Below, piece by piece: positions 1 through 32,000 of a stretch of DNA of 32,000 nucleotides. The notes under the pieces are model-generated. The model did no database searches, was not told where the DNA came from, and saw only the letters and a list, made by a program, of their open reading frames with translations. The position numbers and the translations under genes are program-made. This stretch comes from Candidatus Woesearchaeota archaeon (GTDB lineage: Archaea; Nanobdellota; Nanobdellia; Pacearchaeales; GW2011-AR1). The DNA is taken from positions 13,063 to 45,062 of the forward strand of contig CAZGIL010000003.1 of the NCBI GenBank assembly GCA_964526265.1. The letters run 5' to 3'. Each line of letters begins with the position of its first letter. Positions within the stretch are counted from its first letter, which is position 1.

Positions 1-95
1 TTGAGATATTTTGCAAACTCTCTTACATCAAGTGCTTTGAGTTCTTCGATTGTTTTTCCACGATATTTTATTTGTTTTTTTGTTAGTTCTGCCAT
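1..95 (-). CDS. rps19: 30S ribosomal protein S19 (uS19), 5' part only; runs off the window start
   Basis: Hand translation of the minus strand from ATG at 95-93 gives MAELTKKQIKYRGKTIEELKALDVREFAKYL, an archaeal uS19 N-terminus. It starts 1 nt after the L2 stop, in the conserved L2-S19 order. Too short for the ORF track. Confidence 0.8.
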   Translation of the reverse strand, partial: MAELTKKQIKYRGKTIEELKALDVREFAKYL

Positions 96-96
96 T

Positions 97-795
97 TTAT
101 CTCTTGTGTCCTGTTCGGCTAGGTCTTAAGTGACCAACCTTTGCACCAGCAGGAACGTTTCTCTTTGCAATCTTACTCTTAGGGTTCTTTCCTCTACCCG
201 AACCGAAAGGATGATCGACTGCGTTCATCTTTACTGCAGATGTCCTAGGCCATAATTTATTTCTTGACTTTTTAATGTGATGGTTTTTACCCGCTTTAAC
301 AATTGGTTTCTCTAATCTTCCAGCCCCAGCAATTACTCCTACTGTTGCTCTACAATTTCCTAAAAATTCTTTTTCTTTTTTAGACGGCATAATAACAATC
401 ACACTATTTTCGAGAACTCTACTAACTTCTGCATGACTTCCTCCAGTCCTTACAAGCAAGCCCCCATCTCCCGGGCGCGATTCAATGTTATACACTTTTG
501 TTCTTGTAGGCAGGTCTTTTAATTTCATAATATTTCCTTCCTTTATTTCCTTTCCTTCAAAAGAAATTTTCTGTCCTTCAAACATTCCCTTAAATGCCGG
601 AACGAAAAAAACGCCCTTCGAATATTTTATTTTTGCAAGAGGAGAGCTGTGTGCAGGAGAGTTAACTAGTTTTAAGACAGTTCCCTCACCAACTAACGGA
701 GAAGGATATTTTATCTTATATTTGTAGGCATTTCTTCTAACCCTATAAGCATTTCCTCCCTTTCCACGAGCCTGCGAAATTATTCTCTTTCCCAT
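97..795 (-). CDS. rpl2: 50S ribosomal protein L2 (uL2)
   Basis: 232-aa ORF starting MGKRIISQARGKGG, with C-terminal HPFGSGRGK and a basic tail typical of uL2. Position in the L3-L4-L23-L2-S19 operon. Confidence 0.95.
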   Translation of the reverse strand: MGKRIISQARGKGGNAYRVRRNAYKYKIKYPSPLVGEGTVLKLVNSPAHSSPLAKIKYSKGVFFVPAFKGMFEGQKISFEGKEIKEGNIMKLKDLPTRTKVYNIESRPGDGGLLVRTGGSHAEVSRVLENSVIVIMPSKKEKEFLGNCRATVGVIAGAGRLEKPIVKAGKNHHIKKSRNKLWPRTSAVKMNAVDHPFGSGRGKNPKSKIAKRNVPAGAKVGHLRPSRTGHKR

Positions 796-1031
796 TACAT
801 CAATCCTAGTTTTGTAGCAATATCAATTGCTGGAAACTCCTTTTTTAGTTTAATATAAGCATACTTTTCATTTCCAAGTGTTCTTGTTCTTACTTTTTCA
901 ACCTTAATATTAAAAACTTCTTCAATTTCTTTTTTTATTGCGCCCTTTGTCATCTTTTCCGAAACTTTAAATGTGAGAACATTTTGTGCTTCTATTGCCA
1001 TAACCGCTTTTTCTGTTACTATTGGTTTCAT
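795..1031 (-). CDS. rpl23: 50S ribosomal protein L23 (uL23)
   Basis: 78-aa ORF MKPIVTEKAVMAIE...KVEKVRT...KYAYIKL, uL23-like. Its stop overlaps the L2 start and its start overlaps the L4 stop. Confidence 0.9.
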   Translation of the reverse strand: MKPIVTEKAVMAIEAQNVLTFKVSEKMTKGAIKKEIEEVFNIKVEKVRTRTLGNEKYAYIKLKKEFPAIDIATKLGLM

Positions 1032-1885
1032 TTTGTTTTTTTATCTCCAAATTTATTTTCCAATTCTTTAGTTTGACTTTTAGGCGAACTATTGAACTTG
1101 CTTGCGAGTTCTTTAATTGCTGCTTCTGTATAAAGAGTTAGTCTTCCCGGACCACCCTGAGCAAGTTCTAAAACTCCCACGTTGCTAGCCTTTTGAATTT
1201 CGAATATGTTTGTCCTCAATTTTTCCTTATCTCCTATTACAACCAATAATCCTGCATTTGATTTGTATTTTCTTCCTCTCATTTTTCCTACTCCGTGTCT
1301 TATACTTCTCTTTTTTTCTGCAACACCAAATAAATCTTCTCCCAAAATACTTTTAATACTCGCTCTAAGAGCCTTTGCTTTCTGGGATACAAGTTTAGAT
1401 TCTACAATTAAAGGAAGCGCTGTAATTTTTTTATCTTTCAAGTTTGAATATTTCTTTGCAACCCATTTTCCTTCTGCAGTCGCACTTAAAGCCGAGGTTG
1501 TTGCTTTTTTAAGTTCTTTTTTATTCAATTTTCCAGTGTTTATTCTTGAAGTTATTTTTGGAGGATGTGCCGTTCTTCCTCCTCTAGTATTTGAAACCTC
1601 TGCACCTTCCCAATTAAATTGAGAACCCTTTACAGAGAATATTTTTCTTGGAACTCTTGACATTTTCCTTCCATACTGGCTCTTCCATACTTTCCTGTGG
1701 TGTTTTAAAATTCCACTTGCAGAGTGTTGTTTACCCGAAACAGGAGAGGGTGAGAATGGCTGTTGAGATTTTTTTATTTCAACTGCCTTTAGTATTAAAT
1801 CCTCTCTTATTTTCTCAGAAAAGAATTTAGGTAATTCGATTGTTGCTTTTTCCTTTCCGTTTATATCAAGTATTTTTGCTTTCAT
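1028..1885 (-). CDS. rpl4: 50S ribosomal protein L4 (uL4)
   Basis: 285-aa ORF with KQHSASG...HRKVWKSQYGRKMSRVPRK and GGRTAHPPK motifs typical of archaeal uL4. Operon position fits. Confidence 0.93.
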   Translation of the reverse strand: MKAKILDINGKEKATIELPKFFSEKIREDLILKAVEIKKSQQPFSPSPVSGKQHSASGILKHHRKVWKSQYGRKMSRVPRKIFSVKGSQFNWEGAEVSNTRGGRTAHPPKITSRINTGKLNKKELKKATTSALSATAEGKWVAKKYSNLKDKKITALPLIVESKLVSQKAKALRASIKSILGEDLFGVAEKKRSIRHGVGKMRGRKYKSNAGLLVVIGDKEKLRTNIFEIQKASNVGVLELAQGGPGRLTLYTEAAIKELASKFNSSPKSQTKELENKFGDKKTK

Positions 1886-1937
1886 TTGAATTGTTTTCTT
1901 TGTTTAATTTGAATGAATGAAAATTTTATATTTGCTT

Positions 1938-2894
1938 TCATCTTAGTGTTATAAATTCGAAATTTTTCTTTGTTTGTCTCTTAGTTGCTCTCAAAGGAGC
2001 GGTGATTATTAGTTGTCTTTTACTTGGCCCTTGGACAGAACCTCTAACAATAAGATAATCTGTTTTTATCTCTCCAAAATTTTTAAGATTTTTATTCAAA
2101 ATTTTACTATCTTTTGCTTTGCCTATATCAATTATCGCACTGTTGTAAACCTCTCTTGTGAACATTCCTAACTGCCCTGCTTGTGGAGCCTGGAAAGTTA
2201 CTCTACATGGATGCCACGGACCAAGACTTCCTGGACGTCTTACACCCTTTTCGGATTTGTGTTGTTTTAACTGAATTCCAAATCTCTTAACCGGGCCAAC
2301 AAGTCCCCTTCCGGTTGTTAATCCCCTGAAGTCCACAACTTGTCCTTTCTGGAAGAAATCCGTAGCAGAAAGTTCCTTGTTAAGATGTTCTTTTATGAAA
2401 GCCATTTTCTCTTCTAAGCTTCCGGAGAGACCAATTTCAATAATATCTGGAGTCTTTTTTATATTAGTATTTTTAACTTGAGAATAAACAATAATCCTTA
2501 GGTCGTCATACTCTTCTGGTTTAACCGAATCGATTGTTTTTCCTTTTGTTTTTGGGAGCTTTAGTTTTCTCTTGAGTTCTTTATCTTTCTCTATTCCCTC
2601 AACAAGAACTTCTTTTACAACTTTTCCATACTTGTAAAATCTAACAGATAATATTTTCATAGAAGGGCACTCGAGAATTGTAACCGGAATAGTAATTTTT
2701 TTATCTTTTGTCATAGAATTGGGTGTGTTGTCTTTAACGAAAGCAGACATCATGCCTGCCTTATATACGATGAAACCTTTGAGTTTTTTATCAGAATCAA
2801 TGGCATTCCAGTTAACTCTAGGCAGAAATTTCTCGGCTCTTTTTCGAGGCCAATACTGCAAACTTCCTTTTCTCGATGTACTTTTGTGTGCCAT
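1938..2894 (-). CDS. rpl3: 50S ribosomal protein L3 (uL3)
   Basis: 318-aa ORF starting MAHKSTSRKGSLQYWPRKRA, with GFIVYKAGM and FQAPQAGQLG segments typical of archaeal uL3. First gene of the operon. Confidence 0.95.
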   Translation of the reverse strand: MAHKSTSRKGSLQYWPRKRAEKFLPRVNWNAIDSDKKLKGFIVYKAGMMSAFVKDNTPNSMTKDKKITIPVTILECPSMKILSVRFYKYGKVVKEVLVEGIEKDKELKRKLKLPKTKGKTIDSVKPEEYDDLRIIVYSQVKNTNIKKTPDIIEIGLSGSLEEKMAFIKEHLNKELSATDFFQKGQVVDFRGLTTGRGLVGPVKRFGIQLKQHKSEKGVRRPGSLGPWHPCRVTFQAPQAGQLGMFTREVYNSAIIDIGKAKDSKILNKNLKNFGEIKTDYLIVRGSVQGPSKRQLIITAPLRATKRQTKKNFEFITLR

Positions 2895-3059
2895 TTATGT
2901 TTTCGTATTTACCAATAGCGGATATTGATATTTTTATCATTTTATGCACCCTGGAATGAATTAGATAGAAAAAGTGGGTTTTTAAAGGTTTTTGAAGGAA
3001 CCCGTCAGTTTTTTTGGGAGGTAATAACTTAAAGAGTATCTTCAACTTATTGAAGAGTT

Positions 3060-3905
3060 TTATTCGTCAAATGGAACAATCTTTTGCAGAATCGTATCGT
3101 AGTTTGAATCCAAACAATAACAAATCACTTCACCCAATTTCTCGTCATATCGGTAATCATAAGTATAAACGTTTTCTAAACCTTGGCAAGAGATAAAGCA
3201 AAAAGAATCTACATAATCTACGAGTTCTTGTGTTTGTTGGTCTGTTAAATTCTGGGGGTAATCAGAATTTTCATAATCATAATACCCATATTGAGACAAA
3301 CCGACTATTGCTGTTAAGATCAAAAAAGAAGCAAATACCAAAGAGGTTACAGCAAGTGCTTTTTGTTTATATTTTGTTAAATGAATTATTGACATTACAA
3401 AAGTGAAGATTACTGAAACAATCCAAAATAACCAAAAGATAAAATAGAAACTTTCTTCTCCACTAAGAAAAATGCTGATTGCCCAACAGAAAACCATAGT
3501 CCAAAAGCCTGCCCTTAATCCATACCACACAAAACCTTTTTTTACCTTCTCTTTCGTTTCATATTTCGGGTTTTCTTTAGTTTTCCTAAAACTACTTATC
3601 TCTTGAATCCCCCAGACAATTTGAATTATTCCAAAAATTCCCCAAAATCCCGATATCTCCCCCAAATTAATTATATAGGCAGAGATATTTAAAACTCCAA
3701 CAGCGATTAATAAAATCCCAAAAGTTAAAAGCATTTTTCTTGAACGATAAAATAATGCAATTACTCCCACCGCAACCAACACAAATCCCCAAGTAAAATC
3801 TAAAAATTGTGAGAGGATAAAATGTACTGCCCCCAGGATAATTAAAGCAATTCCTATATTTCTTACTTTCTTATTCAAATCAATCTTTTCTTGTGGCTTT
3901 TTCAT
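3060..3905 (-). CDS. Polytopic membrane protein (about 7 TM) with a Cys-containing acidic/aromatic C-terminal tail; function unknown
   Basis: 281-aa ORF with repeated hydrophobic helices. The C-terminal ~70 aa are soluble and contain FCFISC and CYC. ATG start overlaps the stop of the upstream ORF by 4 nt. Last gene of the low-GC operon. Confidence 0.6.
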   Translation of the reverse strand: MKKPQEKIDLNKKVRNIGIALIILGAVHFILSQFLDFTWGFVLVAVGVIALFYRSRKMLLTFGILLIAVGVLNISAYIINLGEISGFWGIFGIIQIVWGIQEISSFRKTKENPKYETKEKVKKGFVWYGLRAGFWTMVFCWAISIFLSGEESFYFIFWLFWIVSVIFTFVMSIIHLTKYKQKALAVTSLVFASFLILTAIVGLSQYGYYDYENSDYPQNLTDQQTQELVDYVDSFCFISCQGLENVYTYDYRYDEKLGEVICYCLDSNYDTILQKIVPFDE

Positions 3906-4132
3906 TTTTTTAGGTAATCTAGTATATTTTTATATCTTATTATTTGGATGGTGTAAAGAAAAAATATGGCAATAATGATTATGCCTGTGGTTATGCCCAA
4001 TTTATTCTTGAAAGAGAGGTCACGGACTATGTAATAACCTATTGACATTGATAACGCCAGAGCAATAAAAGATAAAAGCCAAGTTCTTGTATTTTCATAC
4101 TTAATTTTCAGTAATTCGTATTTTTTATTCAT
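3902..4132 (-). CDS. Small two-TM membrane protein; function unknown
   Basis: 76-aa ORF with two hydrophobic helices (WLLSFIALALSMSIGYYIV and ITTGIIIIAIFFLYTIQII). 4-nt start/stop overlaps with both neighbours suggest translational coupling. Confidence 0.5.
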   Translation of the reverse strand: MNKKYELLKIKYENTRTWLLSFIALALSMSIGYYIVRDLSFKNKLGITTGIIIIAIFFLYTIQIIRYKNILDYLKK

Positions 4133-5220
4133 AACCCAACTTCCTTAAAATTTATAATGCTTACAGAGCAGGGAGCAGTGCTACATCCATCATTGTTATA
4201 AACCTTGAAAGATTTTTCTTCGCCTGCTTCAATCTCAAAAATACTACTCTCTGTTGAATCCTTACCAAACCAATTAGAATAGATGCGATAGGTTACATTC
4301 AAAGATACACTTTTTTGTTGATTGTTTTTTATTATTACGTCTGTTTTGGAGCCAGTAACAATAATTGGCTCAACTTTAGGTTGTTCAGGAATTAAATTTA
4401 TATTCGGGTTCTCTTTGGGATAATTTTTAATTGCATCTCTTTTATTCTCATTATTTAATGCAAAATATCCGATTAGTATAATTACCAAGACAATTATCCC
4501 GATAAAAAAATATTTTTTCCAACCCCTTTTCTTTTCTTTACTCGTCTTTATTGGTTTTTCTAAATTGTTTTTATGTCTTTCTTGAACTTCTTTTTTCTTT
4601 GTGTTATATCTTCTTAACATTTCTTCTTCAACTTTTTTCTTCTTCTTTTCCTCTTGTTCTTTGATAATATTCTTAAATTCTTCTTTATTGCCCACAATTT
4701 CATTAACCTCTTTTTTAGTTATTTTTCTTCCCGTTACCCGATAAAATGTTAAAACTTCCTTAATAAATTCTTCATCTTCATCCATTAATAATCCAATTGA
4801 GCCCTCCTCAAATTCTACTCCTGCTTTTTTTAATAAATATTTATAAACTTCTTCCTGACTTTCTAAACTTTCTAAATATTCTCTTTCTCTTTTGGCTTCT
4901 TTCTCAATTGTAAATTCATACCAAGCATCAGAACACGCTTCCTTCCAAGTCAAATCCCCCTTTCCTTTTTTATCTATAATCTGGTGCAAATCAATGTGTT
5001 CTTCTGTAGTTAATAAAGCCAAATTTCCTATAAGATTATTTTTTTTATCTCCATCAATGTGATGAATCTCATATTTACTAAATGGAAGCTTATACTTTTT
5101 TCTGTTTTTCAAATAAATTTTATGATATGCGACTTTTCTGTGCCAAGCATTTGAATGATTATTTTCTCTGATATATCCATATTCATCCTCATAAAATTCT
5201 TTATTATATTTTTTATTCAT
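4129..5220 (-). CDS. Membrane-anchored HNH endonuclease-domain protein (N-terminal HNH, Lys/Glu-rich coiled segment, one TM, beta-rich C-terminal ectodomain)
   Basis: YEIHHIDGDKKNNLIGNLALLTTEEHIDLH fits the HNH_3-type motif (HH..G....N...NL.L.T..EH). A long charged stretch (EEKKKKKVEEEM) is followed by KKRGWKK plus the TM YFFIGIIVLVIILIGYFAL. The ~105-aa C-terminal domain contains CSTAPC. Confidence 0.7.
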   Translation of the reverse strand: MNKKYNKEFYEDEYGYIRENNHSNAWHRKVAYHKIYLKNRKKYKLPFSKYEIHHIDGDKKNNLIGNLALLTTEEHIDLHQIIDKKGKGDLTWKEACSDAWYEFTIEKEAKREREYLESLESQEEVYKYLLKKAGVEFEEGSIGLLMDEDEEFIKEVLTFYRVTGRKITKKEVNEIVGNKEEFKNIIKEQEEKKKKKVEEEMLRRYNTKKKEVQERHKNNLEKPIKTSKEKKRGWKKYFFIGIIVLVIILIGYFALNNENKRDAIKNYPKENPNINLIPEQPKVEPIIVTGSKTDVIIKNNQQKSVSLNVTYRIYSNWFGKDSTESSIFEIEAGEEKSFKVYNNDGCSTAPCSVSIINFKEVGL

Positions 5221-5395
5221 CTTTCTTCTTTTCCTCTTTCATAATCTTGTGCAGTGCATAATTAAATAATCTGGTAGCAGAAATATGCTTTTTTTTAATC
5301 CATTCAAAATCTTGCCTGGTTACTCTTACAGATAAAACTTTTGTTTTCTTTTCTGTTGCCTTAACTTTATTTATATCAAAGTCTTCAAATTCCAT
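5213..5395 (-). CDS. Small putative ribbon-helix-helix (CopG-like) DNA-binding protein
   Basis: 60-aa ORF. KVLSVRVTRQDFEWIKKK then HISATRLFNYALHKIM resembles a beta-strand plus two-helix RHH layout. It overlaps the HNH gene start by 8 nt and is first in the operon. Confidence 0.45.
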   Translation of the reverse strand: MEFEDFDINKVKATEKKTKVLSVRVTRQDFEWIKKKHISATRLFNYALHKIMKEEKKKDE

Positions 5396-5396
5396 T

Positions 5397-5428
5397 TGTA
5401 ATACAAAAGATTACATTAGTATTTAAAT
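5397..5428 (-). promoter_or_regulatory. Promoter of the RHH-HNH operon (TATA-like TTTAAATA) with a small inverted repeat between TATA and start codon
   Basis: The minus strand reads AGATTTAAATAC at 5430-5419. The first T of TTTAAATA lies 32 nt upstream of the ATG at 5395, which is leaderless spacing. TGTAAT (5397-5402) and ATTACA (5410-5415) form a 6-bp inverted repeat in between. Confidence 0.4.
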
Positions 5429-5482
5429 CTTTCTGCCTTGAAATGTGAATTAACTCCAACCATTTATTGCTAAGAAATAATT

Positions 5483-6199
5483 TTAAGCCTCAAACCCCAA
5501 CTCTTTCCTTACCTTAACCCCGTCAATCGTGCTCTCTCTAATTATCTTCCCTTTCCTTAATGCCCCCTCCCGCACTTTCGCGAAGTCCTTCTCTTTCTTC
5601 AGCGCTTCCGGTATAACCATATCCTCAATTACAAAGGTATGTCTTATCTCGGCTTCCTTAAAGTCAGGTTTTTCGTAAACGAAACCCCGTGCGAGAGTTG
5701 CGTCCTTTGTTATGAGCTTGCAAAAGTCTATCTTTGGCCCCTCTTCACTTCCTTTCGGGGAGGGTTTTCCCGACTTTGGGGCTTTTGGTTTTATTTTGAG
5801 AGTTGTTTCCCCATTTTCAGCAGAAAAACTCAAGCCGAAAAATGCCTTTGGAAACTCGTTCAATAGATTAAGAATTTCCTTTCCGGACATCTCGCCGTCA
5901 AGAAGATACCTTTTAACCCCCTGAAATTGTTTTTTTTCTTTAAAATTAATTTTTCCGGTTAAATCTGCAGTTGAAACAATTGCACCCGTAACGTTTGTTT
6001 TGGAATCTCCAAGTTTCACAGCAACCTCTCTTACAAGTTCGTTCCCAAATTCGGGAGAGGTGAAGATAGTGTATTTTCCCCCGGAAAATTTTGCTCTTAT
6101 TCCTGCCCTCTCTCGGAACTCACCCCGAGAAAACTTTTGGAATTGCAAATGAACCAAATCATCTCTCGCACCTCGTGAAATCTTTTCTATAAAATTCAT
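5483..6199 (-). CDS. Hypothetical protein, family not recognised; markedly G+C-richer than its neighbours
   Basis: 238-aa ORF with an ATG start, uninterrupted, with a balanced charged/hydrophobic composition. No motif I can name. Hand count gives 49/100 G+C at 5521-5620. Confidence 0.6.
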   Translation of the reverse strand: MNFIEKISRGARDDLVHLQFQKFSRGEFRERAGIRAKFSGGKYTIFTSPEFGNELVREVAVKLGDSKTNVTGAIVSTADLTGKINFKEKKQFQGVKRYLLDGEMSGKEILNLLNEFPKAFFGLSFSAENGETTLKIKPKAPKSGKPSPKGSEEGPKIDFCKLITKDATLARGFVYEKPDFKEAEIRHTFVIEDMVIPEALKKEKDFAKVREGALRKGKIIRESTIDGVKVRKELGFEA

Positions 6200-6386
6200 A
6201 TACTCCTTTGTATAAAATTACTTTTAAACCTTTTCACCCAAAAATCTTTTTCAATTAATATTAACAAAACAACAACCAACAATAAACAGGCTCTGCCAAG
6301 TTTATATTTCTTACTTAAATTATGCGTAAAATCTTAACGGAGTTTGATTTGGAGCAAAGTAAGTTTGGTTTTAAGGAAGCCCAGAG

Positions 6387-6415
6387 ATAAAGTTTTCTCC
6401 GGAAAACTTTATATA
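6387..6415 (+). promoter_or_regulatory. Perfect 11-bp inverted repeat overlapping the TATA box of the AI-2E transporter gene
   Basis: ATAAAGTTTTC (6387-6397), TCCG, GAAAACTTTAT (6402-6412). TTTATATA lies at 6408-6415, 30 nt upstream of the ATG at 6438. Confidence 0.5.
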
Positions 6416-6437
6416 TTTGGTTTTTCCTATATTGTTA

Positions 6438-7490
6438 ATGGCAGAGAATACTATCGAAAGAATATACATCAAGAGAATTTTTATTGCGATAATCGTATTG
6501 GTTCTTGCCGTTCTTTCTTTCTTATTAATTCGTCCAATAATTCTTTCAATAGTCCTCGGATTAATCCTTGCCTTTGTCTTTAATCCGGTGTATGACTGGT
6601 TACGCAAAACAGTAAAATCAAAAAATCTTTCAGCATCGATACTCTGTGTGGTGTTAATCCTTTTAATCCTCCTTCCAATCTGGTTTTTTACACCGATTCT
6701 TCTCAATCAGGCTCTTAAAATTTACACCAGTGCACAGCAAATGGATTTTGTTACACCACTAAAGACAATCTTTCCTTCGCTTTTTGCCTCACAACAATTC
6801 TCCTCAGAGATAGGTTCTATTCTCCACTCCTTTGTTGCCAAAACTGCAAATTCATTTGTTAACGCGGTTTCTAATATTATACTTAATTTTATCCCGATGT
6901 TCCTTCAGCTCTTGGTAGTTTTTTTCACATTCTTCTTTGTTTTGAGGGATAAGGATAAACTTGTTCCCTATCTTAAGGGAATTTCTCCTCTGTCGGGGGA
7001 AGTAGAGAAAAAACTGATAGAATATTCTGTAGGAATTACCTCTTCCGTTCTCTACGGGCAGGTGATTGTGGGTATCTTTCAGGGGCTTGTTGTAGGAGCT
7101 GGTTTTTTTATATTCGGAGTCCCTAACGCACTAATTCTTACTTTGCTCGCTATCGTCGCAGGTATTCTGCCAATAATTGGTCCACCGATAGTCTGGGTAC
7201 CGGTGGTTGTGTATTTCTTGGCGGCGGGGAGCGCTCTTCCTGCAATAGGGGTTGCAATTGCAGGGGTAATTGCATCAACAACAGATAACTTTTTGAGGTC
7301 GGTTATTGTTTCAAGAAGAACAAGCGTTCACTCTTCAGTAATTTTAGTTGGAATGATTGGAGGATTTTTCTTCTTCGGAGTTTTAGGATTTATACTCGGT
7401 CCGTTAATACTCTCTTACTTGCTGATTGGAGTAGAGGTTTATAGAAAGAAAGATAAGGAGGGCGGATTAATTGTCCACCCTAGCAGATAA
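6438..7490 (+). CDS. AI-2E family (PerM/UPF0118) membrane transporter
   Basis: Polytopic ORF. LAIVAGILPIIGPPIVWVPVVVYFL and its surroundings are typical of AI-2E/PerM permeases. I prefer the ATG at 6438 to the track's TTG at 6417 because of the TATA spacing. Confidence 0.75.
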   Translation: MAENTIERIYIKRIFIAIIVLVLAVLSFLLIRPIILSIVLGLILAFVFNPVYDWLRKTVKSKNLSASILCVVLILLILLPIWFFTPILLNQALKIYTSAQQMDFVTPLKTIFPSLFASQQFSSEIGSILHSFVAKTANSFVNAVSNIILNFIPMFLQLLVVFFTFFFVLRDKDKLVPYLKGISPLSGEVEKKLIEYSVGITSSVLYGQVIVGIFQGLVVGAGFFIFGVPNALILTLLAIVAGILPIIGPPIVWVPVVVYFLAAGSALPAIGVAIAGVIASTTDNFLRSVIVSRRTSVHSSVILVGMIGGFFFFGVLGFILGPLILSYLLIGVEVYRKKDKEGGLIVHPSR

Positions 7491-7531
7491 ATATAAAAAT
7501 CATTTTTCTTTAGTAATAAAAAAGAGGAACA

Positions 7532-9013
7532 ATGGAACTAAAAATAAAATTATTGAAGTGGTCAGCAGGATTGCCTGTTGCAATGATAGACACTAAAACC
7601 GCAGAAAAATTGGGGATACACCCCAAAGATAGAATTTTTATTAAGACCGTCTCAAAAAAATCAAAAGAGTTCTCCAGCATTGTGGATACGGTTGACGGTC
7701 TGATAAAAAGAAATGAGTTGGCCATCTCTTTTGAACTAAAGGAGGTTCTTGGGATAAGAAACGGCGAAAAAGTAAAAGTTAATCTTGAGGAAGATCCTCT
7801 CAGCATAACCTTTATACGTAAAAAGCTGGATGGAAAAGAACTTTCTGAAAGAGAAATTAAAGAAATTATAAGAGATATTGTAGACAATTCTCTTTCCGAA
7901 GCAGAGGTGGCGTTATTTATTTCTGCGATGTATAAAAAGGGGACAACGATGAAAGAGACAATTTATCTCATTAAAGCAATTTCACAAACCGGAAAAAAAT
8001 TACATTTCAGGGAAAAGTATGTTGTAGATAAACATTCGATAGGGGGGATTGCTGGAAACAGAACTACTCCGATAGTTGTCTCCATATGCACTTCTTGTGG
8101 TTTAACTATGCCAAAATCTTCATCAAGAGCCATAACAAGTGCTGCGGGTACCGCAGATGTAATAGAATCAATCGCAAAAGTAAACTTTTCTGTGGTAGAT
8201 ATAAAACGTATTGTGAGAAAAACCGGTGGATGCCTTGTCTGGGGGGGAGGTTTAGGAGTTGCTCCCGCCGATGATAAAATTATACAAATAGAAAAACAAC
8301 TTGGGATTGACCCGGAAGCACAACTGCTTGCGTCGATAATGGCGAAAAAACTTTCGATGGGAAGTAAGTATATACTCATAGACATTCCTTACGGAAAAAC
8401 AGCAAAGGTTGATAAAAAGAATGGACTAAAACTAAAAAAGAAGTTTGAATATCTTGGGAAAGTTTTTAAGAAAAAGATAGAATGTGTTCTAACCGATGGA
8501 AGCCAACCAATGGGAAGTGGAGTTGGTCCCGCTCTTGAGTTGAACGATGTTTTATCCGTTCTAACACAAGAAACCGGGAGGCCTCTTGATTTGGAGAATA
8601 AATCTGTTTTTCTTGCAGGGAAACTTTTGGAGATGACCAACCAAGCAAGCAAAGGAAAAGGAATAAAGATGGCTCAGGAAAATCTCGTTTCAGGAAAAGC
8701 ATATAAAAAATTTGTTGAAATTATTAGGGCTCAGGGAGGGGAGGTTAAAAAAATACCCTTTGCGAAATACAAAAAAGAAATAATTTCCAATAAAAACGGA
8801 AAAGTAAAACTTATTGATAATAAAAAAATAAACATGACTGCACGTATTGCCGGATGTCCTGCGGATAAAAGGGCGGGGTTATTAATTGATATTTCGGTTG
8901 GAGACCGGGTTAAAAAAGGAAAAAGAATTCTTACAATTTACTCTGAATCCAAATCAAGGTTAAATCAGGCATTAAAATACTTTAGAACCGAAAAACCTAT
9001 ACTCCTAAGTTAA
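7532..9013 (+). CDS. deoA: AMP phosphorylase (archaeal thymidine-phosphorylase-family DeoA)
   Basis: 493 aa. The N-terminal extra domain MELKIKLLKWSAGLPVAMIDTKTAEKLGIHPKDRIFIK is typical of AMPpase. HSIGGIAGNRTTPIVV and SSRAITSAAGTAD are family motifs. GAGG lies upstream. Confidence 0.85.
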   Translation: MELKIKLLKWSAGLPVAMIDTKTAEKLGIHPKDRIFIKTVSKKSKEFSSIVDTVDGLIKRNELAISFELKEVLGIRNGEKVKVNLEEDPLSITFIRKKLDGKELSEREIKEIIRDIVDNSLSEAEVALFISAMYKKGTTMKETIYLIKAISQTGKKLHFREKYVVDKHSIGGIAGNRTTPIVVSICTSCGLTMPKSSSRAITSAAGTADVIESIAKVNFSVVDIKRIVRKTGGCLVWGGGLGVAPADDKIIQIEKQLGIDPEAQLLASIMAKKLSMGSKYILIDIPYGKTAKVDKKNGLKLKKKFEYLGKVFKKKIECVLTDGSQPMGSGVGPALELNDVLSVLTQETGRPLDLENKSVFLAGKLLEMTNQASKGKGIKMAQENLVSGKAYKKFVEIIRAQGGEVKKIPFAKYKKEIISNKNGKVKLIDNKKINMTARIAGCPADKRAGLLIDISVGDRVKKGKRILTIYSESKSRLNQALKYFRTEKPILLS

Positions 9014-9052
9014 TCACAACTAATTTTTTAAACTAGCGCACTTTCTATTTTC

Positions 9053-9325
9053 ATGGCCGAAGTTAATTACAGAAGACATCTCGTTGAATATTTTAAAAAA
9101 AATGTTAAAAAGGGGTATACAGAGGATTCTCTTAGATGGGCGCTAGTAAAACAAGGGTATTCTAGAACCGCGGTTGATTTAGCGATAAATCAAGCTCACA
9201 AAGAGATGGCCGATGAAGCTCCGGTATTAAAAGAAAAACCCAAAATAACCTATACCGTTGTTGATGAAAATGATAGGCCCATTACTTTAAAAAAACCCTG
9301 GTGGAAACGGTTATTTGGATTTTAG
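9053..9325 (+). CDS. Small hypothetical protein
   Basis: 90-aa ORF with an ATG start in an otherwise empty interval. Helical GY-containing repeats (KKGYTEDSLRWAL, KQGYSRTAVDLAI). No family assignment. Confidence 0.45.
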   Translation: MAEVNYRRHLVEYFKKNVKKGYTEDSLRWALVKQGYSRTAVDLAINQAHKEMADEAPVLKEKPKITYTVVDENDRPITLKKPWWKRLFGF

Positions 9326-9373
9326 AGCTCAAACATAACCTTTAAAACTCAATAATTAATCATTCTATTATAA

Positions 9374-9454
9374 GCCTCCGTGGCACAATGGTACTGCACC
9401 TGCCTTGAGAGCAGGGCCCTTACGGGCTTCCCGGTTCGATTCCGGGCGGGGGCG
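9374..9454 (+). tRNA. tRNA-Ser (anticodon UGA), class II with a long variable arm; no encoded CCA
   Basis: Hand fold. Acceptor GCCTCCG/CGGGGGC (one G-U pair). Anticodon stem CCTGC/GCAGG with loop CTTGAGA. Variable arm GCCC-TTAC-GGGC. T arm CCCGG-TTCGATT-CCGGG. Discriminator G. A GC-rich island in AT-rich DNA. Confidence 0.9.
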
Positions 9455-9575
9455 TTTACACCCCAGAAATTAATCTATAAAATAAGTGGGCGTTTTCTTT
9501 ATATTAATCAATCTTCATAAAAGATATAAACTTCAATGCTCTTTATATTTAATGCACGAATCAGTAGAAAGTATT

Positions 9576-9989
9576 ATGTGTATGGAGCATAAAAGAATAA
9601 TTTCTTATATTACTGATTTTGAGATAGCCTTCGGTTTGGATAAGAAGGAGGCAAAGCGAAGATGGCGGAAGCTAAAATGGAATATTGAGAAACACTTTTT
9701 TGTTGAAGAAAAAGCGATTTTTAATTTTTTTAATGATGTTTCTGGAGAAGAGATATCAGAAATATTTGCAATCATGGACGAACACGGAAAGATTCTCGCT
9801 TTAGTTAAGGAAATTGAAAGAAATTTAAAAAACGAGGATATTACCCCCGAGACAATAAAGCTAAAAATGCTTTTATCGAGTCACACAAACTTTGAAGACT
9901 CTACAATTTATCCTATGCTTGATTCTAGGCTAAACGACGAACAAAAAAGAGAAATAATCAATCGTGCACAAGAGATTATTCGGGGATAA
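9576..9989 (+). CDS. Hemerythrin-like (HHE cation-binding) domain protein
   Basis: Spaced H/E motifs: EHKRII, KHFFVEEKAIF, MDEHGKI, SHTNFEDSTIYP. Start set at ATG 9576, 34 nt from TTTATATT at 9542-9549. ATG 9552 is an alternative, and the track's GTG at 9486 is unlikely. Confidence 0.6.
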   Translation: MCMEHKRIISYITDFEIAFGLDKKEAKRRWRKLKWNIEKHFFVEEKAIFNFFNDVSGEEISEIFAIMDEHGKILALVKEIERNLKNEDITPETIKLKMLLSSHTNFEDSTIYPMLDSRLNDEQKREIINRAQEIIRG

Positions 9990-11928
9990 TCTCTTTTTCA
10001 AACGCTTCTAAAACTCTCGTATCCGGAGAGAGTACATATACATGGTCTTTTTTAGAACGCAATCCCCGATAAACCTTTTGCCATAACTCTCTTCTAGCCT
10101 TATCTTTGTAAAAATCCCAATAGTGTTGTGGCTTTGTTTTGTTTAGTATCCTCCAAAAAGCATCCTTAACATTTGGGTTGGGATATTTTGTAAAAACGAT
10201 ACTGTTACACTCTTCTCCAGGAAAGTCTATGCCTCTTGAAGCTCTTGTTGAAAAAAGAACATCCGTTTGTTTATTCTTAAATCTCTCAATCAATTTCCCT
10301 GTTTTATCTTCATCCTGTATTTCTCTTAGTTTTTCTCTACTGATGAGGTTATCAATATCAAATTCTTCAAGCTCTTTTTCAGAAGGCAGGTCCGTGAAAC
10401 TATTTATGTGAACGAGGAGAGGTTTTTTTGCCTGTTCCACACATTTGCTGAGGCATTTAAGATAAGAACTTCTATCAAATTTTCCAGCATAAAAATTGGA
10501 GTATCTACAATCCATTTCCATCCCATTTCTTAAGACTTCTATTCTTCCTTGCTGTTTTGTCTCTGCATCTATTACCTTAAAATCTTCAAGTCCAAAAACC
10601 TCTCTTAAAACAACATCTGAATGTAAGGTTCCGGACATTAATACAATCTGCTTGTTTTTGTCCACCATTTCTTTAAATCTCTTTGCGAGATTTGTTGTCA
10701 CAACACTCACGAGAAGATTGTTCTCTCTCCTGCTGAAAGTAAGATATGTTTCATCAAAGAAACCCTCAAACATTTTGGCTGTTTCCTCAACTTCAAAAAG
10801 ATAACTTTCATCATCGATTTCACTCTCTCTTAGAACTTCTGGATTTTTTAATAAAATGTTAAATAAATCATAAATTCCAGTTTCTTTTATAAGAATTATG
10901 GCTTCGGATTCAATAGAATCAGCAATTCTCGCATCTTTTTTAAGATGTTTTATTAGGATTGCAATTTCTTCAAAAATTTCATCTCCTCTTTCATTTACGC
11001 TAAAAGCATTTATCAAAGAGTTCTGGAGTCTGTCTATGTTTATTGTTCTTTGATTTGAGAAACCGTCTAAAAACTCATCACACTCGTCTATAATTTCAAC
11101 TTCGGTTTTTGGTTTTCTATTAAGTATGGATTCGAGTTTGTACTTGAGAGAATTAAATACAATTACATCCGCATCAATATAGGAATTAAATTGTTCGTAA
11201 AATTTGCATCCAAATCTTCTCTGATAAAAAATAAATTTAGTATTTTGTAGCCCCTCATAACTCCTTTTTATTGAATTTACAAAACTTGCTCCTCCAAGTT
11301 CGTATTTGTCGGGGATAACTGGAGACCAATAAGGACACACTCCCGCAACCGAGACTCTCTTAACATCTCTCAACTCTTTTATTTTGGTGGGGTCAATATC
11401 TTTATTTTGTTTCAGATATTTTTTTATTTTGTTCCAGTTTTTTTCTTTTATCTCTATCTTACAAGGAAGTTCCGTATTGTCTGCGGACTTATCTTCCTCT
11501 CTTTTTGCGAGATATTTTTCTCTCACTCCTTCAAATATGTCGTATAGGTTAGAATTTGTTTCTTTTTTCTCTGAAACAATAATCTGATTATCTTCAAAAA
11601 ACTTGCAATGATGGTTTTTTCTACCAGTTATTACACTTATCTTTAGTTTTTCTCCATTATCCTTTTTTAGATAGGTATCTTCCTCATAATCTTTTTTGTA
11701 TTGTGCCTGCAAGTTTTTCCCAGGAACTACAATAGAAGTTTTTCCCAATTTTCTTGCAATATTTAGTGCAATTGCAGATTTTCCGGTACCGCATATTCCC
11801 CTAATAAAGATAATTTTATGTCCTTCTTTTATTGCATCAAGGACTTCTTTAACAACATCTTTTTGAGATTTTCCATTTGAAAAACATAAGGGTTCTAGAA
11901 ATTTATCTTTTTTGTATAGGCTCCACAT
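9976..11928 (-). CDS. Superfamily-2 helicase, XPD/Rad3/DinG-like
   Basis: Walker A GICGTGKSAIAL, DEAH-like IIDECDEF, and a C-terminal VLFSTRASRGIDFPGEECNSIVFTKYP resembling the helicase C_2 domain. Four dispersed Cys lie between motifs I and II. ATG 11928 preferred over TTG 11934. Confidence 0.65.
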   Translation of the reverse strand: MWSLYKKDKFLEPLCFSNGKSQKDVVKEVLDAIKEGHKIIFIRGICGTGKSAIALNIARKLGKTSIVVPGKNLQAQYKKDYEEDTYLKKDNGEKLKISVITGRKNHHCKFFEDNQIIVSEKKETNSNLYDIFEGVREKYLAKREEDKSADNTELPCKIEIKEKNWNKIKKYLKQNKDIDPTKIKELRDVKRVSVAGVCPYWSPVIPDKYELGGASFVNSIKRSYEGLQNTKFIFYQRRFGCKFYEQFNSYIDADVIVFNSLKYKLESILNRKPKTEVEIIDECDEFLDGFSNQRTINIDRLQNSLINAFSVNERGDEIFEEIAILIKHLKKDARIADSIESEAIILIKETGIYDLFNILLKNPEVLRESEIDDESYLFEVEETAKMFEGFFDETYLTFSRRENNLLVSVVTTNLAKRFKEMVDKNKQIVLMSGTLHSDVVLREVFGLEDFKVIDAETKQQGRIEVLRNGMEMDCRYSNFYAGKFDRSSYLKCLSKCVEQAKKPLLVHINSFTDLPSEKELEEFDIDNLISREKLREIQDEDKTGKLIERFKNKQTDVLFSTRASRGIDFPGEECNSIVFTKYPNPNVKDAFWRILNKTKPQHYWDFYKDKARRELWQKVYRGLRSKKDHVYVLSPDTRVLEAFEKEIIPE

Positions 11929-12024
11929 CTTCAAGTGAAAGGAGAAATTTTTGTTCGGTTATAAAATTATCTGCACTCGTGTTCAAACTAGAAAAGTTGG
12001 GGCTTAGTGAATTGATAAAAAAAT

Positions 12025-12312
12025 TTAACCAAACAACGCACTAAGTCCTTCTGCCGCAGCTTCTTTCTTTTCTTCTTTTGGCGCTTCTTCTTTCTTTGCT
12101 TCAACCGGTGCCCCTGCAGCCGGTGCAGCCATAGCCAAACTAGCTGATTCCAGCTCTTTTGCTATATCTACGCCCTTCAGACTGGCCATAAGTGACTTGA
12201 TCTGTGCCTCGTCAACTACAACACCAGCAGCTTCGACAACCTTTTTCAAATTCGCTTCACTGACATCTTTGCCAGCTTTGTGCAACAAAAGTGCCGCATA
12301 TATGTTTTCCAT
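12025..12312 (-). CDS. rpl12: 50S ribosomal stalk protein P1 (aL12)
   Basis: [30 protein letters not shown], then an Ala/Pro/Glu/Lys hinge, then the canonical C-terminus EGLSALFG. The true ATG at 12312 lies 1 nt after the P0 stop. The track's longer ORF is an out-of-context extension. Confidence 0.93.
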
Positions 12313-12313
12313 T

Positions 12314-13243
12314 TTATTTTCCCTCCTCAGAGGTTTTATTTTCTGATGGAGTTTGAGTTTCTTTGCCCTCGGCAGAGGGTACACCCTTAGGTGCCTTTAC
12401 TTCTTCTGTAGGTTCTTCAGCTATTAGTTCCTTATTCCCCTCTTCCGCTTCAACTTTCACGTCAACAACTGGCTTTAATTTTTCCAGTGTTTTAGCATGA
12501 GATTCTGCCTTTGCAAGCAAAAATCCAATCGTATCTTTAGAAGTGTGTCCGATAGAAACCGCAAAAGGTAACGATCTCGAATAAGCTTCTTTTAGTAATT
12601 TGAGGGTTGCTTCTCTATCAATTTTAATTTCCTTGTACATTTTTCCTTCTTTCAAATCAAGAGCAGATAGAGGAATAAATCCAACAGAAAATGGTCTAAT
12701 ATCCAGCTTGCTCATAACATCCGCGGCGTTTTGAGATATTTTTTCTCCCTTCCTTGCGATTATTTTTTCCGATTTAATATAAATTTTACCTTCCTTTATT
12801 TCTATAGGAATTCCAACCGCACCCAACTCACTTATTGCAGGCCCGGGGACTAAATCTGTTGGTCCGGGTTGAACTTTAATATCTTCAGGAGCCTCTTGTC
12901 CTGCCTTTGCCTTTGCGGGGTTTTTGTTTCTCAATAAATCTCCTGCCAAATCAAAAGCATCATTATCCGAAAAAAGTATTGCGGTACTATCTCCAATGTA
13001 CTGTTCTAATTCCTTTGTATGCTCAATTCCCGAGTTATCCAACGCCAAAAACATAAGATTTTTTCTAGGAACTTTTATTATTGCTTTTCCTCTCAATTTT
13101 TTACAAACTTCCTGAAACTGCGCTGCAGGGAGATTCTTTATTGATGCAAGGAGGATAGTTTTTTTTGATTTTATTAGTCCAATAAGGTCTTTTACTATCT
13201 TTTTCTTAGCTTCAGAGACGTGGGTTGATTTTTTTCCTGACAT
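12314..13243 (-). CDS. rplp0: 50S ribosomal stalk protein P0 (uL10)
   Basis: 309-aa ORF between L1 and P1. N-terminal [33 protein letters not shown] and [13 protein letters not shown] are typical of archaeal P0. The C-terminus is atypical (see findings). Confidence 0.9.
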
Positions 13244-13244
13244 T

Positions 13245-13874
13245 TTATCTTACCTTTATTTTTTGAGGTTTAGTCATAGTGAATTTTATTTCTATATTCT
13301 TAATATTATCTTTATCTCTTGTAAGAGCCTTGAGAGATGCGTTGTAAATAACCATAATATTCTCAATTATCTCTTCATCTTTCATGCTCTGTTTTCCCAC
13401 AGACATCTTTATACTCGCCTCTTTAGTTCTTATCTTCATACTCTGATTTATTTTCTCTTTTAGATCGTTAAAGGCTTTATCATCAGCGTTCATAATTATT
13501 CCAAGTTGTGGAGAAGGCATTTTTCCTGCTGGTCCCAAAACCCTACCAAAAGCTGTAGCAACCCTAGGCATTACACTTGCTTGTGCTATGAAGAAATCAA
13601 ATTTACTCACTAATTTTTTAAGTACACTTTTATTTGAATATTTTTTGAAATCCGCGGGGGTTATTGTTTCAAAATTATTATTTTTTACTTCTAAAAATGC
13701 TGCTATTTTTTTGTCTTTAATTTTATGAGGAATGCTTATAAAAAGATTAAGGGGATTCTTTTTTATATCATATTTCTGGAGATTTATAATTAAGTCTACC
13801 GACTGATCAAATTTTCTTGGTTCGGTTTTTCGCAATTCAACTAGTGCTTTCTTTAAGTCTTCTTTCAGATCCAT
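13245..13874 (-). CDS. rpl1: 50S ribosomal protein L1 (uL1)
   Basis: 209-aa ORF with FDQSVDLIINL, RVLGPAGKMPSP and KMSVGK motifs of uL1. First gene of the L1-P0-P1 operon. Confidence 0.93.
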   Translation of the reverse strand: MDLKEDLKKALVELRKTEPRKFDQSVDLIINLQKYDIKKNPLNLFISIPHKIKDKKIAAFLEVKNNNFETITPADFKKYSNKSVLKKLVSKFDFFIAQASVMPRVATAFGRVLGPAGKMPSPQLGIIMNADDKAFNDLKEKINQSMKIRTKEASIKMSVGKQSMKDEEIIENIMVIYNASLKALTRDKDNIKNIEIKFTMTKPQKIKVR

Positions 13875-13887
13875 TTTGTATTATCTC

Positions 13888-13933
13888 CTACATTATGCGC
13901 CCGCATCCAGAAAAATGGATTTCGGCGATGTAG
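13888..13933 (-). promoter_or_regulatory. GC-rich three-segment hairpin in the L1 mRNA leader; candidate L1 autoregulatory site
   Basis: mRNA sense: CUACAU-CGCC-GAA-AUCCA-UUUUUC-UGGAU-GCG-GGCG-CAUA-AUGUAG (6+4+5 bp). Its 3' arm abuts the GGAG Shine-Dalgarno at 13888-13885, upstream of the ATG at 13874. Confidence 0.5.
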
Positions 13934-13962
13934 TTAATGATGAAAACTCGAGATTTTGTACA

Positions 13963-13970
13963 TTTATAAA
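13963..13970. promoter_or_regulatory. Palindromic TATA box TTTATAAA between the divergent L1 operon and ORF 14016
   Basis: This is the only TATA-like element in the divergent spacer. On the minus strand it would place the L1 transcript start just upstream of the leader hairpin. Confidence 0.4.
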
Positions 13971-14015
13971 CCTTACCACAATAATACTTAAAAATGGTGT
14001 TTGTTATTTTCAACC

Positions 14016-14366
14016 ATGGAACTCGTTGCATTATTATCTTCTGGGCAAGGAACCTGGGCGCAGGTTTCTGGGTTGATGAAATACGGCGAGTGGGATAAAA
14101 TAATTCTCGTTGGGGGAGATTTTGCAAAAGATTTCAAACACGAAAAGCCGTTTGAATTTGTGAAGGTTGATTTGAATGGGAAATTAAAAGAATTGCGTGA
14201 TGAGATTATTGAAAAGTTAAAAGGAAAAATAGACGGAACGGAAGTTGCTCTCAGTGTAGCAAGCGGAGACGGAAAGGAGCACATGGCTTTAATCTCGGGG
14301 TTATTGTCAATTCCAGCAGGGGTTAGATTCGTTGCGCTTACAAAAGAGGGTGTTATTTATTTGTAA
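14016..14366 (+). CDS. Small conserved-looking hypothetical protein (alpha/beta, Gly-rich N-terminal loop)
   Basis: ORF from ATG 14016: MELVALLSSGQGTWAQV...ILVGGD...ALSVASGDGKEHMALISGLL. Alternating strand/helix pattern. No family named with confidence. Confidence 0.55.
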   Translation: MELVALLSSGQGTWAQVSGLMKYGEWDKIILVGGDFAKDFKHEKPFEFVKVDLNGKLKELRDEIIEKLKGKIDGTEVALSVASGDGKEHMALISGLLSIPAGVRFVALTKEGVIYL

Positions 14367-14408
14367 GGTTTAACTTATCGTGGGGGCATTAATCCTTAGG
14401 ATTAAATC
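14365..14408 (+). repeat. Island repeat copy 1 (G5 box TCGTGGGGGCATT plus hairpin TTAATCC-TTA-GGATTAA)
   Basis: AAGGTTTAACTTATCGTGGGGGCATTAATCCTTAGGATTAAATC. It begins inside the stop codon of ORF 14016-14366. 39/44 identical to copy 3 by hand alignment. Confidence 0.85.
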
Positions 14409-14520
14409 TCCTACATAAACCGAATAGTTAGCGAGGTTTATGGTTCACTGCCCCCCAACAGCGTATTACTATTTGGTTGAGTGCGCTAATGGAGAGTTGA
14501 ACCTACACAAATCGAAAGAC

Positions 14521-14550
14521 TTATAAACTATGGTAATTTAAGTTACCATA
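14521..14550 (+). promoter_or_regulatory. Promoter and operator of the MNT-HEPN operon
   Basis: TTATAAA lies at 14521-14527, about 30 nt before the ATG at 14550. An 8-bp inverted repeat, TATGGTAA (14529-14536) and TTACCATA (14543-14550), fills the TATA-to-start interval and ends on the A of the start codon. Confidence 0.55.
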
Positions 14551-15170
14551 TGGTAGAAAATATTAACAATATCAAGTTAAGACTAATCAGCTTATTTAGA
14601 AGTAATTATTTTAATCAGTTTCACATAAGAGAAATGGCTAAACTTATAGGAAAGAGTCATGTTAGTTTACTCCCACACCTAAAGAGCTTTGAGAAAGATA
14701 AGATACTTATATCAAAGGATGTAGGAAAGAGCAGGGTTTATTCGCTTAACTTGGAAAACAATCAAGTAAGAGAGTTTTTGTCTTTGAGTGAGAAGAAAGA
14801 AACATTAGACTTACTAAACAAAGAGTTTTTAATAAAAAAACTACATACTGAGTTCCTTAACTTAAATTTAAATGGTTGTTTGATTTTATTTGGGAGTTAT
14901 GTTTCTTCAACACATAACAAGGAAAGTGATATTGATTTAATGTATATTGGGGAATTGAAAGAAAACGAAAAGAATAAGATAAAACAATTTGGCAAAACCT
15001 ACAACAAAGAAATACATCTAACTTCTATGAACTTAAAGCAATTCAAAGAGCAACTCTCTAAACAAGGAGCACTAATCAAAGAAATTGTAATGAACCACAT
15101 AATTTTATATAATCATGATATTTTTATCAATGAAGTATGGAGGCATTACTATGAACGAAAAGAAAGATAG
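14550..15170 (+). CDS. wHTH-fused minimal nucleotidyltransferase (MNT-type antitoxin-like)
   Basis: N-terminal winged-helix-like FHIREMAKLIGKSHVSLLPHLKSFEKDKILISKDVGKSRVYSLN. NTase signature LFGSYVSSTHNKESDIDLMYIG (GS...D.D). Confidence 0.8.
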   Translation: MVENINNIKLRLISLFRSNYFNQFHIREMAKLIGKSHVSLLPHLKSFEKDKILISKDVGKSRVYSLNLENNQVREFLSLSEKKETLDLLNKEFLIKKLHTEFLNLNLNGCLILFGSYVSSTHNKESDIDLMYIGELKENEKNKIKQFGKTYNKEIHLTSMNLKQFKEQLSKQGALIKEIVMNHIILYNHDIFINEVWRHYYERKER

Positions 15171-15663
15171 TCATTCATTTTGTTTTAAAAAGGCTGGCGG
15201 TTTAAAACTTGTTAATCTTAACGAAAGGCTTGTAGAAGTTTATAAGAAAAAGTCAAGGTCAGCACTAAACATGCTTGAGTCAGCTAAAGAAAAACAAGAG
15301 GATGAATGGATTTTAGATACTTCTTACTACGCAAAATATTTTATGGTTTATGCCTTGTTTATGAAAGTAGGAATAAAATCAGAAATACATGACTGCACTA
15401 TCTTTGCCTTAAATTCATTGTTTGTGGAAGAAGGAATAGTTGACAAAAATATTTATGAAGAACTCGAAAAGTCTAAGGATTTGAGAGTTGGAGCTCTTTA
15501 TTATGACAAAGACTTTGGTAGAGAAGAAATATTAAAGAGGGCTAAAACTGCTCCAGAATTCTGTTTAAAAGTAGAATCAATTTTGGACAAGATTACAAGA
15601 GAAGATATTGAGAAAGTAAGAACTAAATTTAATGTTTTAAAAACGGATTTATTAAAGCAATAA
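15151..15663 (+). CDS. HEPN-domain protein (toxin-like partner of the MNT)
   Basis: Start at ATG 15151, preceded by GGAGG, overlapping the MNT gene by 20 nt. All-helical. YYAKYFMVYALFMKVGIKSEIHDCTIFAL resembles archaeal HEPN partners of MNTs. Assignment rests on motif memory plus gene context. Confidence 0.65.
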   Translation: MNEKKDSHSFCFKKAGGLKLVNLNERLVEVYKKKSRSALNMLESAKEKQEDEWILDTSYYAKYFMVYALFMKVGIKSEIHDCTIFALNSLFVEEGIVDKNIYEELEKSKDLRVGALYYDKDFGREEILKRAKTAPEFCLKVESILDKITREDIEKVRTKFNVLKTDLLKQ

Positions 15664-16151
15664 TGAAAAAGATTAATCAAAAGGCTTATAGAAAAACTCT
15701 GAAGTGGATTGTTGAAGTTTTAAAAAGAAAGAAAATAAGATTTAACGTCTTAGGAGGATTAGCAGCATATGCCTACGGTTCAAAAAGAATGCTTGTTGAT
15801 ATCGATTTAGCTATAAAAAATAAAGATTTTTTAAAACTTGCTAAAGATGTTGAGGAATATCTTGTAGAAGAGCCACATTTTTCTAAATCAAAAAATTGGG
15901 AATGTTACTATATGGAAATTAAGTATGATGGAATTACTATTGAAATTGGAGGAGATCGTGGTTGTAAATTTCTTGATTCGAAAACTAAAAAATGGCAGAA
16001 ACTAGGAGATGGCTTATCAAAATCAACAATTAAGAAAGTTTTGGGTTTAAGTCTCCCAATCATTCCTAAAAAAGAGCTTATTGCATACAAAAAGAAATTA
16101 ATGAGAAAAGTAGATATTATTGATTTGAAAAATTTAGGTTATAGTAAATAA
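15663..16151 (+). CDS. Second nucleotidyltransferase-fold protein (Lnu/ANT-like GG...D.D motif)
   Basis: VLGGLAAYAYGSKRMLVDIDLAI fits the polymerase-beta-fold NTase signature. Its ATG overlaps the HEPN stop (TAATG). Confidence 0.6.
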   Translation: MKKINQKAYRKTLKWIVEVLKRKKIRFNVLGGLAAYAYGSKRMLVDIDLAIKNKDFLKLAKDVEEYLVEEPHFSKSKNWECYYMEIKYDGITIEIGGDRGCKFLDSKTKKWQKLGDGLSKSTIKKVLGLSLPIIPKKELIAYKKKLMRKVDIIDLKNLGYSK

Positions 16152-16171
16152 TTGAGGAAAACATCAGTATC

Positions 16172-16210
16172 TTAATCCTTAGGATTAAGTAATCGTGGGG
16201 GCATTTATTC
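16172..16210 (+). repeat. Island repeat copy 2 (permuted: hairpin first, then G5 box)
   Basis: TTAATCCTTAGGATTAAGTAATCGTGGGGGCATTTATTC, 21 nt after the stop of ORF 15663-16151. 25/31 identical to copy 1 over the box region. Confidence 0.8.
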
Positions 16211-16281
16211 TGCGAGAACTTGCCTAGCAAACCAAAAAGCTTATAAATTATAAAAATTATAATTATTATAGGAAATATAAA

Positions 16282-16488
16282 ATGGAAAACACGACAATTG
16301 CAATAACAAGGAGCATACAGGAGAAAATAAATGAGTTTGGAAATAAAGGGGAGACCTACTCGGAGATTATAGCTCGGCTAATAGATAGTGCAAAAAAGAG
16401 GCAGTTATACGATTTGTTAATGAACGAAGAAAATACAGTTTCTATAGAAGAGGCCATCACTAATTCTAAAAATAGATGGCAAAAGTAA
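16282..16488 (+). CDS. Putative antitoxin (archaeal VapB-like/RHH-like small protein)
   Basis: 68 aa. TIAITRSIQEKINEFGNKGETYSEIIARLI matches the archaeal putative-antitoxin pattern (TI.I...v...L......ES.S.vI..L). It overlaps the downstream toxin-like gene by 13 nt. Confidence 0.6.
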   Translation: MENTTIAITRSIQEKINEFGNKGETYSEIIARLIDSAKKRQLYDLLMNEENTVSIEEAITNSKNRWQK

Positions 16489-16817
16489 TATTTACTAAAA
16501 AACTTGAAGAAGAGATAAACAAAACATTCAAGAAAGAATCAACTAAGACATTTGAGTCTATGCGAGAACTGGAGAAGAATCCACATAAGGGCAAACCTCT
16601 GGGACAAGTTGGAGGAATAGTTATCAAGGAAATAAGGCGAGAGTCCTACAGATTCTATTTTATAACCGATGGATTCAAGTTAAAGATGCTTCAGAAAGAA
16701 GAATTGACTGATTTATTAATAAAATTTGTGCGCATGTCCGACAAAAAAGAACAGCAAAAAACAATTGACGAAATTAAAGACGTTTTAAGGAAGATTGGAG
16801 AAGAAGGTTTTAATTAA
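16476..16817 (+). CDS. RelE/ParE-like toxin with a C-terminal helical extension
   Basis: ELEKNPHKGKPLGQVGGIVIKEIRRESYRFYFI fits the RelE/ParE core (..P..G..L......r...yR..Y.i). 113 aa, longer than I recall for typical family members. Confidence 0.6.
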   Translation: MAKVIFTKKLEEEINKTFKKESTKTFESMRELEKNPHKGKPLGQVGGIVIKEIRRESYRFYFITDGFKLKMLQKEELTDLLIKFVRMSDKKEQQKTIDEIKDVLRKIGEEGFN

Positions 16818-16838
16818 AGATTACAACCCCTGCCTGCT

Positions 16839-16882
16839 AAGGTTAAACATCTCGTGGGGGCATTAACTCTTAGGATTAAATC
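16839..16882 (+). repeat. Island repeat copy 3
   Basis: AAGGTTAAACATCTCGTGGGGGCATTAACTCTTAGGATTAAATC, 22 nt after the RelE-like stop. Its 3' part encodes the stop codon and the last two codons of taw1 on the opposite strand. Confidence 0.85.
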
Positions 16883-17865
16883 CTCTTAATCTTCAAATCC
16901 TTCTTATTTTTTCCCAGCACGCAAACACGCGAGAACTCGTGTTCGTCAAGAATTTTATATCCCGTTAATTTAGAAATTCCCTTAGCAAACCTCATTATGT
17001 CCTCGTGTGTTGGCATTCTATCATAACCCAATCTCTTCCTTGCATAACCCACACTCATAAACCCTTTCACCTCTATAAAAAGCGGTTGTGATATTTTAAT
17101 TAATTCCGAAAATTCTTTTATGTGTTTATCTTTATTATTTAATCCTTTAACAATATTTATTCTAAAAACAGTCCTTGTTTTTTTCCCAAGTTTGGGAAGC
17201 ATTCCAAGAGACTCGTTTAATCTTTTCCACGCATCTTTCAAACAGCTCCTATGAAATAATTGATATTCTTTTTCGTTTGGAACATTTACCGAAATGTAAA
17301 GTTGAGTCGGCATTTGATTTTTTTCGTAAAGTTCTTCCAATTTTTCTGGATAAAGTCCGTTTGTTACAAGGAAGCTTGTTTTCCCCCCTTTTCTTAATTC
17401 TTCTATTAAACCTCCAATATCCTCGTAAACTGTTGGCTCTCCACTCAAACTAATCGCAAATTGCATTGGTTCCTGAGCTTCTTCCCACTTTTTCATATTT
17501 GCTTTACTTACCGTTTTATATTTTGTTTCAGGAAGAATTTTAAATCCCATAAGGAGTTTCTTTTGAGCTTCAATACAACCATCAATAATTTCCTTTGGAG
17601 AGTTTGTTTCTCCCGGAATCTTTTCTCCAGTTGTAATCTCAATCGCCCTCCAACAGTGAAGGCATCTGTTTGGACACCACAAGGACGGAGTCATTTGGCA
17701 ACACCGATGGGAATCAATTCCATAAAATTTTTCCTTATAGCAAACTCCTTCTCCCCTTATTGCCTTCTTTGTCCATCTACAAATCTGAACAGCGGAGTGT
17801 TCTTTATTTCCAACCAATCTATAGTGTTGTTTTTCCAAAATTTTTTTAACCTTTTCCGGAAGCAT
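16876..17865 (-). CDS. taw1: tRNA 4-demethylwyosine synthase (radical SAM; Taw1/TYW1)
   Basis: 329 aa. Radical-SAM CPNRCLHCWR, plus the upstream auxiliary Cys cluster (CRWTKKAIRGEGVCYKEKFYGIDSHRCCQMTPS) typical of TYW1/Taw1. Confidence 0.85.
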   Translation of the reverse strand: MLPEKVKKILEKQHYRLVGNKEHSAVQICRWTKKAIRGEGVCYKEKFYGIDSHRCCQMTPSLWCPNRCLHCWRAIEITTGEKIPGETNSPKEIIDGCIEAQKKLLMGFKILPETKYKTVSKANMKKWEEAQEPMQFAISLSGEPTVYEDIGGLIEELRKGGKTSFLVTNGLYPEKLEELYEKNQMPTQLYISVNVPNEKEYQLFHRSCLKDAWKRLNESLGMLPKLGKKTRTVFRINIVKGLNNKDKHIKEFSELIKISQPLFIEVKGFMSVGYARKRLGYDRMPTHEDIMRFAKGISKLTGYKILDEHEFSRVCVLGKNKKDLKIKRI

Positions 17866-17900
17866 AAATATCCTAAAAAATAAACAATTTTAAATCTATC

Positions 17901-19328
17901 CTAAAAAATTGCCAATACCCAGAAGAACATAACCAGTGCGATTATGAAAAGGAAAAGATATGTCACAAAACTAAACGCTTTTTTAGCAAATACTTCACTC
18001 CCAGTAATTCCCCATAACGTTAGATAAAAGAATCTTCCCCCATCAAAGATACCTGCGGGAAGCATATTTACAAGAGCAACACTTATACTTATTAGAATTA
18101 ACCACCATAAAAGGTTGTAAATAAAGAGGCTGGCATCTCCCAGTCTTGGTTGGTAAAATGTGTACGGGTCCTTGAAAGATGCAAGAGCGCTTATTATCCT
18201 TCCCAAAACATTCCCGCTCTCTGTCTGCGAGAACGCTATTCCCAACCAGGGTTCGCTTTGGTTTTGAGGGTTTTTACCCAGAGTAATTCTGTACTCAAGA
18301 GTTTCGCTGGTTGTTCGAGTTGTTATTGTTATGTTGTCTCCTGGAGAATATTTTAAAAATTCTTCACTTAGTTGTTCTATATTCGTTACTTTTACCCCAT
18401 CTAATTCTGTTATTGCTCCAAATAATCCCGCTTCTGTAGCGGGAGAATCTTCATAAACCCCAATAAAACCAGAATTATTAATCTGTTTTTCTAATATTCC
18501 CCTGGTTGTTAGGAAAGTAAGATTTCCAACCATAATTTTATTCAATTCGGTGCCATTTATCAAAGAGATAACCGCCGAAAAATTATTTCCATCCACTGGA
18601 ATTCCATTAACAGAAGAGATGCCGTTGGAGGGAATAACCGCTACTTGGTAATTGCTAAATATTACTCCGGTTGGAATAAAAGCCAGAGAAAAGAAAATCC
18701 ACATAACTCCTAAAAAGAATATTGCAGTAAGCACATTTGCAAATGTTCCCGCCGCAAGAACCGAGAGTTGTGCAAACTTGCTCTTTTTAGCCATTTTTTT
18801 CTCATCAAGCTCAACAAAGGCTGCAAGAAAAACAGGGAGGAAGAATGGAAAAAAACCGAAGCCGGTTGTTTTTATTTTTACTTTATTATAAACTGCAACT
18901 ATTCCGTGGGCGAACTCGTGTGAGATTGCGATTATTGCGAGGATAACAATCCAGTAGGTGAAATTAAATGAAGGTAACCAGCTTAGATTGAATATCTGCG
19001 GAAGATAAGGTACAAGGGGGATTATGGGAGGAACTTTTATTTCTCTTACAATCAGAGGATTAAACACATAGATAGAAACTATTCTAACAACTAAATAAAT
19101 TGCTCCAATCATAAGAAGATAGCCGAGAATTATCGCAAGATAACTCATTATTTTTAGAAGTCTCGGATATTTTTTACCAACATAGTTTATCCATCTTATT
19201 CCCCAACTTGTTCTATAGAGATAAAGGAGCCCCTCCCTCTTCAGGTTCTTTCTGTTTCTACGAAGAAAGATAGACATTAATATAACAAAGATTACTAAGA
19301 AGGTTAAATCATACACTAAAAAACTCAT
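17901..19328 (-). CDS. Site-2 protease family (M50) membrane metalloprotease with PDZ-like insert
   Basis: HEFAHG zinc motif in a TM helix, the second motif VNMLPAGIFDGGRF, multiple TM helices, and a central soluble PDZ-like region. Confidence 0.85.
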   Translation of the reverse strand: MSFLVYDLTFLVIFVILMSIFLRRNRKNLKREGLLYLYRTSWGIRWINYVGKKYPRLLKIMSYLAIILGYLLMIGAIYLVVRIVSIYVFNPLIVREIKVPPIIPLVPYLPQIFNLSWLPSFNFTYWIVILAIIAISHEFAHGIVAVYNKVKIKTTGFGFFPFFLPVFLAAFVELDEKKMAKKSKFAQLSVLAAGTFANVLTAIFFLGVMWIFFSLAFIPTGVIFSNYQVAVIPSNGISSVNGIPVDGNNFSAVISLINGTELNKIMVGNLTFLTTRGILEKQINNSGFIGVYEDSPATEAGLFGAITELDGVKVTNIEQLSEEFLKYSPGDNITITTRTTSETLEYRITLGKNPQNQSEPWLGIAFSQTESGNVLGRIISALASFKDPYTFYQPRLGDASLFIYNLLWWLILISISVALVNMLPAGIFDGGRFFYLTLWGITGSEVFAKKAFSFVTYLFLFIIALVMFFWVLAIF

Positions 19329-19348
19329 CTTTTTTCACCCTTCATTAT

Positions 19349-19510
19349 TTATTTCCTTTTCAACGGTCTAAACGCTCTTTTCTTACACTTTCTGCATTTG
19401 ACCTTTCCCTCTAAAATCTTTTGAGGAGTCGCTTTCATTTTTGTTTTGCAAGCTTTGCATACAAAAACATTCTTGAAAATTCTGTTTGTTGCTTCAGGTA
19501 TTTTTGCCAT
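19349..19510 (-). CDS. rpl40e: 50S ribosomal protein L40e (eL40), zinc-ribbon
   Basis: Hand translation gives MAKIPEATNRIFKNVFVCKACKTKMKATPQKILEGKVKCRKCKKRAFRPLKRK (53 aa; C..C...C..C, basic). It starts 2 nt after the aIF5A stop. Below the ORF-track cutoff. Confidence 0.7.
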   Translation of the reverse strand: MAKIPEATNRIFKNVFVCKACKTKMKATPQKILEGKVKCRKCKKRAFRPLKRK

Positions 19511-19511
19511 T

Positions 19512-19898
19512 TTATAATTTCCTCTTTATTATTATCGTGCCTTCAATATCCCAATATTCTACATTGTCGTTTGCAGAAACCTCTCCAACATCCACAGGAA
19601 CAACCATCTCGATAGTTTCAAAACTTTCCAAATCCATAACACTTGCCTTATTCTCTGAAATCGATAATACCTGTCCCTTTTTCTTTTCTACAAGAGGAAC
19701 TTCCCATCTCTCGTGTCCCGGAACAACAAAAACTTTCTTATTCCCAGAAACCATACCAACAGCTTCCGCCCTTACCTTTGCATGTCCGTGTTTTCCTGTT
19801 TTTGAAACATCCATCTTTTTTATTGTGCACGGCTCCCCATCAACAATAATATTTGTTCCAACCTTAGCTTCCGTCGCACTAATAATTTTTAAGACCAT
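19512..19898 (-). CDS. eif5a: Translation initiation factor 5A (aIF5A)
   Basis: MVLKIISATEAKVGTNIIVDGEPCTIKKMDVSKTGKHGHAKVR contains the hypusine-loop motif. Start ATG at 19898. The track's 19-aa upstream extension is non-homologous and overlaps the FKBP gene. Confidence 0.9.
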   Translation of the reverse strand: MVLKIISATEAKVGTNIIVDGEPCTIKKMDVSKTGKHGHAKVRAEAVGMVSGNKKVFVVPGHERWEVPLVEKKKGQVLSISENKASVMDLESFETIEMVVPVDVGEVSANDNVEYWDIEGTIIIKRKL

Positions 19899-19919
19899 AG
19901 TGTAGACAAAAAAAATAGA

Positions 19920-19927
19920 TTTATAAA
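19920..19927. promoter_or_regulatory. Single palindromic TATA box TTTATAAA shared by divergent aIF5A and FKBP genes
   Basis: It lies exactly 22 nt from each start codon edge (19898 on minus, 19949 on plus), which equals 29 nt from the strand-specific first T to each ATG. Confidence 0.55.
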
Positions 19928-19948
19928 CGTTTTTACTCAACAAAATAA

Positions 19949-20605
19949 ATGACACTTCAAAAAAACGATTTCATTGAAATAGAATTTACCGGAAAATTGA
20001 AGGATGGAGAGGTTTTTGACTCAAATATAAAAAAAGACTTAGAAAAGGCGGGATTAAAACTTAACGCTAAACCCTTCGTGTTCCCACTTGGGCAAGGTAT
20101 GTTTCTTAAAGGAATTGATAATTTTTTAGTGGATAAGGAAGTGGATAAAGAATATGAGTTAGAAATTCAACCCGAAGATGCCTTCGGAAATAGGGATGCT
20201 AAGCTAATTCAAAGAATGCCAATGAAAATTTTTATGGAACACAAAATTAATCCAATTCAAGGAAGCGTTCTTAATTTTGATGGAAGACTAGCAAAGATTC
20301 TCTCTGTATCTGGTGGGAGGGTTATGGTTGATTTTAACAATCCTCTCTCTGGAAAAGTGGTTGTTTACAAATTAAAGGTACTAAGAAAAATTGAGGAAAT
20401 TAATGATAAGATTAACTCCCTTAACAACTTTCTTTTTAAGAAAACTTTCAAATTTGACGTGCAGGATAAAAAGCTTCTTATGGAAGTAGAAAAGCCCCTA
20501 TTAGATTTTGTAAAGCTATTTTCTGACAAATTTAAGGAAATTTTTGGATTGGAACTAGAATTGAAAGAGGCCAAAGAAGAAAAACCAAAAGAAGAAAAAA
20601 AATAA
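19949..20605 (+). CDS. FKBP-type peptidyl-prolyl cis-trans isomerase (archaeal SlyD-like with insert) and Lys/Glu-rich tail
   Basis: DFIEIEFTGKLKDGEVFDSN, FPLGQGMFLKGIDNFL and QPEDAFGNRD are FKBP motifs. Confidence 0.8.
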   Translation: MTLQKNDFIEIEFTGKLKDGEVFDSNIKKDLEKAGLKLNAKPFVFPLGQGMFLKGIDNFLVDKEVDKEYELEIQPEDAFGNRDAKLIQRMPMKIFMEHKINPIQGSVLNFDGRLAKILSVSGGRVMVDFNNPLSGKVVVYKLKVLRKIEEINDKINSLNNFLFKKTFKFDVQDKKLLMEVEKPLLDFVKLFSDKFKEIFGLELELKEAKEEKPKEEKK

Positions 20606-20658
20606 ATCTATCTTTTCACTGCAACAATCCTTAAAAACAGCAGTTCTTTTCCCTTTTC

Positions 20659-21777
20659 ATGGAAGAGGAATATAATCAAAAAGGAATGGTGGTGGATTCT
20701 TCATACCCTACAAATATCTCTCCAGAAGTTAGAGAAATAGATAGAGAACTAGAAGAGCTTCTTAAGAAACAATCCGCAAAGATTAAGGTTGTGGGTGTTG
20801 GTGGTGGAGGAAACAATTCTCTTAGTCGAATGAGAGAAATTGGGATTAAAGGAGGAGAGTTAATAGCGGTTAATACTGATGCTCAAGATTTACTTTATGC
20901 TAACGCAGATCAAAAGATTCTTATCGGAAGAGAGATTACACAAGGACTTGGAGCGGGAAGCAATCCAAAAGTAGGACAAGAAGCCGCAAAAGAGTCGGAG
21001 GCCGATATAAAGAAGAAACTTTCGGGGGCAGACATGGTTTTCATTACTTGTGGTTTGGGTGGAGGTACAGGAACAGGTGCCGCTCCGGTAATCGCAGGCA
21101 TAGCAAAAAAACAAGGCGCTCTAACAATCGGAGTTGTAACACTTCCATTCACAATTGAAGGAAAAAAGAGAATAGAAAACGCAATGGAAGGATTGGAGAG
21201 AATGGAATCTGTTGTAGATACTTTAATTGTAATCCCCAACGATAAACTTCTCGAACTTGCTCCAGAGCTTCCCCTTCATACTGCATTTAAGATTGCAGAT
21301 GAGATTCTTACAAACGCAGTAAAGGGTGTAACAGAGTTGGTAACGACTTCCGGGTTGGTTAATCTTGATTTCGCAGACATAAAGGCGGTAATGGTTGATG
21401 GAGGAGTTTCATTAATCGGAATGGGGGAATCAGATACAGAAAATCGTTCCCATGATGCAGTAGAAAAAGCAATGCAAAATCCACTTCTTGATGTAGATAT
21501 TACTGGAGCAAGTGGAGCGTTGGTTAATATTGTTGGTGGTGCAGATATGAGTCTGGATGAGTGTAAAGAGATAATAGAAGCAGTAGGACAGAAATTAAGT
21601 CCCGAAGCTAAGCTTATTTGGGGTGCACAAATCTCTCCAGATATGGAAAAGTCAATACGAGTCTTACTAATTGTTACCGGAGTTAAGAGTTCTCAGATTC
21701 TTGGGCATACCGGGACTCGTGAACAAAAAGAACACGAAGAAATCGAGGAAGAATTAGGAATAGAGTTTTTTGAATAA
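20659..21777 (+). CDS. ftsZ: Cell division GTPase FtsZ
   Basis: GVGGGGNNSLSRM and the tubulin signature GLGGGTGTGAAPV, plus NTDAQDL and DFADIKAVM. Confidence 0.97.
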   Translation: MEEEYNQKGMVVDSSYPTNISPEVREIDRELEELLKKQSAKIKVVGVGGGGNNSLSRMREIGIKGGELIAVNTDAQDLLYANADQKILIGREITQGLGAGSNPKVGQEAAKESEADIKKKLSGADMVFITCGLGGGTGTGAAPVIAGIAKKQGALTIGVVTLPFTIEGKKRIENAMEGLERMESVVDTLIVIPNDKLLELAPELPLHTAFKIADEILTNAVKGVTELVTTSGLVNLDFADIKAVMVDGGVSLIGMGESDTENRSHDAVEKAMQNPLLDVDITGASGALVNIVGGADMSLDECKEIIEAVGQKLSPEAKLIWGAQISPDMEKSIRVLLIVTGVKSSQILGHTGTREQKEHEEIEEELGIEFFE

Positions 21778-21778
21778 A

Positions 21779-22258
21779 ATGAATCTAGAACAATTAAACT
21801 ACTTTGGGGCAATATTGGCGGAAGAAATACAACGAAGATTTGTGAGAGGGCTGGGAGATTTAGAGAAACACGCTTCTAATTCTATTATAAAAGATGAAAC
21901 GCAGGGTATGGGGCATGTTACTGTTCCGGGAGGAAAGGTATACCAGATTAATTTATCCAGAAGGTTAATTCCTTCCGCAATAGAAATTTGCCGATGGTAT
22001 TTGGTTAATCCTTCTAAGATAAACCCTTCTAAATTAGTCTGTTATCCTCATCCATCGGAGGCGGAGATAATTATTTGTGATAGAGGACATCTTGGACAAA
22101 ATACAGAAGCCCAAATTGCACAATTTAGGGATGAACATAAAACAATTCAAGATTTTTTAGAACAAATTTCTTCGGGAGTTGAGGCGAGACCATCGGGCTT
22201 ACCAAATAGAAGCTGGATAATTGATACGCAGAGATTATTTCAGGCAGTGGTTTCTTAA
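21779..22258 (+). CDS. Hypothetical protein tightly coupled to ftsZ
   Basis: The ATG at 21779 lies 1 nt after the ftsZ stop (21775-21777). 159-aa ORF, soluble, with Cys/His scattered (CRW, CYPHP, CDRGH). No family recognised. Confidence 0.5.
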   Translation: MNLEQLNYFGAILAEEIQRRFVRGLGDLEKHASNSIIKDETQGMGHVTVPGGKVYQINLSRRLIPSAIEICRWYLVNPSKINPSKLVCYPHPSEAEIIICDRGHLGQNTEAQIAQFRDEHKTIQDFLEQISSGVEARPSGLPNRSWIIDTQRLFQAVVS

Positions 22259-22295
22259 TCAAATATTTTAAAAACCCAAGTTTTCTATTTAAGAT

Positions 22296-22475
22296 ATGCA
22301 AAGTCCACTGGTAATTTTGAAGTCATTCTCTGTGAAAAGCGTTCGTGTCTGGCACTCTCTTAAAAAGCCGACTATGAAAGAGTTCAAAAACGTTACAAAA
22401 ATCTCCGCCCTTGGAATCGTGGTTTTGGGGATTTTAGGATTTGTAATCTCTACCGTTGTTAAGTTTTTCTTCTAA
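22296..22475 (+). CDS. secE: Protein translocase subunit SecE (Sec61-gamma)
   Basis: Hand translation gives MQSPLVILKSFSVKSVRVWHSLKKPTMKEFKNVTKISALGIVVLGILGFVISTVVKFFF (59 aa), an amphipathic N-terminus plus a single C-terminal TM. Conserved position upstream of spt5. TTTTAAAA lies 30 nt upstream. Confidence 0.8.
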   Translation: MQSPLVILKSFSVKSVRVWHSLKKPTMKEFKNVTKISALGIVVLGILGFVISTVVKFFF

Positions 22476-22829
22476 TTTATTTATTATACGCACAGGTGAC
22501 ATATGTCCTACCCCCTTTATGTGTAAAACTTTCTGTTCCACAATATTAACCAAATCTGCCTGATTTTGTCAAGGCAAATACAACCATCCTAAAACAAAGA
22601 CAATTATTTCTATTAATTTGTTTTATCGGAGGAAAATCTGCTGAAAGCGATTTTTAAATAAGGTAATTCGGTGAAAAGGGAATATTATTCTCTCTCGGTT
22701 TTGCTTAGGACATATATCCGTTGCTTACACATAAATTTTCCAATAAGAAAATTTATAAACCCACAATTTTAACTATTATTATCTACTTCTCAGATATTGA
22801 GTTGTAGTGTGAACAAAGGATAAATCAAA

Positions 22830-23279
22830 ATGATTTTTATTATAAAGGTAACAACAAACAAGGAAGAGAGAGCAGTAGATATGATTTCTGAAAAAGCGGA
22901 GAAAAAGAAACTTAATGTATATTCTGTTGCACGTCCAAGTGGATGGAGAGGTTATATCCTTCTAGAAGCCGAAGACAGAGAATCTGCTGAGGAAGCTGTT
23001 TTTAATCTGCCATATGTAAAAGGAATTATTGGAAAGACAATTCCCTACGAGGAAATCAAATCTGCCATGGAGCCATCGGCTACGACCGTTTCAATTAAGG
23101 AAGGGGATATCGTAGAATTAATTGCAGAACCATTCAAAAAAGAAAAAGCGAAAGTTATAAGAATAGATAAACAAAAGGAAGAAGTTGTAGTTAGTTTACT
23201 TGGTGCGGTTGTACCATTGCCAGTAACGGTAAAACTTGATAACGTTAAGGTTATCCGAAGAGACGAGGAAGAAGAATGA
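22830..23279 (+). CDS. spt5: Transcription elongation factor Spt5 (archaeal NusG)
   Basis: NGN domain (IFIIKVTTNKEERAVDMI...GYILLEAED) and KOW motif (GDIVELIAEPFKKEKAKVIRID). secE-spt5-L11 context. Confidence 0.9.
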   Translation: MIFIIKVTTNKEERAVDMISEKAEKKKLNVYSVARPSGWRGYILLEAEDRESAEEAVFNLPYVKGIIGKTIPYEEIKSAMEPSATTVSIKEGDIVELIAEPFKKEKAKVIRIDKQKEEVVVSLLGAVVPLPVTVKLDNVKVIRRDEEEE

Positions 23280-23337
23280 ACGAAGTGAACAAATTTCAAG
23301 GGAAGATTAAGCGAAAGAAACCGGAGGTGTCTTCGCA

Positions 23338-24027
23338 ATGATAATAAAACTTTTAATTGAAGGAGGAGGCATGAAGCCAGGACCCGCTCTTAGCCAGAAG
23401 ATTGGACCTCTCGGAATAAATATGGGACAAATAATTTCTAAGGTAAATGAAGCCACAACTAGCTTTAAGGGTTTGAAGGTTCCGGTAGAAATTGATGTTG
23501 ATCCAACAACAAAAACTTTTGAAGTTAAAGTTTTTTCACCTCCCGTTTCAGAGCTAATAAAAAGAGAGCTTAAAGTTGAAAAGGGTTCCGGAGAACAAAA
23601 AAAGCTTCAAATTGCAAATGCTTCTATAGAACAAATGATTTCTATTGCAAAAACAAAAATGCCCAATCTTCTTTGTAAGAACTTGAAAGAGGGGGTTAAA
23701 TCTGTCGTGGGAACTTGTACAAGTTTAGGAGTTTTAGTAGAAAACAAACCAGCTTCAGAGGTTGGAATAGAAATAGACGAAGGAAAGTATGATAAAGAAA
23801 TAAACGCCGAAAAAACAGAAACCTCTCTAGAAAAGAGAAAAGAATTGGATGCTTATTTCGCTGATTTACACTCTGCACAAGAGAAGAAGATAGAGTTAGA
23901 GAAGGCTGCTGCTGAGGCGGAGAAAGAAGCTAAGGCTGCCGAAGCTGCTGGTGCTGTTAAACCTACAGAAGGAGCGGCTGTTCCTGCGAAAGTAGAAGTA
24001 AAAGCGGAACCGGTTACTAAGAAATAA
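23338..24027 (+). CDS. rpl11: 50S ribosomal protein L11 (uL11) with ~70-aa Ala/Glu/Lys-rich C-terminal extension
   Basis: KLLIEGGGMKPGPALSQKIGPLGINMGQI and the downstream core are uL11. 229 aa in total. Confidence 0.9.
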   Translation: MIIKLLIEGGGMKPGPALSQKIGPLGINMGQIISKVNEATTSFKGLKVPVEIDVDPTTKTFEVKVFSPPVSELIKRELKVEKGSGEQKKLQIANASIEQMISIAKTKMPNLLCKNLKEGVKSVVGTCTSLGVLVENKPASEVGIEIDEGKYDKEINAEKTETSLEKRKELDAYFADLHSAQEKKIELEKAAAEAEKEAKAAEAAGAVKPTEGAAVPAKVEVKAEPVTKK

Positions 24028-24028
24028 C

Positions 24029-24036
24029 TTTATAAA
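24029..24036 (+). promoter_or_regulatory. TATA box TTTATAAA of the LAGLIDADG gene
   Basis: Immediately after the L11 stop and 31 nt upstream of the ATG at 24060 (leaderless spacing). Confidence 0.45.
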
Positions 24037-24059
24037 TTCTTTTGGGGTACTTTGATAGC

Positions 24060-24938
24060 ATGAAAAGGTATACCATCTCCAGAAAACTGAAAAATTATAT
24101 TAAATCTGCTTCATACACAATTCGTGAGATTAATCGGATGGCAGGGTTCGATATAAGGAATATTCTTAATAAAAATATAAGCATTAATGAGGTCCATCTT
24201 AAAAAGTTGGAAGATATTTTTAAAATAAAGTTTCGATTAAAAGAAATTCATTTTCACCCCGAGACAAATTTTGGATTTCTGCCAACAGATGTAAAAAAGA
24301 GGTTTAACTGCTCCGCGCAGTTAGCAGAATTTGTAGGGATTATGCTGGGGGATGGAAATCTTGACAGAAATCGAGTTAAAATTTCTTTGGATAAACGGGG
24401 GACGAATTATATAAGATATGTAAAACACCTTTTTAAAGCCCTATTTGGCGTAGAATTAAAACAAGTTAATGTATTAAACACAAATCAAACACACCTCCAT
24501 TATTATAATAATTGTTTGGTAAATGATTTGCTTAAATATGGGCTTAAACGCGGGGATAAAATAAGGAACAAGATAAGAATACCCCAATGGATTAAATTTA
24601 ATTTAAATTACTCGAGGTCTTGTATTCGTGGGCTTATCGACACCGATGGTTGTATTTACTTTTGCAAACGGGAAAGAAAGATTTATATCAAATTCACTAA
24701 TTTTAATCCCTTTCTCCTCAAGGATTTTTCTATTTTAACCACGGCATTGGGCTATCATTTTGTTAAGGCAAATAAAAAGAACAAAGCTCTTTATAGAAAA
24801 GATGAAGTAGTAAGATTTATTAAAGAAATAAAACCACTTAAAAGTGAGGGGATATGGGCCAACCTGGTTAAGCTTCGAGGTTTGGGACTTCGCGATCCCG
24901 GTTCAAATCCGGGTATCCCCATCACCCCCAATAAATAA
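24060..24938 (+). CDS. LAGLIDADG-family homing-endonuclease-like protein with N-terminal HTH; 3' end overlaps tRNA-Pro
   Basis: Two LAGLIDADG motifs: LAEFVGIMLGDGNL and CIRGLIDTDGCIY. N-terminal helix-turn-helix-like YTIREINRMAGFDIRNI. No in-frame stop until 24936-24938. Confidence 0.85.
   Translation: MKRYTISRKLKNYIKSASYTIREINRMAGFDIRNILNKNISINEVHLKKLEDIFKIKFRLKEIHFHPETNFGFLPTDVKKRFNCSAQLAEFVGIMLGDGNLDRNRVKISLDKRGTNYIRYVKHLFKALFGVELKQVNVLNTNQTHLHYYNNCLVNDLLKYGLKRGDKIRNKIRIPQWIKFNLNYSRSCIRGLIDTDGCIYFCKRERKIYIKFTNFNPFLLKDFSILTTALGYHFVKANKKNKALYRKDEVVRFIKEIKPLKSEGIWANLVKLRGLGLRDPGSNPGIPITPNK
24848..24921 (+). tRNA. tRNA-Pro (anticodon UGG); no encoded CCA
   Basis: Hand fold. Acceptor GGGGATA/TATCCCC. 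Anticodon stem CGAGG/CTTCG with loop TTTGGGA (G37). T arm CCCGG-TTCAAAT-CCGGG. Discriminator A. GC-rich relative to its surroundings. Confidence 0.9.
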
Positions 24939-25004
24939 AATTGGTAAAGGGAAAAAGAATGAAAACAAATAATTTAAAAACCAATTCAGCGGACTAGTAT
25001 TAAC

Positions 25005-25223
25005 ATGCCAAACAAATTAAAAAAATCAAAATCAGCAGGAAGATTTGGGGCAAGATACGGTAGATCTGTGCGTTCTAAGGTGGTTGAAGTTGAAGTAAAG
25101 CAAAGAAAAAAACAAACCTGCCCTTTTTGTAAAAGAGCTGGAGCAAAAAGATTATCTAATGGAATATGGGAATGTTCAAAATGCAAAAAAAAGTTTGCTC
25201 ATAATACTTTTTACTTAGATTAA
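25005..25223 (+). CDS. rpl37ae: 50S ribosomal protein L37Ae (eL43)
   Basis: SAGRFGARYGRSVR plus the zinc ribbon CPFC...CSKC. Confidence 0.93.
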   Translation: MPNKLKKSKSAGRFGARYGRSVRSKVVEVEVKQRKKQTCPFCKRAGAKRLSNGIWECSKCKKKFAHNTFYLD

Positions 25224-25224
25224 A

Positions 25225-25362
25225 ATGGTAACCTACAAGTGTTTCAAGTGCGAGAAGAAGATAACAGACAAAGTTCTTGAGAAGAGATTTGTTTGTCCTT
25301 ATTGTGGAAGCAAGATTTTCTACAAGCCAAGAACAGCGGTTAAGAAAGTTAAAACAGACTAA
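25225..25362 (+). CDS. rpoP: DNA-directed RNA polymerase subunit P (Rpo12/RpoP)
   Basis: Hand translation gives MVTYKCFKCEKKITDKVLEKRFVCPYCGSKIFYKPRTAVKKVKTD (45 aa; C..C...C..C zinc ribbon). Conserved position between L37ae and prefoldin beta. Below the ORF-track cutoff. Confidence 0.8.
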   Translation: MVTYKCFKCEKKITDKVLEKRFVCPYCGSKIFYKPRTAVKKVKTD

Positions 25363-25363
25363 A

Positions 25364-25678
25364 ATGGAAGATAAAATCCAGGAACTTCAAGTTCTTGAAC
25401 AAAGTCTGCAAAACATTCTTATGCAGCGCCAGGCTTTCCAGATGGAGCTTTCAGAAACAGAGTCCGCTCTCGAAGAAATGGAAAAAGCTGGAGATGAAGT
25501 TTTCAAAATTGTTGGTCAATTGATGATTAAATCAAATTCTACAAAAATTAAGGAAGAACTTCTAAATAAACAGAAAATTATTGAATTGCGCCTTAAGAAT
25601 TTGGAGAAACAAGAAGATTCTATGACGAAAGAAGTGGAAAAGTTAAGAAATGAGTTAATAAAGTCTTCTAAGAAGTAG
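25364..25678 (+). CDS. pfdB: Prefoldin subunit beta
   Basis: 104-aa coiled coil-hairpin-coiled coil: MEDKIQELQVLEQSLQNILMQRQAFQMELSETESALEEM...VFKIVGQLMIK. The ATG at 25364 lies 1 nt after the rpoP stop. The track's longer ORF overlaps rpoP. Confidence 0.85.
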   Translation: MEDKIQELQVLEQSLQNILMQRQAFQMELSETESALEEMEKAGDEVFKIVGQLMIKSNSTKIKEELLNKQKIIELRLKNLEKQEDSMTKEVEKLRNELIKSSKK

Positions 25679-25711
25679 GTGGAGTAATAGATATACAAAA
25701 CTTACGAAATC

Positions 25712-25719
25712 TTTATAAA
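25712..25719 (+). promoter_or_regulatory. TATA box TTTATAAA of sepF
   Basis: Lies within the 15-mer AAATCTTTATAAATC (25707-25721), which recurs at 27255-27269. 29 nt upstream of the ATG at 25741. Confidence 0.5.
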
Positions 25720-25740
25720 TCTGCCCTAGTTAAAGTTTAC

Positions 25741-26133
25741 ATGGTGTTTGATAGACTTAAAAGGGTGTTCTCAGGAAGTTCTTCTGGAGACGCTATGGGC
25801 GAAGATTACGTAGAGATAGATCTAGGAAGAGAAGAAAAGGAAAATAAGGTGATGGTTAAGGTTTTCATGCTTAGACAATACGAAGACGTAAATAAAATTC
25901 TTAACGCCTTAAGAGAAGGCTACACAATTGCTATTGTTGATTTTAAGGTACTCAAACAGAAAGATCCTATAGAGCTTAAGAGAGCGGTTTCAAAGATAAA
26001 GAAAACAGTTGACGCTCTTGAAGGAAGCATTGCAGGACACGATAATATTGTTATTGTAACCCCTTCTTTTGCGAAGATATACAAGGAAGTAGAGCCAGAT
26101 AAAAACGAACCGAGAAGCAAATTCGACGATTAG
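25741..26133 (+). CDS. sepF: SepF-like cell division protein (DUF552)
   Basis: 130 aa. VMVKVFMLRQYEDVNKILNALREGYTIAIVDF...AVSKIKKTVDALEGSIAGHDNIVIVTP matches the SepF core layout. Confidence 0.75.
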   Translation: MVFDRLKRVFSGSSSGDAMGEDYVEIDLGREEKENKVMVKVFMLRQYEDVNKILNALREGYTIAIVDFKVLKQKDPIELKRAVSKIKKTVDALEGSIAGHDNIVIVTPSFAKIYKEVEPDKNEPRSKFDD

Positions 26134-26167
26134 TAATCTTTATAACTTCTTTAAATTATTTCTATTT

Positions 26168-26791
26168 ATGAAAATAATATACATTCCCGCAAGTTCAAAA
26201 AGGGTTATTAAAGAAGAACTAATCAAAGAGATTTCCAAAAAACTTCCCAAGAAAATAGCTCTCGCTTATTCAATACAATTTAAACACTCCGCTGAAAAAG
26301 CAAAAAAAATTCTAGAGGAAAACCATAAAATAACTCTGTTTACACAAGTTCTTGGTTGTTCAAAACCATCTTTTCCCAAAGAAACACGGGCGATTCTTTT
26401 AATCAGCAACGGTAAATTTCACGCGGTTTCTTTAGGGTACGAATCTAAGCTCCCAGTTTTTATTTTAGATAACAATAATTTTGAAAAAATTTCGGAAAAG
26501 GAGATAAGCTCTATGGAAAAAAACGAAAAGGCTTCCTATGTAAATTTTCTTAATGTCGAGAGCGTAGGAATATTAGTAACAAACAAACCCGGACAGCAAA
26601 GGCTGAAGAGAGCCATCGAGTTTAAAAAAACACTAAGGAAAAAATCATATTTATTTCTCGGTAATAATCTAGAAACTTCAGAATTTGAAAACTTTGGGCT
26701 AAAAAGCTGGGTTAATGCCGCATGTCCAAGGATGGATCTTAATGATTTTAGAATTATTAATTTAGATAAAATAAAAGATCTTAAACGTTAG
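26168..26791 (+). CDS. dph2: Dph2-like diphthamide synthesis protein, short form (207 aa)
   Basis: QVLGCSKP, ISNGKFHAVSL, GILVTNKPGQQR and WVNAACPRMDLND resemble domains 2-3 of archaeal Dph2 (2-(3-amino-3-carboxypropyl)histidine synthase). Confidence 0.6.
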   Translation: MKIIYIPASSKRVIKEELIKEISKKLPKKIALAYSIQFKHSAEKAKKILEENHKITLFTQVLGCSKPSFPKETRAILLISNGKFHAVSLGYESKLPVFILDNNNFEKISEKEISSMEKNEKASYVNFLNVESVGILVTNKPGQQRLKRAIEFKKTLRKKSYLFLGNNLETSEFENFGLKSWVNAACPRMDLNDFRIINLDKIKDLKR

Positions 26792-27170
26792 CGATAGAAA
26801 ATACTGTCTTTAATGCTACAACAATTGTTGCGGGGACGAACAACGCAAGAAGTGCCGCAAAGGTTGAAGTAACCACATCTCCAACACCTATTCCTATTAA
26901 AGAACCCCTCACACTTTCCATACCAAATCGGCTTACTATAACCAAGACAGTTCCCGCAAGCATGAAAGTGTGTGATTCTTTACTTGTGATATTAAGGAAA
27001 CCAACAATCAACCCAAGAATAATTAAAACTGCATAAATTTGTGCGCTGTACTTTGTTACTGCTGAAAAAGATAATAAAGACGAAGCACTCAGTCCGATAA
27101 TTATCGCAAGAACAACTCCGATTAAGAACATCCATGCTCCAATCGAATTTTCTCTAGATTTGAGTACCAT
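26781..27170 (-). CDS. Small polytopic membrane protein (4 predicted TM); function unknown
   Basis: 129-aa hydrophobic ORF with an ATG start, convergent with dph2 and overlapping it by 11 nt. Confidence 0.55.
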   Translation of the reverse strand: MVLKSRENSIGAWMFLIGVVLAIIIGLSASSLLSFSAVTKYSAQIYAVLIILGLIVGFLNITSKESHTFMLAGTVLVIVSRFGMESVRGSLIGIGVGDVVTSTFAALLALFVPATIVVALKTVFSIANV

Positions 27171-27259
27171 TTTATATATTAATAGGAGTATTGAAATATA
27201 TAAACTTTTCCAGTTTTTAAGAAAGACGCAAAAGAATTATATGCTAAAGAATACAAATC

Positions 27260-27267
27260 TTTATAAA
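27260..27267 (+). promoter_or_regulatory. TATA box TTTATAAA of the surface-protein gene
   Basis: Within the 15-mer AAATCTTTATAAATC at 27255-27269. 34 nt upstream of the ATG at 27294. Confidence 0.5.
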
Positions 27268-27293
27268 TCATTATAACTCAGGAATGACTACAA

Positions 27294-28928
27294 ATGAAAA
27301 GCAAAAATTTTGCATTGTTTGGTTTGAGTGTACTCGCCGTCGTAGTTTTAATGAGTTTGGCTAGTGCTGCGAGTTTGGCAATTACGAATGTAACTTATGA
27401 TGCTTCTATTGATGAAGGAACAACTTCTTTCAATTTTTTATTTAACTTAACAAATACTGGTGTTGAAGCAAATGTTTCTTTTGATTCTTCAACAACTTCA
27501 AAAGGAACAATAACTATCCCTGAATTGACAAATCTTTCTGAAAATGAATCTACTATTGTTATTGGAACAATTACGGGAATTTCTGCAACCGCTACAGGCA
27601 GTGTTGACGTTTTAATTCATGCTAACCCAACCGGAAATGGAGATAACAAGACCGCAAGTTTTTCTGTAACAATTACTCCAACAATAGACGATTTCTGCGA
27701 AGGAACCGCCAATAAAGGGGAATTATCTGTTGAAATAAGAGACATACAGGTTAACGAAGGATTCGGAGATGACGATGAATTCTGGTATCCTTTTGATGAG
27801 GTTGAAATTGAATTTAAGGTTGAAAATAACGGGGATTGGGATATTCAGAATGCAGATATTGAAATTTGCTTATTTGATGTTGATAAGGATAGATGTGTTT
27901 ATGATGAGGGGGATATGGATTTATCTGAAGACAGTCCAGATATTGACTCTGGAGATGATGTTACTATAACTGCAACCTTCACAATAGATGCTGATGATTT
28001 AGTGGGGGGAAATGAGGATTATATTATCTATGTAAGGGCAACAGGGGAAATTGATGACAAGGATAGCCCCTTTGACGAAGAAGATACATGTTCTTTCGAT
28101 TCAGAAGATATTGAAATAAGAACAAATGAAAATTTTGTTCTTCTTGGAGATTTAGATTTTTTAGAAATAGTTAGTTGTGCAGGGGAACTTAGAATAACTG
28201 CAGATGTTTGGAACCTTGATGACAGCAAAGCAAAGGATGTTGTAATAAATGTTTATAATAAAGAACTTGGGCTAAACAAAGATATTGAAATTGGAGATAT
28301 AGGTGACTTTGATTCGGAGTCTTTTGACTTTAGTTTCACAATCCCTTCAAGTGCTACAGAGAAGTATTATGGCATAGTTTTAACTGTTTTGGATGATGAT
28401 AACGATGTCTACCAGAATTCGGAAGATGATGATTCAGAGTACACTCTTCCGGTAAAGGTTGAAGGAGGTTGTAGTACTTCTCCAACCGTAAGTAATGTAA
28501 TTGTTAGCGCTTCTATACAGTCTGGAGGAAAGGCAGGAGAAGATTTAGTTATCAAAGCGACAATAACAAACACCGGAACAAGCACTGTTACCTATCTTGT
28601 AGGCGCTGCTGGTTACGGAAGTTGGGCATCTGCAGCAACTGTAAGTCAGAGCTCATTGACACTTGCATCAGGACAATCTCAAGAGGTTTTAATCACAATC
28701 AAGGTTAACAATGACGCAAAGGGAGATAACACTTTCAATATTGAACTATTGTCAAACGGACAGTTAGCACTTAGCCAACCAGTTTCGGTTACAATTGATG
28801 GAAGTGGAAGCTTTTCTCTTTCAAGCATCTTCGGAGATAACTGGTACTTATGGTTAATCGGAGCAATTAATGTTATCCTTGTAGTCGTAATCATAATCGT
28901 GGCAATCAGAGTTGCAAGGAAAGAGTAA
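27294..28928 (+). CDS. Large acidic secreted surface protein (S-layer/adhesin-like) with signal peptide and C-terminal TM anchor/sorting region
   Basis: Signal peptide MKSKNFALFGLSVLAVVVLMSLASAAS. Asp/Glu-rich beta-rich repeats, including CARDB-like GEDLVIKATITNTGTSTVTY. C-terminus GSGSFSLSSIFGDNWYLWLIGAINVILVVVIIIVAIRVARKE. Confidence 0.75.
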   Translation: MKSKNFALFGLSVLAVVVLMSLASAASLAITNVTYDASIDEGTTSFNFLFNLTNTGVEANVSFDSSTTSKGTITIPELTNLSENESTIVIGTITGISATATGSVDVLIHANPTGNGDNKTASFSVTITPTIDDFCEGTANKGELSVEIRDIQVNEGFGDDDEFWYPFDEVEIEFKVENNGDWDIQNADIEICLFDVDKDRCVYDEGDMDLSEDSPDIDSGDDVTITATFTIDADDLVGGNEDYIIYVRATGEIDDKDSPFDEEDTCSFDSEDIEIRTNENFVLLGDLDFLEIVSCAGELRITADVWNLDDSKAKDVVINVYNKELGLNKDIEIGDIGDFDSESFDFSFTIPSSATEKYYGIVLTVLDDDNDVYQNSEDDDSEYTLPVKVEGGCSTSPTVSNVIVSASIQSGGKAGEDLVIKATITNTGTSTVTYLVGAAGYGSWASAATVSQSSLTLASGQSQEVLITIKVNNDAKGDNTFNIELLSNGQLALSQPVSVTIDGSGSFSLSSIFGDNWYLWLIGAINVILVVVIIIVAIRVARKE

Positions 28929-28959
28929 ATCCTTTAAACTTCGTTTTTCTTTTAGTTTA

Positions 28960-29514
28960 ATGAATAAGTTTACGGATATTTTCATTAGATACCTGTTAAT
29001 GATTGTTATTGTAGTCCCAAACTTATTTATTTTCTATCTTGTTTTTACTCCAATTACCATTTATTCAACTTACCTTTTATTTAGTTTATTGGCTAAAGCT
29101 TCATTATTTGGGGCAAATATTTTTGTGAATAATATTTCATTTGAAATTATAAACGCGTGTATTGCGGGTTCTGCATATTATCTTCTTTTCATTCTTAATC
29201 TATCCATTCCGGACATCAAGATAAAAAAGAGGATGGAAATGGTTTTGTTTGCATTTTCTGTATTTTTTATCATTAATATTCTAAGGATTGTGCTTCTCGG
29301 ATTCCTTTTTATTAGTAATTTCGCTTTTTTTGAGATTACCCATATAACCTTTTGGTATTTTTTGAGTACCCTTTTTGTTGTTGGAATATGGTTTTGGGAA
29401 GTTAAGTTATTTAGAATAAAACAGATCCCATTCTATTCGGATTTTAAATTTATATACGGTAAATCTTCACTATCCAAAAATTCTAAGAACGCCAAGCGTA
29501 CCAAGAAGAATTAG
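28960..29514 (+). CDS. Miniature archaeosortase/exosortase-family transpeptidase
   Basis: 184-aa polytopic ORF with the ordered Cys-Arg-His signature: FEIINACIAGSAYY, IINILRIVLLGF, FEITHITFWYF. Start ATG at 28960, 31 nt after the surface-protein stop. Confidence 0.65.
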   Translation: MNKFTDIFIRYLLMIVIVVPNLFIFYLVFTPITIYSTYLLFSLLAKASLFGANIFVNNISFEIINACIAGSAYYLLFILNLSIPDIKIKKRMEMVLFAFSVFFIINILRIVLLGFLFISNFAFFEITHITFWYFLSTLFVVGIWFWEVKLFRIKQIPFYSDFKFIYGKSSLSKNSKNAKRTKKN

Positions 29515-29949
29515 TATTCCTGCGATTATAACTCCTAAAGAGATTGCAATGATGCTCTCTCTTCTCCTTAAATCCAAAAGCCAGGCTAGTAAACAACCCG
29601 TCCACGCTCCCGTTCCAGGAAGAGGAACAGCGACAAATAACACAAGCGCTAAGAAACCAAGGGATTCGTATCTTTCTTCAAATTTGTCTACCTTCTTTCT
29701 AAATCTTTTGATGAACGCCCCAAAAACTTTTCTATAGGGAGAAAATTTCATAAAAAGGGAGTGAAGATTGTCTAGGAAATAAAATATGAAAAATATAACC
29801 AGGATATTTAAGAATAAAATCATTAGGAAAACAGAATAGATTGGAAGATTGTTATCTATAGCATAAGCAATTGCAAGTGGCAATCCCACCCTTAATTCTG
29901 TTATAGGAAGTATTGTTAAAATCGCCGCATAAAGAAGACGTAAATCCAT
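29470..29949 (-). CDS. Small membrane protein of the COG2426 / putative small multidrug export family
   Basis: ITELRVGLPLAIAY and VAVPLPGTGAWTGCLLAWLL are family hallmarks. ATG 29949 is preferred over the track's TTG 29982, leaving 1 nt after the upstream stop. Confidence 0.65.
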   Translation of the reverse strand: MDLRLLYAAILTILPITELRVGLPLAIAYAIDNNLPIYSVFLMILFLNILVIFFIFYFLDNLHSLFMKFSPYRKVFGAFIKRFRKKVDKFEERYESLGFLALVLFVAVPLPGTGAWTGCLLAWLLDLRRRESIIAISLGVIIAGILILLGTLGVLRIFG

Positions 29950-29950
29950 T

Positions 29951-30661
29951 TTATCCGTTCTGGAAATCGGCCAGATTTTCAAGCATCATTTTTTCGGTAA
30001 CCTCTAGGGCTTCACAATTCGCAATATTAAAATCATAGCAAGAATTACCTACCTGTTCTATGCTACTTTTATCTGCTTCTTTTAAGTAAATATATGTATA
30101 CCTTCCAGCAGGGTCGCATGTCGCATTTTCGTCTTTAATTACCTCTACCTTGAAGAAGTTAAATAGGGTAATCATATTAGCAACTCCAATAATTCCCATT
30201 CCTCCACAATTAAAATCCGAAGTAGAGTTTAATACAACTGTCTTTTTAAGGGAGAAATCTCCAATGAATGGAACATCATTCTTATTAGGATTAATTCTCA
30301 AATAAAAATTATAATCCGCTACCTTGTTATCATCCTTATCCAGAACCGGAAGTTTTGTGTTATAAACTAACAGTTGTCCCTCTTGTACTAGTTTAAATTT
30401 TACCCCCTTATATGTGGGGTTTTTCATAGAATTTGTAATTAAAACCCCCACAATCAAAATAACCATTATAACCCCAACGGCAATCAATATATTTCTTAAA
30501 ATTTTATTTTCTTTAGAAATCTCTTTTTTTCCTGCATGCTCGATTGGAATTGTTCCACACCCTTTCTCAAGTTTTTCTTTCCCTTTTTTTCCAACTTCAA
30601 ATATTTCACACACTTTTTCTCTTTTTTTCACGCCCCTTTTCACAATTTTCTTTTTTACCAT
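29951..30661 (-). CDS. Membrane-anchored secreted protein (Lys-rich N-terminus, one TM, Cys-containing ectodomain); paralog of ORF 31428-32000
   Basis: 236-aa ORF with TM ILIAVGVIMVILIVGVLI. The ectodomain shares YKGVKF, NPNKNDVPFIG, ATCD and NSCYD blocks with the other ORF. Confidence 0.55.
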   Translation of the reverse strand: MVKKKIVKRGVKKREKVCEIFEVGKKGKEKLEKGCGTIPIEHAGKKEISKENKILRNILIAVGVIMVILIVGVLITNSMKNPTYKGVKFKLVQEGQLLVYNTKLPVLDKDDNKVADYNFYLRINPNKNDVPFIGDFSLKKTVVLNSTSDFNCGGMGIIGVANMITLFNFFKVEVIKDENATCDPAGRYTYIYLKEADKSSIEQVGNSCYDFNIANCEALEVTEKMMLENLADFQNG

Positions 30662-30731
30662 GAGTATATCTCAGATTTGATGTTTATAAAATTATTTATC
30701 TATTGAGTTGACACAAAATATTTATTAAAAT

Positions 30732-31061
30732 TCAATCTAAACTAATTGACTCATTTTCCTTCAACAAGTTTTTCTTTGTAAGCATCCAGTCGAGTTTTAC
30801 AAGATTTTTAACAAATTCATTCTCCATGTTAAGTTTATAATAATCAGATTTTCCAACCCTTCTTGTTTTGCATATCACTTCCGATTTGATGAATTGTTCA
30901 AAGAATACTTTAATAGAATTATAACTCACATTGCTCTCTCTCGCTATTTCGGTTATGGGATAATCAAAAAAGTGGTTATCTATCAGGAAATCCATAACTC
31001 TCAATTGAGGAGTATCTCCAAACTGCATAAGGAAAAAACTCTTATTTTCTTTGGTTTTCAT
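30732..31061 (-). CDS. Winged-helix transcriptional regulator
   Basis: 109 aa. RVMDFLIDNHFFDYPITEIARESNVSYNSIKVFFEQFIKSEVICKTRRVGKSDYYKLN is a typical wHTH (helix-turn-helix plus wing). Confidence 0.65.
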   Translation of the reverse strand: MKTKENKSFFLMQFGDTPQLRVMDFLIDNHFFDYPITEIARESNVSYNSIKVFFEQFIKSEVICKTRRVGKSDYYKLNMENEFVKNLVKLDWMLTKKNLLKENESISLD

Positions 31062-31158
31062 AACGAAGCAAGAATGCCCAAGTTTTTAAATGTTTCCATT
31101 AAACAATAAATATTTTAAAGATAGCAACATTTAAAAATTACAAAACCCTCCAACGCTC

Positions 31159-31419
31159 ATGTCAATAGATAAAGAAAAAGCACAGGTTATGTTTAAACTC
31201 ACCAGAAAAAATAACTGGGACTCATGTTATGATAGGACAGAACATTTTAAGAGATTTCAGAACCTTAACCAAATTATAAAGGATTTGTCAAGAATTGGTT
31301 GGATAATTCTTCATAAAAAACCCAACTACCTTGCCCTTTCACTTAATACGAGCTTCAAAAAAGAAATAATTCAATATATTGAAAATAATCTGCCTGAATT
31401 AAGGGGGGCGGTTAAATAA
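31159..31419 (+). CDS. Small hypothetical protein
   Basis: 86-aa ORF with an ATG start. TTTAAAAAT lies about 25-30 nt upstream. Divergent from the wHTH gene. No family recognised. Confidence 0.4.
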   Translation: MSIDKEKAQVMFKLTRKNNWDSCYDRTEHFKRFQNLNQIIKDLSRIGWIILHKKPNYLALSLNTSFKKEIIQYIENNLPELRGAVK

Positions 31420-31427
31420 AAGTTTTA

Positions 31428-32000
31428 TTATTTATCTATTCCAATCGTTTTGAATAAAAATTCGTCCGTAACCCGGGTTATATTCTCTGCCGGAGAGACA
31501 ATATAAACACAATTATTCTCTTGCACTATCGTGCTCACATTTCCTTCTCTAATAACAATTAAATTATCATCACAAGTCTTTATAGGAAAATCCCCCCCAC
31601 AATCCTCTCCTTTAAGGCATGCATAACTAACTCGAAGAGCAATATTTCCGAGGTTAGTATAAATCTCGTTTGTTGCTATAGTGTTATTTGAAGCAATATA
31701 GAGTGGCTGCCCGGAGTAGCTAGAAATTGGATTTACTTCTCCCCCAATACTCGGAACTTCGTTTGGATTATTGACAAACCAAAACTGATTGCTTCCTATT
31801 TGTGTTATCCAGTAACCATTCTGATTGTAAAATGTAAATCCGTTATAAACGACTTTTGTTGTAGCACTTGTAGAATCTCCCCTATTAAACGCATACCCTA
31901 GCGTGCTTACCAACATCAATACAATTAGGATTAAACCAACAAATAATTGTTTATTCCTACTCGACTTATCCGCGACTTTTTTCGAAACAATTTTTCTCAT
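31428..32000 (-). CDS. Membrane-anchored secreted protein, paralog of ORF 29951-30661
   Basis: The ATG sits at the window edge (32000). TM LFVGLILIVLMLVSTLGYAF. The ectodomain has YNGFTF, NNPNEVPSIGG, KTCDD and NNCVY blocks. Confidence 0.55.
   Translation of the reverse strand: MRKIVSKKVADKSSRNKQLFVGLILIVLMLVSTLGYAFNRGDSTSATTKVVYNGFTFYNQNGYWITQIGSNQFWFVNNPNEVPSIGGEVNPISSYSGQPLYIASNNTIATNEIYTNLGNIALRVSYACLKGEDCGGDFPIKTCDDNLIVIREGNVSTIVQENNCVYIVSPAENITRVTDEFLFKTIGIDK

Follow-up and report, generated by a model that had tools for sequence, protein, structure and literature searches.

What is a four-gene block encoding a nuclease apparently fixed in the membrane doing beside the ribosomal-protein operon in a Pacearchaeota-like member of the DPANN archaea? 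Organisms of this group are abundant, most of them uncultured, with small genomes and few recognized defence systems; to our knowledge, little has been learned about how they handle foreign or host-derived DNA. A sequence-only reading of the window (the whole 32-kb stretch of DNA analysed here) had proposed a defence or abortive-infection module, a DNA-uptake or processing module, or a fragment of an integrated virus. Our approach was to ask which parts of the block are conserved, which are exchanged, and which of these readings they fit.

Organization and insertion of the cassette

The 2.4-kb accessory cassette occupies positions 3058..5434 of the window on the minus strand, adjoining the ribosomal-protein operon, and consists of a promoter and genes g1, g2, g3 and g4. 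It is flanked by a conserved gene for a 238-aa protein (u238, 5483-6199) and by rpl3, the gene for L3 (1938-2894). All four genes are on the minus strand: g1 (5213-5395) encodes a basic protein of 60 aa, g2 (4129-5220) a protein of 363 aa, g3 (3902-4132) a 76-aa protein with two transmembrane (TM) helices, and g4 (3060-3905) a 281-aa protein with seven. They had been described as chained by overlaps of 4–8 nt, and the open reading frames do give successive start/stop overlaps of 8, 4 and 4 nt. Because the cassette genes are conserved in other contigs, with amino acid identities of 64-95% for g1, 79% for g2 and 76-84% for g4, we consider them real. Homology detected by blastn to four related loci (L001-L004) spans exactly 5434-4139 and 3911-3058.

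The G+C content of the cassette is 29.6%, compared with 34.5% for the window, and it is the lowest of any 2.4-kb stretch of the window (other stretches, 34.8±1.8%; minimum, 30.2%). A discrete block of slightly lower G+C is therefore present, as had been claimed; the stronger description, strikingly AT-rich, was based on counts (15/60 and 49/100) that are exact but were cherry-picked.

Among 26 Pace/Woesearchaeota genomes retrieved, u238 lies directly before L3 in 21, and the u238-L3 junction is free of the cassette in all 26. The proposed comparison of the L3 flank thus identifies the block as an accessory insertion. Loci L001-L004 carry the same cassette in a different genomic context, with a tyrosine recombinase gene after it in two of them, L001 and L003. 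A search around the window cassette revealed neither flanking repeats nor a target duplication. Related cassettes occupy intergenic sites beside conserved genes (L3, gyrase, aminoacyl-tRNA synthetases) and exhibit presence/absence polymorphism. Because DPANN genomes consist mostly of housekeeping genes, such adjacency is expected by chance. Rarity, insertion at a cassette-free junction, varying context and lowest G+C all point to an accessory or mobile character, and we conclude that this is a small, horizontally shuffled accessory cassette.

Domains and topology of g2

The N-terminal head of g2, predicted to be cytoplasmic, comprises residues 1-90 (4951..5220, minus strand). The Pfam domain HNH_3 (PF13392) matched amino acids 45-75 with E=2.9e-8 and 33.7 bits, above the gathering cut-off of 24.8, in agreement with the HNH_3-type motif originally assigned to this gene. 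Five PHROG HNH endonuclease families matched g2 at E<=1e-5, the best at about 2e-8. Alignment, which had been suggested as a check on the catalytic residues, showed that those of the ββα-Me fold (the His general base, the structural Asn and the metal-binding His) are retained, and that 18 HNH-headed relatives preserve the core HH-x-[DN]-G..N..NL..H...H without change. Over residues 50-86 the AF2 model has beta strands plus a helix, which cover the HNH_3 match. Judged from its sequence, the head is an intact HNH_3 nuclease domain.

Between the head and the membrane lie residues 91-221 (4558..4950, minus strand; AF2 pLDDT ~80). This region had been described as a long Lys/Glu coiled segment. That description holds for residues 179-221, modelled as one long K/E-rich helix, but not for residues 92-177, which form several short helices.

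A single TM helix at residues 234-256 (4453..4521, minus strand) is preceded by KKRGWKK and is predicted to run N-in, C-out. Across the family, the 15 residues flanking this helix contain 5.55 K+R on the N side versus 1.53 on the C side, and the positive-inside bias is found in 52/60 members. The number of Cys residues after the helix is even in 60/60 members, and Excalibur domains and Cys-rich inserts are found only after it; in one member an Excalibur domain lies between the TM helix and the C-domain. The K+R bias, the Cys counts and the insert positions all agree with the tethered topology first proposed. At the level of sequence and model, they show g2 to be a type-II single-pass membrane protein, with its head predicted in the cytoplasm and its ectodomain outside.

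The outer part of g2 is modelled as a disordered stalk and a six-strand beta sandwich (aa 285-360, pLDDT 90-98) containing GCSTAPC, which matches the earlier description of a beta-rich outside domain with CSTAPC. We refer to residues 285-363 (4132..4368, minus strand), with their GC-x4-C Cys pair, as the Ig-like ectodomain. A structure search with it returned only generic Ig-like matches, none at E<=1e-3, and neither it nor g4 had a fold match in the PDB. The ectodomain, g1 and g4 had no match in Pfam, NCBIfam or PHROGs.

A constant scaffold with exchangeable heads

The ectodomain family is rare (68 clusters among 1.84 billion representatives), and its domain always follows one TM helix. Across members with unrelated heads the ectodomain is 53-83% identical. 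The heads recognized among 63 members were HNH_3 in 26, DUF559/MTES_1575 (Vsr-like) in 20, NERD in one and DnaJ in one; several members have no recognizable nuclease. The DUF559 heads retain the motif VD..EVDG..H. Because of the DnaJ head and the nuclease-less members, the scaffold cannot be regarded as exclusively a nuclease carrier.

Near-identical cassettes differ in the head only, one breakpoint being the g1 stop codon and the other lying immediately ahead of the TM helix. In the window the latter breakpoint falls at about 4535-4540, and the spacer (residues 91-221) is swapped along with the head. At the DNA level, loci L019 and L020 are 86-89% identical to the window in g1 and 73-79% identical in the TM/C-domain, and their heads differ. 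On these alignments, the TM-plus-ectodomain scaffold is shown to be constant and the head to be exchanged by recombination among HNH_3, DUF559/Vsr-like and NERD types. This family with interchangeable nuclease heads is undescribed; together with the conserved g1-promoter leader described below, it is the main result of the analysis, and it was invisible to the sequence-only reading. Modular exchange of effector domains, with the scaffold kept constant, is reminiscent of defence and polymorphic-toxin systems.

The g1 leader and its promoter

The cassette had been credited with its own TATA box and a small inverted repeat before the ATG; both can be read from the sequence, and the stretch is conserved in seven loci. 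The TATA-like box TTTAAATA (5420..5427, minus strand) lies about 29 nt upstream of the g1 ATG and is invariant in the seven loci; this spacing implies a leaderless or near-leaderless mRNA. Between the box and the ATG is an operator-like repeat (5397..5415, minus strand). Read as inverted, its halves are TGTAAT (5415-5410) and ATTACA (5402-5397); alternatively, it is a direct repeat of TGTAWT, two copies about 11 nt apart. A 6-nt inverted repeat alone is uninformative in AT-rich DNA. The sequence TTTAAATACTAATGTAwTCT..TTGTATTACAAATG shows little or no variation across the seven loci, which are independent, and the DNA upstream of it is unconserved. The repeat is also kept in L036 and L037, in front of a different gene. 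The putative operator may be the binding site of g1.

The g1 family comprises 38 clusters with 64-95% identity and an invariant LSVR.T..DFEWIKK..IS.T.LFNYALHK. Pfam matches of g1 were marginal (RelB-like and NikA-like, E 0.01-0.07, below cut-offs), a profile search of the PDB gave no sequence match, and hhalign against Arc/Mnt/CopG found nothing (probability 0.1%). The pattern of a strand (LSVRVT), a helix, an I-S-x-T turn and a helix fits a ribbon-helix-helix (RHH) fold and proves nothing; an RHH protein is plausible.

Homologues of g1 precede three kinds of genes: HNH-headed members, DUF559-headed members, and a gene for a soluble 235-aa protein with a PD-(D/E)xK-like motif, found beside ParE/MazE pairs (ParE and MazE lie near the g1 locus L037). 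g1 is again paired with g2 in L001, L019/L026-L035 and L020. The window g1 is 95% identical to a g1 preceding a DUF559 head, 88% identical to one preceding the same HNH head, and 64-75% identical to those preceding the soluble protein. We considered g1 as a head-specific antitoxin and rejected this, because its identity does not track the head type and it also precedes a different fold. Since g1 and the promoter-operator also front the soluble protein, g1 probably acts as a generic leader or regulator. Sequence comparison among these loci thus shows g1 plus the putative promoter-operator to be a conserved leader ahead of interchangeable genes.

g3, g4 and the neighbourhoods of the family

Genes 3 and 4 had been described as a 2-TM peptide and an approximately 7-TM protein with a Cys-bearing tail; g3 does have two TM helices, and g4 has seven plus an extracellular 4-Cys tail (AF2 pLDDT 82). 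Across the g2 TM/C-domain and g3, L019 DNA is 79% identical to the window, and this cassette type recurs in L026-L034. The g3 slot is variable: L001, the closest full cassette, has there a non-homologous 60-aa TM protein (25% identity). g4 has 43 homologues, which form a separate DPANN membrane-protein family with a conserved TM core and variable ecto tails, including Excalibur.

Genes of the g2 family are found without g4 in at least six contexts (L005, L006, L010, L012, L019/L026 and L025), and genes of the g4 family without g2 in L014 and L016. The cassette genes do occur together elsewhere, the point on which co-occurrence had been to be checked, and the full four-gene set is confined to the window and its close relatives L001-L004, where g3 is replaced. 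We therefore rejected g1-g4 as one obligate conserved unit, and the idea of dedicated membrane partners for the nuclease fails with it: the partnership is not obligatory.

Searches of g1-g4 with PADLOC-DB 2.0 defence models gave noise only (E at least 0.0017, in TM or low-complexity regions); PADLOC matches were present among 103 neighbour proteins of family members. Near g2-family members were MNT, Fic, PemK and VapB (L010), HicAB-like genes judged from sequence (L023), PDDEXK_1 with a type I methyltransferase (L029) and an SLFN-like helicase (L012). Such toxin-antitoxin (TA), RM and defence-type neighbours were seen often, but they are anecdotal and lack a background control, and the window copy, L005 and L025 sit among housekeeping genes.

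Comparison with known systems

The closest parallel to g2 is SNIPE of E. coli, defined by DUF4041 plus a C-terminal GIY-YIG (Mug113-type) nuclease, in which a TM-anchored cytoplasmic nuclease cleaves phage DNA during injection and which becomes toxic once the TM helix is removed (bioRxiv 10.1101/2025.11.03.685801). Both proteins have a single-pass anchor, a cytoplasmic nuclease and an elongated spacer, for g2 by prediction only. Both are single-protein effectors with one end conserved and the other diversified across the family, and the same logic may be proposed for both, namely that spatial confinement provides self/non-self discrimination. There is no sequence or domain homology between them, however: Pfam and PADLOC searches found neither DUF4041 nor GIY-YIG in g2. 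The orientation is reversed, the g2 nuclease being N-terminal and its TM helix near the C-terminal third. SNIPE has only a short periplasmic N-terminus, whereas g2 has a folded, conserved, predicted extracellular Ig-like domain; the nuclease is the most conserved part of SNIPE but the swapped part of the g2 family. Finally, g2 is archaeal and its role is putative.

Like type II TA operons with RHH antitoxins of the RelB, ParD or CopG type, the cassette has a small upstream gene overlapping the nuclease gene and a probable autoregulatory operator in its promoter, and modules of the family are often found among other TA modules. It differs in that g1, whose RHH fold is putative, does not covary with the nuclease type, in that the would-be toxin, at 363 aa, is membrane-bound and bears an ectodomain, and in that HNH_3 and Vsr-like folds are not classical type II TA toxins. 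With phage HNH_3 homing endonucleases (PF13392), g2 shares the intact ββα-Me core and the intergenic presence/absence polymorphism. Those enzymes are soluble and usually carry the DNA-binding modules AP2, NUMOD or IENR; none of these was detectable in g2, which has a TM helix and ectodomain instead. The arrangement of a cytoplasmic effector, one TM helix and an extracellular domain is also that of outside-in signalling proteins such as RseA/RsgI-type anti-sigma factors, but no homology was detected, and neither a protease nor a sigma partner is present. That an outside signal releases or activates the head would be pure speculation.

What does the cassette do?

Computation does not separate a role in defence or abortive infection from DNA uptake or from selfish behaviour, and the readings are weighed here by probability. 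The cassette could be a selfish nuclease module, either a TA-like addiction module or a free-standing homing endonuclease, with g1 as antitoxin or controller, the nuclease as toxin or homing enzyme, and a tether that only moderates toxicity. The 8-nt overlap between the small upstream g1 and g2, an arrangement known from type II TA operons, the marginal RelB-like matches of g1, its homologues before the soluble protein next to ParE/MazE pairs, the frequent TA neighbours, the HNH_3 domain typical of phage homing endonucleases, and the polymorphic intergenic sites beside highly conserved genes would all fit. We nevertheless judge this unlikely: the independence of g1 identity from head type speaks against g1 as a cognate binding antitoxin, a position next to conserved genes would be expected by chance, the insertion lacks flanking repeats and target duplication, and the TM helix and conserved disulfide-bonded ectodomain across ~60 clusters are left unexplained.

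A nutritional role, in which the anchored nuclease of a cell unable to make nucleotides degrades imported host or environmental DNA at its entry and the ectodomain and g4 belong to an uptake or attachment apparatus, would account for a nuclease at the inner membrane face and for outside domains on both g2 and g4. DPANN archaea depend on external nucleotides, and AMP phosphorylase, a nucleotide-salvage enzyme, is encoded 2 kb from the cassette. Yet the family is rare and patchy, and 26 related L3 loci, all keeping the AMP phosphorylase synteny, have no cassette gene, which makes a core nutritional function unlikely. No homology to ComEC, pilus or channel components was found, g4 is without Pfam or PDB match, g2 and g4 are separable, and bulk degradation would give no reason to swap one nuclease type for another; we regard this role as improbable. 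Still more so, to the point of being hardly credible, is the suggestion that the block is ordinary viral cargo, a fragment of an integrated virus or large mobile element. Its low G+C relative to the surroundings, the HNH_3 and PHROG HNH matches, and the recombinase gene after the cassette in L001 and L003 are what speak for it. The insert is only 2.4 kb, however, and the 32-kb window contains no integrase, capsid, terminase or other viral hallmark, its flanks being conserved housekeeping synteny, so that no recognizable provirus surrounds the cassette. Profiles of the C-domain, g1 and g4 had no match among 2.9 million IMG/VR contigs, and g2 had none in GenBank phages or PLSDB plasmids.

The reading that we favour, rather than regard as shown, is that the cassette most plausibly guards against incoming foreign DNA. 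In its specific form, held tentatively and at somewhat less than even chances, g2 would be a membrane-confined nuclease acting on entering DNA, a functional analogue and not a homologue of bacterial SNIPE. Bound to the operator-like repeat of the promoter, g1 would keep expression low. The rigid spacer would hold the nuclease at the inner membrane face, and this confinement would keep it off the chromosome, so placed that it could cut viral genomes, for example, or other mobile DNA on their way across the membrane. The ectodomain may fix or recruit g2 to an envelope site, where, in this cassette, g3 and g4, whose tails are also extracellular, may join it.

Head swapping is a hallmark of conflict systems and counts for defence. 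Against it, the strong conservation of the ectodomain (53-83%) is unlike that of a virus-contacting sensor in an arms race, and anchoring alone needs no conserved outside domain. Many ultra-small DPANN archaea lack CRISPR. A bolder version, which we consider rather doubtful, is that the g2 family is the first archaeal envelope-coupled innate immune nuclease, a single protein whose Ig-like domain docks on or senses an envelope or entry structure, whose swappable head (HNH, Vsr-like or NERD) on its rigid spacer destroys the entering DNA, and whose own g1 leader also drives soluble nucleases. It would then be a counterpart of SNIPE of independent origin.

The family has three defining properties: its nuclease heads can be swapped, its ectodomain is conserved and disulfide-bonded, and its regulatory leader is portable. 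It is a concrete, testable candidate for the envelope-level handling of incoming DNA in DPANN archaea. Were it defensive, it would show that archaea and bacteria came separately to cutting the invader at the membrane; even a selfish or nutritional role would put HNH and Vsr-like nucleases to an unusual use.

Gene layout, promoter, and base composition

The cassette consists of four genes on the minus strand: g1 (5213-5395, 60 aa), g2 (4129-5220, 363 aa), g3 (3902-4132, 76 aa), and g4 (3060-3905, 281 aa). These coordinates agreed exactly with those of the sequence-only reading, which had also described the ORFs as chained; the start/stop overlaps were 8, 4, and 4 nt. The TATA-like box assigned to the operon (TTTAAATA) was located at 5427-5420. 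Because it lies only ~29 nt upstream of the g1 ATG, the cassette mRNA is probably leaderless. The small repeat proposed between TATA and ATG was also present (TGTAAT at 5415-5410 and ATTACA at 5402-5397), and the g1 promoter-operator sequence TTTAAATACTAATGTAwTCT..TTGTATTACAAATG, containing a putative operator, was kept in seven loci. An Rfam scan of the window gave two tRNAs only, with no match inside the block; a scan with bacterial-type promoter and terminator models, which are not applicable to archaea, gave background levels. The earlier description of the block as strikingly AT-rich was based on G+C counts that were exact but compared extremes; the G+C content was 29.6% for the cassette vs. 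34.5% for the window, and the cassette is the lowest-G+C 2.4-kb stretch of the window.

The first 14 nt of g2 and g3 are identical (ATGAATAAAAAATA, encoding MNKKY; 5207-5220 and 4119-4132), and they sit at two overlapping gene junctions, the g2 start and the g3 start. This shared start may be coincidental, given the AT-rich DNA, or may mark a junction prone to recombination.

Insertion of the cassette upstream of L3

The contig was found in several groundwater-type metagenome assemblies. Identity of its L3 protein to L3 from MAGs labeled Candidatus Pacearchaeota, Woesearchaeota, and "Nanoarchaeota archaeon" did not exceed 70% (tblastn best segment); the g4 homologues carry the label Nanoarchaeota archaeon. 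Outside the cassette the window is occupied by housekeeping genes, including ribosomal protein operons, FtsZ, SepF, Spt5, prefoldin, aIF5A, and AMP phosphorylase.

A comparison of the L3 flank in relatives had been suggested with the sequence-only reading as a check on the block. Of 26 related genomes, 21 kept the order AMP phosphorylase (−), AI-2E permease (−), a 238-aa gene (+), L3, and L4. In ~13 of those 21, only ~80-230 nt separated the end of the 238-aa gene from L3, and the others had 0.4-1.7 kb of unrelated ORFs there. In the window this gap is 2589 nt and is occupied by the cassette; g1-g4 were absent from the L3 locus in all 26 genomes. The block is an insertion. In four contigs (L001-L004), DNA 76-80% identical to the cassette was found in a different genomic context, with a tyrosine recombinase and a PAPS-reductase-like gene downstream. 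The homology begins at the TATA box (5434) and stops at the g4 stop codon (3058), leaving out g3; in those contigs an unrelated TM protein of 60 aa fills the slot. No flanking direct or inverted repeats that could serve as att sites were found above chance at the cassette ends.

The 238-aa gene itself (5483-6199) has the highest G+C content in the window (42%) and had no Pfam or NCBIfam match; it encodes a conserved DPANN protein, strictly syntenic in about 22 Pace/Woesearchaeota genomes. Its junction with L3 is a variable spot among relatives and is empty in about half. Some relatives encode, on the opposite strand, a protein of 324-326 aa with an ATP-grasp (D-Ala-D-Ala-ligase-like) likeness by eye only, and others encode small proteins (90-143 aa) that have an "...IWR..." motif in common (junction ORFs: L042 791-1771, L048 5927-6901, L047 6495-6848, L052 6153-6584, L063 6443-6865, and L039 4912-5647).

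Anatomy and topology of g2

The HNH_3-type motif noticed in g2 gave a Pfam HNH_3 match above the curated threshold (E=2.9e-8). Several PHROG HNH families also matched, and the HNH core was unchanged in 18 of 18 HNH-headed relatives. An AlphaFold2 model built with 29 homologues (mean pLDDT 79.5) placed the HNH head within residues 9-86, followed by short helices (92-177), a single long K/E-rich helix (179-221), a TM helix (234-256), a disordered stalk (259-284), and a six-strand beta sandwich (286-360, pLDDT 90-98). Foldseek searches of the PDB with this model returned no match at E≤1e-3 and, for the last domain, only generic Ig-like sandwich domains; searches of BFVD gave three weak low-TM matches and some phage HNH proteins, which were uninformative. 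A PDB sequence search with g2 gave only a noise match.

The nuclease had been placed in the cytoplasm and the beta-rich domain outside, and the same N-in/C-out topology was predicted across the family. Within 15 residues on either side of the TM helix, K+R averaged 5.55 on the N side vs. 1.53 on the C side, with the N side richer in 52 of 60 members. All 60 had an even number of cysteines after the TM helix, and Excalibur or Cys-rich inserts were confined to the post-TM region.

A rare family with exchangeable heads

What g2 homologues had in common was chiefly the TM helix and the last ~80 residues (53-83% identical). When 1.84 billion cluster representatives were searched with a profile of this C-domain, just 68 proteins matched at E≤1e-3, and in these the domain was invariably C-terminal and invariably followed one TM helix. 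Scans with the C-domain pattern gave no loci among GTDB species representatives and eight in JGI data; the family is known mainly from metagenome contigs. The heads of 63 members were HNH_3 in 26, DUF559/MTES_1575 (Vsr-like) in 20, NERD in one, and DnaJ in one, the remainder being multi-TM, zinc-ribbon, or unassigned. The DUF559 heads retained the motif VD...EVDG..H.

At locus L019 (and L026-L035) the DNA was 89% identical to the window in g1 and 79% identical in the g2 TM/C-domain plus g3, whereas the head was DUF559 instead of HNH. Locus L020 had the same two segments in common with the window and a different HNH head. The breakpoints of these swaps fall at the g1 stop codon and at approximately 4535-4540, just ahead of KKRGWKK and the TM helix. 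Judged from these alignments, head swapping is recent.

Two further arrangements were observed. In the DUF559-headed variant, a 160-aa HExxH-motif protein, with weak matches to a phage metallopeptidase family and M48, was always divergent from g1 (L026 4406-4888; also L027-L035); this layout recalls mobile-element gene pairs of a protease and a small regulator. A 256-aa metagenome protein, P0029, has an HNH head related to that of g2, in the reverse arrangement and without the Ig-like domain: its N-terminus has two TM helices, which are followed by a stretch that is PD-(D/E)xK-like by eye and by the HNH head at the C-terminus. From this reverse order, the HNH head of the g2 type appears to have become membrane-anchored more than once.

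g1 as a putative leader

The RHH label given to g1 was supported only by marginal profile matches; neither a profile search of the PDB nor hhalign with an Arc/Mnt/CopG alignment gave a match, which is weak negative evidence because the g1 alignments are of very low diversity (Neff 1.5). Homologues of g1 fell into 38 clusters, 64-95% identical, in which a long core is invariant. At L036 and L037/L038 the membrane nuclease is replaced: downstream of the g1 homologues there (75% and 64% identical) lies a gene for a soluble protein with a PD-(D/E)xK-like motif (PDFVV...EVKFR; Pfam PDDEXK_11 match below threshold, E=0.048). The identity of g1 was independent of the downstream nuclease type. We reject the reading of g1 as a cognate antitoxin on account of this lack of covariation with the head, which argues for g1 as a portable transcriptional regulator or leader.

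Separability of g3 and g4

The 7-TM core of the g4 protein is conserved and its extracellular tails vary (Cys-rich, Excalibur, or other); a Foldseek search of the PDB with its model gave no fold match (best E=0.6). As membrane partners of g2, which the sequence-only reading had called dedicated, g3 and g4 are not obligatory. Two loci had g4 without g2: at L014 the genes ahead of it encode a 55-aa RHH-like protein, a coiled-coil LemA-like protein, and a 2-TM protein of 79 aa, and at L016 a 66-aa 2-TM protein precedes it. Relatives of g2 without g4 were found at L005, L006, L010, L012, L019/L026, L023, and L025; g3 is replaced in L001-L004, and a small TM protein lies downstream of g2 in several lineages, not all. 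These separable families rule out an obligate four-gene system. The L014 genes (3837-5861) form a parallel four-gene cassette, with a soluble 250-aa LemA-like protein and a g4 homologue 79% identical, and thus suggest that g4 plus a small TM protein is a module joined to various upstream pairs.

The pattern C-x3-C-x(17-22)-C-x-C was present in the g4 tail (3060-3230) in 24 of 43 family members. Five g2-family proteins (P0003, P0012, P0100, P0111, and P0114) also carry it, some of them in two copies, in the segment separating the TM helix from the Ig-like domain. Because an HMM of the g4 tails did not detect these inserts (best E=0.16), we claim a likeness at the motif level only and not homology.

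Other features of the window

A second low-G+C (28-30%) accessory islet at 14550-16817 has two nucleotidyltransferase genes, one of MNT type (14550-15170) and one of DUF2204 (15663-16151), with a HEPN gene between them (15115-15663). A small DUF7557 protein and its 113-aa partner (16282-16817) complete the islet; this last pair had 66% DNA identity to the TA-rich locus L010. The ORF at 24042-24938 encodes a LAGLIDADG_3 homing-endonuclease domain (aa 191-263). This ORF ends just ahead of a tRNA-Pro(UGG) gene (24848-24921, confirmed by ARAGORN and Rfam), and its reading frame continues through the tRNA gene. It is possibly a homing endonuclease adjacent to a tRNA gene, or what is left of one.

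Discussion

The cassette carries an intact nuclease, predicted to be tethered at the cytoplasmic face of the membrane, together with a conserved ectodomain predicted to be disulfide-bonded. Its nuclease heads have been exchanged by recombination, a conserved, putative regulatory leader heads it, and its distribution is accessory and mobile. Because of these features together, we tentatively infer that g2 may be a membrane-confined nuclease acting on DNA that enters the cell. A nuclease held at the membrane would act on incoming DNA as in SNIPE, the bacterial membrane-bound anti-phage nuclease for which this logic has been demonstrated (bioRxiv 10.1101/2025.11.03.685801); we propose the same logic for g2, although g2 is not homologous to SNIPE. 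PADLOC models matched none of the four proteins, and NCBIfam gave nothing meaningful for any of them. TA, RM, and defence-type genes are plentiful in some family neighborhoods, which gives weak support to the entering-DNA reading.

The main rival is a selfish TA-like or homing module, which would account for g1 and the insertion pattern; it leaves the conserved TM helix and ectodomain unexplained, and we consider it rather unlikely. DNA scavenging suits DPANN biology but is at odds with the rarity of the family and its absence from close relatives, and its probability appears low. The notion of an integrated-virus fragment fared worst and is very improbable: the window contains no integrase or viral genes, the C-domain, g1, and g4 profiles had no matches in IMG/VR, and g2 had none among GenBank phages or PLSDB plasmids.

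With action on entering DNA retained as our tentative reading of g2, the finding is real and of more interest than one odd operon. It reveals in DPANN archaea an undescribed modular family of nucleases, predicted to be membrane-anchored, and places that family among the membrane-anchored or effector-swapping conflict nucleases.

What the first reader, a model, noticed from the sequence alone, without database searches (positions are those of the whole stretch)
14365..16882. Toxin-antitoxin / nucleotidyltransferase island cut into cassettes by three copies of a conserved G5-box-plus-hairpin repeat
Seen: one element occurs three times and nowhere else in the window. Copy 1 (14365-14408) is AAGGTTTAACTTATCGTGGGGGCATTAATCCTTAGGATTAAATC. 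Copy 3 (16839-16882) is AAGGTTAAACATCTCGTGGGGGCATTAACTCTTAGGATTAAATC, in the same orientation and 39/44 identical by hand alignment. Copy 2 (16172-16210) is permuted, with the hairpin preceding the box. Each copy begins 0-22 nt after the stop codon of a plus-strand unit. This cuts the region into two cassettes, [wHTH-MNT + HEPN + second NTase] and [VapB-like + RelE-like], each with its own TATA box. Copy 1 starts inside the stop codon of the upstream ORF. Copy 3 provides the stop codon and last two codons of taw1 on the other strand. Spot G+C counts are 13/60 at 14551-14610 versus 23/60 in taw1 at 16921-16980. Inference: this is a ~2.4 kb accessory insertion bounded by direct repeats. Its layout resembles a cassette array with sequence-conserved recombination sites, as in chromosomal integron arrays, which typically carry TA cassettes. 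GTTTAAC in copy 1 and GTTAAAC in copy 3 fit the attC R-box consensus RYYYAAC/GTTRRRY. Alternatively the repeats could be att duplications from an integrated element. No recombinase lies in the window, so the mechanism is open.
Basis: partly seen in the sequence, partly recalled or inferred. Interest (0 to 1): 0.8.

Follow-up and report, generated by a model that had tools for sequence, protein, structure and literature searches.

The report
tRNA-derived attachment sites bounding mobile gene cassettes
The three repeats are integration scars that copy the last 11 bases of a tRNA-Arg gene plus an integrase-specific hairpin; they mark a 2.5-kb pair of integrase-less toxin-antitoxin cassettes from a widespread, apparently undescribed family of integrating elements in DPANN archaea, not an integron.

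Summary
In detail: TCGTGGGGGCA plus a 17-nt palindrome occurs three times, co-oriented, only in this island. The "G5 box" is the 3' end of tRNA-Arg(GCG). In more than 100 loci from Woese-, Pace- and Nanoarchaeota the same 11-mer either ends a real tRNA-Arg gene (21 cases) or bounds co-oriented arrays of small cassettes (median spacing 1.08 kb; 43/43 multi-copy loci on a single strand). The cargo is diverse: TA modules, methyltransferases, hydrolases.

A Xer-like tyrosine integrase (not IntI) sits directly behind the same core-hairpin-leader module in nine fetched loci representing six distinct element copies, heading 7 to >11-kb elements with an AEP primase and a resolvase. One copy sits at tRNA-Glu instead, and its core is then that tRNA's own end. 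A second hairpin type (HP2) goes with a second integrase clade.

Relatives of the window genome keep the flanking genes; one has a clean empty site.

So the island is a two-cassette, integrase-less fragment of an att-site accretion array at a non-tRNA site. The integron/attC reading does not.

The parts
14364..14377 (+). Remnant of an HP2-type right end (TAAGGTTTAACTTA), abutting and overlapping the stop codon of the conserved 116-aa host gene; this is the left junction of the island
   Evidence: Roughly 11/15 by eye to the HP2 right-end consensus CTAAGGTTAAAYATC that precedes the core in L050, L055, L065, L168 and L172. Relatives end the host gene with ...GATTTATAA and lack this sequence.
14378..14388 (+). 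Core copy 1, TCGTGGGGGCA: identical to the last 11 nt of tRNA-Arg(GCG) (T-stem TCG + acceptor strand TGGGGGC + discriminator A)
14389..14405 (+). HP1 palindrome TTAATCC-TTA-GGATTAA; start of the HP1-family left end and candidate integrase core-type binding site
   Evidence: Invariant in 59 unique left ends. HP1 accompanies integrase clade P0121-P0129.
14406..14503 (+). Left-end arm. It holds the conserved block ATCTCC-TACATAAACCGAATA (module B), then a variable ~64-nt segment (module K) carrying GGTTYAA-type motifs and ending in GTTGAAC (14496-14502)
   Evidence: Conserved in 59 unique copies. No conserved fold. 93% homology to L131 starts at this GTTGAAC.
14514..14549 (+). Cassette-1 promoter (BRE/TATA GAAAGA-CTTATAAA) and the palindromic operator ATGGTAATTTAAGTTACCAT, which runs up to the MNT start codon (ATG at 14550)
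   Evidence: Sequence; inverted repeat I16; identical in L131. Promoter and operator roles are inferred.
14550..16151 (+). Cassette-1 cargo: wHTH-MNT nucleotidyltransferase (14550-15170), HEPN (15151-15663) and a DUF2204 nucleotidyltransferase (15663-16151)
   Evidence: Pfam PF01909/PF18765, PF05168 and PF09970; PADLOC PDC-M05A. A homologous cassette in L131 is 86% identical over 651 nt.
16172..16203 (+). HP1-type right end of cassette 1: HP1 (16172-16188), GTAA (16189-16192), core copy 2 (16193-16203)
   Evidence: Same hairpin-GTAA-core right-end type as 31 right ends in other loci.
16204..16247 (+). Decayed HP2-type left end (TTTATTCTGCGAGAAC...) followed by the cassette-2 TATA box (CTTATAAA, 16240-16247)
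   Evidence: About 65% similar by eye to HP2 left ends TKTATCCTWAGGTTAACATTAGC in L153, L168 and L172. Inferred.
16282..16817 (+). Cassette-2 cargo: DUF7557/VapB-like antitoxin (16282-16488) and an overlapping 113-aa putative toxin (16476-16817)
   Evidence: Pfam PF24434 and PF02697 (weak) for the antitoxin; no family hit for the 113-aa ORF. DUF7557+ParE pairs are cargo in L077, L062, L124 and L126.
16834..16862 (+). HP2-type right end (CTGCTAAGGTTAAACATC) plus core copy 3 (16852-16862)
   Evidence: CTAAGGTTAAACATC-TCGTGGGGGC is identical over those 15 nt to the right end upstream of the HP2-clade integrases in L168 and L172.
16863..16879 (+). Truncated HP1-type left end (TTAACTCTTAGGATTAA, 2 mismatches). 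Right junction of the island; overlaps the native taw1 stop (16876-16878) through the microhomology TTAAATCC

Best explanation
The three repeats are attachment-site (att) junctions of a family of site-specific integrative elements of DPANN archaea.

Anatomy. The invariant 10-11-nt box is a copy of the 3' end of the target gene, tRNA-Arg(GCG). It is the sequence shared by element and target, and the crossover is most likely in or at its edge. The palindrome next to it (HP1, TTAATCC-TTA-GGATTAA, or HP2, TTAACC-TAA-GGTTAA) together with a ~100-nt arm is element DNA. I infer that it is where a cognate Xer-like tyrosine integrase binds; the arm also carries the promoter for the first gene.

How arrays form. 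Autonomous members (integrase, AEP primase, a ~600-aa protein, a serine resolvase) integrate at the tRNA's 3' end. This restores the tRNA end and displaces a duplicate of it. Each event regenerates a usable core, so further elements insert next to earlier ones and build co-oriented arrays.

The cassettes. Most array units are 0.5-2-kb cassettes that keep the att ends and a promoter but have no integrase. They are either derivatives that lost int or hitchhikers moved in trans.

The window. It carries a 2.5-kb fragment of such an array: [HP2 right-end remnant]-core-[HP1 cassette: MNT/HEPN/NTase]-core-[HP2 cassette: VapB-like + toxin]-core-[HP1 stub]. It lies at a non-tRNA site between two convergent core genes.

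Shown versus inferred. Shown: box = tRNA end; arrays and their polarity; integrase linkage in related loci; insertion in this lineage. Inferred: crossover position, hairpin = integrase site, trans-mobilisation, and how the fragment reached this site.
For: - Box = tRNA end. 31 of 37 genome hits to the degenerate core are DPANN archaea. ARAGORN places the core at the exact 3' end of tRNA-Arg(GCG) in 21 loci.
- Arrays. 171 cores were found in 108 loci. All 43 loci with two or more cores have them on one strand. 51 spacings have a median of 1081 nt, range 515-4568.
- End types recur: core|HP1-B-K on the left and A-HP1-GTAA|core on the right.
- Cargo is diverse and holds no recombinase.
- Integrase. 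L128:2898-4226 has PF00589 at 6.5e-19 plus a SAM-like N-domain and a Zn ribbon, and it lies directly after core-HP1-B-K. In L069 the order is tRNA-Arg-core-HP1-B-K-int. Homologs at 64-69% identity in L163/164, L165/166 and L167 have the same module immediately upstream and a shared backbone of AEP-TOTE, a ~600-aa protein and a resolvase. L170 has the same backbone and the conserved int leader, but no core directly before int.
- L167 sits at tRNA-Glu(CTC), and its 'core' is that tRNA's own end.
- The HP2 hairpin goes with the 44-45%-identity integrase clade in L168/169 and L172.
- Insertion. Synteny of M50 peptidase, taw1, the 116-aa gene and rpl1 is kept in relatives, and L084 is empty.
- The same cargo recurs with att ends in different contexts: the window and L131; the ParE cassette in 4 loci; a 127-aa cargo in 3 loci, with a fourth, L112, sharing it by BLAST.
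- Literature. tRNA fragments are commonly attR scars (PMC9897764). Archaeal tyrosine-recombinase elements target tRNA genes and form arrays (PMC6563490).
Against: - No tRNA-Arg gene and no integrase lie in the 32-kb window. The empty site in relatives has nothing resembling the core. So integration here was not canonical.
- The distal att end of an integrase-bearing element was never captured, so no autonomous element is shown flanked by two cores.
- Only 2 of the 108 motif-selected loci carry the integrase.
- Homology boundaries of shared cargo do not always coincide with the core. The window and L131 diverge exactly at GTTGAAC (14496-14502). L131 has an A-HP1-B-K junction with no core. 32-nt core-HP1-GTAA-core units exist. 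These point to exchanges at the hairpin or arm as well.
- The hairpin-to-integrase-clade pairing rests on few independent elements.
Confidence: 0.75

Rival explanations
1. Fossil scars only. The repeats are att remnants of successive integrations of full-length elements that then lost int and most genes by deletion. On this view the cassettes are no longer mobile, and their recurrence reflects vertical descent plus homologous recombination between repeats.
For: A conserved int leader (TAAATTTCGGTTTAT...ACGACCAAAA-TTTATATA) survives in integrase-less loci L043, L071, L099, L116, L127 and L130. int is split in L069. The window ends are degenerate: A-box lost, HP1 stub with 2 mismatches, decayed HP2 left end. 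The mosaic boundaries fit recombination between short repeats.
Against: The same small cargo, with intact promoter and ends, occurs in unrelated contexts and species. Ends stay highly conserved across three candidate phyla while cargo is unrelated. Cassettes as small as 0.5-0.9 kb with complete ends are the majority class.
Confidence: 0.15
2. Integron-type system. On this view the inter-cargo module is a long attC-like site recombined at G|TTRRRY by an IntI-type integrase acting in trans, and the tRNA-like box is a passenger.
For: The arrays hold small, diverse, TA-rich cassettes. The left arm ends in GTTRAAC (TTRAAC falls at that position in 28 of 59 unique left ends), and conservation stops there. 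The window and L131 are 93% identical from GTTGAAC rightwards but about 65% identical upstream of it. In L073, L074 and L114 the right-end core is followed directly by TTGAAC. In a subset of copies a ~64-nt or 135-nt hairpin with RYYYAAC/GTTRRRY feet is predicted. Clusters of attC sites without an integrase are reported in Woese- and Pacearchaeales MAGs (PMC9668308).
Against: RNAalifold finds no conserved fold beyond HP1 on either strand. The feet are part of a repeated GGTTYAA motif, which looks more like arm-type protein-binding sites. Only 9 strict R''/R' hairpins occur in 658 kb. Copies 2 and 3 in the window have no such module. Host-element junctions lie at the tRNA 3' end. The only linked recombinase is Xer-like, scoring 37-53 bits on TIGR02249 against a cutoff of 265. 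Cassettes carry their own promoters.
Confidence: 0.06
3. The repeats belong to a hairpin-guided single-strand DNA transposon or a REP/PATE-like element moved by a Y1/HUH transposase, or they are a non-mobile RNA signal (terminator or tRNA-like processing site) that punctuates operons.
For: Hairpins lie next to both ends. Polarity is strict (43/43). Insertion is always 3' of one specific sequence. Each copy lies just after a stop codon.
Against: No Y1/TnpA, TnpB or RAYT gene turned up among about 45 Pfam-scanned neighbours, but this was not an exhaustive search. The terminator scan found none and there were no Rfam hits. Copies are tied to accessory cargo or to tRNA-Arg, not to core operons. 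Relatives lack the repeat at the same gene ends. A tyrosine integrase is physically linked to the module.
Confidence: 0.04

Closest known systems
tRNA-gene-targeting integrative elements of archaea with tyrosine recombinases (pNOB8-type integrases with an intact int next to att; cryptic integrated elements of Thaumarchaeota; PYG1 of Pyrococcus yayanosii)
   Same: The direct repeats are a copy of the 3' part of a tRNA gene. An intact tRNA lies at one end and a displaced partial copy at the other. A tyrosine integrase is encoded next to att, alongside a primase-type replication module. Tandem arrays occur at one target (PMC6563490, PMC9897764).
   Different: The host lineage is DPANN (Woese-, Pace-, Nanoarchaeota), for which the literature search found no description. 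The identity segment is very short (10-11 nt) and is flanked by a family-specific palindrome. The integrase is XerA-like with a C-terminal zinc ribbon. Most copies are integrase-less units of 0.5-2 kb. This is not SSV-type, because att is non-coding: by manual translation of the sequence, no reading frame stays open across core and hairpin.
CIMEs (cis-mobilisable elements) and accretion arrays at ICE/IME att sites in Streptococcus; integrase-less satellites
   Same: Units are flanked by functional-looking att sites but lack recombination genes. They sit in tandem with, or near, integrase-bearing relatives, and arrays grow by site-specific accretion at regenerated att sites. This comparison rests on my own knowledge of those systems.
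   Different: Archaeal host, much smaller units, each with its own promoter and mostly 1-3 genes. Two att 'dialects' (HP1 and HP2) are mixed in one array. Mobilisation is untested.
Chromosomal integron cassette arrays (IntI + attC), including clusters of attC sites without an integrase reported in Archaea (PMC9668308)
   Same: Co-oriented arrays of small, diverse, often TA-encoding cassettes are separated by a conserved recombination module, and the recombinase is usually not on the same contig. GTTRRRY-like motifs occur at one module boundary.
   Different: The site is a tRNA 3' end plus a sequence-conserved palindrome, not a structure-conserved attC. The linked recombinase is Xer-like, not IntI. 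Cassettes carry their own promoters. The anchor is a tRNA gene, not attI/Pc.
IMEX elements that exploit host Xer recombinases at dif
   Same: A Xer-family recombinase is involved, the elements are small and integrase-less, and tandem integration occurs.
   Different: The target is a tRNA 3' end, not dif. Autonomous relatives encode their own Xer-like integrase, which is only 35-40% identical to the presumed housekeeping DPANN XerA group.

Membership tests
tRNA-targeting tyrosine-recombinase integrative element (att sites) | The repeat is identical to the 3' end of a tRNA gene that serves as attB | tested here: met
   The core TCGTGGGGGCA ends tRNA-Arg(GCG) in 21 loci. The L167 and L172 elements sit at tRNA-Glu ends.
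tRNA-targeting tyrosine-recombinase integrative element (att sites) | A tyrosine integrase is encoded adjacent to the att module | tested here: met
   Met in related loci: L128, L069, L163-L167, L168/169 and L172; L170 carries int without a core directly before it. Not met in the window itself.
tRNA-targeting tyrosine-recombinase integrative element (att sites) | An empty site exists in relatives, so presence is polymorphic | tested here: met
   In L084 the 116-aa gene stop and the taw1 stop are 2 nt apart with no repeat. L080-L082 also lack the repeat.
tRNA-targeting tyrosine-recombinase integrative element (att sites) | Both ends of an integrase-bearing element carry the direct repeat | tested here: inconclusive
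   Distal ends lie outside the retrieved DNA; no second core within 9-11 kb of int.
tRNA-targeting tyrosine-recombinase integrative element (att sites) | Integrase-dependent excision and integration | not testable with these tools
   Needs reads or an experiment.
Integron (IntI + attC cassette array) | IntI-type integrase (integron-integrase model with the IntI-specific insertion) | tested here: not met
   The linked integrases score 37-53 bits on TIGR02249 (cutoff 265). Their best match is archaeal XerA, NF040815, at 96-118 bits. The presence of intI elsewhere in these genomes could not be tested.
Integron (IntI + attC cassette array) | An attC after every cassette: structure-conserved imperfect hairpin, R''(RYYYAAC)...R'(GTTRRRY), 55-141 nt | tested here: not met
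   Only copy 1 has a GTTGAAC-ended module. No consensus fold on either strand. Strict R''/R' hairpins: 9 in 658 kb. The IntegronFinder attC model was not available.
Integron (IntI + attC cassette array) | Cassette boundary at G|TTRRRY | tested here: inconclusive
   The window/L131 homology break lies at GTTGAAC and core-G-TTGAAC junctions exist. But the tRNA junctions and most right ends lie at the core.
CIME-like / non-autonomous att-flanked cassette | Flanked by att sites of an integrase-bearing family while lacking any recombinase | tested here: met
   Window cassettes. Cargo in about 25 other cassettes.
CIME-like / non-autonomous att-flanked cassette | Mobilised by the integrase of a related element | not testable with these tools
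   Indirect evidence only: the same cargo occurs in different contexts.
REP/terminator-like generic intergenic repeat | Found behind many core genes with no link to accessory genes | tested here: not met
   Copies flank accessory cargo or tRNA-Arg. None elsewhere in the 32-kb window. No terminator-like sites.
MNT-HEPN type II toxin-antitoxin module (cassette-1 cargo) | Adjacent minimal nucleotidyltransferase and HEPN genes | tested here: met
   PF01909/PF18765 and PF05168, overlapping genes; PADLOC PDC-M05A at 1e-15.

The most novel reading that the evidence does not exclude
DPANN archaea have an integron-like gene-capture platform of independent origin. A XerA-derived integrase shuffles hundreds of promoter-bearing mini-cassettes (0.5-2 kb; TA, defence and small metabolic genes) at a site built from a tRNA 3' end plus a clade-specific palindrome. 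It would build and reorder arrays at tRNA-Arg/Glu genes and at secondary chromosomal sites. The extra exchange points seen at the hairpin and at the GTTGAAC foot would then be part of a multi-site recombination grammar rather than decay.
Probability: 0.3. Interest if true: 0.8.

Novelty: new variant of a known kind. Interest (0 to 1): 0.55.

Why it matters
DPANN archaea have tiny genomes and depend on hosts, and how they gain and exchange accessory genes is poorly understood. This finding gives a concrete, sequence-searchable signature (TCGTGGGGGC plus the HP1 or HP2 palindrome) for a widespread integrative-element family and its many integrase-less cassettes in Woese-, Pace- and Nanoarchaeota. 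It links toxin-antitoxin and defence cargo to a specific Xer-like integrase. It also offers a natural system for asking whether cassette arrays like those of integrons can evolve from ordinary tRNA-targeting att sites. In practice, it warns that hairpin-plus-GTTRRRY motifs in AT-rich archaeal genomes can look like attC sites, and that tRNA 3' fragments far from any tRNA gene can mark transplanted array fragments.

Tried and rejected
- Rfam at gathering thresholds found only two tRNAs in the window.
- The terminator/promoter consensus scan showed no enrichment.
- Folding each intergenic region showed no structure shared by the three copies beyond the 7-bp hairpin.
- The loose core scan of viral contigs gave 39 single hits, all unrelated and mostly in GC-rich phage. 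The integrase has no relative in IMG/VR.
- Structured RNA or attC-like fold in the left arm: RNAalifold on 13 and then 46 copies, both strands, found nothing beyond HP1. A column-pair scan was confounded by indels. Single-sequence folds gave a mean z of only -1.2. I therefore dropped the claim of a conserved K hairpin.
- T-arm origin of the sequences 5' of the window cores: only 7/17 identity, so this was withdrawn.
- Recombinase among recurrent neighbours: these are host genes (RadA with intein, NDK, RPA, RecQ, RtcB, eIF2a) or cargo.
- SSV-type split integrase: rejected, because no reading frame stays open across core and hairpin (manual translation of the sequence).
- Bridge-RNA-like complementarity of the arm to the core: by eye, only roughly a quarter of the copies carry TGCCCC.
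- The filled-versus-empty comparison at tRNA-Arg (L071 vs L044/L054) failed because the distal junction has decayed.
- The supplement of PMC9668308 lists attC clusters without an integrase on Nanoarchaeota contigs, but none is a contig I recovered and no attC sequences are held.
- No distal att of an integrase-bearing element was found.

Full report
**1. The observation**

- TCGTGGGGGCATT occurs three times (14378, 16193, 16852), all on the + strand. No dinucleotide shuffle reached the observed count.
- The 17-nt palindrome TTAATCCTTAGGATTAA follows the box in copies 1 and 3 (2 mismatches in copy 3) and precedes it in copy 2. It is absent from the rest of the window.
- The genes between the copies are a wHTH-MNT nucleotidyltransferase, a HEPN protein, a DUF2204 nucleotidyltransferase, a DUF7557/VapB-like antitoxin, and an overlapping 113-aa ORF with no family match.
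- Island G+C is 30.9% against about 35% in the flanks.
- The source is a 44.7-kb ENA metagenome contig of a low-GC archaeon.

**2. What the box is**

A degenerate form of the box that fits all three copies was scanned against one genome per GTDB species. It hit 37 loci, 31 of them in Woesearchaeota, Pacearchaeota or Nanoarchaeota MAGs.

In many of these loci the box is the last 11 nt of a complete tRNA gene: the T-stem strand TCG, the acceptor strand TGGGGGC, and the discriminator A. The anticodon loop is TTGCGGA. ARAGORN calls tRNA-Arg(GCG) ending exactly at the box.

A metagenome scan with box plus hairpin added 75 loci. Across 108 loci there are 171 boxes:
- 23 end a tRNA, 21 of them called tRNA-Arg(GCG), and many of those contain introns.
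- The rest lie between small ORFs.

**3. Anatomy of the repeats**

Two end types recur.
- Left end: core | HP1 | a conserved block (RTYWSC-TACATAAACCGAATAACTA) | a variable ~64-nt segment ending in GTTRAAC | TATA box | cargo.
- Right end: cargo | GTTGGGGAG | HP1 | GTAA | core. The core's 11th base is often G at right ends.

At least two further hairpin families occupy the same positions around the same core:
- HP2: ...CCTTAACCTAAGGTTAAAYATC | core | TGTTACCTAAGGTTAATAATMKC.
- HP3: GTGTAATA...TATTACAC.

In the window:
- Copy 1 is an HP2 right-end remnant, then core, then a full HP1 left end.
- Copy 2 is an HP1 right end.
- Copy 3 is an HP2 right end, then core, then an HP1 stub.

Array statistics:
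- In all 43 loci with two or more cores, every core is on one strand.
- The 51 spacings over 100 nt have a median of 1081 nt (range 515-4568).
- Five spacings are 32-nt core-HP1-GTAA-core units.

**4. Cargo and the search for a recombinase**

Cargo between cores is diverse: SAM and LCM methyltransferases, a 2'-5' RNA ligase, AbiEii, ParE with a DUF7557 antitoxin, MazF, MNT, a Macro domain protein, HIT, a nucleoside hydrolase, an LMW phosphatase, a HAD hydrolase, a C39 peptidase and an AAA_14/DUF4143 ATPase. None is a recombinase. The recurrent large neighbours are host genes around tRNA-Arg: NDK, RadA, RPA, RecQ, RtcB and eIF2a. The window itself encodes no recombinase.

I used lambda Int, SSV1 Int and E. 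coli XerD as seeds for a local phmmer screen of every six-frame segment of 90 aa or more. It gave one hit, L128:2898-4226.
- It is a 442-aa tyrosine recombinase: PF00589 at 6.5e-19, a SAM-like N-terminal domain and a C-terminal zinc ribbon.
- It lies directly downstream of an HP2 right end, core, HP1 and left arm.
- In L069 the same gene, split in two, follows tRNA-Arg(GCG)-core-HP1-arm.

A search of the large protein database found close homologs (64-97% identity), a second clade (44-53%), and then the broad DPANN XerA/XerD-like group (35-40%). Their contexts are as follows.
- P0127, P0124 and P0129 each have core-HP1-arm immediately upstream. P0128 (L170) has only the conserved leader upstream, with the left-end module two cargo genes further up. 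All four head a conserved backbone: int, a small ORF, an HTH protein, AEP-TOTE primase, a ~600-aa protein and a serine resolvase.
- L167 is the same element at tRNA-Glu(CTC). The sequence before HP1 is that tRNA's own 3' end (…TCGGCCGGGGCG). So the core is target-derived, and the hairpin and arm are element DNA.
- The second clade (P0136, P0141) is preceded by HP2-type modules in two independent contexts. One of those arrays starts at tRNA-Glu(UUC), whose end is CGGTGGGGGCA.
- On NCBIfam these integrases score best against archaeal XerA (96-118 bits). They score only 37-53 bits on the integron-integrase model, whose cutoff is 265.

**5. The window island is an insertion**

Relatives with taw1 at 70-86% identity keep the order M50 peptidase, taw1, a slot, the 116-aa gene, then rpl1-rpl10-rpl12.
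- In L084 the two convergent stop codons are 2 nt apart.
- In L080, L081 and L082 the slot holds one unrelated gene each.
- None of them has the core or the hairpin.

So the whole 2.5-kb unit, with all three repeats, arrived in the window's lineage. It landed at a site that is not a tRNA and does not resemble the core. At the right junction the HP1 stub and the native taw1 end share TTAAATCC. The left junction falls inside an HP2 right end.

I read the island as a fragment of an array that formed elsewhere and was then transplanted. The route could be secondary-site integration or microhomology-mediated recombination. This step is inferred.

**6. Mechanism**

The best-supported model is classical att-site recombination by an element-encoded Xer-like tyrosine integrase.
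- The tRNA 3' end is the shared core.
- The palindrome is the clade-specific core-type binding site.
- The ~100-nt arm carries repeated GGTTYAA/TTRAAC motifs, possibly arm-type sites, and the promoter for the first gene.
- Each integration regenerates a core, so arrays grow by accretion.
- Most units have lost int or never had it. They may be moved in trans, because identical cargo appears with intact ends in different contexts.
- A conserved int leader remains in several integrase-less loci, which shows that int loss does happen.

**7. What does not fit**

- Homology boundaries are mosaic. The window and L131 are 93% identical from GTTGAAC (14496-14502) rightwards but about 65% identical in the arm. 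L131 joins a right end to a left arm through one HP1 with no core.
- A 127-aa cargo has an HP3-type left end in two loci and a truncated HP1 arm in a third.
- Exchanges therefore also occur at the hairpin and at the end of the arm. They could be site-specific or by short-repeat recombination.
- The distal att of an integrase-bearing element was not captured.

**8. The integron hypothesis**

The resemblance is functional: arrays of small, diverse, TA-rich cassettes.

Structurally it fails.
- There is no conserved attC fold.
- The GTTRRRY-ended module follows only copy 1.
- Junctions with host DNA lie at tRNA ends.
- The linked recombinase is not IntI.

Clusters of attC sites without an integrase are reported in these archaeal orders (PMC9668308). 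I could not compare them with the loci here because the sequences are not held. I keep the integron reading as a low-probability rival.

**9. Novelty**

tRNA-targeting tyrosine-recombinase elements, attR tRNA fragments and tandem arrays are established (PMC6563490, PMC9897764).

Full-text searches found no description of this family, of its hairpin-plus-tRNA-end site, or of integrase-less mini-cassette arrays in DPANN archaea.

I class it as a new variant of a known kind, of moderate interest.

Noticed in passing
window 4129-5220 (-): A 363-aa ORF with an HNH_3 endonuclease domain lies in a low-GC patch (0.28-0.30), next to the ribosomal protein L3/L4/L2 genes (97-2894). It may be a homing endonuclease or a small insertion.
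   Followed up: no
window ~24138-24938 (+): A 266-aa ORF with a faint LAGLIDADG_3 hit lies between the L37ae and L11 genes and overlaps tRNA-Pro(tgg) at 24848-24921.
   Followed up: no
window 14530-14549: The perfect palindrome ATGGTAA-TTTAA-GTTACCAT runs up to the MNT start codon (ATG at 14550) and is identical in the homologous cassette of L131. It is likely the autoregulatory operator of the wHTH-MNT antitoxin.
   Followed up: partly
slot between the 116-aa gene and taw1: window 14367-16875; L080:1236-1592; L081:11008-11613; L082:10983-11264: Each relative has a different single gene in the same slot (118 aa; NT5C-like 201 aa; 93 aa), L084 has none, and none has the core or hairpin. The slot is a gene-insertion hot spot served by some other mechanism.
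   Followed up: partly
window 14016-14366 (+): The 116-aa protein is conserved in synteny next to rpl1 in all relatives examined but has no Pfam or NCBIfam match.
   Followed up: no
L043, L062, L069, L071 and other tRNA-Arg loci: Many DPANN tRNA-Arg(GCG) genes carry introns of 25-68 nt. Standard ARAGORN missed them, and they were found only in intron mode.
   Followed up: partly
L043, L071, L099, L116, L127, L130 (after the left arm); L069 and L170 (before int): The conserved leader TAAATTTCGGTTTAT.GCTCTACGACCAAAA followed by TTTATATA precedes int. It survives in loci that no longer have int, which is a footprint of integrase loss.
   Followed up: partly
L118:8074-10584 (-): A RadA/Rad51 gene interrupted by an intein with a LAGLIDADG domain recurs in 12 loci near tRNA-Arg.
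   Followed up: no
L172:18690-19355 (+): A second, shorter Phage_integrase ORF (221 aa) lies about 7 kb downstream of the HP2-clade integrase P0141.
   Followed up: no
L078:1035-2223; L065:2229-4032: Arrays begin just downstream of the tRNA-splicing ligase gene rtcB in two different MAGs. This is a recurrent non-tRNA location.
   Followed up: no

What the first reader, a model, noticed from the sequence alone, without database searches (positions are those of the whole stretch)
24029..24938. LAGLIDADG endonuclease ORF reads through an intact tRNA-Pro gene
Seen: a leaderless-type promoter (TTTATAAA 24029-24036) drives a 292-aa ORF with both LAGLIDADG motifs and an N-terminal HTH. The ORF has no stop until 24936-24938. 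Its last ~25 sense codons (EGIWANLVKLRGLGLRDPGSNPGIP) are therefore the tRNA-Pro(UGG) gene (24848-24921) read as protein. No separate TATA box precedes the tRNA. Established: archaeal LAGLIDADG genes normally reside in rRNA introns or inteins, so a free-standing copy fused to a tRNA gene is atypical. Inference: the tRNA is probably matured out of the endonuclease mRNA, and 5'/3' processing would sever the ORF from its stop codon. tRNA production and endonuclease translation may therefore be mutually exclusive. Alternatively the endonuclease gene hitch-hikes on an essential tRNA for retention. It could also be a domesticated DNA-binding protein.
Basis: partly seen in the sequence, partly recalled or inferred. 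Interest (0 to 1): 0.65.

Follow-up and report, generated by a model that had tools for sequence, protein, structure and literature searches.

The report
Homing-endonuclease cassette that rebuilds its tRNA target
A selfish DNA-cutting enzyme gene sits on top of an essential proline tRNA gene and seems to keep that tRNA working by carrying a spare promoter inside its own last codons; the same trick appears at many tRNA genes in tiny archaea and bacteria and I found no description of it.

Summary
A 292-codon LAGLIDADG ORF (24060-24938) runs through an intact tRNA-Pro(UGG) gene (24848-24921).

TTTATTAAA (24816-24824, codons F253-I254-K255) sits at -32, the position of the tRNA-Pro TATA box in 39 of 45 relatives.

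More than 100 homologues in Woese-/Pacearchaeota abut tRNA-Pro in the same way, normally stopping at a TAG in the D-loop. Full read-through is an incidental variant, and its tail is predicted to be disordered.

Most close relatives have an empty site: L11, TATA, about 23 nt, then tRNA-Pro. One filled/empty pair shares 99.4% identical flanks. Deleted and frameshifted copies also exist.

Upstream of the ATG lies a decayed copy of tRNA positions 8-24, behind the old tRNA promoter, which now sits where a leaderless-mRNA promoter would.

My best reading is a mobile, free-standing homing-endonuclease cassette. It entered the tRNA gene near position 25/26 and restores the gene with its own promoter and 5' tRNA segment.

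Of 56 more distant homologues in DPANN archaea and CPR bacteria, 46 abut a tRNA gene, against a 1.9% background, and each protein clade pairs with one tRNA species. Cleavage, transcription and mobility are untested.

The parts
23338..24027 (+). Ribosomal protein L11 gene, the left anchor of the conserved NusG-L11-[site]-tRNA-Pro-L37ae locus
   Evidence: Pfam Ribosomal_L11_N and Ribosomal_L11. The gene order is conserved in relatives.
24029..24036 (+). TATA box TTTATAAA, the ancestral tRNA-Pro promoter. It now lies 31 nt upstream of the ORF's ATG, a leaderless-mRNA geometry.
   Evidence: In empty-site relatives the near-identical string (C/T)TTTATAAAT(TC) follows the L11 stop directly, and its first base lies at -31/-32 from tRNA-Pro +1 in 39 of 45 loci. 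In the window its first base is 31 nt from the ATG.
24043..24059 (+). Decayed relic of the tRNA-Pro 5' part, TGGGGTACTTTGATAGC, corresponding to tRNA positions 8-24 (D-arm). It marks the old, interrupted tRNA copy.
   Evidence: Local alignment to a consensus tRNA-Pro matches 13 of 17 bases; 2 of 300 shuffles reach that score. Clearer relics ending at tRNA positions 24-27 occur in L013/L142, L015, L003, L017, L023 and L009.
24060..24938 (+). LAGLIDADG endonuclease ORF, 292 aa including the read-through tail. The conserved protein ends near aa 262 (24845).
   Evidence: AF2 mean pLDDT is 88.4. Foldseek's best matches are the archaeal intein and intron enzymes TliVMA-HE, I-Tsp061I, PI-PfuI and I-DmoI.
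24060..24260 (+). N-terminal small helical domain (aa 1-67), possibly an HTH, joined to the core by a low-confidence linker (aa 68-77)
   Evidence: AF2 pLDDT is 93-96, with helices at 8-16, 21-28, 32-38 and 44-54. Pfam HTH_19 gives only E=0.058.
24321..24359 (+). LAGLIDADG motif 1 (LAEFVGIMLGDGN), with catalytic Asp98
   Evidence: D98 is invariant in 68 homologues. The motif aligns with motif 1 of the TliVMA intein endonuclease.
24621..24659 (+). LAGLIDADG motif 2 (CIRGLIDTDGCIY), with catalytic Asp196
   Evidence: D196 is invariant in 19 homologues and kept in at least 90% of 68. Pfam LAGLIDADG_3 covers this region.
24816..24824 (+). Embedded TATA-like box TTTATTAAA (codons F253-I254-K255) at -32 to -24 from the tRNA. 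This is the proposed replacement promoter for tRNA-Pro.
   Evidence: The position equals that of the tRNA-Pro TATA box in empty sites. Ile254 is ATT in 16 of 17 ORFs (p=2.6e-5) and Ile257 is ATA in 17 of 19 (p=6e-5), the strongest synonymous bias in the protein-coding part of the ORF. The segment is retained in deletion remnants L121 and L123.
24848..24921 (+). Intact, intron-less tRNA-Pro(UGG) gene with no encoded CCA
   Evidence: ARAGORN. Rfam tRNA model, 51.9 bits, full length.
24846..24938 (+). Read-through tail of the ORF (aa 263-292) plus the TAA stop. This is tRNA sequence and the 14 nt after it read as protein.
   Evidence: AF2 pLDDT falls from 73 to 37 across the tail. Most homologues stop 10-20 nt into the tRNA. 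P0019 reads the tRNA in a different frame, so the tail is not conserved as protein.
25005..25223 (+). Ribosomal protein L37ae gene, the right anchor of the locus
   Evidence: Pfam Ribosomal_L37ae. The gene order is conserved.

Best explanation
The ORF is a free-standing LAGLIDADG homing-endonuclease gene. It belongs to a site-specific cassette that lives at tRNA-Pro genes of DPANN archaea (Woese-/Pacearchaeota).

Shown by comparison:
- The ancestral locus is L11 stop, TATA, about 23 nt, tRNA-Pro, L37ae.
- In the filled allele the old promoter stays behind the L11 stop. It is followed by a decaying copy of tRNA positions 1-26 (8-24 in the window) and then by the ORF.
- The ORF's last conserved codons (...RFIKEIKPLKS) contain a TATA-like box at -32 from a complete tRNA-Pro gene.
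- The ORF normally ends at a TAG in that tRNA's D-loop.

Inferred:
- The cassette entered the tRNA gene at the junction of the D-stem and the anticodon stem, near position 25/26.
- Its 3' end brings a new promoter and a new 5' tRNA segment. The essential tRNA is therefore rebuilt without any splicing and is transcribed on its own.
- The captured old tRNA promoter drives the endonuclease, as a leaderless mRNA in the window.
- The enzyme presumably cuts empty tRNA-Pro alleles near the insertion point, and repair from a filled allele copies the cassette. The relic serves as the left homology arm and the tRNA 3' part as the right one.

In the window the D-loop has no in-frame stop. Translation would therefore run through the whole tRNA and add a disordered, unselected 30-residue tail.
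For: 1. Family-wide junction. More than 100 homologues at 40-58% identity have C-termini ending in tRNA-like codons. In loci L001-L030 tRNA-Pro starts 0-12 nt after ...KPLK, and the stop codon lies 10-20 nt inside the tRNA in most.

2. Presence/absence. Of the metagenome loci recovered with the window's L11, about 42 are empty: a 31-40 nt spacer holding TATA and then tRNA-Pro. Six are filled. L142 and L013 (filled) share 99.4% and 98.6% DNA identity with L141 (empty) over about 1.6 kb of NusG-L11, and identity ends abruptly at the site.

3. Decay. L121 and L123 keep only the last 15-20 codons, KHKVVKFFNAIKPFK (0 of 1000 shuffles reach the score), directly before the tRNA. L017 and L024 are frameshifted or degenerate.

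4. Relic. 5' tRNA-Pro fragments ending at positions 24-27 lie upstream of the ATG in the window and in L003, L009, L013, L015, L017 and L023 (0-7 of 300 shuffles). The tRNA-Gln-linked sister family shows a perfect 22-nt repeat in L055 and a similar one in L060.

5. Promoter. The TATA first base is at -31/-32 in 39 of 45 empty sites, and the embedded TTTATTAA is at -32 to -36 in 18 of 20 filled sites. The same codons show synonymous-site constraint.

6. Enzyme. Both catalytic Asp residues are conserved. The predicted fold matches archaeal intein and intron LAGLIDADG enzymes.

7. Decoupled history. Host-marker identity and endonuclease identity correlate weakly (Mantel r=0.25; 226 of 2000 permutations reach it). 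L014-L015 share 88% host identity but 52% endonuclease identity; L005-L007 share 45% and 63%.

8. Generality. Of 56 distant homologues, 46 abut a same-strand tRNA, against 12 of 623 other ORFs. Protein clades track tRNA identity. Rfam confirms the adjacent tRNA in 12 of 13 loci tested.
Against: - No cleavage, transcript or mobility data exist. Everything rests on comparative sequence analysis of metagenome assemblies.
- The rebuilt tRNA carries the presumed target intact, so self-cleavage needs an explanation. The variant D-arm or intron idea has only weak statistical support and is confounded by phylogeny and sampling.
- In an AT-rich genome, TTT-ATT-AAA codons and TATA-like strings are common. 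ATA at Ile254 would also give a TATA box, so the synonymous constraint does not prove promoter function.
- The window's relic is short: 17 nt, 13 matches, 2 of 300 shuffles.
- More than 100 intact copies with about 50% identity could also reflect a host-beneficial function with repeated loss.
- The L141/L142 pair differs over several kb, so it could be a recombination that removed the cassette, or a chimeric contig, rather than homing. L013, an independent assembly, argues against a chimera.
Confidence: 0.7

Rival explanations
1. The tRNA has no promoter of its own and is matured out of the endonuclease mRNA. Processing of the tRNA 5' and 3' ends severs the ORF from its stop codon, so tRNA production and endonuclease translation exclude each other.
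For: The ORF and tRNA overlap on one strand with no room for a terminator, so transcripts from 24029-24036 must enter the tRNA. In nearly all family members the stop codon lies inside the tRNA. Cleavage at the tRNA 5' end would therefore always leave an mRNA without a stop codon. That could be a conserved way to keep a toxic nuclease at a low level.
Against: A TATA-like box sits at -32 inside the ORF, at the spacing used by tRNA-Pro in empty sites. Its codons are under synonymous constraint. It is kept as the only strong, correctly spaced TATA-like string in remnants L121 and L123, where the ORF and the old promoter are gone yet the tRNA remains. Making an essential tRNA depend on a selfish gene's mRNA would be costly. 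The fixed -31/-32 spacing suggests that tRNA transcripts start at or near +1.
Confidence: 0.15
2. A domesticated LAGLIDADG protein, like WhiA. On this view it is a sequence-specific DNA-binding regulator of the tRNA-Pro and ribosomal-protein locus, inherited vertically and lost repeatedly, rather than a mobile nuclease.
For: Many intact copies exist, with strong conservation: 35 invariant columns among 19 sequences. There is an extra N-terminal helical domain. WhiA ranks among the structural matches. Gene order is conserved.
Against: Both catalytic Asp residues are conserved, whereas WhiA has lost them (my own knowledge). The gene is absent from about 42 of about 50 informative close relatives at the same locus. 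Its divergence is decoupled from host markers. Frameshifted, degenerate and deleted copies exist. Sister clades sit at other tRNA species in both archaea and bacteria, which fits target-specific selfish elements better than a locus-specific regulator.
Confidence: 0.1
3. A giant archaeal intron. On this view the relic is the true 5' exon, and the ORF together with the downstream copy of tRNA positions 1-25 forms a roughly 0.8 kb intron spliced out of a tRNA-Pro precursor, like I-DmoI-type introns in rRNA.
For: Relics end at one tRNA position, about 24-27. Archaeal introns that carry LAGLIDADG genes are known in rRNA. Non-canonical tRNA introns are frequent in these very genes.
Against: A complete, uninterrupted tRNA lies downstream and scores 51.9 bits at full length. 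The window's relic lacks the acceptor strand and has 4 mismatches in 17 bases, so it cannot serve as an exon. Relic and resident tRNA have incompatible acceptor stems in L013/L142, GGGGATG against GGGGTCG...CGACCCC. Rfam finds no intron family in the window.
Confidence: 0.03
4. A chance overlap. On this view an unrelated ORF simply lacks a stop codon before a neighbouring tRNA, with no biological link.
For: tRNA sequence is GC-rich and poor in stop codons, so read-through of 74 nt is not improbable in itself.
Against: The junction is conserved in dozens of loci at about 50% protein identity. Across the superfamily, adjacency to a tRNA is 82%, against a 1.9% background.
Confidence: 0.02

Closest known systems
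Archaeal intron- and intein-encoded LAGLIDADG homing endonucleases (I-DmoI, I-Tsp061I, PI-PfuI, TliVMA intein endonuclease)
   Same: Single-chain fold with two LAGLIDADG motifs and a conserved acidic residue at the end of each. These are the best structural and profile matches. They are archaeal and they target conserved genes for stable RNAs or housekeeping proteins.
   Different: This gene lies in no intron or intein. It has its own start and promoter and sits next to, and overlapping, an intact tRNA gene. It has an extra N-terminal helical domain. The host gene is kept intact by duplication of its 5' part and promoter, not by RNA or protein splicing.
Free-standing phage homing endonucleases in tRNA gene clusters, such as T4 SegB (GIY-YIG) and the T5 F-Tfl enzymes (my own knowledge; SegB is also mentioned in PMC13096335)
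   Same: A free-standing endonuclease gene sits beside tRNA genes, cleaves in or near a tRNA gene of the endonuclease-less genome, and spreads by co-conversion of flanking markers.
   Different: Those enzymes belong to other nuclease families (GIY-YIG, HNH) and live in phages. They are intergenic, with no ORF-tRNA overlap, no embedded replacement promoter and no relic of the target. Here the host is a cellular chromosome and the enzyme is a LAGLIDADG type.
Integrative elements that target tRNA genes, such as SSV-type and pNOB8-type archaeal elements and bacterial genomic islands (my own knowledge)
   Same: The element inserts within a tRNA gene and carries a copy of the displaced tRNA segment. 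An intact tRNA is regenerated and a partial direct repeat is left at the other end.
   Different: Those elements use tyrosine or serine integrases, usually duplicate the 3' part of the tRNA, and are several kb to more than 100 kb long. Here the element is about 0.8 kb with a single LAGLIDADG gene and no integrase. It duplicates the 5' part and so must also supply a promoter, which is encoded inside its own ORF.
WhiA (DUF199), a bacterial transcription factor with a degenerate LAGLIDADG fold plus an HTH
   Same: A LAGLIDADG scaffold combined with an additional helical DNA-binding-type domain. It appears among the Foldseek matches.
   Different: WhiA has lost its catalytic residues, carries its HTH at the C-terminus, and is conserved throughout Gram-positive bacteria. 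Here the catalytic Asp residues are retained, the extra domain is N-terminal, and the distribution is patchy.
Collaborative or intronless homing in phages, where a free-standing endonuclease is paired with an intron that interrupts its target (Bonocora & Shub; Zeng et al. 2009; my own knowledge)
   Same: A possible parallel. tRNA-Pro genes beside the endonuclease gene carry introns more often, 8 of 22 against 2 of 38. D-loop introns lie 3-6 nt from the inferred insertion point, as expected if they protect the resident copy.
   Different: The introns here look like archaeal protein-spliced tRNA introns (type not tested), not group I introns. The association is only statistical and is confounded by phylogeny. 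No cleavage site is known.

Membership tests
LAGLIDADG homing endonuclease (single-chain, two-motif) | Two LAGLIDADG motifs, each ending in a conserved acidic residue | tested here: met
   Motif 1 is ...GIMLGDG with D98 and motif 2 is ...GLIDTDG with D196. Both Asp residues are conserved across 68 homologues. Pfam LAGLIDADG_3 gives E=1.4e-7.
LAGLIDADG homing endonuclease (single-chain, two-motif) | Pseudo-dimeric alpha-beta-beta-alpha-beta-beta-alpha fold | tested here: met
   The AF2 model has mean pLDDT 88.4. Foldseek matches the TliVMA endonuclease domain at 5.9e-10, I-Tsp061I at 1.3e-8 and I-DmoI at about 1e-6. This is a predicted structure, not a solved one.
LAGLIDADG homing endonuclease (single-chain, two-motif) | Site-specific double-strand cleavage of a long target | not testable with these tools
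   This needs purified protein and empty-site tRNA-Pro substrates.
LAGLIDADG homing endonuclease (single-chain, two-motif) | Mobility, seen as presence/absence at one conserved site, decayed copies, and a history discordant with the host | tested here: met
   About 42 empty sites against 6 filled among L11-anchored loci. A filled/empty pair shares 99.4% identical flanks. Remnants and frameshifted copies exist. Mantel r=0.25, not significant.
Intron- or intein-encoded homing endonuclease (I- and PI- types) | The ORF is embedded in a self-splicing or protein-spliced intron, or lies in frame within a host protein | tested here: not met
   The ORF lies upstream of a complete tRNA. Rfam finds no intron family in the window. 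The flanking genes are separate ORFs.
Free-standing homing endonuclease gene (F- type) | Own start codon and promoter, not embedded in an intron or intein | tested here: met
   The ATG is at 24060 with a TATA box 31 nt upstream. The conserved MKRY start is shared across the family. The promoter is inferred from sequence only.
Free-standing homing endonuclease gene (F- type) | Located in an intergenic region so that no host gene is disrupted (stated in PMC13619312) | tested here: inconclusive
   Relics indicate insertion inside the tRNA gene near position 25/26. The gene is nevertheless restored, so the outcome looks intergenic. This is the feature that makes it a variant.
tRNA-targeting integrative element | An integrase (tyrosine or serine recombinase) encoded by the element | tested here: not met
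   The only gene between L11 and tRNA-Pro is the LAGLIDADG ORF. The neighbours are housekeeping genes.
tRNA-targeting integrative element | A partial tRNA direct repeat flanks the element, with an intact tRNA regenerated | tested here: met
   A relic of tRNA positions 1-26 lies upstream of the ORF and a complete tRNA lies downstream. L055 has a perfect 22-nt repeat.
WhiA-like domesticated LAGLIDADG regulator | Loss of catalytic residues and uniform vertical conservation in a clade | tested here: not met
   The catalytic Asp residues are retained. The gene is absent from most close relatives.

The most novel reading that the evidence does not exclude
This ORF is one member of a large, apparently undescribed class of LAGLIDADG homing cassettes in DPANN archaea and CPR bacteria. 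Each protein clade is dedicated to one tRNA species: Pro or Gln in archaea; Ser, Arg or Tyr in bacteria.

On this reading the cassettes invade the tRNA gene itself near the end of the D-stem. They escape the usual need for an intron or intein because their 3' coding end doubles as a promoter plus a fresh 5' tRNA segment.

Resident tRNA copies would be protected from the enzyme by variant D-arms or by short introns in the D-loop. That would link homing endonucleases to the spread and retention of non-canonical archaeal tRNA introns.
Probability: 0.35. Interest if true: 0.85.

Novelty: new variant of a known kind. Interest (0 to 1): 0.72.

Why it matters
Homing-endonuclease genes are thought to survive in two ways: inside self-splicing introns or inteins, or as free-standing genes confined to intergenic DNA (PMC13619312).

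This locus suggests a third way. The gene enters a short essential gene and rebuilds it, with promoter and 5' gene segment written into the endonuclease's own last codons.

If confirmed, this would:
1. Explain why many LAGLIDADG genes in the smallest known archaeal and bacterial genomes sit exactly at the 5' ends of tRNA genes.
2. Provide a set of natural, long-target nucleases whose targets can be read from the adjacent tRNA.
3. Make testable an old question: why archaeal tRNA genes accumulate introns at odd positions, possibly as protection against such nucleases.
4. Give a clear case of dual coding, where a protein C-terminus and an archaeal promoter share the same bases.

It also warns annotators. 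These ORFs are routinely mis-called, with a wrong start or a clash with the tRNA call, and intron-bearing tRNA-Pro genes beside them are missed by standard tRNA finders.

Tried and rejected
- **Group I or other catalytic intron around the ORF.** Rfam's gathering scan of the window found only two tRNAs. Rejected.
- **Intein.** There is no host protein in frame. Rejected.
- **Integrase-borne island.** No recombinase is present and the flanks are housekeeping genes. Rejected.
- **Insertion exactly at tRNA +1.** This was my first model. I revised it when relics of tRNA positions 1-26 turned up upstream of the ATG.
- **Direct sequence match to solved structures.** The single sequence gave nothing useful. 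The family profile reached only the TliVMA intein endonuclease domain.
- **Donor lineage of the L142 block.** BLAST of its segments against all held loci found no closer source.
- **Relics upstream of the bacterial tRNA-Ser-linked genes.** Local alignments did not beat shuffles. The relic part of the model is therefore supported only for the archaeal Pro and Gln families.
- **L117 and L131.** Each has about 1.4 kb between L11 and tRNA-Pro. The inserts hold unrelated genes (a TrmB-like regulator; a PIN toxin with an antitoxin), not a diverged endonuclease.
- **Literature.** Six full-text searches ran (a seventh query was rejected for syntax) and two papers were checked. None describes tRNA-linked free-standing LAGLIDADG genes. 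Paywalled papers are not covered.
- **The sigma-70 promoter and terminator scanner.** Not used, because it does not model archaeal promoters.
Full report
**1. The observation**

The window holds an ORF from ATG 24060 to TAA 24936-24938, 292 aa. Pfam finds LAGLIDADG_3 at aa 185-257 (E=1.4e-7) and a weak LAGLIDADG_2 match at aa 92-137. ARAGORN and Rfam both call an intact tRNA-Pro(UGG) at 24848-24921; Rfam scores it 51.9 bits at full length against a gathering score of 29. The last 30 codons therefore overlap or follow the tRNA gene.

The neighbours are NusG/Spt5 and L11 upstream, and L37ae, an RpoP-like zinc ribbon and prefoldin beta downstream. TTTATAAA at 24029-24036 lies 31 nt before the ATG. 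The same protein and gene order occur on 4 contigs from ENA metagenome assemblies; the two places shown come from two different assemblies.

**2. The arrangement is a family trait, not a one-off**

A protein search returned 230 homologues. About 118 are full length, 264-299 aa, at 36-58% identity, and come from Woese-, Pace- and Nanoarchaeota assemblies. Their C-termini end in ...KEIKPLK(x)(x)GAVV, GAVG or GAMG, which are the first codons of a tRNA. A few (P0008, P0017, P0052, P0058) read on through ...GLG...GSNP..., the tRNA-Pro anticodon and T arms. P0019 shifts frame within the tRNA.

DNA loci from species-representative genomes confirm this. tRNA-Pro starts 0-12 nt after the KPLK codons on the same strand. 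In most loci the stop codon is a TAG 10-20 nt inside the tRNA. Full read-through occurs in the window, L004, L011 and L029. More distant members, at about 38% identity, sit at tRNA-Pro(UGG/CGG/GGG) with a longer C-terminus, and their ORF stop still falls 10-36 nt inside the tRNA where it could be placed.

AF2 gives a confident model, mean pLDDT 88.4. Residues 263-292 fall from 73 to 37. The tail is not a conserved or structured part of the protein.

**3. The enzyme**

Both motifs keep their terminal Asp. D98 is invariant in 68 sequences and D196 is kept in at least 90% of them. Foldseek's best matches are the endonuclease domain of the Thermococcus litoralis VMA intein (5.9e-10), the archaeal intron enzyme I-Tsp061I (1.3e-8), WhiA, PI-PfuI and I-DmoI. 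A family profile matches the TliVMA intein at motif 1. NCBIfam gives only weak matches to intein-bearing archaeal proteins.

The N-terminal 67 residues form a confident small helical domain joined by a low-confidence linker. The only sequence support for an HTH is a sub-threshold HTH_19 match at E=0.058.

**4. Empty sites**

I used the window's L11 to fetch 80 metagenome loci. About 42 show NusG, L11, a 31-40 nt spacer, tRNA-Pro(UGG), L37ae, RpoP and PfdB with no endonuclease gene. Six are filled: L083, L084, L091, L095, L096 and L142. Filled and empty loci are interspersed across the range of NusG/L11 identity.

- L142 and the independently assembled L013 are filled. They share 99.4% and 98.6% DNA identity with the empty L141 over about 1.6 kb of NusG-L11. 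Identity stops abruptly in the 3' tail of L11.
- L121 and L123 carry a 71-73 nt spacer that still translates to KHKVVKFFNAIKPFK, the family C-terminus (0 of 1000 shuffles), directly before the tRNA.
- L017 and L024 are frameshifted or degenerate.
- Pairwise endonuclease identity correlates only weakly with host-marker identity: Mantel r=0.25, reached by 226 of 2000 permutations. L014-L015 share 88% host identity but 52% endonuclease identity; L005-L007 share 45% and 63%.

Together these are the usual marks of a homing-endonuclease life cycle: invasion, decay and loss.

**5. Two promoters**

In empty sites the L11 stop is followed at once by (C/T)TTTATAAAT. The first base of this TATA box lies at -31/-32 from the tRNA 5' end in 39 of 45 loci. 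The window keeps this string, CTTTATAAATTC, at 24028-24039. Here it lies 31 nt before the ATG, so the ORF now occupies the position where the tRNA would start. That is a leaderless-mRNA geometry.

The displaced tRNA has TTTATTAAA at 24816-24824, also at -32, formed by codons F253-I254-K255. An equivalent box lies at -32 to -36 in 18 of 20 filled loci.

Across 19 ORFs, Ile254 is ATT in 16 of 17 (p=2.6e-5 given 45% ATT usage). Ile257 is ATA in 17 of 19 (p=6e-5). These are the strongest synonymous biases in the protein-coding part of the ORF. This segment is also exactly what the L121 and L123 remnants retain.

I infer that the ORF's 3' end doubles as the tRNA promoter. One caveat applies: AT-rich codons make TATA-like strings easy to obtain, and no transcript data exist.

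**6. A relic upstream of the ATG**

The 17 nt before the ATG, TGGGGTACTTTGATAGC at 24043-24059, align to tRNA-Pro positions 8-24 with 13 of 17 matches; 2 of 300 shuffles reach that score. Clearer relics occur in other loci:

| Locus | Relic | Shuffles reaching the score |
|---|---|---|
| L013/L142 | GGGGATGTGGTGCAACCTGGTAACATT (positions 1-27), with its own upstream TATA | 0 of 300 |
| L015 | positions 6-26 | 0 of 300 |
| L003 | positions 1-15 and beyond | 1 of 300 |
| L017 | positions 8-26 | 2 of 300 |
| L023 | positions 8-26 | 4 of 300 |
| L009 | positions 8-27 | 7 of 300 |

All relics end at tRNA positions 24-27. In L013/L142 the relic's acceptor strand (GGGGATG) does not match the resident tRNA (GGGGTCG...CGACCCC), so the two come from different alleles.

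The simplest reading is as follows. The cassette interrupted a tRNA-Pro gene at the D-stem/anticodon-stem junction. Its 3' end carries a promoter and a new 5' tRNA segment, or a whole tRNA through co-conversion. The old promoter and positions 1-26 were left behind to decay. In homing between alleles, the relic and the tRNA 3' part would serve as the two homology arms.

**7. A wider class**

Among 56 more distant homologues, from DPANN and Asgard archaea, CPR, Omnitrophota and other bacteria, 46 have a same-strand tRNA gene starting within -136 to +35 nt of the ORF stop. The typical overlap is 10-16 nt. The background in the same loci is 12 of 623 ORFs, or 1.9%. Rfam confirms the adjacent tRNA in 12 of 13 loci tested.

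Clustering the proteins sorts them by tRNA species:
- One cluster holds all the tRNA-Pro cases.
- One holds archaeal tRNAs that begin AGCCCCGTGGTGTAGTGGTCAA, which are tRNA-Gln.
- Three hold bacterial tRNA-Ser.
- The others hold tRNA-Arg and tRNA-Tyr.

The Gln-linked family repeats the architecture. L055 has the old promoter, then a perfect 22-nt copy of tRNA positions 1-22 (similarity continues to about position 25), then a new TATA, a leaderless ATG, the ORF and the complete tRNA. L060 is similar. No relics were detectable in the bacterial Ser-linked loci.

**8. Immunity: a hint only**

The rebuilt tRNA contains the presumed target, so the host copy needs protection.

- tRNA-Pro genes next to the endonuclease carry introns in 8 of 22 distinct sequences, against 2 of 38 in empty sites (Fisher p=0.003).
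- The commonest D-arm, GGGGTAGCCTGG(T)TAGCC, is intact in 3 of 22 filled sites against 20 of 38 empty sites (p=0.003).
- D-loop introns lie 3-6 nt from the inferred insertion point. In L055 the intron starts right after position 22.

The two samples differ in phylogenetic spread and the consensus came from empty sites. This is a lead, not a result.

**9. Verdict on the interpretation**

Its core inference is not supported. That inference was that the tRNA has no promoter, is matured from the mRNA, and that the two products exclude each other.

Read-through transcripts must exist. If RNase P cuts them, they would lose the stop codon in every family member, which might limit nuclease levels. That idea stays open. 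The fixed TATA spacing also raises the possibility of leaderless tRNA transcripts, as described for Nanoarchaeum equitans (my own knowledge).

**10. Novelty**

Six full-text searches found no description of tRNA-linked free-standing LAGLIDADG genes. The papers found that mention CPR LAGLIDADG genes place them in rRNA introns, as in the one checked. A 2026 NAR paper states that free-standing homing-endonuclease genes are generally limited to intergenic targets.

I rate this a new variant of a known kind. It is a homing-endonuclease gene that restores its target gene in the way integrative elements do, through a dual-coding 3' end. The search does not cover paywalled literature, and every functional step is inferred from sequence.

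Noticed in passing
L025-L080 (e.g. L034 6001-6676; L039 3460-4123; L055 5650-6735; L060 5190-6212): Distant LAGLIDADG homologues sit directly upstream of, and usually overlap, same-strand tRNA genes. The tRNA is tRNA-Ser in CPR and other bacteria, mainly tRNA-Gln in DPANN archaea, and also Arg and Tyr. The count is 46 of 56, against a 1.9% background, and protein clades track tRNA identity. L055 has a perfect 22-nt repeat of the tRNA 5' end upstream of the ORF.
   Followed up: partly
L081-L153 (empty sites), e.g. L085 838-870, L119 5664-5697: The tRNA-Pro TATA box lies at a fixed -31/-32 from the mature 5' end in 39 of 45 loci. This suggests that transcription starts at or very near tRNA +1, giving leaderless tRNA as reported for Nanoarchaeum equitans. 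Whether these genomes have RNase P is unknown.
   Followed up: no
L003 2337-2445; L005 about 6793-6950; L006 6793-6900; L007 6796-6905; L009 6796-6925; L013 6784-6875; L018 6825-6934; L021 5956-6063; L083 2843-2968; L114 5082-5200; L128 5043-5158: Many tRNA-Pro genes of these archaea carry introns: 34-36 nt in the D-loop, 19-57 nt at position 37/38, and two introns in L005 and L128. ARAGORN in default mode misses or mislabels them. Introns are more frequent next to the endonuclease gene.
   Followed up: partly
window 23338-24027: L11 is 229 aa, with a low-complexity C-terminal extension of about 70 residues rich in Ala, Glu and Lys. Relatives have similar but highly variable tails. The breakpoint between L141 and L142 falls inside this tail.
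   Followed up: no
L117 5720-6921; L131 1494-2708: In two relatives the L11/tRNA-Pro spacer holds unrelated inserted genes: a TrmB-like regulator in L117, and a PIN-domain toxin with an antitoxin plus a small flavin-binding-like protein in L131. The spacer appears to be a general insertion hot spot.
   Followed up: partly
L056 2122-2333: Rfam finds a group I catalytic intron (80.7 bits) about 4 kb upstream of the LAGLIDADG/tRNA-Ser pair in a Patescibacteria contig. I did not determine its host gene.
   Followed up: no
window 24060-24158 (P0001): The gene call stored in the public protein collection starts at Met34 (MAGFDIRN...), giving 266 aa. This clips the conserved N-terminus while keeping the tRNA-encoded tail. 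Automated annotation of this family is unreliable at both ends.
   Followed up: yes
window 25225-25678: The longest prefoldin-beta ORF (TTG 25277) would overlap the RpoP-like zinc-ribbon gene (25225-25362) by 86 nt. Public gene calls on two contigs carrying this same protein differ (129 aa on L161, 133 aa on L162), so the true start is uncertain.
   Followed up: no
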